From NCBI GenBank assembly GCA_965205165.1, contig OZ242037.1:1637520-1701519 (forward strand): a stretch of DNA of 64,000 bases, written 5' to 3'. Positions 1 through 64,000 of this stretch are shown in pieces. Below the pieces are notes generated by a model. That model was not told the origin of the DNA, searched no databases, and saw nothing but the letters and a program-made list of their open reading frames with translations. Each line of letters begins with the position of its first letter. Within the stretch, counting starts at the first letter, position 1. The translations under genes were made by a program, and so were the position numbers. The DNA comes from Dehalococcoidia bacterium. GTDB lineage: Bacteria; Chloroflexota; Dehalococcoidia; Bin125.

Positions 1-1862
1 ATCCGTCCGGTGACATGGTGCTTGAGCCAGGAGGCGGCCGTGCGGGTCGCGTCGGCCGGAGCGTTGATGCCGGTGTCGTTGACCACCATGCGGTCGAACC
101 AAGCGACCGTCCTGGCCAGCGGCAGCACGGCCCGGTCGATCGCCCATTGGTAGGCCTCGTCGAAGTAGAACTTGTTCTCGACCAGCGACGCCAGCTGCGG
201 CTGCCGCTCGCGCACCGCCGCCGCCCGGCCCGCGTTGCGCCCCCAGAAGAACCACCACGCGGTGCCGAAGCCGAGCACCGAGATCAGCCCCGTCACGCCC
301 GCGATCACGTTGCTGAAGTGGAACTCCTCCGGCTCCGGGAAGTAGATGTAGGAGTTGATCCCGCCGGGGAAGCCGAACGCGTCGCCGACTTGGTCGAAGA
401 CGAAGAAGCCGACCAGGAAGGTCAGGATCGTGAGGAAGACCAGCGGAATCAGCATGATCGGGTCGGCCTCGCGGGCGCGGCGGATCACGGCCAGGACCTT
501 GGGCGGGCCGAAGAAGGTGATGATCACCAAGCGGGCCATGTAGAGCGCGGAGAGGAAGGCGGCGATGCCCAGCAGGATCGCGATGGCGATGTTGGCGTCG
601 CCCAGCACGGCGTGGAAAATCTCGTCCTTGCTGAAGAAGCCCGAGAGCGGCGGGATGCCCGCCAGCGCGATCGAGGAGACGATGAAGGTCGTCGCGGTGA
701 CCGGCATGCGCCACCAGAGCCCGCCCAGCCGGCGCGCATCCTGCTCCTCGGTCATGTGGATCACGGAGCCGGAGCCGAGGAAGAGGCAGGCCTTGAAGAA
801 GGCGTGCGTGAGCAGATGGAACATGGCGACGCCGACCGCGCCGACCCCCAAGGCGACGAACATGAAGCCCAGCTGGGAGACGGTCGAATAGGCCAGCACG
901 CGCTTGATGTCGTTCTGGGCGAGCGCCATCACGCCGGCCAAGAGCGCGGTGGCCAAGCCCGCGCCGAGCACCACGTTGGAGGCGCCGGGAGCGACCTCGA
1001 AGACGGGCAGCAGGCGGGCGACGAGGTAGACGCCGGCGACGACCATCGTCGCCGCGTGGATCAGCGCGCTGACCGGGGTCGGGCCCTCCATCGCGTCCGG
1101 CAGCCAGACATGGAACGGGACCTGCGCGCTCTTGCCGGCCGCGCCGAGGAAGAGCATCAGCGTCGAGAGCGTGAGGTAGCCGTCGGACATCACCTGCGGC
1201 AGATCGTTGACCCGCCCGGCCTCGGCCGCGGCGATGATCTCGGTGATCTGGAAGGAGCCGGTCGCGCGCCAGAACAGGATGATCCCGATGAACATCCCCA
1301 CGTCGCCGAAGCGGGTGGTGACGAACGCCTTCTTGGCCGCCTCCACCGCCGAGCGCTTCTCGTGGTAGAAGCCGATCAGCAGGAAGGAGCAGAGGCCCAC
1401 CCCCTCCCAAGCCACGAACATCAGCAGCAGGTTGTCGGCCAGAACCAGCGTCAGCATCGCCGAAACGAACAGCGAGAGCACGGCGAAGTACCACCAGTAG
1501 CGCGGCTCCGGCTTGCCGTGGTGCCGCATGTAGCCGGTCGAGTAGAGGTTGACCATCAGCGCCACGGTGGAGACGACGAAGATCATCACGATCGCGATCG
1601 AATCGACCGTGAAGCCGAGCCGGACGAGGAAGCCGTCGAAGCGGATCCAGTCGGTGCCGGTGTTGGCGATCCCGCCCAGCCCGGCGCCGAGGATGTCGAG
1701 GTGCGATTCCAGCACGAAGAAGAAGAGGATGAAGACGGCCAGCGCCGCGCCGACCGAGATGAAGTCGCCTCCGCGCGGCAGCTTGCGCCCGATCGTGAAC
1801 AGCACGATGAACGCGATCGCCGGGATCGCCGGCAGCACCCAGGCGTGTTCGGCCCAGTACAT
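1..1862 (-). CDS. nuoL: NADH-quinone oxidoreductase subunit L (3' end outside window)
   Basis: Minus-strand ATG at 1862 (MYWAEHAWVLPAIP...). Hand translation gives GAAGKSAQVPFHVWLPDAMEGPTPVSALIHAATMV and MFHLLTHAFFKACLFLGSGSVIH. Follows nuoK. Confidence 0.93.
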   Translation of the reverse strand, partial: MYWAEHAWVLPAIPAIAFIVLFTIGRKLPRGGDFISVGAALAVFILFFFVLESHLDILGAGLGGIANTGTDWIRFDGFLVRLGFTVDSIAIVMIFVVSTVALMVNLYSTGYMRHHGKPEPRYWWYFAVLSLFVSAMLTLVLADNLLLMFVAWEGVGLCSFLLIGFYHEKRSAVEAAKKAFVTTRFGDVGMFIGIILFWRATGSFQITEIIAAAEAGRVNDLPQVMSDGYLTLSTLMLFLGAAGKSAQVPFHVWLPDAMEGPTPVSALIHAATMVVAGVYLVARLLPVFEVAPGASNVVLGAGLATALLAGVMALAQNDIKRVLAYSTVSQLGFMFVALGVGAVGVAMFHLLTHAFFKACLFLGSGSVIHMTEEQDARRLGGLWWRMPVTATTFIVSSIALAGIPPLSGFFSKDEIFHAVLGDANIAIAILLGIAAFLSALYMARLVIITFFGPPKVLAVIRRAREADPIMLIPLVFLTILTFLVGFFVFDQVGDAFGFPGGINSYIYFPEPEEFHFSNVIAGVTGLISVLGFGTAWWFFWGRNAGRAAAVRERQPQLASLVENKFYFDEAYQWAIDRAVLPLARTVAWFDRMVVNDTGINAPADATRTAASWLKHHVTGR

Positions 1863-1914
1863 CAGGCGACCGCCTTCCGCCGGGCCGCCGGCCGGCCGCT
1901 GCCGATCATGCGCG

Positions 1915-2229
1915 TCACCATTTCAGCAAGTTCACTTCGTCGACGTTGGCCGTGGCCCGGTTGCGGAAGGTGCGGACCACGATCCCCAGCGCCAGCGCGA
2001 CCTCCGCCGCCGCGATCACGATGATGAAGAAGGCGAAGACGATGCCCGTGATGTTGCCGAACTCGACCCGCCCGTAGACCGCGAAGGCGACCAAGTTGAG
2101 CGAAACCGCGTTGAGCATCAGCTCGACGGAGAGCAGGATCAGCACCGCGTTGCGGCGCGTCAGCACCCCCATCGCGCCGATCGCGAAGAGAATCGCGTTG
2201 ACCACCAGGACATGTTCGAGCGGCGGCAT
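1915..2229 (-). CDS. nuoK: NADH-quinone oxidoreductase subunit K
   Basis: 104 aa with RRNAVLILLSVELMLNA and AAAEVALALGI motifs. Confidence 0.95.
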   Translation of the reverse strand: MPPLEHVLVVNAILFAIGAMGVLTRRNAVLILLSVELMLNAVSLNLVAFAVYGRVEFGNITGIVFAFFIIVIAAAEVALALGIVVRTFRNRATANVDEVNLLKW

Positions 2230-2232
2230 CGG

Positions 2233-2742
2233 CTAGGAATCCTCGTCCGGGCTGGCCAGCATGATCGCCCCGTCCAGCGCGATCGAGAGCAGCACCCCGA
2301 CCACGATGAAGGGCACGATCCAGACGGTGAAGATGACGTCTCCGATCTCGCGCAGGCCGACGGGCTGGACCACGCCGTTGGCCGGCTCGAACCAAGTGGT
2401 CGCGACGACCCCGCCGATCAGCGCGGCCAGCAGGGCCAGCGAAGCGATGATGCCGAGCGGGCGGGTCTTGCCGAACAGCGCCTGCGGACGCTCGCGGGCG
2501 CGGGTCAGCATCAGCGCGAAGAGGATCAGGATCACGACCGCCGAGCCGTAGACCAGCAGCTGCACCAGCGCGATGAACTCCACCGTGAGGATCAGGTAAA
2601 TGCCGGCCACGCCGGCCAGCGCGGCGATGAAGAAGAGCGCCGCGTAGACGATGTTGCCGGCGGTGACCACGCCGATCGCCGACAGCAGCATCACCACGGC
2701 GAGGATCCAGAAGACGACCTGGGTGGCGGTGACTCCGTCCAT
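2233..2742 (-). CDS. nuoJ: NADH-quinone oxidoreductase subunit J
   Basis: C-terminal part of ORF 2233..4104, from MDGVTATQVV. Contains EFIALVQLLVYGSAVVILILFALML. ATG overlaps the nuoH stop (TGATG). Confidence 0.93.
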   Translation of the reverse strand: MDGVTATQVVFWILAVVMLLSAIGVVTAGNIVYAALFFIAALAGVAGIYLILTVEFIALVQLLVYGSAVVILILFALMLTRARERPQALFGKTRPLGIIASLALLAALIGGVVATTWFEPANGVVQPVGLREIGDVIFTVWIVPFIVVGVLLSIALDGAIMLASPDEDS

Positions 2743-3965
2743 CAGTCCATCCCTCCCGCCGGCTCGATCACGGCCGCCTCCGGCGCGGTGATCACGCGCG
2801 GGCGGGCCGGCACGGAGGTGACGGTGCCCGCCGCCGCTCCCTGCTTGGAGCGCATCAGCGCGAAGACCAGCCCGAACAGCGCCAGCAGCAGCCCGAACGA
2901 GACCAAGCCGACGACCCAATCGCCGCCGCCGTAGGCCATGATGATCCCGTTGGCGATCACCTGGACGATCGCGAAGGGCAGCAGCACCTTCCACGAGAAC
3001 GACATCAGCTGGTCGATCCGCAGGCGCGGGAAGAACGCGCGCGAGGCGAACAGCAGGCCGATCATCGCCGACGTCTTGATCAGCGTCAGCACGATCTGCC
3101 AGCCGACCCCCACGGATTCGCCGAAGGGCCAGTTCCAGCCGCCCAGGAAGATGGTCGAGGTCAGCATCACCATCAGGAAGAGCGCGGTGTACTCGCCGAG
3201 GAAGAACATGCTCCAGCGGATGCCGGAGTACTCGACGAAGTAGCCGCCGACGACCTCGGATTCGGCGATCGGCATGTCGAAGGGCGGGCGGTGCAGCTCG
3301 GCCAGCGCCCCGATCAGGAAGATCGCGAAGCCGAGCGGCTGCAGCAGGATGTAGGGCGTCGTCTCCTGATCGCCCACGATCGAGTTGAGCGAGCCGGCCA
3401 GCGAGAAGTCGCCGTCCACGCCGATCCGCGAGGCGGCGACCATGACGACGCCGACCACCACGAGCAGCATCGGGATTTCGTAGGAGATCGCCTGAGCCGC
3501 GGCGCGCACCGCGCCGAGCAGCGCGTACTTGTTGTCCGAGCCCCAGCCGGCCATCACGACGCCGACGATGTTGAGCCCGAGCACGCCGAAGACGTAGAGC
3601 AGGCCGAGGTTGAGGTCGCGGATGAACCACGATTCGGTGAACGGGATCGGCACGAAGATCAGGAAGATCGGCACGAACGCGATGAACGGCGCCAGCTCGA
3701 AGGCCCAGCGGTCGGCCGTGGCCGGGCGCACGTCCTCCTTGGTCAGCAGCTTGAGCGCGTCGGCGATCGACTGGAGCATCCCGATCGGCCCGGTGCGGGT
3801 GGGGCCGACGCGGGCTTGGAAGCGGGCCAGCACCTTGCGCTCGAGGTAGATCAGCGCGAAGGCGTTGAGCGTCATCAGCCCGGTGATGATCACGATCCGG
3901 ATCAGCGCGTCCACCCAAGCGGGGAGGTTGATGCCGGCGAACTCGGTGAGGACCAGATCGGGCAT
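2742..3965 (-). CDS. nuoH: NADH-quinone oxidoreductase subunit H
   Basis: ERKVLARFQARVGP, ADALKLLTKED, PFDMPIAESEVVGGYFVEYSG, PRLRIDQLM. Confidence 0.96.
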   Translation of the reverse strand: MPDLVLTEFAGINLPAWVDALIRIVIITGLMTLNAFALIYLERKVLARFQARVGPTRTGPIGMLQSIADALKLLTKEDVRPATADRWAFELAPFIAFVPIFLIFVPIPFTESWFIRDLNLGLLYVFGVLGLNIVGVVMAGWGSDNKYALLGAVRAAAQAISYEIPMLLVVVGVVMVAASRIGVDGDFSLAGSLNSIVGDQETTPYILLQPLGFAIFLIGALAELHRPPFDMPIAESEVVGGYFVEYSGIRWSMFFLGEYTALFLMVMLTSTIFLGGWNWPFGESVGVGWQIVLTLIKTSAMIGLLFASRAFFPRLRIDQLMSFSWKVLLPFAIVQVIANGIIMAYGGGDWVVGLVSFGLLLALFGLVFALMRSKQGAAAGTVTSVPARPRVITAPEAAVIEPAGGMD

Positions 3966-3968
3966 GGC

Positions 3969-5132
3969 TCAGCGGTCCACTTCGCAGAGGACGATGTCGA
4001 TGGAGCCGAGCGCGACCACGGCGTCGGCCAGGTAGGTGCCCAGCACCTGCGGCTTGAGCGAGGAGAGGTTGTGGAAGCAGGGCGAGCGCATCTTCACCCG
4101 CCACGGCTTGTCGGTGCCGTCGGAGACCATGTAGATGCCGTACTCGCCGCGCGGGTTCTCCTGCCGCATGTAGATCTCGCCCGGCTCCGGCCGCAGCCGC
4201 GGCGGCAGCCGCTCCGGCAGGATCGGCCCCGATGTCGGCATCTGCTCCAGCGCCTGCCGCAGGATCGTGACCGACTGCTTCATCTCCTCCAGCCGCACCA
4301 GGTAGCGGTCGTAGACGTCGCCCCGCTCACCGACGGGAATCTCCCAGTAGAAGCGGTCGTAGATCGAGTAGGGCTCGTCGACGCGGAGGTCGAAGGGCAC
4401 GCCGGAGGCGCGCAGCATCGGCCCGGTCACGCCGTAGGAGATCGCCTCCTCCGCCGTGAGCACGCCGATATCGCGGCAGCGCGCCACGAAGACCTCATTG
4501 TTCGTCATCAGCTCGTCGACGTCCGAGATGCCCTGCTCGACCTGATCGAGCACCCAATGCGAATCCTCGACGAAGGTCTCGTGCGGCTCCCAGGCGAGGC
4601 CGCCGACGCGGAAGTAGTTGTACATGATGCGGTCGCCGCAGACCGCCTCGAAGAGGTCCTGGATGCGCTCGCGCTCCTTGAACGTCCAGGTGAAGGCGGT
4701 GCCGAAGTAGCCGACGTCGGTGCCGAACGCGCCCATGAACATGAAGTGGGACATGATCCGGTTGAACTCGGAGAGGATCAGGCGGACGTACTCGGCCCGT
4801 TCGGGCACCTCGATTCCGGCCAGCCGCTCGACCGCGTTGCAGTAGACCCATTCGGAGTTGAACGCGGCGAGGTAGTCGGTGCGGTCCTGGTAGCCCAGCG
4901 CGCCGCGGTAGTCGAGGTTCTCGGAGAGCTTCTCGCCGCCGCGGTGCATGTAGCCGATGTAGGGGATCGCGTCCTTGACGATCTCGCCGTCGACCGTCAG
5001 CACCATCCGGAAGACGCCGTGCGTGGCCGGGTGCTGGGGGCCGATGTTGATGTTCATGTCGACCGTCTCGAACTCGCGCTCGACGACGACGGGTTCGGTC
5101 AGGACTTCGCCCTCGAAGGTCTGGGTGGCCAT
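3969..5132 (-). CDS. nuoD: NADH-quinone oxidoreductase subunit D
   Basis: Starts MATQTFEG. Contains NIGPQHPATHGVFR and GYMHRGGEK; ends DIVLCEVDR. Confidence 0.96.
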   Translation of the reverse strand: MATQTFEGEVLTEPVVVEREFETVDMNINIGPQHPATHGVFRMVLTVDGEIVKDAIPYIGYMHRGGEKLSENLDYRGALGYQDRTDYLAAFNSEWVYCNAVERLAGIEVPERAEYVRLILSEFNRIMSHFMFMGAFGTDVGYFGTAFTWTFKERERIQDLFEAVCGDRIMYNYFRVGGLAWEPHETFVEDSHWVLDQVEQGISDVDELMTNNEVFVARCRDIGVLTAEEAISYGVTGPMLRASGVPFDLRVDEPYSIYDRFYWEIPVGERGDVYDRYLVRLEEMKQSVTILRQALEQMPTSGPILPERLPPRLRPEPGEIYMRQENPRGEYGIYMVSDGTDKPWRVKMRSPCFHNLSSLKPQVLGTYLADAVVALGSIDIVLCEVDR

Positions 5133-6091
5133 CAGCCGCCTCCTGCCAGCTGCTTGCGGCGGGCGGCGGCCAGCTCGCGGCCGAGGCGGACGCGCTCGGC
5201 CTGCGCGGCGGCGCGGCCTTCGGGGTCCTCCTCCGCATCGGGGATGGCGGGCAATTCGGGCGGCGTCGGGGCCGGCGGGCGATCCGCGGCCGGGCCCTTC
5301 GCTGCCGGCGCGGCTTCGGCCGCCGGGGCGGATGCCGCCGCGGGTACGGGCGGCGGGGCTGCGCCTTCCTTGCGGGGGCCGCCGGCCGGGGGCGCGCCGG
5401 CGGCGCGTTCGGCGCGGCGCTTGGCGGCGAGCTCGCGGGCGGCCTTGACCCGCTCCGCCTGCTCGGCCCGCCGCGCCTCGCGCTCCTCCTCGGTCAGCTC
5501 GGAATCGGGCTTGCGGGCCGGCCGCTCGGCGGCCTCCTCCGGCTCCTTCGCCTGCGGTCGCACCGGCTCCTCGGGCGGGAACTGCTTGGTGAAGAACTCG
5601 ACGTCGACGCCCTGCTCGATCTCGATCGGCGCGAGCGGGTGGCTCTTGCGCAGCGGGTGGATGTCGAGGTCCTCGTCGAGCAGCAAGTTGCGCGGGTCCG
5701 GGTGGCCGCGGAACGAAATGCCGAACATCTCGCTGCATTCGCGCTCGGCCCAATCGGCGATCGCGTAGAGGTCGGTGGCCGTGTCGACGACCGCGCCCTC
5801 GGCCGGCAGCTTGGCCTTGATCGTGGCGGCATGGCGGTGCTTGACCGAATAGAGGTGGTAGACGACCTCGAGCCCGTCATCGGCCCAATCGACGGCGGTC
5901 ATGTTGCGCAGCAGGTCCATCGCCGTGCGCGAATCGTCGCGGGCGCGCTGGAGCACCTCGTGCAGCTGCGCGGCCGGCACGGCGAGCACCGCGTCGCCGC
6001 CCTTGTCGACGGAGGCGTCGAATTCGACGAGCGGCAGGATCTCGCGGAAGAGGTCGGCGATCGGGCCGGCGTCGGCGCTCTGCGTCGTCAT
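5132..6091 (-). CDS. nuoC: NADH-quinone oxidoreductase subunit C with long Pro/Ala-rich C-terminal extension
   Basis: TAVDW...VVYHLYS, WAERECSEMFGISFRGHPDPRNLLL...HPLRK, then a low-complexity tail. Confidence 0.92.
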   Translation of the reverse strand: MTTQSADAGPIADLFREILPLVEFDASVDKGGDAVLAVPAAQLHEVLQRARDDSRTAMDLLRNMTAVDWADDGLEVVYHLYSVKHRHAATIKAKLPAEGAVVDTATDLYAIADWAERECSEMFGISFRGHPDPRNLLLDEDLDIHPLRKSHPLAPIEIEQGVDVEFFTKQFPPEEPVRPQAKEPEEAAERPARKPDSELTEEEREARRAEQAERVKAARELAAKRRAERAAGAPPAGGPRKEGAAPPPVPAAASAPAAEAAPAAKGPAADRPPAPTPPELPAIPDAEEDPEGRAAAQAERVRLGRELAAARRKQLAGGG

Positions 6092-6157
6092 GCGGCGGGC
6101 GCGGTCCGGCCCGCGGCTGCGGGGCCGATGTTGCCCGGGCGGGCGCTGCGGATCCGG

Positions 6158-6718
6158 CTAGTAGCCACGTGCGCGCTCCTCGACGATCTTCTCCTGGAGC
6201 GCGAGCAGCCCGTCGATCAGGGCCTCCGGGCGCGGCGGGCAGCCCGGCACGTAGACGTCGACCGGCACGATGTTGTCCACGCCCTGCAGCACGCGGTCGT
6301 ACTGCGTGTAGGGGCCGCCGTTGGTGGCGCAGGCGCCCATCGAGATCACCCACTTCGGATGCGGCATCTGCTCGTAGAGCAGCTTGACCGCCGGGGCCAT
6401 CTTCTTGGTCACCGTGCCGGCGACGATCATCACGTCCGACTGGCGCGGCGAGGGCCAGGGCACGATGCCGAAGCGGTCGAGGTCGTGGTTGGCCATGTAG
6501 GTCGCGATCATCTCGATCGCGCAGCAGGCGAGGCCGAAGGTCATCGGCCAGAGCGAGGACTTGCGGGCGGCCGAGATCAGCGCCTCGGCCGGGGCCTGCA
6601 TCACGCCCGGCAGCACCATCTTGTAGGGCACGTTCGGCGGCGCGTGGTCGATCGCGGTCAGCCGCAGCGACTCCGGCGAGATGATCTGCGTGCTGGCGTC
6701 GGGCGGCTGCGTGGTCAT
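6158..6718 (-). CDS. nuoB: NADH-quinone oxidoreductase subunit B
   Basis: [37 protein letters not shown]. Confidence 0.97.
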
Positions 6719-6719
6719 G

Positions 6720-7106
6720 TCAGTGCGTCTTCCACTCGAACACGCCCTTGCGCCAAGCGTAGGCCAGGGCGATCAGCAGGGTGGCGATGAATAGCACCAT
6801 CTGCCAGAGGATGACGGCGCCCATGTCGGCGTCGATCAGCCCGATGAAGGAGACGGCCCAGGGGAAGAGGAAGACGACCTCGACGTCGAAGACGAGGAAG
6901 AGCAGCGCGTAGGTGTAGTAGCGCACGTGGACCTGCGCCCAGTTGCGGCCGATCGGCAGCATGCCGCACTCGTAGACCTGCCCCTTGAGCGCGGTGCCGC
7001 GGCGCGGCGCCAGCAGCTTGGTCGCCAGCAGCGCGGTCAGCACGAGCATGACCCCGACCGGCACCGCGATCAGGACTGCGCCGTAGTTCTCGAAGAGTTC
7101 CGACAC
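6720..7106 (-). CDS. nuoA: NADH-quinone oxidoreductase subunit A
   Basis: YECG and [22 protein letters not shown] motifs; ends [11 protein letters not shown] start at 7106 inferred. Confidence 0.93.
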
Positions 7107-7217
7107 GGTCGGCGTCCGCCTTCCCTGCGCGCGCGCCGCGCATGCGTGACGGCCGCGCCCCCGCCCGCGGGCGAGGCGCATTGGCGTGAGGATCGTAGTC
7201 GCGCCCAGCGATCAGGG

Positions 7218-7730
7218 TCAATCCGCCCGTTCCGATTCGAGCCCCAGCTCGTAGCGGTACTCGACCGTTTGGTTGACGTCGGCCAGCGCGCGCTGCCCGC
7301 TGCGGCGGAATCCGCGGCGCTCGTAGAGCCGGTGCGCATCCTCGAAGCGCGTGTCCGACCACAGGATCACGCGCGCCGCGCCGCCCGCCCGTGCCCAATC
7401 GACGCCGGTTTCGAGCAGCGCCCGCCCGTGCCCGCGGCCGCGCAGGTGCGCATCCAGGTAGAGCCGGTGCAGCTCCACCGCTCCTTCCTCGAGCCGCTCG
7501 GCGGCGATCGAGCCGACGACCGCGCCCGATGCGTCGCGGGCGGTCCAGATCGCGCCGCGGGGCGCGGCGTAGGGGAACTCGTCCCCGAGCAGGTCCCAGA
7601 ACTCGTCCTCGGGGTCCCAGATGAAGCCGTACTCGTCGAAGACGCGGTGGATCAGGTCGATCACGGCCGCGGCATCGCGCCGGCCGGCGGGGCGGATGTC
7701 GAGCGCGGCGGGGGCTTGCGGGTCGGTCAT
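7218..7730 (-). CDS. GNAT family N-acetyltransferase
   Basis: ELHRLYLDAHLRGRGHGRALL acetyl-CoA motif and AHRLYERRGF. ATG at 7730. Confidence 0.88.
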   Translation of the reverse strand: MTDPQAPAALDIRPAGRRDAAAVIDLIHRVFDEYGFIWDPEDEFWDLLGDEFPYAAPRGAIWTARDASGAVVGSIAAERLEEGAVELHRLYLDAHLRGRGHGRALLETGVDWARAGGAARVILWSDTRFEDAHRLYERRGFRRSGQRALADVNQTVEYRYELGLESERAD

Positions 7731-7801
7731 CGCGGCGTTCGGTCGGCGGCGGTTAGCCTGCGGGTGCAGCCAGAGCATCGCACCGCGGAGAGGAGCGCGC
7801 C

Positions 7802-8944
7802 ATGGGACCGCTCGAAGGCGTCCGGATCATCGAGTTCCAGGGGATCGGCCCCGGCCCGTTCTGCGGCATGATCCTGTCCGACATGGGCGCGGACATCGTG
7901 CGGATCGACCGCGCCTCGAACGTGCCGCAGCAGCCGCCCATCTCGCCGCCCGGCGATCTGCTGGCGCGCGGGCGCCGCTCGATCGGGATCGACCTGAAGA
8001 ACCCGGCCGGGGTGGAGACGGCGCTGAAGCTGATCGAGGGCGCGGACGCGCTGTTCGAGGGCTTCCGGCCGGGCGTGATGGAGCGGCTGGGGCTGGGCCC
8101 GGACGCCTGCCTGGAGCGGAACCCGAAGCTCGTCTACGGGCGGATGACCGGCTGGGGGCAGGAAGGGCCGTACTCGTCGATGGCGGGGCACGACATCAAC
8201 TACATCGCGCTGGCCGGCGCGCTCGCGCCGATCGCCCGCGAGGGGCAGGCGCCGGTACCGCCGCTGAACCTCGTCGGCGACTTCGGCGGCGGCGGCATGT
8301 ACCTCGCCGTGGGCATGCTCGGCGCCCTGATCTCCGCGCAGCGCACCGGCAAGGGCCAGGTCGTCGACGCGGCGATGGTCGACGGCGCCAGCTCGCTGAT
8401 CACCTCCGTCCATGCCGGCCTCGCCTCCGGCGGCTGGCACCGCGGGCGCGCCTCCAACGTGCTCGACACCGGCGCGCACTTCTACGACGCCTACGAAACG
8501 CTGGACGGCAAGTACATCGCGCTGGGTTCGATCGAGCCGCAGTTCTACGCCGAACTGCTGCAGCTGATCGGCTGGGAGGGCGAGCCGCTGCCGCACCAGC
8601 ACGACCGCTCGCGCTGGCCGGAGATGAAGCAGCGCGTGTCGGCGATGATCCGCACCAAGACGCGGGCCGAGTGGGAGGCCGTGTTCGAGGGCAGCGACGT
8701 CTGCTTCGGCCCCGTGCTGGAGCCGTGGGAAGCGCCGGAGCACCCGCACGCGAAGGCGCGCGGCGCGTTCGAGGAGGTCGCCGGCGTCGTCCAGCCCGCG
8801 CCCGCCCCGCGCTTCTCCGGCACCAAGAGCGAAATCCAAGGCCCGCCCGCCCATCCCGGCCAGCACACCGCCGAAATCCTCTGCGAGATCGGGATCGAGG
8901 ACGCGGAGGCCGATTCGCTCCGCGCCTGCGGAGCGGTGCGCTGA
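7802..8944 (+). CDS. CaiB/BaiF CoA-transferase family, alpha-methylacyl-CoA racemase-like
   Basis: GIGPGPFCGMILSDMGAD, EGFRPGVMERLGLGP, AGHDINY, DFGGGG. Confidence 0.92.
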   Translation: MGPLEGVRIIEFQGIGPGPFCGMILSDMGADIVRIDRASNVPQQPPISPPGDLLARGRRSIGIDLKNPAGVETALKLIEGADALFEGFRPGVMERLGLGPDACLERNPKLVYGRMTGWGQEGPYSSMAGHDINYIALAGALAPIAREGQAPVPPLNLVGDFGGGGMYLAVGMLGALISAQRTGKGQVVDAAMVDGASSLITSVHAGLASGGWHRGRASNVLDTGAHFYDAYETLDGKYIALGSIEPQFYAELLQLIGWEGEPLPHQHDRSRWPEMKQRVSAMIRTKTRAEWEAVFEGSDVCFGPVLEPWEAPEHPHAKARGAFEEVAGVVQPAPAPRFSGTKSEIQGPPAHPGQHTAEILCEIGIEDAEADSLRACGAVR

Positions 8945-8953
8945 TCGGGGGAT

Positions 8954-9205
8954 CTAGACCGGCGGCTCGCCCCAGGCGACTGCGGGCGGGCCGTCGCCGA
9001 TGCGGGACTCGACCCAGCTGATCACCGCGATCAGGATGTCCGCCTCGGCGATCGCCTCGTCCGCTTCGCGCAGCAACCGGTCGAGTTCGTCGGCCCGCTC
9101 CGCGTTGCCGCCGGCGCGAGCGGCGAGGTAGGCCTCGATCTCCCGCGCGAGATCACCTTCATCGGGCTCCTCGAAGTACTGGTCCCAGTAGCTGGTATCG
9201 ATCAT
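8954..9205 (-). CDS. hypothetical 83-aa acidic protein
   Basis: MIDTSYWDQYFEEPDEG... fills the gap below valS and has protein-like composition. Confidence 0.5.
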   Translation of the reverse strand: MIDTSYWDQYFEEPDEGDLAREIEAYLAARAGGNAERADELDRLLREADEAIAEADILIAVISWVESRIGDGPPAVAWGEPPV

Positions 9206-9309
9206 GCGGTGCCTCGTCCGTGGATAGTCGGCGGGCAGTGCCGCCCTTGCGCCCCCATTAGACCAGAGATCCGGCCAATGGGCCCATTTTCCGCTTGACG
9301 GGAACGGAG

Positions 9310-12114
<2,805 letters not shown>

Positions 12115-12179
12115 CTCCGGCGGCTGCGGGCGGGTTCGGCGCGGAATTCGGGCCCGGCCGGCGCGGAGGCCGGACGGGC

Positions 12180-13045
12180 CTAGCCTACGGCCACGACCAC
12201 CGCCTCAATCGCGTCGGCCGCGGGCCCGTCCTCCCCGCCGGACTCGCGCTCGCGCCGGCGGCGGGCGCGCCCGGCCTCCTCCAGCTCCTGCATCATCTGC
12301 AAGCCCCGCCGCGTGTCGCTCGCGACCCGGGCCGGATCCTGCCGCTCGACCCGCCGGCGGAACAGCCAGTAGGTGAACGCCTGCCATTCGATCTGCGCCA
12401 CCCGGTCCGAGTGGTCGCGCCCTTGCGCGTCGCGGAACTCCTCCAGCAGCGACGCCTCGTCCGCGCCGTAGATGCGCTGGTGCACGTCGCGGTCGGGGTC
12501 GCGCCGCCCGTGCGAGAAGCGCAGGCCGCCGGACTCCTTTTCGAGGTTCCGCTCGACCGCCAGCTGCAGCATCTGCTCGACCCGCACGCCGTACTCGAAG
12601 TTGAGGTAGGCCCAGTACTTGGCCGCGCCGAAGCGCTGCTGCAGCTCGTCGTCCGTGAGCGGCAGCGGGAACTGCCGCTGCCAGAGCAGCGCGTCCACTT
12701 CCGCCGCCGGCAGCAGCTCCGGCGCCGACTCGGCCAGCCGCTCGGCCAGCGCCAGCCAGTCGAACGCCTCGCCCGCGATCAGGTACTGGTACTCGCGCCC
12801 GTCCACCATCTCCCGCGGCGTCGTCCAGCGCGAGACCGCGTCCAGCAGGCAGTCGAACCAGTGCCGCCCGGAGCGCAGGTCCAGCTGGAACTGGAGCACG
12901 TGCGACTCCGAGTCGAGCGCGGCCGGCAGCAGCTCGCCGTGATCCAGTTCCCAGTCGTCCGGCTCCGCGCCGCTGCCGATGAAGCCGTCGTCCGGCGGCC
13001 GTTCGCCGGGAGCGGCGATCGGCGCCGCCGGTTCCGCCGCGCCGT

Positions 13046-13049
<4 letters not shown>
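12180..13049 (-). CDS. conserved hypothetical protein
   Basis: Starts MNGAAEP, overlapping the secA stop (ATGA). Contains [19 protein letters not shown] and FTYWLFRRR...ARVASDT; resembles a Dehalococcoidia-conserved family from memory, unverified. Confidence 0.8.
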
Positions 13050-15814
<2,765 letters not shown>

Positions 15815-15969
15815 CGCCCCGTCACCGAATCCTCGCCTGTCATAAGCGCGCACATGCCCCCACGATAGCGCGGAAAGCCGGAACGCGATCCCCGTCGGGA
15901 AGCCGCATCCGGCACGGGGAGCGCTATTGCGTCGCGCCGACCGCGCGCGGGCAATTCGGACGGCGCGGC

Positions 15970-18900
15970 CTACTGATCAAGGCCGAGCGCCCGGAGGATG
16001 GCTTTGTTGCCGCCGTGCACGGCGGGCTCGCGGCACCAGATTCCACGCAACTCCGCCATCGCCCGGGCAGCATCCGGATCGTCGCCCAAGCCGAGCATCT
16101 CCAAGACCGCGACGTCAATGCGGGCGCGGTGATCATCCCGGAAGGCGTATGAGCACGGTTCGAGCGGCAACTCGGCAAGTTCCGCATGCAGATCGGCGGC
16201 AGCGGCCCGGGCACCCGCGGCTGCGGGGCTGTCTGCCGGGAAGTCCGGGATCGGGAAGCCTCCGAGCGCGTTGACTTGCATGGTGGCCCGGCCCGCTTGC
16301 GTAGTCTGTGCGTAGCAGGAGCGCAACAGCAGGCCCAAGGTCGAATTGCACCAGATCGCCAACGCTGCTTTGACGCTTTCGTCCGCGTGGATCAGCGTGG
16401 TCCAAGCTCGTCCGCCCATCGCGGGCTGCACGGTTCGCGCCGCAGCGAGGGCTTGCGAGGTGAAGCGCAGGTTGCGCGAGATGAACAAGTCGCTCCGCTG
16501 TTCGAGCATCTGCCGGATCAGGGCGTCGTCGCTCGCGATCGGTTCGCCGCAGTGAGTGGGCTGCGCCAGCAGCGAAGTCTGCCTCTCCGCATCGGCTGCC
16601 CAGAGCGCCGGATGGACGCAATCAAATGCGTCGCCGATTGGATCGAAACGGAAGACGCCGCGTCCATCGCCCCCGGCCGGGTGCCCGATCAGATCGTGCG
16701 TTGGTCCGATCTCAACGACCTGATCAAGCGTCGTCAGCCCGATCTCGAGATCCCAGGTACGGCGCTCGCCCGGCCAATAGAGGCGGCCGGCAAGCAACTC
16801 TGTGGCAGCGGTGGCGAGATGGTAGTTGCGCATCCCCACCGCGAACCACGGGAAACCGGGTGCCGGCGAGCGCATGTGAGCCCAAGTGCTGACGCTGCGC
16901 CCGGCATCTTGGATTACGCCGCCGTTGAACTCGCCCGGATCGACCTGCTGCAGCAACTTCGCAGTCCAGAACGCCTCTGCAACGGTCGCTGGCGCACCGC
17001 GCACGTTGATCGAGAGCACTCTGCGCCGCTGCTGGCTCGCAGCATGGACTTTTCCGAACTGATATTCTGGGGGGGGGGGGGGGGGGGGTAGTAGCAGATT
17101 CTGAGGCTGATCGTTTAGTTGCGATCAACAGCATCTCGTTCATATGCGTATCGGCGGACATCATGTTGGTCTCGTCGCCCGTGAACGCTATCGCGGTCAC
17201 GTCGTGATACTCGCGCTCAATGTGCTCGCGGAACCCAGCCCAACTTTCGGCATGCGCAGCCGTGAGCGGCAAGACCGAGGCGAACACGCCGCCCGGCGCG
17301 AGCTTGCGGTCGGCCAGCGCCGAAAAGTCCGAACCGAGCCCGGCTTGACCGTCGGCAACGCGGTTGCCTGATGCGCGAAGCCGACGGCGTATCGCGCTGA
17401 GCCGGACCAACGAGCGGTCACGCTGATCGTCCGTGATGCCGGTGATATCGAACAATTTGCGGTCGCCCCGCGCCCGCGAATACGGCGGATTCTGGATGAC
17501 TAAATTCAAACTATCATCAGGCACGTAGATCATCGCCGGCTGCGCCTCGCCATCGGTCGCGCTGCGGACCTGCTCGCCGATGATATCCGTGACTTGCTCG
17601 CTCTCAAGCAGTTCGAGCGAACCCGTTTTTCCGCCTATCACCGGAACGGCCGCTATTCGGGTGTCGTGATATGCCGTGCCGATCTCCGCGCCCGACAGCC
17701 CCGCGGCCGTCATGTGCGTAGCCAGCGCATTGATGTCGAGTCCGGAGATCGAGCGTTCGAGCATTTGCGAGTGCAGCCCGTCGGCATCGCCGCCCGAGGC
17801 CTCGTGCCGCCGTCGCAGTTGGTGATAGACGGCGCGGAGCAACGCTCCGGTACCGCAAGCGAGATCGGCGACGTTCAGGGCCACTACTTCTTCAACGGAA
17901 GACCAGTCGTCCACCTTCAATCGTTCAACGGAGAGGCAAGCGAGCAATTCGGCCGTTTGCGGAAGCGTATAATGAGCGGCGGTCTCTTCGCGGTCGTCTA
18001 GCAGTTCGGGGAAAAGCTCACCCGCGAATTCGATTCGGTTGCCAAGCCGCAAGGCATCGATCTGCTCGGCGAGCCGCTGCAACTGCGTCAAAGCCTGTGC
18101 GCCGGCATGGGCCGGGAGGCCCACATTGAGGGCGCGCTTGGCGGGCGTGAAGATCGATCTGTAGTTGACCTCCAATATCTTGTCCCACTCCGCGATCAGC
18201 TCCGAGATCGAGATCGCATCGCCGATGCTTTCTTGGCGGATCGCCCGCGGTGACCGAAGCCCGTTCTCGCGGAGCACGGCGGACGCGGTGGCGAGTTGAT
18301 CGTGGAGCCTCAGCGACGTCAACCAGATGCAGCAGGCCATTCGGAGTCCCTGCTGTGGATCGCGCTGATCCAGCGTGCGCGCGATCCGGTCGGCCGTGTC
18401 GGTCCCCGTCAGGCTGCGCTGCAAGTCGGCCGCGATGCCGCGAATGCGCAGCGCCACGTTGCCCGCCGTCTGCGAAACGAGCTGCTGCGGGGCGACGGCG
18501 TATTCACAGAGCGTCGCAAGATCGTCCACCGAGGCCGAGATCGCGTGCGGATGTACCGGCCAGTACGTGATCGTCGAGGCGTCGATCTCCGGCTGGTCGA
18601 TCTCCTCGCCCGTGATGTTCACCGACAGGATGGCGCATCGCAAGGTCACGCCGTCAGGCTGCGCAAGTCGTTCGCGCAGCACCGCTGGCGACCATTCACG
18701 CACGCCGTCGGGCACGCCGACGGCGATCGCCGAACGGGCCCGCCGCGCGGTGCCGTCGACGAGCTTCCCCAGCCGCGACGCCGCGTCGCTGAATGCGGGA
18801 TCGCCGAACTCGACTTCGATGATGACCGGATGCGCGTCGCGCGACATCACCACGATGTCCGGGCGATCTTGCGGCGCTTCGGGGAGCATCTGCAGGCGTT

Positions 18901-18991
18901 CCGAGACGACCGCCCCCTCGGCGTGGCGCCATGCGGCCCGCCGGCGGCGCAGCGCATCCGCCAAGGCATCGTTGAATGTCTGCTCATGCAT
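15970..18991 (-). pseudogene. type IIG-like restriction-modification fusion (nuclease + N6-adenine MTase + specificity region), frameshifted at a poly-G/C tract
   Basis: ATG at 18991 (MHEQTFND). PD-(D/E)xK-like RPDIVV...IIEVE, motif I DLACGTG and motif IV NPPY. The frame breaks at G20 (17069-17088); the downstream frame 17070..15970 is open. Confidence 0.8.
17069..17088. repeat. G20 homopolymer (C20 on coding strand)
   Basis: Direct reading: ...gatattct G20 tagtagc... Confidence 0.95.
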
Positions 18992-19050
18992 CAAGCCGGG
19001 CGCACCGGCGCGGTCTGGCACTGTTTCGGGCTTCCGCTCGATCTGCGCCG

Positions 19051-21228
19051 CTACCGCGTCGGCCCGGCCGACGCCTCCAAGATCTCCGCCACGTCTAGGA
19101 CTTGGAGGCGCTCCTCGTCTTCTTTGTCCATTTGGACGGTGCCTACGCCGGAGTCGAACATCTGGATGCAGAAGGGGCAGGCGGTGCAGGCGGTTTCGGC
19201 GCCGGTGTTGATCGCTTCTTCGACGCGGACCTCGTTGACGCGGGACTTGCCTTGCTCCTCCATCCACATGTTGCCGCCGCCGGCGCCGCAGCAGAGGCCC
19301 TGCTCGCGGCTGCGCGGCATCTCGATGAGCGTCACGTTGGGCACCTGCTCGAGGATGCGGCGCGGCGCCTCGAAGATGTCGTTGTGCCGGCCGAGGTAGC
19401 AGGAGTCGTGGTAGGTGATCGTCTGCGGCTCCACCTCCTTGGCGGCGAGCTTGCCGTCGGCCAGCAGTTGTTCGAGCAGCTGCGTGTGGTGGATCACCTC
19501 GTAGTTGCCGCCCATGTCGGGGTACTCGTTGAGGAACGTGTTGAAGCAGTGCGGGCAGTGCGTGATGATCTTCTTCACGCCCGCCTCCTCGAACGTCGCG
19601 ACCAAGCCCTCGGCGAGGATTTGGTAGAGGTACTCGTGCCCCAGCCGGCGGGCCGGGTCGCCGTTGCAGGTTTCCATCCCCTTGAGCACGCCGAACGAGA
19701 CCCCGGCCTCGCGCAGCAGCGAGACGACCGAGCGCGTGATCGCCTGCGCCCTGTCCACGAACGCGCCCGTGCAGCCGACGAAGTAGAGGTACTCCTGCTC
19801 GCCCGTCCACTCGGGCACTTCGATCCCCTCCATCCACGACTCGCGCGTGTAGGGCGTGCCGCGCCACGGGTGCCCCTGCCGCTCCAGCGTCTCCAGCGTG
19901 CCCTGCACCGTGTCCGGCATCCGCGCCTCTTCCATCACCAGCGAGCGGCGCATGTCGACGATGGTCGGCACGTGCTCGATGAAGACCGGGCAGGCCTCGA
20001 CGCACGCCCCGCAGGTGCGGCAGGCCCAGAGCGACTCGTCCCGCACGACCTCGCCGACCAGCGCCGGCGCGTCGTCCAAGCCCGCGCCGAGCTCGTCGCC
20101 GCGGGCGAGGTTGGCGACCTTGGCCGAGCCGTAGTTGGTCGCGTAGGACTTGAGGTCCTGGATCACGTGCATCGGCGAGAGCGGCTGCCCCGCGATGTCG
20201 GCCGGGCAGTTGTCGGTGCAGCGCCCGCAGCGCACGCAGACGTCCAGCTCGAACAGCTGCTTCATCGAGAAGTGCTCCAGCTGGCTGACCCCGAAGTGCT
20301 CCTGCTCCTCGATGTTCTCGATCTTGTCCAGCTTGCCCGGCGCCGAGGTGCGCTTGAGGAAGGCGTTGGCCGGGGCCATCACGAGGTGGTTGATCTTCGA
20401 GTAGCCCAGCAGCGTCATCCAGCCCAGCGCCCCGATCATGTGGATCCACCAGAACGCCTTGTGGATGTCCAGCGCCGCGTCGATCCGCACGCCCGAGAAC
20501 ATCTTCGCCACCACCCAGCCGCCCGGCGACCAAGCCGACCACTCAGGGTTCACGTGGATCTCCGACGTGTGGATGCGCAGCCCCTCGACCAGGAAGCCCG
20601 TGATCAGCAGCGCCCCCAGCCCGCCGAGGATGGCCCAGTCCTCCCAAGTCGGCAGCCAGGCCGTGCGCGGCCGCACCCAGCGGTGCGCCACCGCCATCGC
20701 CACGCCGATGATCCCGATGATCCCGAACACGTCCGCCACCAGCGAGTAGCCGAGGTAGCGCGGCCCGACCAGGATGTCGACCGGCACGTAGTCGTCGATG
20801 GCGAGCAGCGCCGTCACGAGGAACAGCACGATCATCGAGCTCATGATGCAGAGGTGCATCACGCCCGAATACGGGTCGCGCAGCACCCGCTCCGTGCCCG
20901 CCCCGCCGCGCAGCACGCGCACGATCCGCTGCGGCAGATCGTCGAACGAGAAGTCGGGCCGCCCCAGCCGCCAGATGCGCGAGCGCCGCACCAGCCCGTA
21001 GACGATGATCCCGATCACGAACGGGAGCAGCATGTAGAGCACCCAGAAGTGGTCGATGTTGAAGAACAGCTCCCGGTGCGCCCCCGTCACCCGCACCGTC
21101 TCCGCCCCCGACACGAGCAGCAGCCCCCCCAGCGGCAGCCAAGCCGGGATCGCGAGCGCAGAGGCCCGCTTCCCCGCCGTCCGCGGATTCCCGTGCGCCG
21201 GCCGAAGTTGAGATCGCTGTTCGCTCAC
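19051..21228 (-). CDS. membrane-bound Fe-S oxidoreductase (FadF/HdrD-like: NarI-like TM region, 2x[4Fe-4S], CCG domains)
   Basis: CVRCGRCTDNCP, CRTCGACVEACP, ITYHDSCYLGR, CCGAGGG. GTG start at 21228 inferred. Confidence 0.9.
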   Translation of the reverse strand: MSEQRSQLRPAHGNPRTAGKRASALAIPAWLPLGGLLLVSGAETVRVTGAHRELFFNIDHFWVLYMLLPFVIGIIVYGLVRRSRIWRLGRPDFSFDDLPQRIVRVLRGGAGTERVLRDPYSGVMHLCIMSSMIVLFLVTALLAIDDYVPVDILVGPRYLGYSLVADVFGIIGIIGVAMAVAHRWVRPRTAWLPTWEDWAILGGLGALLITGFLVEGLRIHTSEIHVNPEWSAWSPGGWVVAKMFSGVRIDAALDIHKAFWWIHMIGALGWMTLLGYSKINHLVMAPANAFLKRTSAPGKLDKIENIEEQEHFGVSQLEHFSMKQLFELDVCVRCGRCTDNCPADIAGQPLSPMHVIQDLKSYATNYGSAKVANLARGDELGAGLDDAPALVGEVVRDESLWACRTCGACVEACPVFIEHVPTIVDMRRSLVMEEARMPDTVQGTLETLERQGHPWRGTPYTRESWMEGIEVPEWTGEQEYLYFVGCTGAFVDRAQAITRSVVSLLREAGVSFGVLKGMETCNGDPARRLGHEYLYQILAEGLVATFEEAGVKKIITHCPHCFNTFLNEYPDMGGNYEVIHHTQLLEQLLADGKLAAKEVEPQTITYHDSCYLGRHNDIFEAPRRILEQVPNVTLIEMPRSREQGLCCGAGGGNMWMEEQGKSRVNEVRVEEAINTGAETACTACPFCIQMFDSGVGTVQMDKEDEERLQVLDVAEILEASAGPTR

Positions 21229-21325
21229 GCTGACGCCCCTTCGCTCGCGCAGCAGGATAAGCCCACAACCGCCCTCGCCGCAGCCGCCGCACGGATGCGC
21301 TAGCCTAGACGGACGGGGGTGCGGG

Positions 21326-22441
21326 ATGGACGACAAGCGAGACGATGGTGCCGTTGCCCGCGAGCGGGCCGGGCACCTCAAGCACGCGACTGATCTGGCA
21401 CGCCGCCTCGAAGAGGTCCTCGAGCAGGCGGATGCCCTGAAGGAGACGGGGTTCACTGAAGTCCCATCCAGGATCGCGTTGGCAGCGAAGATCGCGGAGG
21501 AGGATGCGTCGGCGTTCTCCGGAAGGCCGCACCCGGGCCGGGAAACTTACTTCCACCATCGTCCTGCTGATCGCCCCGTCATCCACCTGTTCGTTGACGA
21601 GTCCGGACTGGCTCGCGATGTGCGGAAGTCCAAGGGTAGCGGTGACCTCTTCGCATTGGGCGCGGTTGCAATTTCCAGCGACGCGCTCGAACAGTACTGG
21701 ACTCACGCCAACCAGCTCAAGCGGGAATTCTTCAAGGGCGGCCCCGATGTCATCCTGCATGCCTCGGATCTGCGGGAAGCTATAAAAGGCTCGGACGGGC
21801 GGGGACGCCAGTTCGCTCTCAACACTGACAAATCGTGGCCCAACTTGGTACGTGCGCTGGAAGATCTGGTGGAACAAACAGATTTCACAGCGTTCGGAAT
21901 CATCATTCAAAAATGGGTGTTCCACCAACAGTTCACAGTGCTTGGCCAAGATCCGTTTCTTCCACGCGAGACGTACGACTTAGCTCTGCATCTCCTCTTG
22001 GAACGGTTTGTCTCGTTCTTGGCGAGTGAGGACGATGCGCCGATCGGCTCAATTGCACTCGAACACCAAAGCCCGGGAGAGAATGCACGACACCAGCTGA
22101 GTATCGCCGAAACGATTGCCTACGGCACACGCTGGATTTCGCCAGAACCACTCCAACTCGACATCCAGCCCGGCGTAGAGTTCCTGAAGAAGCAGCCGTC
22201 GCATCCGCTTGAGCTGAGCGACATACTGGCAAACTTGCTCTATCAATTGGCCCGTGACGAGTTCGATCAGGCGCCCCGTTTGCAGCAAGGTGGCAGCTCG
22301 CGGCTCTGGGAAGCCTTCTGCCGCAAGTTCTATCAAGAGGACGATCTGCGTCAAGGCAAGTTCGGCCTGAAAGTGTTCCCAGCTGGCAGGCTTGATGGTT
22401 GGCTCAACGATTTTCGAGATAAGTGGCGTCGCAAGACCTGA
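21326..22441 (+). CDS. DUF3800-family (RNase H-like) protein, copy 1
   Basis: LFVDESG, HPLELSDILAN and C-terminal FGLKVFP typical of DUF3800; lower GC. Confidence 0.75.
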   Translation: MDDKRDDGAVARERAGHLKHATDLARRLEEVLEQADALKETGFTEVPSRIALAAKIAEEDASAFSGRPHPGRETYFHHRPADRPVIHLFVDESGLARDVRKSKGSGDLFALGAVAISSDALEQYWTHANQLKREFFKGGPDVILHASDLREAIKGSDGRGRQFALNTDKSWPNLVRALEDLVEQTDFTAFGIIIQKWVFHQQFTVLGQDPFLPRETYDLALHLLLERFVSFLASEDDAPIGSIALEHQSPGENARHQLSIAETIAYGTRWISPEPLQLDIQPGVEFLKKQPSHPLELSDILANLLYQLARDEFDQAPRLQQGGSSRLWEAFCRKFYQEDDLRQGKFGLKVFPAGRLDGWLNDFRDKWRRKT

Positions 22442-22516
22442 CCGGCTTGATCGCGAGGAGGTCGCTGATGCATACGACAAGATCGATGCGAGAACTAGTC
22501 TAGGAGAGATTTAGAC

Positions 22517-22741
22517 ATGGCATCTCTTGACGCGTGGATGTGGCTCATCTTTGGGATTCTATTCTTAGTGCTTGATGTAACATACATCCGCGAGCTGCCG
22601 ATCCTGAACCATCGCTTGGAGCTGTATTGGCGCGGCCGCACATACCGACCCCACCTAGGCACCATCAGCGCCGTTCTGCTCGGAATTCTCGGCATCATCG
22701 GCGTCATATTCGCGCTGCTCGCAGTAATCTCGCCCTACTAG
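22517..22741 (+). CDS. small two-TM membrane protein
   Basis: AGGAG RBS upstream and two hydrophobic segments in 74 aa. Confidence 0.65.
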   Translation: MASLDAWMWLIFGILFLVLDVTYIRELPILNHRLELYWRGRTYRPHLGTISAVLLGILGIIGVIFALLAVISPY

Positions 22742-22885
22742 GCAAAACAAGGCCGTGCGTCTGCCACTTCTCCCGTGGCGACATCCGCCACGAGCCATCC
22801 CCATTCAACGCGGAGCATTGTCGCAAGAGTCCCCGCAGCGTCACTGTCGGTTTGCAGGTTGGCGACGATGGCGTAAGATGGCCTG

Positions 22886-23965
22886 ATGCCTGACAATCAG
22901 CCCCACGGTGGCGATCCCGACGGCCGGCTTCTAGCGGCTAGGCAAGCGCAGAACTTGGCCGAGGCTGGACGGATCGCCGAAGTGCTCCATCTGCTCTTGC
23001 GACGTGCAGATGTCTCCGAAGAACTTCCGATGGGAGATGTGCTGGCGGGCATCAAGCGCCTGGAAGCGGCGAGCCTGCGCAGAGCACATGGACAGATTGG
23101 CGGGCGTCGCCGTCTCAAGCGCCGTGGTGGATCGGGGAATCCGTTACGCGACAACCTGCCCCGCAACCACCTGTTCATTGATGAGTCTGGGCTTCCAGAT
23201 GGAGCCGCAACAAATCAGGATGTGTTCGCCTTGGGCGCGATCTCAATGAGCCCAGAGCAGATGGCGAACTACATCAGCGCTGCCGACCAACTGAAACGCA
23301 AATTCTTTGGAGACATTTCAGCAACGTTCCATGCGCGCGATCTTTCGCGTGGCACAGGTCGCTTCGGATTTGAGCGTGATGGCATGAAGCGCGAGCGCTT
23401 TCAAGTTGCCGTAGGTGAACTTATCCAAGACAGCGCCTTTACCGCGTTCGGCATCGGGATCAGAAAGCGGGCGTACGCACGAGAGTTCAAGGATGCAGGC
23501 ATTGATCCTTACCTGCCTACGAACGTCTACTCCCTTGCGATTATGCTCTTGCTTGAACGCTATGTGGATTACCTGTGGGCGGAAGAGAACCAACCTCTCG
23601 GCGAGCTCACATTTGAAGCGCAGGGACCTCGGGAGGATGTTCAGCACCAAGCCTTTATCGCGGACACCATCCTGAACGGCACGCAGTGGGTTTCGGGGGC
23701 GGCGTTTCAGAGCCACCTGCTTCCCGGTGCTTCCTTCTTGCCGAAATCCGGGTCCCATCCGCTTGAATTGAGCGATTTGCTGGCGTATGACTTGCATCAG
23801 TGGATTCGCTCCGGGTGTGCAGGAGCGCCGGGATACTGGAGGATCTGGACTGAAAAATTCTATGCGCGGGAAGACCTGCGGATGGGGAGATTCGGACTGA
23901 AGATATTTCCCGATAGCGATATCCGAGATCGCATAGAGGAGCATCGCGATCGGCTGCGCCAATAG
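22886..23965 (+). CDS. DUF3800-family protein, copy 2
   Basis: LFIDESG, HPLELSDLLAY, FGLKIFP; clear paralog of 21326..22441. Confidence 0.75.
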   Translation: MPDNQPHGGDPDGRLLAARQAQNLAEAGRIAEVLHLLLRRADVSEELPMGDVLAGIKRLEAASLRRAHGQIGGRRRLKRRGGSGNPLRDNLPRNHLFIDESGLPDGAATNQDVFALGAISMSPEQMANYISAADQLKRKFFGDISATFHARDLSRGTGRFGFERDGMKRERFQVAVGELIQDSAFTAFGIGIRKRAYAREFKDAGIDPYLPTNVYSLAIMLLLERYVDYLWAEENQPLGELTFEAQGPREDVQHQAFIADTILNGTQWVSGAAFQSHLLPGASFLPKSGSHPLELSDLLAYDLHQWIRSGCAGAPGYWRIWTEKFYAREDLRMGRFGLKIFPDSDIRDRIEEHRDRLRQ

Positions 23966-24006
23966 CCCTCCGGTCGCGGCACAACCACTGCTCGGCTGCG
24001 TGGACA

Positions 24007-24185
24007 GCCTTCCGGTCGCGCTGGGACCCTGCGGCTGCCCCTATGGAAGGCGCATTCACCAGAATGCCCACATGCTGGCAGGCGGCCACCCAGACCTCTG
24101 TTGACGACCGGAAACTGAAAGCGCCGCCATCCGAGGAGAGCGGCGCCGATCGGGTCAAGCCCGATCCACTGCTGAGAGCGTAGCA
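24007..24185 (+). ncRNA. candidate structured RNA downstream of DUF3800 copy 2
   Basis: Consecutive stems: GCCTTCC/GGAAGGC (24007-24051), GCATTC/GAATGC (24052-24067), GCGCCGC/GCGGCGC (24121-24146), GATCGGG/CCCGATC (24148-24166). Strand assumed. Confidence 0.4.
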
Positions 24186-24239
24186 CGTCTTGAGCCTCGG
24201 CGCAATGCCGTCATGTCAATGCCATGAAGCGGGGGTGCG

Positions 24240-25808
24240 TCACTCGTTGTCGGCGCCGCCGTGGGCTTTGCGGAGGTCGTTCTTGAGGACTTTGCCCATG
24301 TGGTTGCGGGGGAGGTCGTCTACGATGGTCAGGTAGCTGGGGGCCTTGTAGCTGGCCAAGTGCTGCTTGGAGTAGGCGATGGCTTCTTCGAGGGTGAACT
24401 CGTGGTTTTCGTGGAGGATGACGACGGCTTTGACGACTTCGCCCCATTCCAGGTCGGGGGCGCCGATGACGGCGGCTTCGGCTACGGCGGGGTGGCCTTC
24501 GAGGACCTGCTCGATCTCGCCGGGGGCGATGTTCTCGCCGCCGCGGATGATCAGGTCCTTGGTGCGGCCGGTGATGAAGAGGTAGCCCTCGTCGTCGAGG
24601 TAGCCGACGTCGCCGGTGTGGAGCACGCCGTCGTGGATGGCGGCGGCGGTCTCCTCCTCCTGCTTGTAGTAGCCGCCCATGATCCGGTCGCCGCGCACGC
24701 AGATCTCGCCCTCTTCGCCGGTGCCGACGGGGTTGTCCTCGGGATCCATGATCAGGACCTCGATGTCGGGCATGATCTTGCCGACCGAGCGCAGGCGGTG
24801 CTCCTTGACCTCGATCTCCTCCGGGGTGCCGTCGAGCCGGTGGTCGTCGGGGCCGAGGAAGGAGATCGAGGAGGTGGATTCGGTCTGGCCGTAGGCGTTC
24901 ATGAAGCCGACGTTCTTGGGGAAGACGTCGACGGCGGCGCGGATCACGTCGTAGGGCATCGGGGCGGCGCCGTAGGTGAGCAGCTGGAGCGTTTCGCCCT
25001 TGAAGTTGGGGAAGGCCTCCGATTCCATGGTGCGCTTGAGCATGGTCGGCACGATCATGGAGTGGGTGATGCCGTGCCCGTCGACCGCCTCGATCCAGGC
25101 TTCGGGCGAGAACTGGGGCAGGATGATCAGCGAGCGCCCGCCCCAGACGGAGGAGATCATCGAGGTCGAGCCGGCGATGTGGAAGAGCGGCACGCTGAGC
25201 AGTGTCTTCTCGTGCGGCTGCTCGGGGTCGGCCGGGTTCATCGTGTTGGTCACGTAGACGGTGAGGTCCTGGTAGGTGACCTGCACGCCCTTGGGCATCG
25301 CGGTGGTGCCCGACGTGTAGATGATGATGGTCGGGTCCTTGTCGTCGATCTCGGTGAAGATGAAGTCGTCGGTGCCCATCCCGATCAGGTCGTTGTAGTG
25401 GCGCTGGCCGTCCTGCTCGGATTCGAGCGAGATGTAGTGCTCGACGGCGGGGCACTCGCCGCGGATCTGCTCGACCAGGGGCTGGTAGCGGTCGGAGACG
25501 AAGATCGCCTTGGCCTCGACCGTGTTGACCATGTAGGTCAGCTCTTCGCGCTTGGCGCGGTAGTTGAGCGGGACGAAGGTGACGCCGAGCTTGGCGCAGG
25601 CGTAGTAGATCAGCACGTACTCGGCGGAGTTGACCGACATCACGCCGACGTGGTCGCCGCGGGAGAGGCCGAGCTGCTGGAGCGCGTTGCCCAGCCGGGT
25701 CACCTCGGCGGCCATCTCCGCGAAGGTCTTCGTCGTTTCGCCGCAGATCAGGGCCGGGCGATCCGGCAGCACGGCGGAGGTGATGTCGAGGAAGTCGGCG
25801 GTGTTCAC
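24240..25808 (-). CDS. long-chain acyl-CoA synthetase (AMP-binding)
   Basis: YTSGTTAMPKG, YGQTE, TGDVG, GRTKDLIIRGGENI, PRNHMGKV. Confidence 0.95.
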   Translation of the reverse strand: MNTADFLDITSAVLPDRPALICGETTKTFAEMAAEVTRLGNALQQLGLSRGDHVGVMSVNSAEYVLIYYACAKLGVTFVPLNYRAKREELTYMVNTVEAKAIFVSDRYQPLVEQIRGECPAVEHYISLESEQDGQRHYNDLIGMGTDDFIFTEIDDKDPTIIIYTSGTTAMPKGVQVTYQDLTVYVTNTMNPADPEQPHEKTLLSVPLFHIAGSTSMISSVWGGRSLIILPQFSPEAWIEAVDGHGITHSMIVPTMLKRTMESEAFPNFKGETLQLLTYGAAPMPYDVIRAAVDVFPKNVGFMNAYGQTESTSSISFLGPDDHRLDGTPEEIEVKEHRLRSVGKIMPDIEVLIMDPEDNPVGTGEEGEICVRGDRIMGGYYKQEEETAAAIHDGVLHTGDVGYLDDEGYLFITGRTKDLIIRGGENIAPGEIEQVLEGHPAVAEAAVIGAPDLEWGEVVKAVVILHENHEFTLEEAIAYSKQHLASYKAPSYLTIVDDLPRNHMGKVLKNDLRKAHGGADNE

Positions 25809-25879
25809 GGGCGTCTCCTGTCGGCTCGCGCACGGCGTCGGGCGCGGCGGTCTGCGATTCTAATGGCGTGCCGCGTTTG

Positions 25880-26590
25880 TCACGCACGTAAGCGCCGGGC
25901 GGCGGACGCATCGGCGGCGATTGCCGCGTCGAGCGGCAGGTCGGCCCCGCCGCGGATGGCCCGCTTGACGGCGGAAACGGCGGCCGGATCGGCCTCGGCG
26001 AGGCGGGCGGCGGCGGCCATCGCCGCGGCGTCGAGCTCGGCGGGCGGGACGATCTCGTGGACGATGCCCCATTGCAGGGCCTGCTCGGCGTCGATGGGGA
26101 GGCCGCTGAAGATCAGCTGCGCCGCGGGGGCGGGGCCGGCGATGCGGGGGGCGAGCTGGGTCGCGCCGGCGGAGGGGATGTAGCCGAGCGTGACTTCGGG
26201 CAGGGCGATGCGGGCGTCGTCCGCCGCGATCCGCAGGTCGCAGTAGAGCGGCAGCTCGATGCCCGCGCCGTAGCAGACGCCGTGCAGCGCCGCAATGGTC
26301 GGCTTGGGCAGCGCCTCCAGCAGCGCCCAGAGGTCCCGCTGCCGCCGCGCCTCCCGCGCCGCATGCAGCGATTCCGCCGTCCCGAACTCCCGGATGTCCG
26401 CCCCCGCCGAGAAGGCCCTCCCCTCCCCCGCAAAGACGAGCACCCGCACATCCGGATCCCAAACCGCCGCATGCACGAAGGTCCACAGCTCATCCCGCAT
26501 CGCCAAGTTGATCGCGTTCAGCGCCTCCGGCCGCTGGAGCGTGATGCGGGCGATGCCCTCTGTGGGCTTCTCATACTTAACGAGCGACAT
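25880..26590 (-). CDS. enoyl-CoA hydratase/isomerase family
   Basis: AFSAGADI, GAGIELPLYCDLRIA, PEVTLG. Confidence 0.93.
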   Translation of the reverse strand: MSLVKYEKPTEGIARITLQRPEALNAINLAMRDELWTFVHAAVWDPDVRVLVFAGEGRAFSAGADIREFGTAESLHAAREARRQRDLWALLEALPKPTIAALHGVCYGAGIELPLYCDLRIAADDARIALPEVTLGYIPSAGATQLAPRIAGPAPAAQLIFSGLPIDAEQALQWGIVHEIVPPAELDAAAMAAAARLAEADPAAVSAVKRAIRGGADLPLDAAIAADASAARRLRA

Positions 26591-26608
26591 GCGTGATGAC
26601 CATCCTTG

Positions 26609-28978
26609 TCATCTGCCGAAGATGCGCGATATAAAAGAGCGCCTTTGTTCACCAGCTGCCATTTCTCCTGGGGTGGTTTCCACTGCTATTTCTCTTGGGG
26701 TGGTTTCCACTGCTATCGGCAGCAAGTATCCGCCTACAGGCGCATCGCCCCGGCCGTTCTTGTCGTTGCCCCAGCAGACGATCTTTCCGTCATCGTGGAG
26801 CGCGACGCTGTGGGTACCGCCGGCGCTGACGGCGATGAATTGGCCTTCCGGCTTGTCGCTGCACAGGCGAGAGTAGTCGTTGCCCCAGCATTCGATGGTG
26901 CCGTCATCGCGGAGCGCGACGTTGTGGCTACCGCCGGCATTGACGGCGATGAATTGGCCTGCAGGCCGCACGCACTGGCCGTACCTGTTGTAGCCCCAGC
27001 ATTCGATGGTGCCGTCATCGCGGAGCGCGATGCTGTGGGCACCGCCGGCGCTGACGGCAATGAATCGACCTTCTGTCGGCTTGCCGCTGCACTGGTAGGA
27101 GTCATCGTTGCCCCAGCAGGCGATAGAGCCGTCATCGCGGAGCGCGATGCTGTGGCGACCGCCAGCGCTGACGGCGATAAATTGGCCTGTTGGCGCATCG
27201 CACTGGCCGTACCTGTTGTCGCCCCAGCAGGCGATAGAGCCGTCATCGCGGAGCGCGACGCTGTGGCCACCGCCGGCGCTGACGGCGATAAATTGGCCTG
27301 TTGGCGCATCGCACTGGCCGTACCTGTTGTCGCCCCAGCAGGCGATAGAGCCGTCATCGCGGAGCGCGACGCTGTGGCCCCTGCCGGTGCCGACGGCGAT
27401 AAATTGGCCTGTTGGCGCATCGCACTGGCCGTACCTGTTGTCGCCCCAGCCAATAACGAAGCCGTCTTCTCGTAGCATCAGATTATGAGAACCACCACTT
27501 GCTAGTCGATAATGCCAATAGAGGGCAGCTTCGTGCTTCTGAGCTCGTTGCTCTCGATCCAGCAGCTCGAGGTCCGATGGATGTCGTTGCTTGCGTCCAT
27601 CGTCGGCGTTGAACCAATTTTGGAGGGTGCCTATGTCGCGGCCGATCAGGATAAGATCATCGCGCTCACAGTCCAGACGCTCTTGCTCTTCGCGTTCTAA
27701 ATTTGCGAATTGTGAAGCGTGTCGATATTGACGATTAATATCAGTGTTGAACCAAGTGCGGAGGGCGTCGATGCCGCGGCCGATGCGAGCGATCTCTTCG
27801 TATTCGCGATCCAATCGTGTGGATTCGTCACGTTCTAGGTCGGCGAACTCGGAAGCATGGCGATGGCTGCGGCCGGTGTCGGCATCAAACCAGTGGCGGT
27901 GAGCGTCAATGTCTTGGTCAATGCGAGCAATCTCCTCGCGTTCGCGATCCCACCGTGCGGCTTCATCACGTTCTAGGTCGGCGAACTCGGAAACATGGCG
28001 ATGGCTGCGGCCGGTGTCAGCATCAAACCAGTGGCGGCGAGCGTCAATGTCTTGGTCAATGCGAGCAATCTCCTCGCGTTCGCGATCCCACCGTGCGGCT
28101 TCATCACGTTCTAGGTCGGCGAACTCGGAAACATGGCGATGGCTGCGGCCGGTGTCAGCATCAAACCAGTGGCGGCGAACATCAATGTTTTGGCCGATCT
28201 CAGCGATCTCCCCGCGTTCGCGATCCCACCGTGGGGCTTCACGCTCTAGGTCGGCGAACACGGAAGCGTGGCGATGACTACGGTCGGTGTCAGCACCGAA
28301 CCAATGGCGGAGGGTATCAATATCTTGGCCGATCTTGCCAATCTCTTCGCGTTCCTGTTCGCGTCGCTCCCACTCTTCCTCCCATTCGATCTCAGCTAGA
28401 CGCTGCTGTTCCCATGCCGTTAATGACGCGGTTGGCTTGTTTGCCAAACGTTGTTTGTCCCATTCTCGGCGTTCGCGTTGTTCGCGGAGGTCGTCCTCCG
28501 TGGCGGCAGGAGCTCCGGTGGCCGCCGAAGCCGATGGGTTGGCGATCTCGTCGGCGGCCTCGCTTAGGCCGCAGCGACGGAGGATGCGGGCGCAGAGAAC
28601 CGCGCACGCGTCGGCGTCTTCGGGGTTGAAATCGCCCAAGTCGTCGAGGTGCTTGATCTTGTCGTTCCAGAGCAGGCGGATGGAGTGCATCCGGTCCACA
28701 TCCTCGCTGGCGAGGCCGGGGAAGCGTTTTCGATTGCCTCCGACCAAGAAGGGGATATCGGCCTGATCGATGAGATTGGAGACGGGAATGCCCTGTTTGA
28801 GCTTGCGCATCCCGCCTTCGTACTTGAACAGGTTGCGTTCTTTGGCTTCGTCGTTGAAGAGCGCCGCCTGAATCCGCTTGGACCCTAGGGCGGCTTCAAT
28901 GAACGGGATCATCGAGTCGCGGTAGATGGTCGTCACCTCGATGAATCGAGCCTTGTTGGGGATTCGACCGCCGGGCAT
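26609..28978 (-). CDS. multidomain protein: Swt1/HEPN-like N-terminus, six 45-46-aa repeats, seven RCC1-like repeats
   Basis: SIRLLWNDKIKH...FNPEDA (degenerate HEPN-like), repeats EIARIDQDID...HWFDAD, and RCC1 units AGGxHSxALRDDGxIxCWG. Confidence 0.85.
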   Translation of the reverse strand: MPGGRIPNKARFIEVTTIYRDSMIPFIEAALGSKRIQAALFNDEAKERNLFKYEGGMRKLKQGIPVSNLIDQADIPFLVGGNRKRFPGLASEDVDRMHSIRLLWNDKIKHLDDLGDFNPEDADACAVLCARILRRCGLSEAADEIANPSASAATGAPAATEDDLREQRERREWDKQRLANKPTASLTAWEQQRLAEIEWEEEWERREQEREEIGKIGQDIDTLRHWFGADTDRSHRHASVFADLEREAPRWDRERGEIAEIGQNIDVRRHWFDADTGRSHRHVSEFADLERDEAARWDREREEIARIDQDIDARRHWFDADTGRSHRHVSEFADLERDEAARWDREREEIARIDQDIDAHRHWFDADTGRSHRHASEFADLERDESTRLDREYEEIARIGRGIDALRTWFNTDINRQYRHASQFANLEREEQERLDCERDDLILIGRDIGTLQNWFNADDGRKQRHPSDLELLDREQRAQKHEAALYWHYRLASGGSHNLMLREDGFVIGWGDNRYGQCDAPTGQFIAVGTGRGHSVALRDDGSIACWGDNRYGQCDAPTGQFIAVSAGGGHSVALRDDGSIACWGDNRYGQCDAPTGQFIAVSAGGRHSIALRDDGSIACWGNDDSYQCSGKPTEGRFIAVSAGGAHSIALRDDGTIECWGYNRYGQCVRPAGQFIAVNAGGSHNVALRDDGTIECWGNDYSRLCSDKPEGQFIAVSAGGTHSVALHDDGKIVCWGNDKNGRGDAPVGGYLLPIAVETTPREIAVETTPGEMAAGEQRRSFISRIFGR
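26661..26714. repeat. 27-bp tandem duplication at the gene's 3' end (AVETTPxE twice)
   Basis: atttctcYtggggtggtttccactgct occurs twice. Confidence 0.9.
26740..27505 (-). repeat. seven RCC1-like coding repeats, about 111-117 bp period
   Basis: Near-identical units 111 bp apart (gtcatcgcgg at 27131 and 27242). Confidence 0.9.
27530..28345 (-). repeat. six 135-138-bp coding tandem repeats
   Basis: cgttctaggtcggcgaac at 27831, 27969 and 28107 (138-bp period), with a variant at 28242. Confidence 0.92.
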
Positions 28979-29024
28979 GCTCTGATCTCCTCAACCGGTC
29001 CTCTGCGTGCTCACGGGAGCAAGG

Positions 29025-29267
29025 CTAGCGCCAGTCGGGTTTGCGGATTTCGGACTTGCGGCGGACGGACCAGAGGCGCTCGAGGTCGTCGTTCATCTTT
29101 TCGTGGAGGGCGTCCATCTCCTCGCGGCCGGGGCGCATTTCGCTGGATTTCCAGCGGCGGATGGCGGCGCGGTCGGACTTGCCGATTTCGACCTCTTCGA
29201 GCATTTGGTTGACGATGCGGTTGAAGATGGCCCACGCCTCTTCGATGTCCAGTTCGACCTTGACCAT
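29025..29267 (-). CDS. small hypothetical protein (paralog of 29312..29560)
   Basis: MVKVELDIEEAWAIF...IRRWK...IRKPDWR, with a GAGGGGG RBS. Confidence 0.8.
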   Translation of the reverse strand: MVKVELDIEEAWAIFNRIVNQMLEEVEIGKSDRAAIRRWKSSEMRPGREEMDALHEKMNDDLERLWSVRRKSEIRKPDWR

Positions 29268-29311
29268 GGCGGTTCCCCCTCGGCTGCGGATGGCGGGTTG
29301 CGCGGGCGCGG

Positions 29312-29560
29312 CTAGCGGACCTTGCGGTAGTAGTCGCGGCGGCGGACGGTGCGGGTGAGTTCCTCGTCGATCTGGTGGCCGAGGGCCTCGTTGACGGCGG
29401 CGGCGAAGGCCTCCATGGGCGGGCTGCCCTCTTCGAGGCCGGCGCGCCAGTCGCGGATGGCTTCGACCGCGTCGTCGCCGAGCTCGACTTGGTCGAGCAC
29501 TTGGGCGGTGACGAGGGTCATCAGGGACCAGGCTTCGGCTTCGTCCAGTTTGATCTGCAT
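29312..29560 (-). CDS. small hypothetical protein
   Basis: MQIKLDEAEAWSL...IRDWR...VRRRDYY, with a GGAGG RBS. Confidence 0.8.
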   Translation of the reverse strand: MQIKLDEAEAWSLMTLVTAQVLDQVELGDDAVEAIRDWRAGLEEGSPPMEAFAAAVNEALGHQIDEELTRTVRRRDYYRKVR

Positions 29561-29589
29561 GTGTTCCTCCGTGCGTGGTGTTGCGCGGG

Positions 29590-30312
29590 TCAGGCGCCGC
29601 GGAAGGCGGGTTCGCGCTTTTCGATGAAGGCGGCCACGCCTTCGGCGCGGTCGGCGGTGGCTTGGAGCAGGATGGTGAGTTCGGTCTCGTACTGGAGGCC
29701 GTGGGCGAGGGGCATTTCGGAGCCGCGCTGGAGCGCTTCCTTGGCATAGCGGAGGGCGATGGGGCCGCGCTGGGCGATCGCGTCGGCGAGGCGGCGGGCT
29801 TCGGCGCTTGGATCGTCGGCGACGGCGGTGATCAGGCCCCAGGCGAGGGCTTGATCGGCGCCGAGCAGGTTGCCGGCGAGGGCGAGCTGGCCGGCGCGGG
29901 AGCGGCCGATGGCGCGTGCTAGGCGCTGGAGGCCGCCGGCGATGGGGAAGCCGCCGTTGAGCGCGGCGGGCAGGCCGAATCGGGTGCCGGGCGCGGCGAC
30001 GCGGAGGTCGGCGCAGAGGGCGAGTTCGAGGCCGCCGTTGAGGCAGTCGCCGGCGATTGCGGCGATGGACGGCTGCGGGAGCGCGGCCAGCGGCGCGAAG
30101 GGGTCGCCGGGTTCGACCGCTTCGCCGTCCCAGCCGGCCCAGATTTGCGCAGCCGGGTCGAGCAGCAGGGCGCGGACGTCGTCGTCTTCGCCGATTTCGC
30201 GGCAGATGTCGGCGAGCGCCGAGGTGAAGCGCGCGTCGAGCCGATCGCCGCCGGAGACGACGGCCGCGCCGGCGTCGCGTTCCAAGAGCAGGTCTGCGGC
30301 GGCAGCGGGCAT
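29590..30312 (-). CDS. enoyl-CoA hydratase/isomerase family
   Basis: GGLELALCADLRVA and DRAEGVAAFIEKREPAFRG. Confidence 0.9.
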   Translation of the reverse strand: MPAAAADLLLERDAGAAVVSGGDRLDARFTSALADICREIGEDDDVRALLLDPAAQIWAGWDGEAVEPGDPFAPLAALPQPSIAAIAGDCLNGGLELALCADLRVAAPGTRFGLPAALNGGFPIAGGLQRLARAIGRSRAGQLALAGNLLGADQALAWGLITAVADDPSAEARRLADAIAQRGPIALRYAKEALQRGSEMPLAHGLQYETELTILLQATADRAEGVAAFIEKREPAFRGA

Positions 30313-30349
30313 TGTCGGTCCTGTTGCGGCGGGTTCGGCGCGGGAGCGC

Positions 30350-32743
30350 TCAGTCTACCGAAGGGTCGGCGCGGGGCGGTTCGAGGACGAGCCTGCGGCT
30401 GCCTGCGCGCTCGATCTCGGCGCGGTCGCGGAGCAGCGGCAGCAGGCGGCCGTTGAGCCAGGCGTCGGTCATCGGGCCGGCGGGGCGCAGGGGTTCGCCG
30501 GCCTGCTCGCCGGCGAGGGCGAACTGCGCGCGTGGCGGATCGGAGAGTTCGACGACGAGTCGGAGGGCGGGCGCGGCGGAGGGCGCGGCGAACGGGTCGA
30601 GGCCGAGCACGCCGGACTGGTTGATCGCGTCGGCGCTGCCGCCTGCGGGGAAGGGACCGGCGCTGAGCCACTTGCCGAGCAGGGGGACGTCGGCGAAGGC
30701 GTGGGCGAGGGTCAGTGCGCGGCAGCGTCCCCAACGCCAGGCGGCGGGTTCGGGGCCGAGCCGGTCGGCGAGCGTCCGCGCGGCGGCGCGGAGGGCGGCG
30801 GAGAGCTCGGATCGGGCGCGAGCTTGGTCGGCGCTGATGCGGGAGAGGGCCCAGCTGCCGGCGCGGGCGCTGAAGATGTCGAGCGCGCTGATGGCGGTTC
30901 CGGCGGCGGGCAGCGGGCGTCCGCCGAGGATGCCGTGCAGGGCGGCGCGGCGGTACTCGACGGCGGTGCAGGCGGCGACGGCCGCGGCGGCGGAGTCGGG
31001 CGCCGCGTCGCCGTCCCAGCCATCGAGCAGGTCGAGCAGCGGCGCGGTTTCGCGGTCGCGTTCGGCCAAAGCGCGGGCTTGTTCGGCGAACTCGCGCAGG
31101 CGCAGGTCGACTTGGTCGAGTTGGATGCGGGCGGAATCGGCGGGGGAGTGGCCGTCGGCGAGCGTCTCGGCGATCAGGTCGTAGATGCGCTGGGCGCGGG
31201 CGGAGTCGAGGTATTCGGCTCCGGACTCGGCCTCGTCGGCCGGGGTCAGCGGGTTGTTCGCGCTCACCGCGATTCCGCCGGGCGGGTCGAGCGTCCAAGG
31301 CTGCTCGGGCGGCTCGATGATGCCCTTGGGGACGCCGCCTTGATCGGGCGGGAGCCAGCCGGCGGCGGGGAAGCGGAGGAGGCCGGGCCGGCCGCGCTGG
31401 GCCGCGCCGGAGACGCGCATGCCGATGCGTCCGTCCGCGTCGGCGTAGCCGAAGCAGAGGTTGAAGTCGTCGACGGCGCAGATCGCGGCGCTGAATTCGT
31501 CCCAGTCGCGGGCGGCGAGCAGGCGCAGGATCGCGTTGCCGCTGTGCCGCGGTCTGAGCACCAGCGAGTTGAGCGCGAAGGCGCGGCGCTCGCCCGTCCG
31601 CTCGTCCGGGGGGGAGACGGCGTCGCTGATCTCGCCGGAGACGATCGGCCCGTTGGCGGTGCGGCGGATGCGGAGGGCGACGGGATCGCGGCCGGCGACC
31701 TCGATCCGCTCGTCGATTTGCTCGACCCCCGCCCAGCCGTGCTCGGTACGGCTGGACGTGCCGTCTTCGGAGAGTTCTTCGAGCACGGCGATGTTGGCGG
31801 CCTGCATCGACGCGGTCGGGCCCCAGGCGATGCGGTCGTTGTGTCCCCAGATGATGCCGGGCATGCCGGGGATGCCGGCGCCGGCGGCGTTGAACTGGGG
31901 GCAGTGGAGATGCGCGAAATGGGCGTGCGGCGGGGTGACCGGGCTGAGGTGCGGGTCGCAGGCGAAGATCGGCGCGTCGCTGGCGGCGTGGCGGCCGGCG
32001 ATGGCCCAATTGTTGCTCGCGCCACCGGCGATGCCGAGCGCCGAGCGCAGGGCGGCTGCTGCTTCGAGTGCGCCATCCGCTTCGCCGAGCTGTCCGTCGG
32101 GCGGGACGACGGTGCGCGTGTGAGCGGGCAGGGGTGGATCGATCTCGGCCAGCGCGGCGGGGCCGAACTCGGCGGCGATGCGCGCCCGTGCGATCTGCTG
32201 CTCCCAGGCGGTGCCGAGCAGGAACGAGAGCAGCTTGGACCAGGCGATGGAATCTTCCGCCCGCCACGGGCCGATCTCGGCTCCGAGCAGGCGCGCCTCG
32301 AACGGGCGCGGGGAGCGCTCGATCGCTGCGTTGATGCCGGCTAGGTAAGGCGCGACTTCGCGGCGCTCGGCCTCGGATGTGCGCTGCCACGCTTCTTCGG
32401 CGATGCGGCCGATGCCGAGCGTGCGGGTGAGGCGGTCGGCGGGCAGGCCGCGCTCGCCGACAATGGAGGCGATGCGGCCGGTCGCGGCGAGGCGGTTCCA
32501 GTGCATCTGCCAGAGGCGGTCGCTCGCCTGCGCGAAGCCGAGTCCGAACAGCGCGTCGGCGGCGGAGCGGGCGAAGATATGGGGGACGGACCAGCGGTCG
32601 CGCAGGATTTCGACCGGCGCATCGACGCCGTCGACGACGATCCTGCCGCGGGTGCGCGGCGCACGGCGCGGCAGCAGCGCCTCCGACGCCAGCGCGGCGG
32701 CCGCGCCGGCGGCCCGCCGCGCCGCGCTCAGCACTTGGGCCAC
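30350..32743 (-). CDS. penicillin acylase family (Ntn hydrolase)
   Basis: VEILRDRWSVPHIFA, GFAQASDRLWQM, catalytic SNNWAI, DPHL. Confidence 0.92.
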   Translation of the reverse strand: MAQVLSAARRAAGAAAALASEALLPRRAPRTRGRIVVDGVDAPVEILRDRWSVPHIFARSAADALFGLGFAQASDRLWQMHWNRLAATGRIASIVGERGLPADRLTRTLGIGRIAEEAWQRTSEAERREVAPYLAGINAAIERSPRPFEARLLGAEIGPWRAEDSIAWSKLLSFLLGTAWEQQIARARIAAEFGPAALAEIDPPLPAHTRTVVPPDGQLGEADGALEAAAALRSALGIAGGASNNWAIAGRHAASDAPIFACDPHLSPVTPPHAHFAHLHCPQFNAAGAGIPGMPGIIWGHNDRIAWGPTASMQAANIAVLEELSEDGTSSRTEHGWAGVEQIDERIEVAGRDPVALRIRRTANGPIVSGEISDAVSPPDERTGERRAFALNSLVLRPRHSGNAILRLLAARDWDEFSAAICAVDDFNLCFGYADADGRIGMRVSGAAQRGRPGLLRFPAAGWLPPDQGGVPKGIIEPPEQPWTLDPPGGIAVSANNPLTPADEAESGAEYLDSARAQRIYDLIAETLADGHSPADSARIQLDQVDLRLREFAEQARALAERDRETAPLLDLLDGWDGDAAPDSAAAAVAACTAVEYRRAALHGILGGRPLPAAGTAISALDIFSARAGSWALSRISADQARARSELSAALRAAARTLADRLGPEPAAWRWGRCRALTLAHAFADVPLLGKWLSAGPFPAGGSADAINQSGVLGLDPFAAPSAAPALRLVVELSDPPRAQFALAGEQAGEPLRPAGPMTDAWLNGRLLPLLRDRAEIERAGSRRLVLEPPRADPSVD

Positions 32744-32799
32744 GTCGCGCGCTTCATTCCGCGAGGGTATGGCGTCGGCTGCTCGTAGACTGCGGCGCG

Positions 32800-33579
32800 A
32801 TGGATCTGCAGCTGCACGGCAAGGCGGCGCTGATTACGGGGGCGTCCGAGGGGATCGGCCTCTACTGCGCGCTCGCGCTCGCGGCGGAGGGCGCGGACGT
32901 CGCCGTCTGCGCTCGGCGGCCGGAGCCGCTCGCCCGCGCGCGGGAACGGATCGACGCGGCCGGGCCGGGGCGGGCGCTGGCGATCGAGGCGGACTTGGGC
33001 GCGCCCGATGCCGCCGAGCGCGCCGTTGCGGAAACGGCGTCGGAGTTCGGGCGGCTGGACATCCTGATCAACAACATGGGGGTCTCGCTGCGCGGCGAGG
33101 GCGACGATGTGTGGCGGCAGATGTTCGAGCTCAACTTGATGGCCGCGGTGCGGGCGACGCGGGCGGCGCTGCCGCACTTGGAGGCCGCGGCGGCCGGGGA
33201 GGGCGCGGATGCGTCGAGCATCATCCACATCGGCTCGATCTTCGGGCGCGAGGCGGGCGGCTCGGCGCAGTACAACGCGATGAAGGCGGCGATTCACAGC
33301 CACGCCAAGTCGCTGGCGCTCGAACTCGCGCCGCGCAACATCCGCGCCAACGCGGTCGCGCCGGGATCGATCGCCTGGCCGGGCAGCCGCTGGCGGGAGC
33401 GCTACGAGGCGGACCCGGAAGGCATCCAGCGGAGCGTGCTGGACACGATCGCGTTCAACCGCTTCGGGCGGCCGGAGGAGGTCGCGGACGCGGTCGCGTT
33501 CCTCGCCTCGCCGCGCGCCTCGTGGGTGACGGGGGCCTGCCTCAACGTCGACGGCGGGCAGACGCGCTCTAACATCTAG
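32800..33579 (+). CDS. short-chain dehydrogenase/reductase
   Basis: TGASEGIG, YNAMK (YxxxK), NAVAPG, NVDGG. Confidence 0.94.
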   Translation: MDLQLHGKAALITGASEGIGLYCALALAAEGADVAVCARRPEPLARARERIDAAGPGRALAIEADLGAPDAAERAVAETASEFGRLDILINNMGVSLRGEGDDVWRQMFELNLMAAVRATRAALPHLEAAAAGEGADASSIIHIGSIFGREAGGSAQYNAMKAAIHSHAKSLALELAPRNIRANAVAPGSIAWPGSRWRERYEADPEGIQRSVLDTIAFNRFGRPEEVADAVAFLASPRASWVTGACLNVDGGQTRSNI

Positions 33580-33590
33580 GCGGAGGACGC

Positions 33591-34070
33591 ATGGCGGACG
33601 GGCACGTCTACGAGCACGCGCGGCGGCGCTTGGGCGCGGGGCCGATCACGGCGTTCGAGCGGAACGCGCCGCGCATCCTGCGGCCGCTGGCCGGCGGCGC
33701 GGTGGGGGCGAGCATCGTGGTGCTCTTCCTGGCGCTGCGCGGCGGCCCGCCGACGGACGAGATCGACGCGATCACGGGCACGCAGCGCGGCGGCTGGAAC
33801 CGCTTGGAGGACGTGCACCTGTTGATCGTGGTCAACGTCGCTGTGGTCGCGGCGATCGCGGCGAACTTCCTCGCGGAGTGGATCCACCGCTGGCTGGAGA
33901 TCGGCGTGGCGGCGTCGATCTGCGGGATCCTGATCGCCGTCCGCCAGCTGGGCGACCTCGGCGACGGCGGCCGCGCAGCGCTGCTGGCGCTGATCATCCT
34001 CAGCCTGGCCGCGGTAGCGGCAATCGCCGCCTACGACATCCTCACCCGCAACCAGCGCGCGGGCTACTGA
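33591..34070 (+). CDS. hypothetical four-TM membrane protein
   Basis: GGAGG RBS and four hydrophobic segments. Confidence 0.7.
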   Translation: MADGHVYEHARRRLGAGPITAFERNAPRILRPLAGGAVGASIVVLFLALRGGPPTDEIDAITGTQRGGWNRLEDVHLLIVVNVAVVAAIAANFLAEWIHRWLEIGVAASICGILIAVRQLGDLGDGGRAALLALIILSLAAVAAIAAYDILTRNQRAGY

Positions 34071-34100
34071 CTACATCACGCCCCCTGCGCGGCATTCTCC

Positions 34101-34589
34101 CTACCGGAGGTCGGGCAGGCTTGCTTGGTAGATCTCCGCGCTGGGCTCTTCAATCCGGAAGGGGAGGGTCATTCGGAGCTCGAGCAGTGCCCGGTCGTAG
34201 GTGAGGAACAGATCCGCCTCGACGTCCTTTGCCGTTGCGAGGTGAATGGCGTCGGGAGTGCGAATTCTCTTCACCCCCGACGCTTTGGCCTCCCTCACCA
34301 ACCCCCTCGCCTCAAGCGCGATGGCTTGGCTGACGGGCCGGTAACGGAAGCGCCGCGGACGCTGCATGAAGGCATCAATGGCCGTCGTGTTCGAGGGGTT
34401 GATGGGGGCCGGCTCAGTCGAGGCGTATGCGACTTCCGCGAGCGTGATCGTGGATGTGACGATGCTCGCGCCTCGCGCGCGCAATGCGCCGAACTGCGCC
34501 TCTACGACATCGGCCCGGTCGGGTTCGTTGTCGAGAACCGCGATGAAGACGCAAGCGTCGGAGTACGCGATCTCCACCTCACCATTCAT
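34101..34589 (-). CDS. PIN-domain (VapC-like) toxin
   Basis: YSDACVFI, STITLAEV, TPDAIHLATA, FLTYD. Confidence 0.88.
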   Translation of the reverse strand: MNGEVEIAYSDACVFIAVLDNEPDRADVVEAQFGALRARGASIVTSTITLAEVAYASTEPAPINPSNTTAIDAFMQRPRRFRYRPVSQAIALEARGLVREAKASGVKRIRTPDAIHLATAKDVEADLFLTYDRALLELRMTLPFRIEEPSAEIYQASLPDLR

Positions 34590-35352
34590 CGCGCAGCCGC
34601 CGGATCACGACCTCGGCGGGCGGATCGCCGGGCTTCCAAGGGATCGAACCACGGGCTGCCTTCCAATCCTCTTCCCAATGCTCGTCGTCGTCGGAGAGCG
34701 CTTCGAACCGTGTGACGTTGCGGACGCTGATCGGGTCTCCGCCCGGCGATCGATGCGTCACGAGGCCGGTGACTCGGGCAAAGCCGAGCTGCCAAGCCTC
34801 GGTGGCGAGATCGGCGTGTTCCGGGCTCAACTGGCAGCGGACCGCGCACTGCCGCATGTCATCCAGCAGGGTCATGTGCAGATCGTTCTGCCGATTGATG
34901 GAGACGACCTCTCCTTCAACGGAGCCGATGTCCGCGTATGTAGTCCCTTCGCTCTTTGCGGCGCGCGGTCCGAGCTGCGTCACGGCGTGCGTCGCGTCAG
35001 CCGTGGCGAACTTGACGGATTGCACGCCTTTGCGCTTGGTCAGTCGGGCCAATTTGCGGATCGGACGGCAGACGGCGGGCGATGCTTCGAGCGGCCGGTC
35101 CATGCTGAGATCGGCGGCGATTGCGTCGTACCGCTCGGCGATCTCCCGGGCTTGGGGCGAAGCATCCCCTGCTTCCAAGCGGATGTGGGCGCTGCCGGCG
35201 CGCAGATCGCCGACGCGCCACGTCAGATTCGAGTTCGGCGCATGATCGGCTTGGAGGGCGGAGACCAGCTCGTGCAGTCCGGCGGCAGCCGTCGCCAAGG
35301 TCTCGATGTCGACGTCGCCCTCGATCGAGAACGCGATGATCGGCCATGCCAC
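34579..35352 (-). CDS. hypothetical protein, upstream partner of the PIN toxin
   Basis: 257-aa ORF overlapping the PIN start; ends PAEVVIRRLRDEW, like an antitoxin tail. Confidence 0.75.
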   Translation of the reverse strand: MAWPIIAFSIEGDVDIETLATAAAGLHELVSALQADHAPNSNLTWRVGDLRAGSAHIRLEAGDASPQAREIAERYDAIAADLSMDRPLEASPAVCRPIRKLARLTKRKGVQSVKFATADATHAVTQLGPRAAKSEGTTYADIGSVEGEVVSINRQNDLHMTLLDDMRQCAVRCQLSPEHADLATEAWQLGFARVTGLVTHRSPGGDPISVRNVTRFEALSDDDEHWEEDWKAARGSIPWKPGDPPAEVVIRRLRDEW

Positions 35353-35409
35353 TATGCACCTCGCCCTTCGAGCGTATGCGGGTCAACCGCGGGCGGCGGC
35401 GGGGGAGGA

Positions 35410-35802
35410 TTACTCCCCCGTCACTTCGGTGATGCTGTCGCGGCGGGTGATGGCGAGGTGGGTCATGGGGGAGCCGGTGTCGCCGGCGCCGTGCCAGTGC
35501 TCTTCGCCGGGGGGGATGATGGCGAAGTCGCCGGCGCTGATCACGCGCTCGCCTTCGGCGTTGCCGACTTTGCCGATGCCGGAGAGCACGTAGAGCATCT
35601 GCTCGCTGGAGTGGGTGTGGTTCTTGGTGCGCGCGCCTGCGCCGAACTGGACGACGGCGCAGTTGAAGTCCGCGTCGTCGCCGCCGTGCTGGCCGCCGAC
35701 CGCGCCGGCCAGCGGGCGCACCCAGACATCGCCGCCGGTGAAGATCTCGGCCTGCGCATGCGCGCTCTCGCCTTCGGAAGATCCGGTCGTTCGCATCTGC
35801 AT
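35410..35802 (-). CDS. cupin domain protein
   Basis: HTHSSEQMLYVLSG and IPPGEEHWHGA. Confidence 0.88.
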   Translation of the reverse strand: MQMRTTGSSEGESAHAQAEIFTGGDVWVRPLAGAVGGQHGGDDADFNCAVVQFGAGARTKNHTHSSEQMLYVLSGIGKVGNAEGERVISAGDFAIIPPGEEHWHGAGDTGSPMTHLAITRRDSITEVTGE

Positions 35803-35828
35803 TTCCTCCCTCGCGCCCGCGGGCGCTG

Positions 35829-36581
35829 CTAGCTGTTGGCCGCGATGAAGCGCTGGATGCGCTCCCACGCATCGGCGCAGGCGGCTTGGTGCTCGTCGTA
35901 GGAGCGGTCGAAGAACGAGTGCGGCGCGCCCTCGTAGGTGGTGAACTCGCGCTCGACGCCGGCGTCGGCCAGCGCGGCCTCGAACTTGGCCACCTCCTCC
36001 GCGGGGATACCCTCGTCGGCGCCGCCCATCAGGCCGATTACGGGGCACTCGATCTCCGCCGCCTTGGCCAGCGGCGCGGGGCCGCCGTTGAGCCCGTCGC
36101 GGGTCGGGTGCCCGTAGAAGCCGATCGCGCCGGCCAGCCCGTGCCCGGCCGCGGCTTGCAGCCAGGAGTTGGAGCCGCCGAAGCAGAAACCGACGGTGAA
36201 GACCGCGCGGCCGGGGTCGTCCGCGCGCAGCACGGCGGCAGCCGCGGCGGTATCGGCGCTGATCCCTTCCACCGTCGTGGCGCGGACATGCGGCCAGAAA
36301 TCGAACTCGGCGTCGCGCTTGGAGACGCCGGCGGTGCGCCCGAAGTAGTCGATTGCGACCGCCTCGACGCCGATCTCGGCGAACCGCAGCGCCAGCTCCT
36401 CGTAGAAGCGGAAGAGCCCGCGCACATCGGGCAGGATCACGATGCCCGCCCCGCCCGCGGCCTTGGCGTGGAAGGCGGCGAACTCCGCCCCATCCGACGC
36501 CCGCAGCGTCAGGTCTTCGGAATCGACGGCCGCGCCGGCGATCGGGGTGATCGCGGGCAGCGCTTCGTATCGGTGGCACAT
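35829..36581 (-). CDS. dienelactone hydrolase family
   Basis: GFCFGG nucleophile elbow, GGADEGI, APHSFFDR. Confidence 0.92.
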   Translation of the reverse strand: MCHRYEALPAITPIAGAAVDSEDLTLRASDGAEFAAFHAKAAGGAGIVILPDVRGLFRFYEELALRFAEIGVEAVAIDYFGRTAGVSKRDAEFDFWPHVRATTVEGISADTAAAAAVLRADDPGRAVFTVGFCFGGSNSWLQAAAGHGLAGAIGFYGHPTRDGLNGGPAPLAKAAEIECPVIGLMGGADEGIPAEEVAKFEAALADAGVEREFTTYEGAPHSFFDRSYDEHQAACADAWERIQRFIAANS

Positions 36582-36842
36582 GTCGTCAGCTCCCCTTCCG
36601 CCCATCCTGGGCAGAAGCAGGATAGCCGCGAGCGGCAGGCTGGGGCGTGGGGGAGCAGGCGGCGGCGTTCTCGACGCTGCGGCAGTCTGGGGTGATGACG
36701 CAGAACGAGGCGCGGCACCGGCTGGGGCTGCCACAGCAGAGATGTTGCGTCTACTCCGCGGGACGGCGGCGATGAGGCTGCTGCCGGCGGATAGCAGGAT
36801 GCTGTATCGTGGCTGGCGGCGGCCGGTCGCCGCCTAGAAAAG

Positions 36843-37451
36843 ATGGGAACAATGAGGCGACTCGCAACGCTGGGACTGCTGGCCGTGCTCGTGCTGAGCG
36901 CGGCGGGGATCGGCTTCGTAGTCGGTCAAAGCTCGACCGAAGAAGTGCGCGTCGTAGCGCGGAGCGTCAGTGACGGGCGCATTGAGTTCGGGATCGAGCA
37001 CGACGAGGAGCGCCTCCTGCCGACTGGCCGGTTTATGAACGCGGCGCAGATCGGGGCGCGAAACGACAGATGGCTGCGCTCGACGCCAGTGAACATTGAG
37101 GTCGGCGCAAGTGCTTCCTCCTCTAGCAGTTCAACATCATCGGAGGGCATGGCAAGCGTGTCGGGATCCGGGCCGGTCACGAAGCGCTTCGCCCTCTCGG
37201 CTGGAATCTACACCTGCGCTTTCAGCATTTCCGGCAACGACGACGACGGGCGTGCCACGTTTTTCTCGGCTCGACTGTACGACTCAGCGGGAGATTTCAA
37301 GTCTTTGGCAGGCGAAATCGCGTCGCAATGGTCGGGATCATCAGTGGTCCACGTAGGTGGAAGCAGCTGGACCGCGTTGACGCCTGGCACGATGCTCCTC
37401 GAGGTTGGGGACGCCGAACTTACTGCGCGCTGGCGGCTCGACTGCAACTAG
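36843..37451 (+). CDS. putative secreted/membrane-anchored protein
   Basis: N-terminal signal-like helix, Ser-rich linker and beta-rich C-domain; lower GC. Confidence 0.7.
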   Translation: MGTMRRLATLGLLAVLVLSAAGIGFVVGQSSTEEVRVVARSVSDGRIEFGIEHDEERLLPTGRFMNAAQIGARNDRWLRSTPVNIEVGASASSSSSSTSSEGMASVSGSGPVTKRFALSAGIYTCAFSISGNDDDGRATFFSARLYDSAGDFKSLAGEIASQWSGSSVVHVGGSSWTALTPGTMLLEVGDAELTARWRLDCN

Positions 37452-37505
37452 TGCCTGCAGGGGGCGCAGATCTCCGGTTTTCTCTAGCCGTCACACTGCG
37501 ACTGG

Positions 37506-38180
37506 CTAGCCTCGGCTGAGCGTAATTGCATCGTTCAGGGTCGTGGAGGTCGGCTGGTCGTCCTGCTGCTCGGCACTGTCGTCCTCTTCATCAATGCAGC
37601 CGGTACTGACCAGCGTGGCGCGGGTTCTCGGCGTCAGTAAAGCTTCGGCAGCCTCAACACTGCCGGCGGCGATAAGCCCGGGACTGAGAAGAGCGAATAG
37701 GTTGGCTACCTCATCTTCATCTTGCTGCCGAGCGAACTCGATATACGTTTGCAAGGCCCCGCGCCAAGTGCGATGGAAAGTTAAGAGCGCCGCTTCGTCG
37801 GGGATCTGACCTTCAATACGGCGGTACTCGTCTGCTCTGACTTGAAGGCTATCCTCTAATTCGCCCCAAGTTGCGCCGAGCAGTTCATCGCCAGAACTGT
37901 TGTTGATGTCACCACACCAGCGAGCGTACTCGGCGACCGTCATCCTGCTCTCCCCGCTGCAAGCGGCCGCGAGGCTGGCGAAGATGATCAGGGCGAAGGC
38001 GGCGATCCAGTGGCTGGGCGTTGCGGGCCTGTTCCCTACTGGCTTAGCGCGACGGCTTTGGCTTGAAGGCTGTGGGCTTGGATGCTGCCAAGTGCCCGGC
38101 GGTCCCGGACTGTTCTGAATCTGGGGTACCCCCGAAGCCAAGCGAGTGGTGAACATGATGGGGCGCTCAGGCTTCCGCAT
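37506..38180 (-). CDS. putative lipoprotein (start uncertain)
   Basis: WIAAFALIIFASLAAAC lipobox-like segment followed by a helical domain; lower GC. Confidence 0.55.
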   Translation of the reverse strand: MRKPERPIMFTTRLASGVPQIQNSPGPPGTWQHPSPQPSSQSRRAKPVGNRPATPSHWIAAFALIIFASLAAACSGESRMTVAEYARWCGDINNSSGDELLGATWGELEDSLQVRADEYRRIEGQIPDEAALLTFHRTWRGALQTYIEFARQQDEDEVANLFALLSPGLIAAGSVEAAEALLTPRTRATLVSTGCIDEEDDSAEQQDDQPTSTTLNDAITLSRG

Positions 38181-38230
38181 GGGCAGAGGGTAAGTACGGG
38201 CTTGCGGCTGTGTCAAGCCCCTTGGCTGGG

Positions 38231-39487
38231 CTAGAGGATTCCCGCTTCGCGGAGGGCGGTTAGGTCTGCGGGGGGGATTTGGAGGAGCTCGGTGAAGACG
38301 TAGGGGTCGTGTTCGCCGCGGTTGGCTACGGGGGCGGTGATGGCGGCGGGGGTGCGGGGGAACTTCCAGGGGGCGCCGATGTAGAGGGCGCCGCGGATGG
38401 GGGCGGCGGCTTCGGCGGAGAGGTCGATTGCGGCGGTGCAGAGGGCGGTGAAGTCTTCTTCGACCAGCAGTTGTTCGGGGCCGCAGAAGCGGGCGGCGGG
38501 GACGCCGGCGGACTGCAGGCGCTCGGCCAGCTCGGCGGCGTCCTGCGTGCGCGTCCACTCGGAGACTGCGGCGTCGAGGTCGTCCTGCGCCTTGAGGCGG
38601 GTTAGTCCGCGCTGCCAGCGGGGGTCGGCCAGGGCGGCGTCCGCGCCGTCTTCGCGGGCGGCGGCAAGCAGGGCGTCCCACTCGGCGTCCGTGCGGGCGG
38701 CGATGGCGATCCACTCGTCCTCGCCGGCGCAGGGGTATGCGCCGTGCGGGGCGATCCCGCGCTCGCGGTTGCCCTGCGGGCCGGCCGCGCGGCCGTTCAT
38801 CAGGTAGTCCATCAGCGGTTCCGCGGCGCGCTGCAGGGTCGCCTCGCCCTGCGCGAGGTCGATGAACTGGCCCTCGCCGGTGCGCTCGCGGTGCTCCAGC
38901 GCGGCCAGCACGGCGACCATCGCGTGGCCGGCGGCGGTCGGGTCGAGGTCGGCCGTGTCCTCGCGCGGCTGCGGATCGTCGGCGTAGCCCAGCAGGCTCT
39001 TGAGCCCGTAGAGCGCGGCCAGCGAGGGGCCGTAGGTCACCAGATCGCGCCAGGGCGCGTCCGTCGCGCCGGTCGCCGAGAGCGAGATCATGATCAATCG
39101 CGGGTTGACCTCGCGCAGCGCCTCCCAGCCGAGCCCGAGCGACGGCATCACCCGCGGCGAGAAGTTCTCCAGCACGATGTCGGAAACGGCGACGAGCCGC
39201 TTGTAGACCTCGACCCCGCGCGGATCGCCCAAGTGGATCGAGACCGACATCTTGCCCCGGTCCAGCCCGTGGAACGCGCGCGGATCATCGGCGGGCGTCG
39301 CTCCGCGGTCGCCCCCGATGTTCCCCACCGGCGTCCGCTGCGACCCCATCGAGACCCCCGACCGCCGATGCGGCGGCCCGACCTTGATCACCTCCGCGCC
39401 AAGGTCCGCCAAGAACATCCCCAGCAGAGGCCCCGCCCAGACATGCCCCTGATCAACGACGCGGACGCCCTCGAGGATGCGGGTCAT
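38231..39487 (-). CDS. CaiB/BaiF family CoA-transferase
   Basis: VWAGPLLGMFLADLGAEVIKV, ENFSPRVM, GEGQFIDLAQ. Confidence 0.92.
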   Translation of the reverse strand: MTRILEGVRVVDQGHVWAGPLLGMFLADLGAEVIKVGPPHRRSGVSMGSQRTPVGNIGGDRGATPADDPRAFHGLDRGKMSVSIHLGDPRGVEVYKRLVAVSDIVLENFSPRVMPSLGLGWEALREVNPRLIMISLSATGATDAPWRDLVTYGPSLAALYGLKSLLGYADDPQPREDTADLDPTAAGHAMVAVLAALEHRERTGEGQFIDLAQGEATLQRAAEPLMDYLMNGRAAGPQGNRERGIAPHGAYPCAGEDEWIAIAARTDAEWDALLAAAREDGADAALADPRWQRGLTRLKAQDDLDAAVSEWTRTQDAAELAERLQSAGVPAARFCGPEQLLVEEDFTALCTAAIDLSAEAAAPIRGALYIGAPWKFPRTPAAITAPVANRGEHDPYVFTELLQIPPADLTALREAGIL

Positions 39488-40035
39488 TCGGCCCCGTCAC
39501 TCTCCGGAGCCGTCCATTGGTGCGTGGCTTCCCCGTCTTCGATCAGGAGCAGGAGCGTCGCGTTCTCACGGACCCATCCTGCCGACACTTGTCGGCGGAA
39601 TCTCTGCTGGCTCTGTGTGGAGTACGGGTTTTCCGCTTCCCAAGCGGCGAAGTGCTCTTCAAGATCGGTGCCGGTGCAGTACCAGACTTCGACTCTGGAC
39701 AACTCCTCCCAGTACCAGATTAGGATGTGTCCTGCCCGCCGGTCAGCCGCGAACTTGTCTTGCCAAGAATCCCGGTGGTACTGGTACTCGAATGATCCTC
39801 GATCGCGGGCCGACTTGACTTCGAACTCGCCCAAGTCTGGACCGGAGTGGCTTGTCGTTCCTTGTTGCCGAAACAGGATCGCAGCGAAAACCTCCCAGTC
39901 TTCGGCCATGATCATCATGCGTGGTTTGAGGCCTTGCTTGTCGAAGAGTCGCCTTCGGCCCTGCAAGGGCCCGTACATGTAGGCGTGGAAGTAGATCAGC
40001 GCCGCTTGCACGTCCAGCGTTTCGGGCAGCGGCAT
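39484..40035 (-). CDS. putative type II restriction endonuclease (PD-(D/E)xK)
   Basis: GPDLGEFEVKS motif; last gene of the dcm-vsr cassette; lower GC. Confidence 0.65.
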   Translation of the reverse strand: MPLPETLDVQAALIYFHAYMYGPLQGRRRLFDKQGLKPRMMIMAEDWEVFAAILFRQQGTTSHSGPDLGEFEVKSARDRGSFEYQYHRDSWQDKFAADRRAGHILIWYWEELSRVEVWYCTGTDLEEHFAAWEAENPYSTQSQQRFRRQVSAGWVRENATLLLLIEDGEATHQWTAPESDGAE

Positions 40036-40037
40036 GG

Positions 40038-40505
40038 CTAGCGCCTCAGCAGTTCGACGCCGGGCGGGCGGTAGCCGCGGAACTGGGCGTTGCAGGCGCG
40101 CTCGACGTAGGCCCCGACTTGCTCAAGGCGCTCCTTCACGGCGCGATCCGTGACGCGGATCACGGTCCAGCCGCGCAGCGTCAGCAGGAAGTTGACGTGG
40201 CGGTCGCGCTCCATGTTGCGGTGGATTTTGCGCTGCCAATATTGCGACATCTCGGCAAGCCGTTCCGGGCTCAGGCTCTTGCCGTGCCAGAATTCGCCAT
40301 CCACGAAGATGGCGATCTTCTTGCTCACGAACGCGATGTCCGGCCTGCCGGCGGCGCCGGCGTAGTCGAGCCGGTAGCGGAGGCCGCGACGGGACAGCTC
40401 GCGGCGGAGCGCCAGTTCGGGCTTGGTGTCCCGCCGGCGGATGCGGCTCATCACCTCCGATCGCTCGGCCGGCGTGAACATGTCGCGGCGCACAGCGGTG
40501 GTCAT
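40038..40505 (-). CDS. vsr: very short patch repair endonuclease
   Basis: RSEVMSRIRRRDTKPELALR, PDIAF, FVDGEFWHG, W..KI.RN.ERD. Confidence 0.95.
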   Translation of the reverse strand: MTTAVRRDMFTPAERSEVMSRIRRRDTKPELALRRELSRRGLRYRLDYAGAAGRPDIAFVSKKIAIFVDGEFWHGKSLSPERLAEMSQYWQRKIHRNMERDRHVNFLLTLRGWTVIRVTDRAVKERLEQVGAYVERACNAQFRGYRPPGVELLRR

Positions 40506-40507
40506 CG

Positions 40508-41698
40508 TCAACTGCCCGCCGCGTAGGCGGCACCTTCGGGCTCGGCGAACCGCGTTTGCAGGCCGTCGGCCTCGACTGCTTCACGCGTGAGATGGGCGAA
40601 TGCGTGCCGTGCGAGCCACGTCACCGCCGGCACGCAGACCGCATCGCCGAACCCCATCTGCGCCTGCCGGTCGCCGACGTTGATCGGGAACCCCGTCGCG
40701 CCTTGCAGTCGCGCGTACTCGCGGCCGGTGAGGGGACGGATGCGGGGTTCGCCGCTGCGGCAATCGACCAGGAATTGCACGCTGCTGCCGCCCTGCGGCG
40801 TCCGCAGGCAGCCCGCGATCTTGTCGCCGCGCACTTCGCCCACGGTCTTGCCGCGCCGCCGGCGCCGGAACAGGGTGGCGACCCCGCCGCGCTGCCGCTT
40901 GAGGAGCGCATCAACCCGCTCGCGGTGCGTCGGCGCCATGCTCGCCAACATCGCCTCCGTCTGCTCCGCAGGCCACCATCGCTCGTCGTCCGGTTCCACG
41001 TCCTGAAGCACGGAAGCCAGCGTTTCCCTAGCGCGCGCAGGCGGTTCGGGGATGTCGAGCTCGATGAAGGGCAGATGGCGGTGCGCGGCTTGGAATCGCC
41101 GCACTCCGCGCGTGCGCGTGCGGCTGACCTGATCGGTCGCGGGGAGCCAAGGCAGGTTCTCGTGTTGACGCACCGCCATCACGAACAGGCGCGGGCGACT
41201 CTGCGGCGTGAACCAGCGCGCGTCCACCACGGCCAAGTCCAGCGAGTAGCCGAGCGCGGCGACTCGATCGCAGACTTCGGAGAGGTCCCGCCCGCCGTGC
41301 GAGGTGAGGAAGCCCGTCACGTTTTCGAGCAGCAGCGCTTCCGGCGCGGCGCCGCGGGCGCACTGCTCCTCGACCAGATCGAGGAACGGCCAGATCGCCC
41401 CGGAGTGCTCGCCCGCGAGTCCGGCGCGGTTGCCGGCCAGCGAGAGGTCGATGCAGGGGAACGAGGCGGTCATCAGCTCGACGTCGTCGGGGACGTCCCC
41501 GATGGTCAGATCGTTGATGTCCGCGACCGCCAAGTCGTCCGCGCCGAACCGCCCGCGGTACATCTCGGCCTTGCCTTCCGCGATGTCGTTCGCGAACGCG
41601 CACTCCCAGCCAAGCGGCTCAAGCGCCTCCCGCACGAGCCCGATCCCCGCGAAGAACTCCGCGAATCGCGGCAATGTGCTGCTCCCGCGTCGTTGCAC
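40508..41698 (-). CDS. dcm: DNA (cytosine-5)-methyltransferase
   Basis: FFAGIG (I), SFPC (IV), LENV (VI), PQSRPR (VIII), REYARLQG and GDAV (IX-X). Confidence 0.95.
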   Translation of the reverse strand: MQRRGSSTLPRFAEFFAGIGLVREALEPLGWECAFANDIAEGKAEMYRGRFGADDLAVADINDLTIGDVPDDVELMTASFPCIDLSLAGNRAGLAGEHSGAIWPFLDLVEEQCARGAAPEALLLENVTGFLTSHGGRDLSEVCDRVAALGYSLDLAVVDARWFTPQSRPRLFVMAVRQHENLPWLPATDQVSRTRTRGVRRFQAAHRHLPFIELDIPEPPARARETLASVLQDVEPDDERWWPAEQTEAMLASMAPTHRERVDALLKRQRGGVATLFRRRRRGKTVGEVRGDKIAGCLRTPQGGSSVQFLVDCRSGEPRIRPLTGREYARLQGATGFPINVGDRQAQMGFGDAVCVPAVTWLARHAFAHLTREAVEADGLQTRFAEPEGAAYAAGS

Positions 41699-41780
41699 GT
41701 GCGCGCCTACGCGCCCCGGCGATGCCTGAATGCTAGTGGTCGCGGCGTTCGGGCATCGGGGGCAACGCTAGCCTTTGGGG

Positions 41781-42611
41781 ATGCGGGTGACGTTTTGCGG
41801 GACGGGGGCCGGAGGGTCGGTCAATCCGCGGCGGGGGAACTCGTCGCTGCACTTGGCGGTGGACGGGTTCGAGGCGCTGCTGGACACGGGGCCGGGGTTC
41901 ATGGAGCGGATGGCGGCGGCCTCGCTCGACCCCAACGCGGTGCGGGCGGTGCTGTTCTCGCACCTGCACTTCGACCACGCGGCGGGCATCGTCGAGCTGC
42001 TGACCCGGACCATCATCCACACCGGGCCGCCGCCGCGCGCGTACGGGCCGCGGGGGACGGACGAGTACGTCGCCTCGGCGCTCGCCTTCGCACGGCTCAA
42101 CGCGACGCGGCCGGAGAACCACGAGTGGCTGGACGGCGTGTCGGTCGCGTTGACGCGGCCGGGCGACGAGCGCGAGATCGGGCCGCTCGCGGTCGAATCG
42201 CGCGAGGTGCCGCACGTCGATTACCTGGAATGCCTGGCGCGGCGAATCCGCTGCGGCGGGCGGACGCTGGTCTACAGCGGCGACACGGCCAGCGCGCCCG
42301 AGGTGCTGGCGCCGCTGGCCGAGGGCGCGGACCTGCTGATCCACGAGGCGTTCACGGAGTCGGCGCTGCGGCGGACGGCCGATGCGGCGGCGATGCCGCC
42401 CGAGCGGGCCGACGGCTTCTTCGCCGCGATCCGCGGCACGCACTCCAGCGCGGCCGATGCGGCGCGGATCGCGCGCGAGGCGGGGGTGCCGCGGCTCGCG
42501 CTCACCCATCTGCTGGCGGCCGAGCGCGACGAGGAGCTGGCCGCGGAGGCGCGGAGCGAGTTCGACGGCGAGGTGATCGTGGCCGCGGACGGCCTGGCGC
42601 TGGAGGTCTGA
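41781..42611 (+). CDS. MBL-fold metallohydrolase (RNase Z-like)
   Basis: SHLHFDH, YSGDT, LIHEA, LALTH. Confidence 0.88.
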   Translation: MRVTFCGTGAGGSVNPRRGNSSLHLAVDGFEALLDTGPGFMERMAAASLDPNAVRAVLFSHLHFDHAAGIVELLTRTIIHTGPPPRAYGPRGTDEYVASALAFARLNATRPENHEWLDGVSVALTRPGDEREIGPLAVESREVPHVDYLECLARRIRCGGRTLVYSGDTASAPEVLAPLAEGADLLIHEAFTESALRRTADAAAMPPERADGFFAAIRGTHSSAADAARIAREAGVPRLALTHLLAAERDEELAAEARSEFDGEVIVAADGLALEV

Positions 42612-42614
42612 GCG

Positions 42615-42974
42615 GTGGAGGTGCGCGAGTTCACGGTGATGGTCGGCACCGATCAGCCCGATGCGCTGGCCCGCTTCTACGGTGAGGTGCTCGGCCTGCC
42701 GCGCATCGGCAAGTACCGCGATCCCGTCTTCGCGGCGGCCGGCGGGTTCATCCGCATCCTCGATCATTCGGAGATCAGCGGGCCCACCCGCGAGCCGGCG
42801 CGGGCGCAGATCAACCTGTTCGTCGACGATGTGGAGACGGAGTTCGCGCGCATCGCCGGGCACGGGGTCGACGTCCTGCGCGAGCCGGAGCGCGAGTCCT
42901 GGGGCGGCCTGGTGGCGACGCTGCGGGATCCGGACGGGAACTACGTGCAGCTGCTGGAGTTGCTGCGGGACTGA
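42615..42974 (+). CDS. VOC/glyoxalase family protein
   Basis: FYGEVLGL...ESWGG...LRDPDGNYVQL. Confidence 0.88.
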   Translation: MEVREFTVMVGTDQPDALARFYGEVLGLPRIGKYRDPVFAAAGGFIRILDHSEISGPTREPARAQINLFVDDVETEFARIAGHGVDVLREPERESWGGLVATLRDPDGNYVQLLELLRD

Positions 42975-42977
42975 GGC

Positions 42978-43871
42978 TCAGCCGCCCGCGGCCGCGCCGG
43001 CGGCGACGGGTTCGGGGGCGATCTCGTCGGCCGCGATCACGGCCATGTCGTCGTCGCCGAGGTCGCCCAGCTCGCCGCGGCGGTAGGCGTCGTAGAGCTC
43101 GAACAGTTCGCGCTTGTGCGGGCGCTTGCGCCCGATCGGGCAGGCGGCCCAGGCGTCGTAGTCCTCGTCGCAGTAGCCCATGCGGCGCTCGCCGCACTTG
43201 GGCTGGAGCTGGCGGCCGAGTTCGGGGGCGACGCGGATCACCTCGGCGCGCATCAGCGAGACGACCTTGCGGAACTCCCATTGGGCGCGTGTGCAGAGGC
43301 GCAGGTCGGCGATGTGCAGCAGCGAGGCGAAGTTGACCATGATCTTGAAGTTGGTCGAGGTCGCGTTGGGCAGCAGGAAGCGGGCGTCCTCGGCCGGCAC
43401 GCCGGCGTCAACCATGCGCTCGTAGAGCGCGCCGGCTTGGGCGAACAGCGCCGTCATCTCGTCGCGCAGGCCGGCCCGCTCGACCGTGCGCGGGACCGCG
43501 TAGGGGAAGTCGCCGCCGCCGTAGGTGACGTAGCGCTGGGACTGCTGCTCGAATGAGATGCCGATGCGGTGGCGCACGAACTGGTGGCTGAAGGCGCGGG
43601 AGACGCCGGAGATGCCGAACTCGAAGACGACCTGTTCGAGCGGCGACATGTGGCCGGTCAGCAGGCGCGCCTCGATGAACTCCAGCATCTGCGCGCGGGG
43701 GATGCGCTCGTCCTCGATCCGCGCCAGCACCTGCTCCGGGGTGAGCGCGGAGTAGCAGACGCGGTAGGCCATGTAGAGGGCGCGGATCGGGTCTTCGGTG
43801 TGGTCGATCAGCTGGACGCGGATGCCGTCGGCACCGGAGGCGGCGCGGCCGTTGCCGGGTTCAGCTGCCAT
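42978..43871 (-). CDS. thyX: FAD-dependent thymidylate synthase
   Basis: GHMSPLEQ, RHRIGISFEQQSQRY, EDARFLLP, RAQWEFR; start uncertain. Confidence 0.93.
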   Translation of the reverse strand: MAAEPGNGRAASGADGIRVQLIDHTEDPIRALYMAYRVCYSALTPEQVLARIEDERIPRAQMLEFIEARLLTGHMSPLEQVVFEFGISGVSRAFSHQFVRHRIGISFEQQSQRYVTYGGGDFPYAVPRTVERAGLRDEMTALFAQAGALYERMVDAGVPAEDARFLLPNATSTNFKIMVNFASLLHIADLRLCTRAQWEFRKVVSLMRAEVIRVAPELGRQLQPKCGERRMGYCDEDYDAWAACPIGRKRPHKRELFELYDAYRRGELGDLGDDDMAVIAADEIAPEPVAAGAAAGG

Positions 43872-43991
43872 CTGGTCCGGGCCGCTTCCTTGCATCGCTC
43901 GCGGAGGGCGCATTCTAGACATAAGCGCGCAGGCGGCCCGGATGCTACGCGCCCGCGAAGGAGCGGCGCTCAGGCGAGCCTCGCCGCGGCG

Positions 43992-44417
43992 CTAGTTGAA
44001 GGTGGTGTCGATCTTCGAGCTGGCGTCGAAGAAGTCCTGCAGGGTCTGGTTGAAGCGGTAGAAGAGGTCGCGCCGCGTGTAGTCGCTGCCCTTGGCCAGC
44101 TCTTCGGGCGATTCCAAGTCGATCGTGTTGAGCGTGTGGTGCAGGTCGGCGTGGCCGTTGGAGGCGATGTTCTCCAGCATCTCGCGCCAGCGCTCGGTCG
44201 GCATCACCAGCGTGAAGTCGAGGTCGGCCTCCTCCTCCGCGCCCGAGACGTCCGCGATCTCCGGGATTTCGTAGCCGTCGAAGACGATCTTGATCGTGGT
44301 GTCGCCGACGTTGACGCCCATCGCGCAGTCCATCATGCCGAAGCTGCGCCATTCGGGGTCGGCCAGCATCTGCTCGCGCAGCGATTCGAACCACTCGATG
44401 GATGGGAATGCGGGCAT
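43992..44417 (-). CDS. conserved hypothetical protein (possibly SCP2-like)
   Basis: MPAFPSIEWF start, host-like codon usage and GAGG RBS. Confidence 0.75.
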   Translation of the reverse strand: MPAFPSIEWFESLREQMLADPEWRSFGMMDCAMGVNVGDTTIKIVFDGYEIPEIADVSGAEEEADLDFTLVMPTERWREMLENIASNGHADLHHTLNTIDLESPEELAKGSDYTRRDLFYRFNQTLQDFFDASSKIDTTFN

Positions 44418-44568
44418 GCTCGTCCTCGCGGAATCTTCAGGCGGGTGCTTGGGTGCATCATACGCCCCGATCGGGCGCGCGGATTCCGGCCGGCCGCGGC
44501 CGCGTGTTCCGCGCAGCCCGCGGGCGTCCTACCTTGAGTCCGCGCCCGCCGGGCGCGGAGGAGCCGGG

Positions 44569-45018
44569 ATGGCGGAGGCGAGCCCGATCCGCGTGGTCAG
44601 CTGGGCCGAGGCGGCGGAGCTGGCGCGCAAGATGGCGGCGCGGATCGACGCGGCCGCGCACCGCGTCTACGGCATCCCGCGCGGCGGCACCTACGTCGCC
44701 GCGATGCTCGCGGCCAACGGCGTGCCGATCGCGGCGAGCCCGGCCGAGGCGACGATGCTGGTCGACGACATCATCGATTCGGGCCGCACGGCGCGGGTCT
44801 GGCACGCGGAGCACGGCTTGGAGACGATCGCGCTGTTCGACCGCGAACGCGACGGGGCCGGGCCGCGCGACTGGATCGAGTTCCCCTGGGAGATCGGCGG
44901 CATCCGCCGCGACTCGATCGACACGATCACGCGGCTGCTGCAGCAGATCGGCGATGATCCATCGCGTCTGGACGTGCCCGACAGCCTGCTGGACGACCTG
45001 CGCGCCGCGCTGGGCTGA
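44569..45018 (+). CDS. type I phosphoribosyltransferase-like protein
   Basis: VYGIPRGG, LVDDIIDSGRT (PRPP loop), WIEFPWE (Gpt-like); GGAGG RBS. Confidence 0.8.
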   Translation: MAEASPIRVVSWAEAAELARKMAARIDAAAHRVYGIPRGGTYVAAMLAANGVPIAASPAEATMLVDDIIDSGRTARVWHAEHGLETIALFDRERDGAGPRDWIEFPWEIGGIRRDSIDTITRLLQQIGDDPSRLDVPDSLLDDLRAALG

Positions 45019-45080
45019 GCCGTTTTTCCAGCGCGCCCGCACCTGCGGATCGACCGGGCGGCAGAGGGATCGGGCGGCGC

Positions 45081-45145
45081 TTGACATCGCCTGTGCATTT
45101 CTTCACAATGTTCGGCGCGACCAGAGTCTGTGCGGGATTTCACAA
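45081..45145 (+). promoter_or_regulatory. sigma70-like promoter with two Rex/CRP-type palindromes
   Basis: TTGACA-17 bp-CACAAT, with cTGTGcAtttcTTCACAA (45091-45108) and cTGTGcgggatTTCACAA (45128-45145). Confidence 0.65.
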
Positions 45146-45178
45146 TCTCGCGCCCGCCACGAAAAGGAAGATGCCGGC

Positions 45179-45388
45179 ATGCCCGTCACTCCCCCCTCAT
45201 CCTGCCCCCGCTGCACCGGCACCATGCTGACCGAGTCGGACGCGAACAGCGTCTACGCATCCTGCCTCGCATGCGGGTACGTCTACGAGGCCAACATCAT
45301 CTCCGTCTTCGAACTCGAGGCCGAACAGGCCGTCGAAGAGGGCCGGCAGCGCCGCCGCCAGCCGTCGCACGGCAAGCTCCGCCTCTAA
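45179..45388 (+). CDS. small zinc-ribbon protein
   Basis: CPRC...CLACG with basic tail RRRQPSHGKLRL; AAGGAAG RBS. Confidence 0.8.
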   Translation: MPVTPPSSCPRCTGTMLTESDANSVYASCLACGYVYEANIISVFELEAEQAVEEGRQRRRQPSHGKLRL

Positions 45389-45470
45389 AGCGCCCCTCTC
45401 CCGTCCAGCTCCGCACTAGCCTGAGCCCGCGCGGGCGCGGTTGCCGCGTCCGCGGGAGGGCGGTGCGCGC

Positions 45471-45905
45471 GTGGCCTACACCGAATACCGCCGCGCCGTG
45501 CGCTGCGAGCGTCGCTCGCGGCTGGGCCCGCTCGGCCGCTGCCGGCGGCCGCTGCTGGGCCAGTGCCAGTACTGCGCGCAGGGCTTCTGCGACGCGCACG
45601 GCAACCGGCTCGACGACGGCCAGGAAATCTGCACCGGCAAGCGCTGCGAGCAGAAGCGGCTCGACGTCGCCGCGCACCTCGTCTTCAAGGCCGAAGCCGC
45701 CGAGCGCAACGCCGCCGGCGCCTGCGGCCTGCCGGACTGCGCGGCCGCGCCGTCCGTCGACTGCGACCGCTGCGGCCTCAAGTTCTGCGCGCCCCACGCC
45801 TCGCAGGTGATGACCTCGGTGATGCGCGGCGCGGAGCGCGAGGCGGAAGTGCTGACGCTCTGCTGCCACTGCCGCGATCGGCTGACGCTCTGGCAGGACG
45901 ACTAG
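45471..45905 (+). CDS. Cys/His-rich multi-zinc-finger protein
   Basis: CQYC..FCDAH, CDRC..FCAPH, CCHC; GGAGG upstream of GTG. Confidence 0.7.
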   Translation: MAYTEYRRAVRCERRSRLGPLGRCRRPLLGQCQYCAQGFCDAHGNRLDDGQEICTGKRCEQKRLDVAAHLVFKAEAAERNAAGACGLPDCAAAPSVDCDRCGLKFCAPHASQVMTSVMRGAEREAEVLTLCCHCRDRLTLWQDD

Positions 45906-46393
45906 GCCGGCCGCGCCCGCCAAGCCTCGAATATCTCGGAATCATGCGGGAACGCCGGCGTCGGGCGCTCGTCCGGCGCGAACCAGCGCGCCTCCCGCGC
46001 CTCCGGGCCGGGCGCGAGCGCGCCGCCGATCGGCCTCGCCGCGTAGGCCGCGACCACCACCGCATCGCCGGCGCGCGACCAGACGCCGAGCAGGCGGCCG
46101 ACCTCGATCTCGATGCCGGTCTCCTCGCGCACCTCGCGCGCGGCCGCGGCTTCGACCGTCTCGCCGGCGTCGACGAAGCCGCTCGGCCAGGCCCACTCGC
46201 CCATCGCCGGCTCGTGATCACGCAGCACGTAGAGCAGGCGGCCGGCGGCGTCGGCGACGAGCGCGACGGCGGCGAGCTTGGGGTCGCGGTAGTGGACGAA
46301 ACCGCAGGACGCGCAGCGCGGCCGCCCCTCGGCGTCGCGCTCGGAGACGGCCGCGCCGCACTGCGGGCAGAAGCGCGGCTCGACCTGCGGCAC
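45902..46393 (-). CDS. NUDIX hydrolase with N-terminal zinc ribbon
   Basis: FCPQCG...CASCG and GETVEAAAAREVREETG Nudix box. Confidence 0.92.
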   Translation of the reverse strand: MPQVEPRFCPQCGAAVSERDAEGRPRCASCGFVHYRDPKLAAVALVADAAGRLLYVLRDHEPAMGEWAWPSGFVDAGETVEAAAAREVREETGIEIEVGRLLGVWSRAGDAVVVAAYAARPIGGALAPGPEAREARWFAPDERPTPAFPHDSEIFEAWRARPA

Positions 46394-46448
46394 GGGTCAG
46401 CCTTGTGCCGAGGGGTGCGTCGCCCGCAGGATCACCGATCCGTCCACC

Positions 46449-47198
46449 TCAAAAGGGCAGCGTCACCCGCTCGAAGCGCTCGTAGTAGCGGCCGTCGGGC
46501 GACTTCCAGCGCTCGCGCACGGTCTGCAGGAACTCCTCGCCGCGGTCGCCGAACTGCGAGACGTGCCGAGTCAGCGCCTGGATCTTCACCTCCAGCACCT
46601 CGCTCACATCGACCGAGAAGTTCGCGTCGGGCGAGCCCCAGATGAACATCTCCGAGACGTTGTGCGTCTCCAGGCCTTCTTCGAGATGCTCGGGGAAGTT
46701 GAGCCGGTCGCGCGCGGTCGGGTAGACGGAATCGATCGCCATCGTGCCGGTCAGGCGGTGGTCGCGGTGGTTGACGAAGCCGCGGAACTCGTGCAGCGGG
46801 TCATCGGGGTCGGGTTCGAGCACGCGGCGCTGGACGATGCCCGGGCTGTGGGTGAAGATCGCGTAGGGCTTCAAGCGCCGGATCGTCTTCACGATCCCGC
46901 CGAGCATCTCGCGGGTGTATTCGAGCTCGCCGTCCTCGCCGCCGAGGAAGGTGCAGCTGCGCACGCCCAGCTCGGAGGCGGCGTCGCGCTGCTCCTGCTC
47001 GCGCATCGGCACCAGGCGCTCGGAGGTCATCTCCGGGTCGGACGAGCCCTTGGCCCCGTTGGTGACGACCAGGTAGTGCATCTCCCAGCCGAGGCGGGTC
47101 CACAGCGCGGCGGTGCCGCCTGCGCCGAAATCCGGATCGTCCGGATGCGCCGCGATCACCAGCCCGATCCGGTTTTCCGTCTGCGGCGGTTCGCTCAT
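46449..47198 (-). CDS. PIG-L family deacetylase
   Basis: AHPDD and HRDH motifs. Confidence 0.92.
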   Translation of the reverse strand: MSEPPQTENRIGLVIAAHPDDPDFGAGGTAALWTRLGWEMHYLVVTNGAKGSSDPEMTSERLVPMREQEQRDAASELGVRSCTFLGGEDGELEYTREMLGGIVKTIRRLKPYAIFTHSPGIVQRRVLEPDPDDPLHEFRGFVNHRDHRLTGTMAIDSVYPTARDRLNFPEHLEEGLETHNVSEMFIWGSPDANFSVDVSEVLEVKIQALTRHVSQFGDRGEEFLQTVRERWKSPDGRYYERFERVTLPF

Positions 47199-47342
47199 CG
47201 CTGCTCCCTCTCTCCTCCCGCGGCGTCCGGCCGGGGCGCGGCGGCTGTCCGGCTACAGCGTATTCGCCATCGCCGCATCGTTCGCGCCGCCCGGCCGAGC
47301 GCCCGTTTCCGCGTCCGCCGACGGCGGGAAATTCCGCTCGAT

Positions 47343-47396
47343 TTGACACAAGCGCGATTCATCCTGCAATATGAGGGTGCATCGTACAAGTGTTTC
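47343..47396 (+). promoter_or_regulatory. lexA promoter (-35 TTGACA) and SOS-box-like site
   Basis: TTGACA at 47343. CGTAC-aagt-GTTTC at 47383-47396 resembles the GAAC-N4-GTTC Gram-positive/Chloroflexi LexA box. Confidence 0.6.
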
Positions 47397-47447
47397 GCGC
47401 AGGCGTCCGACAGCGCGGAGCGCGGGAATCCGGGAACGAGGGCGATC

Positions 47448-48170
47448 ATGGCGAAGACCGCTGGCGGCACGGGCAACGACACGGGACAGGACGGAGCGGA
47501 ACCGAAGCGGCGCAAGCGCGGGCCGCGCTCGGAGAAGCCGCAGAAGATCATGGACTGGCTGGGCGACTGGTTCAGCCGGCATGAGTACCCGCCCGCGATC
47601 CGCGACATCGTGGACGGCTGCGGCCTCTCCTCGACCTCGGTCGCCGACTACAACCTCAAGATCCTCGAGCGCGAGGGCAAGATCAAGCGCGACCCCACCC
47701 GCGCCCGCACGATCACGCTGGTCGGCCTCGAGCCCAAGCCGGCGCCCGCGCCCGAGGCCCCGCGCTTCGGCGTGCCGCTGATGGGCGCGATCGCCGCCGG
47801 CACCACCTCGCTCGCGCCCGACGCGGCCGACGCGAAGAACGCCGAGCAGATCCAGGTCACCGCCGACATGCTGGCCGGCCGCGACCCCGACGACGTCTTC
47901 GCCGTCACCGTGCGCGGCGACTCGATGAAGGACGCGCTGATCGCCGACGGCGACACCGTGATCCTCGAGCACGACGCGGACATCTCCAACCGCGACCTCG
48001 TCGCCGTCTACATGCGCGACGAGGAGATCATGACGCTCAAGCGCCTCTTCCGCGAGGACGGACATGTCCGTCTCCAGCCGGAAAACCAGGCGCTGGAGCC
48101 GATCTACACGACCGAGGACAACATCGACATCCAAGGCCGCGTCGTCTCCGTCCTGCGCCACCCCAACTGA
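47448..48170 (+). CDS. lexA: SOS transcriptional repressor LexA
   Basis: YPPAIRDI...LSSTSVA wHTH, IAAG cleavage site, VRGDSM serine and TLKR lysine. Confidence 0.95.
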   Translation: MAKTAGGTGNDTGQDGAEPKRRKRGPRSEKPQKIMDWLGDWFSRHEYPPAIRDIVDGCGLSSTSVADYNLKILEREGKIKRDPTRARTITLVGLEPKPAPAPEAPRFGVPLMGAIAAGTTSLAPDAADAKNAEQIQVTADMLAGRDPDDVFAVTVRGDSMKDALIADGDTVILEHDADISNRDLVAVYMRDEEIMTLKRLFREDGHVRLQPENQALEPIYTTEDNIDIQGRVVSVLRHPN

Positions 48171-48218
48171 CGGGCAACTTCCTGACGGGCGCTCGCCGCT
48201 CCGCATAATCTGAGGCGG

Positions 48219-49226
48219 ATGTCCGCCTCCGACGATGCGCCGGTGCTCTCCGTCCGCGAACTGAGCGTCGAGTACCGCACCAAGGAGGGCACAATCCCGG
48301 CCCTCCGCAATGCGTCGCTCGAGCTGCGCCGCGGCGAGACGCTGGTGCTGGTCGGGGAGAGCGGTTCCGGTAAGTCGACGCTCGGACTCGGCATCCTCCG
48401 CATCCTGCCCCGCAACGCCGCCGTCACCGCCGGCGGGGTCGTCTTCGACGGCCGCGAGATCGGCGGGCTCGCGCCGTCCGATCTGCGCGAAATCCGCGGC
48501 GACGAGATCTCGATGATCTTCCAGGACCCGATCGCCGGGCTCAATCCGATCATCCCCGTCGGCAAGCAGGTCGAGGAAGTGATCACCAGCCACCGCGAGG
48601 TCGATGCGAAGGAGGCCCGCGCGGCCGCGCTCGACGTGCTCGCATCGATGCGACTGCCCGATCCCGGGCGGATCGCCAAGTCCTACCCCGGCCAGCTCTC
48701 CGGCGGCATGTGCCAGCGGATCATGATCGCCATCGCCACCGCGCTCGATCCGGCCGTGCTGATCGCCGACGAGCCCACCGCCTCGCTGGACGTGACCGTG
48801 CAGGCCCAGATCCTCCACGAGCTGGAGCGGATGCGCGACGAGCGCGGCACCGCGATCCTGCTGATCACGCACGACATGGGCGTGGTCGCGCAGACCGCCG
48901 ACCGGGTGGCCGTGATCTACGCCGGCGCCGTGGCGGAGATCGACGACGCGCGCTCCGTCTTCAGCTCGCCGCGGCACCCCTACACGTGGGCGCTGCTCGA
49001 CGCGCTGCCGCGCTTCGATCGCCGCCGCCGGCTCGCGCAGATCCCCGGCACGCCGCCCGATCTGCTCGATCTGGACGGCCACTGCCCTTACATCCCGCGC
49101 TGCCGCAAGGCGCTCAACGAGTGCCGGCAGTCGCCCGAACCGCCGCTGCTCCCGCTGGCCGACGGCCGGCCCGGCCACCTGCTCGCCTGCTACAACCCCG
49201 TCCTGCCCGACTCGGGCCCCGCCTGA
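48219..49226 (+). CDS. oligopeptide/dipeptide ABC transporter ATP-binding protein (OppD/DppD-like)
   Basis: GESGSGKS, LSGGMCQR, IADEPT, HPYT. Confidence 0.93.
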   Translation: MSASDDAPVLSVRELSVEYRTKEGTIPALRNASLELRRGETLVLVGESGSGKSTLGLGILRILPRNAAVTAGGVVFDGREIGGLAPSDLREIRGDEISMIFQDPIAGLNPIIPVGKQVEEVITSHREVDAKEARAAALDVLASMRLPDPGRIAKSYPGQLSGGMCQRIMIAIATALDPAVLIADEPTASLDVTVQAQILHELERMRDERGTAILLITHDMGVVAQTADRVAVIYAGAVAEIDDARSVFSSPRHPYTWALLDALPRFDRRRRLAQIPGTPPDLLDLDGHCPYIPRCRKALNECRQSPEPPLLPLADGRPGHLLACYNPVLPDSGPA

Positions 49227-49248
49227 TTGCGGCCCCGTCCGATCCGGC

Positions 49249-50244
49249 TCAGCGGGCCCCGGCCAGCTCCGCCACGAGCAGCTCCACCGCGAGATCCTCC
49301 GGCAGCCCGCCGTCGTCGCGGCGGTAGTCCTGGATCGCCGCGTCCGCCGCGAGCATCATCTCCAGCGCCCGCTCCGCCTCGCCGGCGCGGTAGCGCCGCG
49401 CCTGCCGCTGCAGCCGCTCCGCCTGCCACGAGGTGCGCAGCGAGGCCGCCTCCTGGATCTGGCGCGGCCCGCCGCCCCCGTCCAGCACCTCGCGCGCGAT
49501 CACGATCAGGCGGAACTGCCGCGCCAGCATGTGCAGGATGCGCGGGTCCGCCTCGCCCGCCGCGCGGACGGCGTTGAGCGAGCCCATCGCGTCGGCCATG
49601 CGCCCCTCCGTGACCGCGTCGACCAAGTTGAAGATCGTCGCCTCGTGCGACGGATTGGTCATCTGCTCGGCCACGGCCTGGTCGACGGTCGCATCGCCGG
49701 CGTAGAGCGAGAGCTTCTCCAGCGTGCCGGCGAGCGCGCCGCGGTCGCCGTTGGAGCGCTCGACCAGCGCGTTGGCCGCGCCCTGGGTGAGCCGGACGCC
49801 GCGCTTGCGCGTTTCCGCCCGCAGCCAGTCCAGCGCCTCTTCGCGCCGCAGCCGCTTGAACTCGCGCACCTCGCCGGCCGCGGCGATCGCCTGCCGGATC
49901 GGATTGCGCGCCGCCGCCGCCTCGTCGACGAACACCAGCTGCGTGGTCGGCGGCAGCGCCGCCAGCAGGTCCGCCAGCCCGTCCCATTCGCCCAGCCCGC
50001 GCTGCCGCCGACCGGAGCCGAACTCGAAGCGCCCGCACAGCCCGTCCACGCGCACGAAGCGCCAATCGCCCAGGAACGGAGCCGCGGCCGCAGCCGCCCC
50101 CAGCTCGCCGATGGACAGGCGCGCCGCCTCGAATGCCGCCGAGTTGTCGGCCAGCGAGCCGTCCGCGTCGATGGAAGCGCGGAGCTCCGCCAGCGCCTCC
50201 ATCCGCGCGTAGCGATCCTCCCCGCACAACAGCACGACCGGCAT
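49249..50244 (-). CDS. holA: DNA polymerase III delta subunit
   Basis: VLLCGED, APFLGDWR, LEKLSLYAG, TIFNLVDA; directly downstream of dnaN. Confidence 0.88.
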   Translation of the reverse strand: MPVVLLCGEDRYARMEALAELRASIDADGSLADNSAAFEAARLSIGELGAAAAAAPFLGDWRFVRVDGLCGRFEFGSGRRQRGLGEWDGLADLLAALPPTTQLVFVDEAAAARNPIRQAIAAAGEVREFKRLRREEALDWLRAETRKRGVRLTQGAANALVERSNGDRGALAGTLEKLSLYAGDATVDQAVAEQMTNPSHEATIFNLVDAVTEGRMADAMGSLNAVRAAGEADPRILHMLARQFRLIVIAREVLDGGGGPRQIQEAASLRTSWQAERLQRQARRYRAGEAERALEMMLAADAAIQDYRRDDGGLPEDLAVELLVAELAGAR

Positions 50245-50326
50245 CAGCCACCGCCCGCCGCGGCCGATCCGGCTGCCGCGCGCGGCCGCCCGGCCGAACC
50301 CGCCCGCGCGCCGATCCGGCCGCCGC

Positions 50327-51481
50327 CTAGTTGTCCTCCCACTGGACGAACATCGGCATCAGGACGTGGACGTACTTGTCGCGGCCGACGATCTTGAAGA
50401 CGCCGGGGTTGGAGGGGCCGCTGGTCTCCATCGCCACCTCCGAGGCCTCCGAGCCGCCGCGGGCGACGCCGATGATGTCCTCCAAGTAGCGCACGTTGTA
50501 GGCGATCCGCGAATCGTCGCCCTCGACCGCGGCGTTGACGCTGCGCTTGTGGTTGCCGAGTTCTTCGGCCCGCGCGGTGAGGCGGATGTGCGCGCCCTCT
50601 TCGCCCGTGCCGTCGATGTGCAGCCGCACGATGCCGGAGCTCTCGCGCGCGAACACGGCCGCGCTGCGCACCGCGCGCTGCAGCTGGTCGCTCGGCAGCA
50701 CCACGCGGGTCTGGTATTCGCTCGGGATCAGCTGGTCGTAGGTCGGGTAGTTGCCCTGGATCAGCTGCGCCGTCAGCCGCGCCCGGGTGAGGTGGAACCG
50801 CGCGTAGGAGCGGTCGCGGTGCAGGTACAGCTCGATCGTCCCCTCCTCGTCCCCCAGCAGCCGTTCGAGCTCGCGCAGCGCCCGCGCCGGCACCGTGATC
50901 TCCAGCTCTTCCTCGACGTCGGACAGCACTTCCATCGAGTAGACCGCGAGCCGGAAGCCGTCGGCCGCGGCCAGCGTCATCTCGTCGCCGCGGAAGCGGA
51001 AGTGGACGCCGGTCAGCACCGGCCGGCCGTCGTCGCTGGCGGCCGCGAAGACCACATGGCGCAGCGCCTCGCGCAGGTCCGCGGCCACGATCTTCATCAC
51101 GTCCCCGTCGCCCGCGCCGGGGATCGGCGGGTAGACGTCCGCGCTCATCCCGTGGATCGAACTCTCGTTGGCCTCGCCCGCCTTGACCTGCGCGACCAGC
51201 GAATCGGCGGCCACCGAGATTTCGATCTCGCCGCCGTCCAGCGAGCTGATCAGGTCGCTGATGAAGCGGTGCGGCACCGTGATCGAGCCGGCCTCCGCGA
51301 CCGACGCCTCCACGTCGACGATCAGCGCGATCTCCGTGTCCGTGGCCGTGAGCCGCACGCCGTCGTCGCCGGCTTCGATGTGCACGTGCCGCAGCTGGTC
51401 CAGGCTGTGCCGCGCCGCGACGGCCCGGCTGACGAGACTCAGCCCGCGGTCCAGCGCGGTTTGCGCCGCTTGAATCCGCAT
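50327..51481 (-). CDS. dnaN: DNA polymerase III beta sliding clamp
   Basis: LTATDTE, RPVLTGV, AADGFRLA, GNYPTYDQLIP, VLMPM. Confidence 0.96.
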   Translation of the reverse strand: MRIQAAQTALDRGLSLVSRAVAARHSLDQLRHVHIEAGDDGVRLTATDTEIALIVDVEASVAEAGSITVPHRFISDLISSLDGGEIEISVAADSLVAQVKAGEANESSIHGMSADVYPPIPGAGDGDVMKIVAADLREALRHVVFAAASDDGRPVLTGVHFRFRGDEMTLAAADGFRLAVYSMEVLSDVEEELEITVPARALRELERLLGDEEGTIELYLHRDRSYARFHLTRARLTAQLIQGNYPTYDQLIPSEYQTRVVLPSDQLQRAVRSAAVFARESSGIVRLHIDGTGEEGAHIRLTARAEELGNHKRSVNAAVEGDDSRIAYNVRYLEDIIGVARGGSEASEVAMETSGPSNPGVFKIVGRDKYVHVLMPMFVQWEDN

Positions 51482-51589
51482 CGTTCACCCTCCTCCGCGG
51501 GTGTTGCTCTCCCGCAACTGATCACTTGCCTTATCAGTTCATATAGCGTAGTGCCATACGCGAAGACGCACCGACGCCGTCGTGAATCC

Positions 51590-51598
51590 TGTGGATAA
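51590..51598 (-). promoter_or_regulatory. perfect DnaA box upstream of dnaN
   Basis: TGTGGATAA on +, i.e. TTATCCACA on -. Confidence 0.7.
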
Positions 51599-51609
51599 CT
51601 CGCGGTGCC

Positions 51610-52416
51610 CTAAACGCGCTTCGGCAGCACCTCGAGCAGCCCGCGCAGGTCGGGGAACACCCAGGTCGCCTGGTGCCGCAGGTGCCGTTCCCGCCGCGCG
51701 TCCTCGTAGCGCTTCACCCAGTACACCGGCATTCCGAAATGGTTGGCCCCGGTCACGTCGGCCATCGGTGAATCGCCCACGTAGAGCACCTGCTCCGGCG
51801 GCAGCCCCAGCTCCTCGCAGAGCTGCGCGAAGAACGGGCTCCGCGGCTTGTACGACCGCGCCCGCTCGGACGAGAGCACCAGCTCGACCTCGATCCCCGC
51901 CGCGGCCAGGGCCGGATCGAGGTGCCCGTCGTCCGCGTTCGAGCCGATCGCGGTGCGGTAGCCGTTGGCCCTCAGGCCGTCCAGCACCTCCAGCGCCTCC
52001 GGGTACGCGGGCGAGCGCGACATCTCGTCCCAGAGGTGCTCGAACGCCTCCTGCGCGGGAATCCCGTCGACGCCGGTTTCGGCGAACGCCGCGGCGAAGT
52101 AGGACGGCCAGCGCTCCGCGAACGAACGGAACGCCGGCTCCGGCCCGCCCAGCGGATCGTCGGAGTCGTGCCCGTCCTCCCGCGCCATCCGCCGCGAGGC
52201 CGCCAGCCAGGCCTCCCAGACCCGCTCGCCGGGCGTGTCGCGCACGCCGCAGCCGAGCAGCATCGCGTGGATCAGCGCCGCGAACTGCCGCTCCTCCAGC
52301 GCCAGCAGCGTCCCGTAGCAGTCGAACGCGACCGCCCGCACCTGCCCGCGCGCCGCGGCCGCCGGCACCGCTGGCGGCATCAGCCCGTGCGGCTCCGCGC
52401 CGTCCGTCTCGCTCAT
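51610..52416 (-). CDS. HAD family hydrolase
   Basis: [24 protein letters not shown]; ATG overlaps the hemB stop. Confidence 0.9.
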
Positions 52417-53417
52417 GCGCCGCCCCTCGCCAGCCACCTCGCCGCGTCCTTGGCGAAGTAGGTCAGGATCATGTCCGCCCCGGCCCGCCGGATCGCGAGC
52501 AGCGATTCCATCGCCGCCCGCCGCTCGTCCAGCCAGCCGTTCGCGGCCGCCGCCTTGATCATCGCGTATTCGCCGCTTACCTGGTACGCCGCCAGCGGCG
52601 CGTCGAACCGCGCCCGCGCCCGCGCCACCAGATCCAGGTACGGCAGCGCCGGCTTGATCATCGCGATGTCCGCGCCCTCGGCCAAGTCGCGCTCGATCGC
52701 CCGCATCGCCTCGCGCCCGTTGGCCGGGTCCATCTGGTACCCGCGCCGGTCGCCGAAGGCCGGAGCCGAATCGGCCGCCTCGCGGAACGGCCCGTAGAAG
52801 ACCGATGCGAACTTGGCCGCGTAGGACATCAGCGCCCGCTCGGCGAAGCCCGCGCCGTCCAGCGCCGCCCGGATCGCGCCCACCCGCCCGTCCATCATGT
52901 CGCTCGGCGCGATGATGTCCGCCCCCGCCGCCGCCTGGCTCGCCGCCGTCTGCGCCAGCAGCTCCACCGTCGCGTCGTTGATCACGCCGCCCGCGTCGTC
53001 CAGCACGCCGCAGTGCCCGTGATCCGTGTACTCGCAGAGGCAGACATCCGTGACGACGACCAAGTCCGGCTGCGCGTCCTTGAGCGCCCGCACCGCACGC
53101 TGCACGATCCCGTCCGCATCCCAGGCCTCCGAGCCGCGCGCGTCCTTCGACGCCGGCAGCCCGAACAGCAGGATCGCGGGGATGTCGAGCGAGACCAGGT
53201 CCTCCGCCTCCCGCGCCAGCTGGTCCACGGACAGGCGGAACTGCCCCGGCATCGGCGCGATCGGCTCGCGCACGCCGCGCCCGTGCGTCACGAACACGGG
53301 ATGGATGAAATCCGCCGGCGACAGCCGCGTCTCCCGCGCCATCCCGCGCAGCCCCGCCGAAGCCCGCAGCCGCCGCAGCCGCGCCCGCGGCTCCGCCCGA
53401 AGTCCCGTCTCGATCAT
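52413..53417 (-). CDS. hemB: porphobilinogen synthase
   Basis: [40 protein letters not shown]. Confidence 0.97.
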
Positions 53418-53490
53418 CCGCCCGCTCCATCCAGCGCCCGATGCGCCCGTCCCCCCCAATGGTACGAACCCGCGGGCGCTCAGGCGCCGA

Positions 53491-54063
53491 TCAGGTAACG
53501 GTCAGCGGCTCCCCCGCCCCGCAGTGCGGGCAATCCCCCGCGTCGTAGCTGGGAATCTCCAGCGTCAAGCAAGCATGGAAGGGAAGACCGTCGAACCCAG
53601 TCACGCCACCGGTGCGGTCGACCAGCACGGCGACGGCGATCGGCCGCGCCCCGGCGCTGCGGACGGCGTCCAGCGTGTCGCGCAGCGAACCGCCGGTGGT
53701 GAGCACGTCGTCGACCACCAGCACGGGCTGGCCGGGCTCGAATGTGAAGCCGCGCTTGAACTCGCGCCCGCCCGCTTCGGCGGACTCGGCGAAGAACGCC
53801 TTGGGCCCGTCCAGCTGGCGGGCGGTCTCGCAGGCGAGGATGATCCCGCCCGTCGTCGGCCCGGCCACGACTTCGGGCGCTTCCGGCAGCCCGCGCGCGA
53901 AGCCCGCGATCTGCGCGCAGAGCTCGACCGTGACCTGCGGCTGCTCGAGCAGCCGGAATTTCTCGGCGTAGTGCCCGCCGTGCCGGCCGGAGGCGTACTG
54001 GAAGTGCCCTTCGAGCACGGCGCCGTAGGACTTGAGCAGTTCGAGATCGGATCGGGCGGGCAT
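53491..54063 (-). CDS. pyrE: orotate phosphoribosyltransferase
   Basis: [10 protein letters not shown] and [11 protein letters not shown]. Confidence 0.92.
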
Positions 54064-54079
54064 CTTTCGCGGGTTCCCT

Positions 54080-54697
54080 TCAGTCGGGGATCGGCTCGCC
54101 GCCGGCGGTGCGGACGGGCAGGCTGATCTCGTCGCTGATCTTGCCGAAGGGGAACCAGCGGAAGAGCACCTCGCCAACGATCCGCTCGCGGTGGATCGGC
54201 CCGAAGACGTGCGAATCCTGGCTGCTGTTGCGGTTGTCGCCCAGCACGAAATAGTGGTCCGGCGGGATCGTCGCCGGGCCCCAGCGGTACTCCGGCGGCG
54301 CGCTGACGTAGTCGTGCTCGATCAGCTCCGCCCCGTTGACCAGCACCCGCCCGCCCGCGATCTCGACCGTGTCGCCCGGCAGCCCGATCACCCGCTTGAC
54401 GAAATCGTTCTCCGACTCGTAGGGCGGGCGGAAGATGACCACCGTGCCCCGCTCCGGCCCGTCGCCCAGGATGTCGCCGTTCGAGCGCCCCGGAATCAGC
54501 GCGTCGAACGGGCCCAGGTCGATGTCCCAATACGCGAATTTGTTGACCAGCACCAGCTCGGAGGTCGCCAGCGTGGGCTCCATCGAGCGCCCCTCGACCT
54601 GGAAATTCTGCACCGCCTCGCGCGCCAGCAGGAACACGACCAGCCCCAGGATGGCCGTTTCGATGATCTCGCGGAGGGGCCCCGTGTGGATCGTCAT
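54080..54697 (-). CDS. lepB: signal peptidase I
   Basis: SMEPTL, FVKRVIGLPGD, GDNRNSSQDS. Confidence 0.95.
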   Translation of the reverse strand: MTIHTGPLREIIETAILGLVVFLLAREAVQNFQVEGRSMEPTLATSELVLVNKFAYWDIDLGPFDALIPGRSNGDILGDGPERGTVVIFRPPYESENDFVKRVIGLPGDTVEIAGGRVLVNGAELIEHDYVSAPPEYRWGPATIPPDHYFVLGDNRNSSQDSHVFGPIHRERIVGEVLFRWFPFGKISDEISLPVRTAGGEPIPD

Positions 54698-54745
54698 GCG
54701 CGCTCCCTACTATTGCAGCATCGACGGGTTCAGCGGGAGCGGGCC

Positions 54746-55699
54746 ATGACCACGGCAGCAGCGGAGACGAGCGTGCGGGCGGCGGTGCGCCGCATCTGCG
54801 GAGGGCCGATCATCGCGCCCGACATGGACCGGCGGATGGGCGCCAACATCAACGGCCCCTCGCTGGTCCGCGCCCCCTCTTGGCTGCCCGCCCCGCTCGG
54901 CCGCTACTACCTCTACTTCGCCGACCACAAGGGCACCTACATCCGCCTCGCCGCGGCCGACGAGCTCTGCGGCCCCTGGCGGATGCACGAGCCCGGCGCG
55001 CTCGACGTCGCCCAGTCGCACTTCCCGGCCACGTTCGCCGAGGTGCCCGCGCACCGCTACCCGCACGTCGCCTCGCCCGACGTCCACGTCGACGAAGCCG
55101 CCCGCCAAGTGCGGATGTACTACCACGGCCAGATGCCCGACGGCCCGCAGGTGACCCGCGTCGCCGTCTCCGAAGACGGCCTGCACTTCAAGGCCCGCGA
55201 GGAGATCTTGGCCAACCCCTACCTGCGGATGCTGCCGCCCGCCGCGACCGAACTGGACGCCTGGTACGGAATGGCGATGCCCGGCGTGCTCTACCGCTCC
55301 GAGGACGGCCTCTCCGCCTTCGAGCGCGGCCCCCAGCTGTTCGCCGACGACACGCGGCACTGCGCCCTGCTCGCGCGCGGCGGCACGCTCTGGGTGATCT
55401 GGACCCGCGTCGGCGACGCGCCCGAACGCCTGCTGCTCACCCCGATCCCGATGGACGGCGATTGGCGCGGCTGGCAGGCCGGCGAAGAGCGCGAGCTGCT
55501 CCGCCCCGAAGAGCCGTGGGAGGGCGCCGGCCTGCCGCTCGAACCGTCCGAGCGCGGCTTCATCCCCGTCGCCGTGAACCAGCTGCGCGATCCCGGCGTG
55601 TTCGAGGAGGACGGGCGGATCCACCTGCTCTACTCGGTCGAGGGCGAGCGCGGCCTCGCCATCGCCGAGCTCGATCCGGAAGCGCTGGGGCTGAGTTGA
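54746..55699 (+). CDS. five-bladed beta-propeller glycoside hydrolase-like protein
   Basis: NINGPSL, YYLYFADHKG, HVASPDV, QLRDP. Confidence 0.7.
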   Translation: MTTAAAETSVRAAVRRICGGPIIAPDMDRRMGANINGPSLVRAPSWLPAPLGRYYLYFADHKGTYIRLAAADELCGPWRMHEPGALDVAQSHFPATFAEVPAHRYPHVASPDVHVDEAARQVRMYYHGQMPDGPQVTRVAVSEDGLHFKAREEILANPYLRMLPPAATELDAWYGMAMPGVLYRSEDGLSAFERGPQLFADDTRHCALLARGGTLWVIWTRVGDAPERLLLTPIPMDGDWRGWQAGEERELLRPEEPWEGAGLPLEPSERGFIPVAVNQLRDPGVFEEDGRIHLLYSVEGERGLAIAELDPEALGLS

Positions 55700-56409
55700 G
55701 CGGTTCGGCGGGGCCCTGGTATCCGGTCTTCTGGAACCTGCGCGGCCGTCCCGCGCTGGTGATCGGCGGCGGCGAACTTGCGGCCGAGAAAGTCCGCGGC
55801 CTGCGCGCCGCCGAGGCGCGGGTCACCGTCGCCGCTGCCGAGCTCTGCGACGAGCTGCGCCGCGCCGCCGATGCGGGCGAGATCAACTGGACCGGCCGGC
55901 CCCACCGCCGCGGCGGCATGGCCGGCTGCGCGATCGTGATGGCCGCGACCGGCGACGCTGCCGAGAACGCCGCGCTCTTCGCCGAGGCCCGCGAAGCCGG
56001 CGTCCCGATCAACGCCGCCGACGACCCCGCCCACTGCGACTTCATCCTGCCCTCCGTCGTCCGCGACCCTCCCCTCACGCTCGCCATCTCGACCGGCGGC
56101 GCGAGCCCCGCCGTCTCCCGCCGCCTGCGCGAAGAGTTGGCCGACTTCCTCGCCGAAGACGCGGCCGCGCTGACCGAACTGGTCGGCGAAACGCGGACCG
56201 AGCTGCGCCGCCTCGCCGCCTTCGCCCCGATCCCCGCGCAGGCCTGGCAGGACGCCATCGACGGCAAGCTGCGCGCCCTGCTCGCCCAGCGCCGCCGCGG
56301 CCAGGCCAAGGCCCTGCTGCTCGCGCGGCTGGGAACCGCGATCCGGGGCGAACCCGCCGCGCGCCATTCGCTGCCCGCCCCCTGCCCCGCCCTGCGGCCC
56401 GATGCCTGA
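55696..56409 (+). CDS. precorrin-2 dehydrogenase/sirohydrochlorin ferrochelatase (CysG N-terminal/SirC-like)
   Basis: YPVF, LVIGGGELA, NAADDPAHCDFILP, AISTGGASP; TTG start overlapping the upstream stop. Confidence 0.9.
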   Translation: MSGSAGPWYPVFWNLRGRPALVIGGGELAAEKVRGLRAAEARVTVAAAELCDELRRAADAGEINWTGRPHRRGGMAGCAIVMAATGDAAENAALFAEAREAGVPINAADDPAHCDFILPSVVRDPPLTLAISTGGASPAVSRRLREELADFLAEDAAALTELVGETRTELRRLAAFAPIPAQAWQDAIDGKLRALLAQRRRGQAKALLLARLGTAIRGEPAARHSLPAPCPALRPDA

Positions 56410-57301
56410 CACGCTCCGGCTCGGCACCCGCGGCAGCGCACTTTCGCTCGCCCAGGCCGCCGAGGCCGAAGCCGCCCTCGCCGCCGCCGGCTTCCAGACC
56501 GAGCGCGTGATCATCCGCACCCAGGGCGACCGCGACCGCCGCTCCCCCCTCTCCGAAATCGGCGGCCGCGGCGTCTTCGCCCGCGCCCTCGAAGAAGCGC
56601 TCGTCAGCGGCCACATCGACGTCGCCGTCCACTCCGCCAAGGACGTGCCCGCGGCGATGCTCGAAGGAACCGCCCTCGCCGCCGTCCTCCGCCGCGGCGA
56701 CGTCCGCGACGCCCTCGTCTCGCGCGACAACGCGCGCCTCGCCGACCTGCCGCCCGGCGCGAAGATCGGCACCGGCAGCAGCCGCCGCGCCGCCCAACTC
56801 CTCGCCGCACGCCCCGACCTGCAAATCGCCCCCATCCGCGGCAACGTCGACACCCGCCTGCGAAAGCTCGCCGACGTCGAGTTCGACGCCCTGATCCTCG
56901 CCGCCGCCGGCCTCGCCCGCCTCAACCGCCTCTCCGAAGCAACCGAACTCCTCCCCATCAACATCATGCTCCCAGCCCCCGGCCAAGCCGCCCTCCTCCT
57001 CCAAACCCGCGAAGAGGAGGCCGAATCCCTCCAAACCTGCTCCGACCAAGCATCCGAGCAGTCCGTCCGCGCCGAACGCGCAATGCTCCGCGAACTAGGC
57101 CCCGGCTGCACCCTCCCCATAGCCGCCCTAGCCCACGCCCGCGCCAACACCATCACCCTCGCCGCCCGCCTATTGGACGAGCGCGGCGAGCAGCAAATCA
57201 ATGTGCAGCGGAGAGGCGATGACGCGCAAGCGGTAGGGCGAGAGGTTGGTTGGGCGCTGCTTGAGCACGCCACTATGCAGCAGGTAGATTTGGCTTGTTG
57301 A
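56402..57301 (+). CDS. hemC: hydroxymethylbilane synthase
   Basis: GTRGSALSLAQ, AVHSAKDVP, GTGSSRR, IRGNVDTRL, GCTLPI. Confidence 0.96.
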   Translation: MPDTLRLGTRGSALSLAQAAEAEAALAAAGFQTERVIIRTQGDRDRRSPLSEIGGRGVFARALEEALVSGHIDVAVHSAKDVPAAMLEGTALAAVLRRGDVRDALVSRDNARLADLPPGAKIGTGSSRRAAQLLAARPDLQIAPIRGNVDTRLRKLADVEFDALILAAAGLARLNRLSEATELLPINIMLPAPGQAALLLQTREEEAESLQTCSDQASEQSVRAERAMLRELGPGCTLPIAALAHARANTITLAARLLDERGEQQINVQRRGDDAQAVGREVGWALLEHATMQQVDLAC

Positions 57302-57344
57302 CACAACCCCTACAGAGTGTACCCTGACAGTACTGGAGACTGGC

Positions 57345-58016
57345 ATGCCGGACTACGTTTACGTGCTGACAAATGCTGCGATGCCGGGCCTTGTCAAGGT
57401 CGGGCGAAGCAGCAATGTCGCCCAGCGAGTACGCAACCTCTCAAGCCATAGCGGCATCCCGGTGCCGTTCGACATTGAACTGGCGATCGAAGTCACGGAT
57501 GCGAAACGGGTCGAGGCCGCGCTTCACGGTGTACTGCAAGGATCACGCCTCAATCCGAAACGTGAGTTCTTCGAGATTGACGCGGAAGATCTTCGAACCG
57601 TTCTGACCGAGTGTGGGGAAGACGTGACCGCCTCACTGGATGCCCGCCGCGCACCGCCTGCGCTTGGCGATGAGTTGGACGCCCAAGAGGAACCAGTGCA
57701 GCAGCTTGACGACGATGACTTCGAGGCCAGCGAACGCCTGCGCCGCCGGCGGCCGCCCCTCGACTTTCACGAACTCAGCATTGAATCGGGATCCCAGTTG
57801 ACGTGCGCGCGCCCGGGACCATCTGGAGAACCTGAGCAAGCGACGGTCGTTGAACGGAAGCGCGTCGAATTCCGAGAGGAGCAGATGTCCCTGACGCAGG
57901 CAACGCGACTCACGTTGGGACGGAGCTATGATGTGCCACCCCTCCCCTATTGGCGAACAGCAGACGGCCGTCTACTGCAAGACATCTACGACGACTATCA
58001 CGGCCCCCAGAAGTAG
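57345..58016 (+). CDS. GIY-YIG nuclease, T5orf172/MUG113 family
   Basis: YVYVLTNAAMPGLVKVGRS, VPF, EAALH, REFF; GGAG RBS; lower GC. Confidence 0.88.
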   Translation: MPDYVYVLTNAAMPGLVKVGRSSNVAQRVRNLSSHSGIPVPFDIELAIEVTDAKRVEAALHGVLQGSRLNPKREFFEIDAEDLRTVLTECGEDVTASLDARRAPPALGDELDAQEEPVQQLDDDDFEASERLRRRRPPLDFHELSIESGSQLTCARPGPSGEPEQATVVERKRVEFREEQMSLTQATRLTLGRSYDVPPLPYWRTADGRLLQDIYDDYHGPQK

Positions 58017-58043
58017 ATTGGATGGGATTGCCCGTAGACCGAA

Positions 58044-58061
58044 TTGTGAAACAAATCACGC
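58044..58061. promoter_or_regulatory. Rex/CRP-type palindrome upstream of cobA-hemD
   Basis: TTGTGAA-acaa-ATCACGC. Confidence 0.45.
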
Positions 58062-58115
58062 AGCTTATCCAGCAAGGCAGCCAGGAATTCTTGAGGTGCC
58101 TTTAGCCTCTTCCCC

Positions 58116-59696
58116 ATGAACGGGCGCGTGATCCTTGTGGGCGCGGGCATCGGCGATCTGTCAATCACAGTCGCCGGGCTCAACGCGCTGCGCATGGCGG
58201 ATGTGGTCTTGCACGATCGGCTGGTGCCCGCCTCGCTGCTCGGCGAAGCGCGGGGGGATGCGCTGGTGATCGATGTGGGCGTGCGCGGGGGTGAAGAGGG
58301 CGCGGAGGGGCGGCAGGCGGAGATCGTGCGGCGGATGATCGAGTTCGCGCGGGAGGGGAAACTCGTCGTGCGGCTGAAGGGGGGAGACCCGTTCGTGTTC
58401 GGGCGGGGGGGCGAAGAGGTCTCGGCGCTCGTTGAGGCGGGCGTGCAGGTCGAGGTCATTCCCGGCGTCTCGGCTGCGGTCGCCGCGCCGGCGCTGGCGG
58501 GAATTCCGGTGACCGACCGGCGCGCCGCATCGGCCTTCACGGTCGTGACGGGGACGGAAGCGCCCGGCGCGCCGCCCGTCGATTGGCGGGCGCTGGCCCG
58601 CGTCGGCGGGACCATCGTCGTGCTGATGGGCGGCCGCCGCGCGGGCGAGATCGCGCAGCGCCTGATCGCGGCCGGGCTCGATCCCGATACTCCCGCGGCG
58701 GCGATCTCCGCAGCCGGCAGCGCGGAACAAGCCGCCTCCTTCGCGCCCCTCGCCGGCTTGGCAGATGCGATCGCGTCCGCCGGATTGACGACCCCGATCA
58801 CGCTGGCGATCGGCGAAGCCGTCGCGCTCGCCCCCAAATACGCGGAGCATGCGCCCTCCCCCAAGCCCGGCGCCGCGCCGCTCGCCGGCCTGCGCGTGCT
58901 GGTCACCCGGCCGGCGCAACGGGCCGCCCTGCTGGCCCGGATGCTGCGCGAGGCGGGCGCGTCGCCCGTGCTGATGCCCGCCATCGCGCTGCTGCCCCCG
59001 CAAGACGATCACGCCGCAGCCGATGCGGCCGCAGCCGCCCTGAGCGCCGGCGCGTTCGATTGGGCCGCCTTCACCAGCGCCGCCGGCGTCGAGCGCTTCC
59101 ACGACCGGCTCGCGGCCGCCGGACTGGACGCGCGCGCATTCGGCCGCGCCGAGGTCGCCGCAATCGGCCCCGCCACCGCCGCCGCGCTCGCCGAGCACGG
59201 AATCCGCGCCGACCTGATCGCGGAGCCGCACACCACCGCGGCCCTGGCCGCCGCGCTGATCGAACGCGCCCCCGCCCGCGTCCTGTTCGCCCGCAGCGCC
59301 GATGGAGACCCGGCCCTGGCCCGACGCCTGCGCGAAGCGGGAGCGGAGGTGGCCGACGCCGCCATCTACCGCGCCGCCACCGCGCCCGGAGACCCAGCCG
59401 TGCTGGCCGAACTGGCGGCCGGCCGCATCGACGCCGCGACCTTCACCTCGCCCTCGACCGTGCGCGGCCTCGTCGAACTGGCCGGCACCGACGCGCTGCG
59501 TAGCACTTGGATCGCCTGCATCGGCCCGGTCACCGCGGCAGCGGCGCGCGCCGCCGGACTGGACGTCCACGCGGAAGCGGAGCGGCACACCGCGAGGGGG
59601 CTGGTCGACGCGCTGATCTCAGTCCGCGCCGATCCTCAGCACCTGGCCGATCGCCATCCGCATGTAGAGCGCCACGATCACCGCGATCGCGCTTAG
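58116..59696 (+). CDS. cobA: uroporphyrinogen-III C-methyltransferase / uroporphyrinogen-III synthase fusion (CobA-HemD)
   Basis: LVGAG, VVRLKGGDPFVFGRGGEE, then VLVTRP, FTS, AIGPAT, FTSPSTV, CIGPVT. Confidence 0.93.
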   Translation: MNGRVILVGAGIGDLSITVAGLNALRMADVVLHDRLVPASLLGEARGDALVIDVGVRGGEEGAEGRQAEIVRRMIEFAREGKLVVRLKGGDPFVFGRGGEEVSALVEAGVQVEVIPGVSAAVAAPALAGIPVTDRRAASAFTVVTGTEAPGAPPVDWRALARVGGTIVVLMGGRRAGEIAQRLIAAGLDPDTPAAAISAAGSAEQAASFAPLAGLADAIASAGLTTPITLAIGEAVALAPKYAEHAPSPKPGAAPLAGLRVLVTRPAQRAALLARMLREAGASPVLMPAIALLPPQDDHAAADAAAAALSAGAFDWAAFTSAAGVERFHDRLAAAGLDARAFGRAEVAAIGPATAAALAEHGIRADLIAEPHTTAALAAALIERAPARVLFARSADGDPALARRLREAGAEVADAAIYRAATAPGDPAVLAELAAGRIDAATFTSPSTVRGLVELAGTDALRSTWIACIGPVTAAAARAAGLDVHAEAERHTARGLVDALISVRADPQHLADRHPHVERHDHRDRA

Positions 59697-62600
59697 GAAG
59701 ACCAGCCCCAGCACCCCGTAGGCCCCGCCGATCGTGCCCCAGTCCGTCACCGTCACGAACGGCGGCACCAGCCCCTCGCCGGTCACGTCGAAGCCCACGA
59801 ACTCCAGCATCATCACCCCCAGCTGCAGGCCGATCAGCGTGCCCAGCGCCATCGAGACCGCGATGATGAACAACTTCTCCACCCCCACCACGATCAGCAC
59901 CTGCGGCAGCGAGAAGCCCATCGTCCGCAGCACCGCGAACTCCCCCGCCTGCTGCTGCGCCGCCAGGATCGACGCCACCAGGAAGCCCAGCGCCGAGAGG
60001 ATCACGATCGCGATGAACGTGATCAGCAGCAGCCCCTCCCAGCCCGCCGCAACCAGCGGATCCTCGTTCTGCAAGCGCCGCAGCTCCGCAGCGTCGTACG
60101 GCGTGTAGCGCCACGCCGCCCCCGCCGCGAGCGCCCTGTGCAGCGCCGGCAGCTGCTCCTCGTCCGAGATGCCCAGCCACAGCTCGTTCGGCGCGTACGC
60201 GTTCGTCGTCGCCGGATTCCGGTTCACCCGGTACGCGAAATATTCGCGGTTCACCACGATCAGCGACCGCCCGCTGTCCGGATACCAGCTCGGGAACAGA
60301 TCGAACTCCCCCGCGATCCGCACCCGGTGGAACGTGTTCGCCGTCGAGATCCCGATCTCGTCGCCGATCTGCAGCTCCGCGTCTTCCAAGTAGCGCCGGC
60401 TCGCGAGCACCGGGACCGGATCCTCCGGGCCGGCCGCGCGTACGCCGCGCGCCGCCGACCCGACCCGCGTCGTCCACGAGTAGCGCAGCGCCCGCTCGCC
60501 GCTGATCGCGTTCCCGCTCGTCAGCCGCGCCGAATCCGGCAGCGGCTCCCGCCGGCTCTCCGTGAACACCACCCAGCGCCCGTCCTCCTCGAAATCCTCG
60601 ATCACCACGGCGTCCGTGAAACCCGGATTCGGTCCCTCATCCTCGCCCCCGCCTTCCAGCACCGGGCTCAGGTACGGCTGCTCGTCCTCCAGCTCGCCCG
60701 GCTGGTCCCCCGTCGCGCTCCACGACATCTGATCCCACACCACCGCGCCGCTGAACACGTTGAACCCGCCCGGCCGCAGCGCGAACGCATGCACCCGCCA
60801 CGGCCCGGCCTGCGGCTCCGGCCCCGACCGCAGGTTCCCGCGCAGGAACCGCCAGCCGCTCGGATTCTGCCCCCCGCCGAACCCCCGCACCGGCGGCAGC
60901 CCCGCCAGATCGAGATCGCGGATCCGCCCCAGCCCGTCCTCGATCCGGATGAACGGCGTCAGCCCGCCGCGCGATTCGCCGAGCCAGATCCACATCCCCA
61001 CGTGCGTCGCCTCGGCCGGAATTATGGGCAGATCGACGTCGAGCGGCGGCGCCTCCAGCGCCGCCAGCATCGCGCTGATGTCCTCCGCCGCGAAATCGCC
61101 GCGGTACCAGAGCGCCTCCCCGAACGTCTCCGGCTCCACCGCCAGCACCGTCGAATGGATGATGTTGAACTGCCCCCGCGCGCTGCTCGCGTTCACCCGC
61201 GCCGCCGCCGATGCCGTCTCCACCCCCGGCAGGCCCTCCACGTCCGCCAGCAGCATCTGCGCCGACGCCCCGCTCGCGCGGATGTCGGCCAGGCGCAGCG
61301 CCGCCCCCGCCTCGTACGACGCCCGATCATCGAACGAGCGCGACAGCGTCGCCCCGAACGTCCCCCCGAACATGCCCAGGCTGGTCGCCATGATCAGCAG
61401 CAGCGCCAGCCGCCCCGGCTGCAGCGGCGCGCGCGTCAGGTGCCACAGCGCCACCTGCAGCGACGCCCCGCCCAAGCGCCCCGCGATCCAGGCGGCCCCG
61501 CGCAGCAGCAGCGGAAACAGCCGCAGGAACACCACCGCCACCGTCACCACGAACACCGCCGGCGCGATCATCAGCAGCGGATCCTGATCCAGACCCCCGA
61601 ACAGGTCCTCCGTCACCAGCGAGCCCGACTGCTGCAGCTGGAAGAACAACAGCGCCCCCACGCCGACCACGACCAAGTCCAGGTAGTACCGCTGGAACGC
61701 CGGCCGATCCTGCGGCCGCGACGACGCCCGCGCGTAGCGCACCACCGTCGCCCGGTTCGAGCGCCAAGCCGGCCACATCACCGCGATGAACGACAGCGCC
61801 GCCCCGATCCCGGCCCACATGTACGCCTCCCAGGTCAGCTCCGCCGTCAGCCGCGCCCCGCCCGTGATCCCCTCGAACGGCCCCGTGAAGCCCAGCAGCG
61901 CGATCGCCTCCCGCGCCAGAATCGGCCCCACCCCGACCGCCAGCCCGACCAGCAGCACCCCCTCCAGCGCCGAGATGCTCAAGATGTGCCCCAGCCCCGC
62001 GCCGCGGCTCTTCAGCAACGCCACCTCCGGCCCCTGCCGTTCCACCACCATCGTCGACACCAGCACCAGATAGAACAGCACGATCCCCACGATCTGCAGC
62101 GTCAGCACCAGCAGCGGCACCGACGAAAAGAACTCCTTGTTCTGGAATTCGTTCAGCACGTTCACGATCTCGGTCTCGATCCGCGTCCGCTCCACCTCCG
62201 CCGACACCGCCGTGATCATCCGCCGGAACCGCGCCGCTGCCAGCGGCGCGTCGTCGAAGCGGAACGCCGAGCGGTCCACCAGCGCATGCACCTGCAAGCG
62301 CGCCCGCAGCCCCGGCAGGAACCCGCCCATCGCCTCCACGATCGTCCCCTGCGGCGCGAAGAACGCGTACGCGTCCGTCCGCGCCTCGGGCACCCGGAAG
62401 TGATCCGTCCGCCCCGCCCACCAGCGATCCGAATAGTCCAGCGGCTCGACCAGCCCCACCAGCTCGATCGTGATCGGCCGCGCATCGTCCCTCCAGGAGG
62501 CGTGGATCTCCCGCCGCTCGCCCAGCTCGAACCCGCCCGCCTCCGCCGCCGCGGCGCCCATCGACACTTCGATCACCGGCGGCTCGCCGTCGTCCGCGGA

Positions 62601-63116
62601 GGCCGCCGGCGCGGCGTCCGGCATCCGCCCGCTGACCAGCCGGATCTGCTCCTCCACCCCCCCGAACCACAGCACCCGCGCCCGATCCCGCGGATCCTGC
62701 TCCGGCACCGTCCCGCCCGGCTCGGTCATGAAGAAAGTCGCCGACGTCAGCGACCGATTCGTCTCCGACAGGTAGCGGTTGATCGAGCGGAACCGCCGAT
62801 CCACCACCTCGAACGTCTCATCCGCCGCGTCCCGCGCCAGCGGATGCGCCGAGTTCAGCACCCGGACGTCGAGATCGCCGTCCGCCGCCCGCGACAGGTC
62901 CGATTGCAGGCCCAGCTCGCGCAGCGAGTCGCGGTAGATCGCAGTCGACGACATCAGCGCGACCGCGAGGATCACGCCGATCGCCACCGCCGCCATCAGC
63001 CGCTTGTTGCCGCCCAGCCGCCGCAGCGCGATCCGCAGCGCCGCCGGCAGCGCCTGCAAGCCCGCGAGCACGCCGCGCCTCCGGCCGCCGTCCTTGCCTG
63101 TCGGGGGCGCTTCCAT
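59619..63116 (-). CDS. large FtsX-like ABC transporter permease
   Basis: EVALLKSRGA and EFAVLRTMG FtsX motifs; two large extracellular domains. Confidence 0.88.
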   Translation of the reverse strand: MEAPPTGKDGGRRRGVLAGLQALPAALRIALRRLGGNKRLMAAVAIGVILAVALMSSTAIYRDSLRELGLQSDLSRAADGDLDVRVLNSAHPLARDAADETFEVVDRRFRSINRYLSETNRSLTSATFFMTEPGGTVPEQDPRDRARVLWFGGVEEQIRLVSGRMPDAAPAASADDGEPPVIEVSMGAAAAEAGGFELGERREIHASWRDDARPITIELVGLVEPLDYSDRWWAGRTDHFRVPEARTDAYAFFAPQGTIVEAMGGFLPGLRARLQVHALVDRSAFRFDDAPLAAARFRRMITAVSAEVERTRIETEIVNVLNEFQNKEFFSSVPLLVLTLQIVGIVLFYLVLVSTMVVERQGPEVALLKSRGAGLGHILSISALEGVLLVGLAVGVGPILAREAIALLGFTGPFEGITGGARLTAELTWEAYMWAGIGAALSFIAVMWPAWRSNRATVVRYARASSRPQDRPAFQRYYLDLVVVGVGALLFFQLQQSGSLVTEDLFGGLDQDPLLMIAPAVFVVTVAVVFLRLFPLLLRGAAWIAGRLGGASLQVALWHLTRAPLQPGRLALLLIMATSLGMFGGTFGATLSRSFDDRASYEAGAALRLADIRASGASAQMLLADVEGLPGVETASAAARVNASSARGQFNIIHSTVLAVEPETFGEALWYRGDFAAEDISAMLAALEAPPLDVDLPIIPAEATHVGMWIWLGESRGGLTPFIRIEDGLGRIRDLDLAGLPPVRGFGGGQNPSGWRFLRGNLRSGPEPQAGPWRVHAFALRPGGFNVFSGAVVWDQMSWSATGDQPGELEDEQPYLSPVLEGGGEDEGPNPGFTDAVVIEDFEEDGRWVVFTESRREPLPDSARLTSGNAISGERALRYSWTTRVGSAARGVRAAGPEDPVPVLASRRYLEDAELQIGDEIGISTANTFHRVRIAGEFDLFPSWYPDSGRSLIVVNREYFAYRVNRNPATTNAYAPNELWLGISDEEQLPALHRALAAGAAWRYTPYDAAELRRLQNEDPLVAAGWEGLLLITFIAIVILSALGFLVASILAAQQQAGEFAVLRTMGFSLPQVLIVVGVEKLFIIAVSMALGTLIGLQLGVMMLEFVGFDVTGEGLVPPFVTVTDWGTIGGAYGVLGLVFLSAIAVIVALYMRMAIGQVLRIGAD

Positions 63117-63287
63117 CTCGCGGGGCCGGCTCCCATGCGGCGGAACCTCGCGGAACCGCGCCCTGTCCGTGCTGCCTGATCTGCGCTGCTCGCGACTGGT
63201 CGTAGGCTACAGGCCGTTGCCCGGCGCGCCGCCCGCCGGGCCCGCCCGCCCATGCGGGCGACGAGGGGACGCGAGGCGCAGCCGCCC

Positions 63288-64000
63288 ATGGAAACCACCG
63301 CGGCCGTTCTCGGCATCGTCTGGCGGCGCATGCGCGACAGCTGGCGCATCCAACTCGTCATCGCCGCGGGCATCCTCGTCTCGGCCATCCTCATGGCCGC
63401 CACCTCCATCTACACCCGCGCCGTCTCCGACCTCTCCCTCACCGTCACCCTCCGCAACCAGCTCGAAGACCGCCGCCAGCTCTTCGTCAACTCCGACGGC
63501 GTCCTTGCCAGCGCCTCCTCGGCCTCCGTCGGCCGCTTCGTCGAGGACACCCTCGTCCGACGCTGGGGCCCGCTCGAAACCGACCGCCGCCTCTTCCAGC
63601 GCTCCGTCGACCTGTCCGCCGACGTCGAGCGCCGCCCCGGCTCCGTCCAGGACCCCTCCGTCTTCTTCGCCTCGCTCGACGGCGCTCGCGCCAACCTCGA
63701 AATCGCCGCCGGCGCATTCCCAAGCCCGCCCGTGCTCGATCTCGATGGGCGCATCGCCGGCCCCGTGCCCGTCGCCGTCCCCGCCGTCGTCGCCGCCTCC
63801 TTCGGCCTCGAGCCCGGCGACGCCTTCCGCATCATCGACGAGTTCGACGAATGCGACCGCGAACCCCCGCCCCCGCCCGGCGGCCCGCCGCCGCCCGAAC
63901 GCCCACCGTGCAGCCCCACCCTGCGCGTCTCCCGCACCGTCGAAGTCCGCGTCGACGCCGTCGTGCGGCCTGATGACGCCGGATCCGACTACTGGCGCAG
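63288..64000 (+). CDS. second FtsX-like permease (partial, divergent paralog)
   Basis: METTAAVLGIVWRRMRDSWRIQLVIAAGILVSAILMAATSIY aligns with LRIALRRL...AIGVILAVALMSSTAIY of 59619..63116; open to the window end. Confidence 0.8.
   Translation, partial: METTAAVLGIVWRRMRDSWRIQLVIAAGILVSAILMAATSIYTRAVSDLSLTVTLRNQLEDRRQLFVNSDGVLASASSASVGRFVEDTLVRRWGPLETDRRLFQRSVDLSADVERRPGSVQDPSVFFASLDGARANLEIAAGAFPSPPVLDLDGRIAGPVPVAVPAVVAASFGLEPGDAFRIIDEFDECDREPPPPPGGPPPPERPPCSPTLRVSRTVEVRVDAVVRPDDAGSDYWR

Follow-up and report, generated by a model that had tools for sequence, protein, structure and literature searches.

Phasevarions in Haemophilus, Neisseria and Helicobacter, which depend on phase variation of Type III mod or Type I hsd genes, mostly carry tetra- or pentanucleotide repeats or short poly-G tracts, and switch genome-wide methylation in these pathogens. 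To our knowledge, nearly all R-M genes known to be phase-variable come from cultured pathogens of animals. A single-gene case is cj0031 of Campylobacter jejuni NCTC11168, a Type IIG gene (CjeNIII-type) that is split by a G9 run at position 2573 of 3732 bp and for which experiments in the accessible part of the report show ON/OFF switching, restriction of phage and the motif that is methylated (PMC4889913). Like cj0031 as described there, the locus analysed here is a one-polypeptide R-M gene annotated as two frames, with an intragenic G/C run about two-thirds along the gene, conserved domains on either side of the tract, and a tract that is present in only a subset of the family alleles (PMC4889913). 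Our analysis indicates that this gene is probably a slipped-strand phase-variable Type IIG/IIL R-M gene with a hypermutable C20 tract at the junction of the methyltransferase and the TRD. This supports the preliminary description, which had proposed a candidate phase-variable R-M gene that is OFF at G20, and the support comes from the tract, the reading frames, the predicted folds, length alleles and dN/dS.

The gene lies on the minus strand of the window, the whole 64-kb stretch of DNA that was analysed, and is read from 18991 to 15970. Its features are as follows.

15970..18991, minus strand: whole gene, a single-chain R-M-type enzyme of about 1006 aa, split by the run as assembled (two open reading frames, rejoined by -1, +2 or -4).
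18488..18991, minus strand: N-terminal domain, residues 1-168, alpha-beta-beta-beta-alpha-beta, PD-(D/E)xK-like (secondary structure of the model, pLDDT above 90).
18809..18859, minus strand: putative nuclease motif D45 ... E59-x-E61, with Glu at the position of the family's Lys (alignment column counts).
18002..18487, minus strand: helical domain, residues about 169-330, resembling the N-terminal helical domains of HsdM, MmeI and PglX (structure matches).
17090..18001, minus strand: gamma-class N6-adenine DNA methyltransferase, residues about 331-634 (fold, motifs, PADLOC).
17069..17088, minus strand: candidate C20 slippage tract at the methyltransferase-TRD junction, a short poly-proline linker when in frame (frames, shuffles, same-site tracts in relatives).
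15970..17067, minus strand: TRD of 365 aa and a stop codon, out of frame in the assembled sequence (model pLDDT 92.7).
16724..16726, minus strand: premature stop of the assembled 20-C frame, leaving an OFF product of 755 aa that lacks the TRD (frame reading).

The C20 run of the coding (minus) strand corresponds to G20 at 17069-17088 of the plus strand and lies at position 1903 of the 3022-bp gene. It is the sole homopolymer of at least 8 bases within the window, and none of 100 window shuffles that preserved dinucleotides contained a G20. The methyltransferase motifs DLACGTG (17846-17866) and NPPY (17480-17491) precede the run and the C-terminal domain follows it. As assembled, the 20-C frame extends from the ATG at 18991 to the stop at 16724-16726, while the frame 3′ of the run (15970-17067, minus strand) contains 365 codons without a stop. 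Changing the run in silico to 16, 19 or 22 C yields a single open reading frame of 1005, 1006 or 1007 aa that ends at 15970, and full-length relatives of the gene product measure 980-1020 aa. The preliminary description had placed a C20 coding tract between the methyltransferase motifs and the C-terminal region, an early frame end at 16724 with 20 C, and a 1006-aa protein with 19 (or 16, 22) C; our coordinates and translations agree with it on each count.

The models provide a rationale for placing this gene among R-M enzymes. In the N-terminal domain the conserved residues are E3, P44-D45, E59-x-E61 and D69. D45 and E59 occur in 81 of 81 sequences (alignment A2), and the third catalytic position is Glu (E61) in 64 of the 81, Ser in 13 and Ala in 3, so that the canonical Lys is missing. 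Feature searches of this domain gave BpuSI_N and HSDR_N, which we treat as leads only. The domain is nuclease-like without the canonical Lys, and may act as a nuclease. Structure matches to HsdM, BrxX, BsaXI, MmeI and LlaGI begin at model residue 165-175 or so, and DrdV alone aligns from residue 1 (model residues 1-641, Z 20.0, 467 aligned, rmsd 6.4). The methyltransferase fold matches CamA (Z 22.9, 262 aligned, rmsd 3.1) and M.TaqI (Z 18), and D376, C379-G382 (motif I, DLACGTG) and N501-P503 (motif IV, NPPY) are invariant in the 81 sequences; PADLOC reports an MTase_II match at 1.7e-7. For the region after the tract, the best match is the TRD of BpuSI (Z 15.1 over 242 residues, rmsd 4.0), followed by M.BseCI (Z 11.3), CamA (11.1), PglX (10.2), HsdS (9.1) and MmeI (7.0), and in full-length relatives this TRD is fused in frame to the methyltransferase. 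The earlier suggestion that the post-tract region is a probable specificity region is thereby borne out by the predicted fold, and the assignment to a Type IIG R-M gene is supported by the order of nuclease-like, helical, gamma methyltransferase and TRD domains, of which the first lacks the canonical Lys. As modelled, the domains follow one another as in single-chain Type IIG/IIL enzymes, and the ON protein may carry out both site-specific DNA methylation and cleavage.

The same architecture is found here in a separate, uncurated sequence family. Neither of the two parts encoded in the window reaches a curated Pfam or NCBIfam cut-off, and the window protein has no match at E of 0.1 or below to PF20473 (MmeI_Mtase), PF07669 (Eco57I) or PF02384 (N6_Mtase). 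Among 42 relatives scanned with Pfam, PF20473 was matched weakly in 35 (best E 8.6e-6), PF02384 in 23 and PF07669 in 11. A single genome can carry as many as 11 copies, and 588 loci of the family were found among species representatives. The gene itself is solitary, without partner subunits: its neighbours are secA and an Fe-S/CCG protein gene, and the largest cluster of flanking open reading frames is common to only 4 of 77 family loci. We also considered BREX or another multi-gene system. PglX/BrxX gives a fold match of Z 19-21 with weak sequence similarity (E 2e-4; PADLOC 1e-3), and the match of the family profile to PDB sequences is confined to the motif I region of PglX/BrxX. This reading was rejected because the neighbours are housekeeping genes and none of them is conserved across the family.

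A different arrangement is suggested by the match of the TRD model to S subunits that BsaXI and Type I enzymes have as separate proteins. In the OFF state the TRD could be translated separately from GTG 17019 as a specificity subunit (Type IIB/Type I-like), and the tract would then toggle the enzyme between a fused and a split architecture rather than switch its activity. A 349-aa open reading frame (15970-17019) does start 49 nt past the tract, but the upstream frame continues for about 290 nt beyond GTG 17019, and no ribosome-binding or promoter signal stands out; a scan for promoters and terminators around the gene gave counts not above those in shuffles. Furthermore, tracts in relatives lie at several other positions inside domains, where two working parts would not result. 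A split enzyme is therefore exceedingly improbable, and we interpret the 755-aa product as the OFF form of a single-chain enzyme.

The run also occurs elsewhere. The preliminary description had named a poly-G sequencing artefact as an alternative and the tract in homologs as a check on it. In a sister species, represented by a genome of the same genus (G001), a G22 run lies at the same site and is out of frame; the flanks have diverged, and as the gene there is in frame with a run of 20 or 23, G22 is an OFF length. In sequencing run X12, from another host organism and another study, a 3817-nt contig of depth 166 spans the entire gene at about 96% identity. It differs from the window by 114 substitutions and by gaps that total only 4 bases, and the sole length difference listed for X12 is 4 bases missing at 17069, which corresponds to G16 and is in frame. 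In addition, the database proteins P0004 and P0008 (97-98% identical) differ in their proline counts and in their downstream frames, and the database proteins of 82-98% identity that span the tract are out of frame in 4 of 4 cases. The G22 and G16 tracts at the same site exclude the artefact, and these comparisons indicate that the run is real and heritable. They likewise indicate that both ON and OFF alleles occur among closely related strains, G16 being in frame and G20 and G22 out of frame. Within one lineage the length may switch at a high rate.

The exact length of the run in the window calls for more caution. Indel errors in a sequencing consensus fall mainly in long homopolymers, and a homopolymer of 20 in an assembly may be off by one, which makes OFF the probable rather than the certain state. 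The tract could thus be real with a true modal length of 19 (or 22), and the gene could be ON. The figure of 20 rests on the assembly and on one contig set, probably from the same sample: in run X9 a k-mer contig of depth 109 bridges the tract without a difference and gives exactly G20, but the X9 contigs contain 98% of the window's words and X9 may be the same sample as the source. No length variant besides G20 is listed among the X9 contigs, which as assembled contigs drop minority variants, and the Logan contigs of runs X11 and X1 stop at one edge of the tract or the other and prove nothing. The family provides a wider test, since a length error would need miscalls in all nine of the frame shifts that we located at or beside intragenic G/C runs in DNA from family members (9 of 9 out of frame), and in both directions. 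The correction needed is -1 in five of the nine and +1 in four, and systematic homopolymer miscalling was accordingly rejected as the cause of the frame breaks. The shorter tracts of some relatives (2-4 Pro codons) are easier to call, and these relatives too are out of frame. Taken together, a length error alone is quite unlikely, and we read G20 as a probable OFF allele.

The linker has become repetitive in other members of the family as well. A repeat signature (poly-Pro, poly-Gly or Glu-Arg) is found at the linker in 18 of the 111 relatives on the tree, which needs at least 6-7 gains or losses, and the tree indicates that linker repeats arose independently, at least six times in the family. 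At the DNA level, one relative (L012) carries G14 at the linker, and elsewhere in the family G/C runs of 14-18 lie at inter-domain sites other than this linker. A search of JGI metagenomes returned 158 relatives; the best 80 of the 158 are all at most 37% identical, which makes them useless for comparing tracts.

The out-of-frame TRD does not behave as decaying sequence. Between the window genome and G001, dN/dS (Nei-Gojobori) is 0.199 for the TRD part (dS 0.84) and 0.126 for the N part. The TRD part is out of frame in both species, yet it contains no stop in 365-366 codons, and its dN/dS points to evolution under purifying selection. This bears on the possibility that the gene is a pseudogene in decay, put out of action by a frameshift that struck a mutable homopolymer by chance and left no reversible function. 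The frame is indeed broken in the window, in G001 and in every tract-spanning database protein of 82-98% identity, and its GC3 of 0.78 against about 0.94 in the neighbouring genes resembles that of acquired, possibly dispensable DNA. A pseudogene, however, would not be expected to remain free of stops and of a second frameshift in either species at such a dS, nor to keep its tract at the same site though the flanks have diverged. An in-frame allele exists in another population, and linker repeats have evolved repeatedly. We consider a pseudogene very improbable, and favour a gene with a switchable frame, both halves of which are maintained by selection.

An excess of OFF alleles tells against this reading. 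In addition to the nine DNA-level cases, 17 of the 18 relatives identified by protein signature are out of frame, and P0067 is an in-frame relative. Neutral switching would leave about one-third of alleles ON, and nearly all are OFF, so that either OFF is selected or something reads through the tract. The excess among tract-bearing relatives is far above chance. One form of read-through would be RNA-level recoding in place of a DNA switch, by RNA polymerase slippage or by +1/-1 tRNA-Pro slippage on successive CCC codons, which would give some full-length enzyme whatever the DNA length; the tract would then be a constant expression attenuator of a potentially self-toxic enzyme, and length variation in the DNA would be incidental. 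Out-of-frame alleles well beyond the expected two-thirds, at both the DNA and the protein level, and purifying selection on a TRD downstream of OFF frames speak for such recoding. Runs of 14-23 nt also much exceed the G8-13 usual in known phase-variable genes; for the poly-G tracts of C. jejuni, the portion of the source available gives a modal length of nine (PMC3401435). On the other hand, five cases would need -1 and the other four +1 to restore the frame, so that no single recoding event fits, and both an in-frame allele (G16) and an in-frame relative (P0067) exist. Efficient transcriptional slippage, moreover, has been documented mainly for A/T runs. RNA-level recoding is unlikely on this evidence, and a DNA switch is the reading that we develop here.

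In the mechanism that we propose, slipped-strand mispairing at replication would alter the length of the run. With 16, 19 or 22 C, the TRD would be joined in frame through a short poly-proline linker, and the enzyme would be ON. At other lengths, translation would end 114 codons on, and the product would lack its DNA-recognition module; this is the OFF state, and the one assembled here. Switching of tract length would allow a population to mix cells with and without methylation and restriction activity, and such a mixture could serve as a defence switch, as an epigenetic bet-hedging switch, or as both.

The run is also one of many in its genome (2.85 Mb, 69% GC), which has 27 G/C runs between 10 and 23 nt long, where the decay of shorter runs would lead one to expect fewer than one. 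Eight of the runs are at least 20 nt long, against 0.0024 expected under an i.i.d. model or 4e-5 under a first-order Markov model. Several lie upstream of giant secreted-protein genes, in promoter-like regions with conserved flanks, and three further methylase genes have a G/C run inside or beside them, which brings the candidates to four. Of 36 further genomes from its family, 35 also contain runs of at least 12 nt. Missing mismatch repair was considered as the origin of the tracts and rejected, as the genome encodes MutS (MutS_V) and MutL domains; the lineage is thus not a mismatch-repair-less hypermutator like Campylobacter. The lineage is host-associated, its members being sponge symbionts, like the bacteria for which the preliminary description cites homopolymer switching of R-M genes as established. 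That description knew of no report of phase variation in the lineage, and our literature search likewise found none for this sponge-symbiont Chloroflexota lineage.

These observations raise a broader reading, which we find about equally easy to believe and to doubt. The R-M gene may be part of a lineage-wide, selected hypermutation system, in which dozens of G/C tracts of 10-23 nt per genome are kept through speciation and gate giant secreted fibre proteins through their promoters and several methylases through intragenic runs, with the linker becoming repetitive on six or more occasions within a family that spans sponge symbionts of many phyla. If so, contingency loci, and possibly phasevarion-type switching, would be a core strategy of mutualists of early-branching animals and not of pathogens alone, and the OFF excess would mean that defence genes are mostly silent and ON in a minority of cells. 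Should switching be confirmed, the symbiont populations of sponges would be mosaics in their methylation, defence and surface-protein states, with a bearing on pressure from phages, exchange of genes and recognition by the host in an animal-microbe symbiosis that is among the oldest. The tract is unusually long and is placed at the very point where it detaches the DNA-recognition module. In addition, an uncurated family of Type IIG-like proteins of about 1000 aa with many different TRDs may be of interest for enzyme discovery, and "frameshifted" methylase genes in such genomes are not to be dismissed as pseudogenes during annotation.

Compared with enzymes of known structure, the gene product has the same domain order and similar size, about 1000 aa, as DrdV and MmeI (Type IIL) and BpuSI (Type IIG) (structures 7lo5, 5hr4 and 3s1s). 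Identity is low (8-13% to MmeI, 11-14% to BpuSI and 8-13% to DrdV), and the triad is D...E-x-E here versus D...E-x-K in these enzymes. We know of no slippage tract in DrdV, MmeI or BpuSI. The resemblance to phasevarions lies in a repeat tract within a DNA methyltransferase gene and in several tract-bearing methylase genes per genome. At the level of whole genomes, the accessible parts of two reports give 29 poly-G/C loci with tracts of at least 7 in C. jejuni (PMC4965091) and 29 coding regions associated with tracts in Helicobacter canadensis (PMC2823697). The number of tracts here (27 of at least 10 nt) is similar, and they too are concentrated in genes for surface or secreted proteins and for R-M; unlike in those two species, the tracts are 10-23 nt long, belong to a non-pathogenic symbiont of 69% GC, and in many cases are promoter-like rather than in-frame. 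With respect to cj0031, the run is C20 rather than G9, the sequence family is different and has no match at curated thresholds, and switching and restriction, which the available description of cj0031 establishes by experiment together with the methylated motif, are here predicted from sequence and models (PMC4889913). The host differs as well: it is an uncultured symbiont of sponges from the Chloroflexota, with high GC and genes for MutS/MutL domains. The locus is best read as a known kind of switch, that of cj0031, in a new lineage, the uncultured high-GC Chloroflexota that live as symbionts of sponges.

The 64-kb window holds a sole homopolymer of eight or more bases, a G20 run at 17069-17088 of the forward strand, and 100 dinucleotide-preserving shuffles of its sequence produced no comparable run. 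Read from the minus strand, the run falls inside the gene under study, which sits among the following features:

17069-17088 (minus strand): C20 tract on the coding strand, within the gene that runs from the ATG at 18991 to the stop at 15970-15972
13046-15853: secA, flanking the gene
19051-21456: Fe-S/CCG-domain gene on the other flank, with valS further on

As assembled, the frame comprises 755 codons and ends at a stop at 16724-16726, and the frame that follows the tract stays open for 365 codons, to 15970. Setting the tract in silico to 16, 19 or 22 bases gives a single frame of 1005, 1006 or 1007 aa. A preliminary description had placed a tract-interrupted restriction-modification gene here, and its coordinates, frames and lengths were all right when the frames were recomputed with the run length varied; the exact tract length rests on assemblies. 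The GC3 of the gene is 0.78 against ~0.94 for its neighbours, as for acquired DNA. The window also contains a tandem pair of DUF3800 genes (371 and 359 aa; 21326-23965), inside a 57% GC island (21500-24000) in surroundings of 68-70% GC.

The 641-aa part encoded before the tract has a confident predicted fold (pLDDT 90.0, pTM 0.91), in which three regions were distinguished:

Residues 1-168: candidate nuclease domain, read within the 641-aa model, with the alpha-beta-beta-beta-alpha-beta order of PD-(D/E)xK nucleases
Residues ~169-330: helical domain, as found before the methyltransferase in HsdM, PglX/BrxX, BsaXI, LlaGI and MmeI
Residues ~315-641: gamma-class N6-adenine DNA methyltransferase, fold matching CamA (Z 22.9, 262 aligned, rmsd 3.1) and M.TaqI (Z 18)

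The top Foldseek match of the 641-aa part was the Type IIL enzyme DrdV (E 4e-10), which is also the only structure aligning over residues 1-641 (Z 20.0, 467 aligned, rmsd 6.4). Across 81 family members, methyltransferase motifs I (DLACGTG) and IV (NPPY) are invariant, as are D45 and E59 of the candidate nuclease motif (81/81), and the site of the PD-(D/E)xK lysine is occupied by Glu (64/81), Ser (13/81) or Ala (3/81). A language-model look-up of the N-terminal part returned the N-terminal nuclease domains of BpuSI and HsdR, with scores that serve as leads only. The 365-aa part encoded after the tract (pLDDT 92.7) is most similar in fold to residues 559-875 of the Type IIG enzyme BpuSI, its target-recognition domain (TRD; Z 15.1, 242 aligned, rmsd 4.0); next come the DNA-recognition domains of M.BseCI (Z 11.3), CamA (11.1), PglX (10.2), Type I HsdS (9.1 and 8.1) and MmeI (7.0). 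These fold matches agree with the earlier suggestion of methyltransferase motifs before the tract and a specificity region after it, and they identify the 365 aa as a predicted TRD. Given these domains on either side, the tract lies exactly at the methyltransferase-TRD junction, and the assembled state is predicted to encode a protein without its recognition module. The window protein had no Pfam or NCBIfam match at threshold and only weak matches to PADLOC methylases, and its relatives gave sub-threshold matches to MmeI_Mtase (35/42), N6_Mtase (23/42) and Eco57I (11/42); at the sequence level the enzyme family is uncurated.

The best-supported reading is that slipped-strand mispairing at the C20 tract would change its length and so switch the gene between two products. 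Lengths that join the TRD in frame (ON) would yield a full-length enzyme with a poly-proline linker, and other lengths (OFF) a form lacking the TRD. Comparison of alleles indicates that the tract is no artefact, is inherited and varies in length. A sister species of the same genus (G001) carries a copy with an N part 82% identical, beside the same Fe-S gene, and with G22 at the same junction, so the tract is present in a homolog, a check the preliminary description had proposed. The tract flanks in this copy differ from those of the window and would need 20 or 23 bases to be in frame; the sister copy is thus also out of frame. A public sequencing run from another host organism and another study (X12) contains the whole gene on one 3817-nt contig (depth 166) with 114 substitutions. 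Gaps in this contig total 4 bases, and the sole length difference listed is 4 bases missing at 17069, which indicates a G16 tract, in frame by its length. A second run (X9) shares 98% of the window's words and is perhaps its source sample; one of its contigs crosses the tract without difference. Two database relatives that are 97-98% identical (P0004 and P0008) have different proline-codon counts and different downstream frames.

The genome-wide tract picture is decisive for how the window tract is read. The genome holding the window (G000) is one contig of 2.85 Mb with 69.4% GC, the window being its positions 1637520-1701519. G/C runs number 1042, 274, 31 and 2 at lengths 6, 7, 8 and 9, beyond which 27 runs of 10-23 nt form a separate population; A/T runs longer than 8 are absent from this genome. 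Runs of at least 14 number 19, against 1.4 expected under an i.i.d. and 0.09 under a Markov model. Within the same taxonomic family, 35 of the 36 other genomes have runs of at least 12, as do 12 of 24 from the class's other families; most of these genomes have few, and some runs at contig ends in fragmented assemblies may be artefacts. Two groups of tracts accompany secreted-protein genes:

G000 62157, 285565, 753107, 1840906, 2261274 and 2391380 (loci L188, L189, L195, L203, L207 and L209): six G16-23 runs at genes for secreted proteins of 3800-5000 aa, each either ~53 nt ahead of the called start or inside the initial 43 codons
G000 692624, 1026099, 1030988, 1035767, 1040462 and 2795347 (loci L193, L196, L197 and L212): six C11-14 runs at paralogous genes for secreted proteins of 1300-1550 aa, 36-72 nt before the start and 5-6 nt past a TTGAC[AT] hexamer

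Four of the six giant-gene tracts have near-identical flanks. The giant proteins have a signal peptide and a high content of Ala, Thr, Gly and Ser; those inspected share the C-terminal motif LWNG..WI.Y...G.P.PGS. The C11-14 runs precede a TTCAAT/TGTAAG-like element, and four of the six paralogues are in tandem; judged from sequence, these sites look like promoters whose spacer length would be set by the run. Neither set of secreted proteins has a Pfam domain. A 456-aa gene (G000 331074-332444; L190:3481-4851) carries G23 between HEAT repeats and an N6_N4 methylase domain, in frame as assembled, and is a second candidate phase-variable methylase. Elsewhere, an Eco57I-type methylase ORF (582158-583774) is followed 108 nt past its stop by a C16 run, and a giant minus-strand gene has a C14 run (at 399825) ~100 nt ahead of it. 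A prophage-like region is tract-bearing too, with a G15 run (739754-739768) 109 nt ahead of a gene for a phage terminase large subunit, and a heptamer array (CGCCCGC x10; G000:C1:2152274-2152343) and an octamer array (x5; 725616-725655) are further candidates for slippage repeats. The tracts are much longer than in Campylobacter, perhaps because G000 encodes MutS and MutL domains.

Repeats also recur at the linker across the enzyme family. The N-part tree placed 111 proteins from the 120 relatives listed and the window protein, leaving out 10 in which the motif pattern had no match at the cut point. A repeat signature in the 22 residues that follow the last methyltransferase motif was found in 18 of the 111, as Pro runs, Gly runs (P0095, P0099) or Glu-Arg repeats (P0048); all but one of the 18 end at the repeat, the exception (P0067) reading through. 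These signatures were read from proteins, and at the DNA level for the window and G001 only. On the tree the label requires at least 7 changes, of which well-supported branches force 6. At the DNA level, 70 of 77 representative loci have one frame, 6 are shifted and 1 has no C-part match; the shifted loci include L012, with G14 at the linker, and L051, from Nitrosopumilus, with G17 further on. This archaeal locus has both G17 and G18 runs. In further paralogues the runs occupy different inter-domain positions, all with a frame change (L168 C14, L179 C18, L186 G18, L198 G15), L198 being a second copy in G000 (1074716-1077557; L198:2593-5434) with its G15 in the methyltransferase region and its frame off by one base.

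Nearly all tract-bearing members are out of frame: OFF accounts for 9/9 of the frame shifts examined in DNA and for 17/18 by protein signature, against about two thirds expected, relatives not being independent. Restoring the frame takes -1 in 5/9 and +1 in 4/9, and this mixture argues against one-directional homopolymer miscalling, which we reject, and against a single recoding event, which would have to account for both corrections. An OFF state favoured most of the time would produce such an excess. RNA-level slippage on very long runs, giving some full-length protein, would likewise account for the excess, and we consider it improbable. A gene dead since before the G000 and G001 alleles diverged would look different: although out of frame in both, the TRD part has no internal stop and a dN/dS of 0.199 (dS 0.84), beside 0.126 (dS 1.01) for the N part, and both alleles keep the tract. 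The adjacent Fe-S gene has a dS of 0.26 and 97% amino acid identity between the window and the sister-species locus (L159). The dS of the studied gene (0.84-1.0) is three to four times higher, which indicates that the restriction-modification alleles diverged before the two species did or were exchanged, with the tract kept in both.

The protein search returned 238 relatives, full-length members being 980-1020 aa, and at least 588 family loci were confirmed in species-representative genomes. The 77 loci kept are labelled mostly as MAGs of Dehalococcoidia, Gammaproteobacteria, Rhodothermales, Poribacteria, Latescibacterota, Ca. Poriferisodalis and Limisphaerales, with one Nitrosopumilus, and public runs containing the window stretch carry sponge or marine metagenome labels. 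The family is present in 23 of the 36 other genomes of the window's taxonomic family, at up to 11 matches per genome, and G000 has 7. This ~1000-aa enzyme family is strongly expanded and common to MAGs of many phyla, most of sponge-known kind (L001-L077; G007, G019, G028). Any given flanking gene recurs at 4 of the 77 loci at most, so the system consists of one gene.

A full-text search of one literature collection turned up no article addressing phase variation in sponge symbionts, and the genome-wide and family-wide tract pattern is of more interest than the single gene. BREX was rejected because the gene lacks partner genes. By sequence, the studied protein also falls outside the curated MmeI, Eco57I and N6_Mtase models. 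As a switch the gene resembles phasevarion methylases, and in architecture it resembles Type IIG/IIL enzymes, from which its non-canonical putative nuclease motif sets it apart. In the Type IIG gene cj0031 of C. jejuni, as PMC4889913 describes, a G9 run at position 2573 of 3732 bp separates two annotated frames, the run is carried by some alleles only, and the switch logic was shown experimentally; the studied gene is alike in this logic, which is proposed here from sequence.
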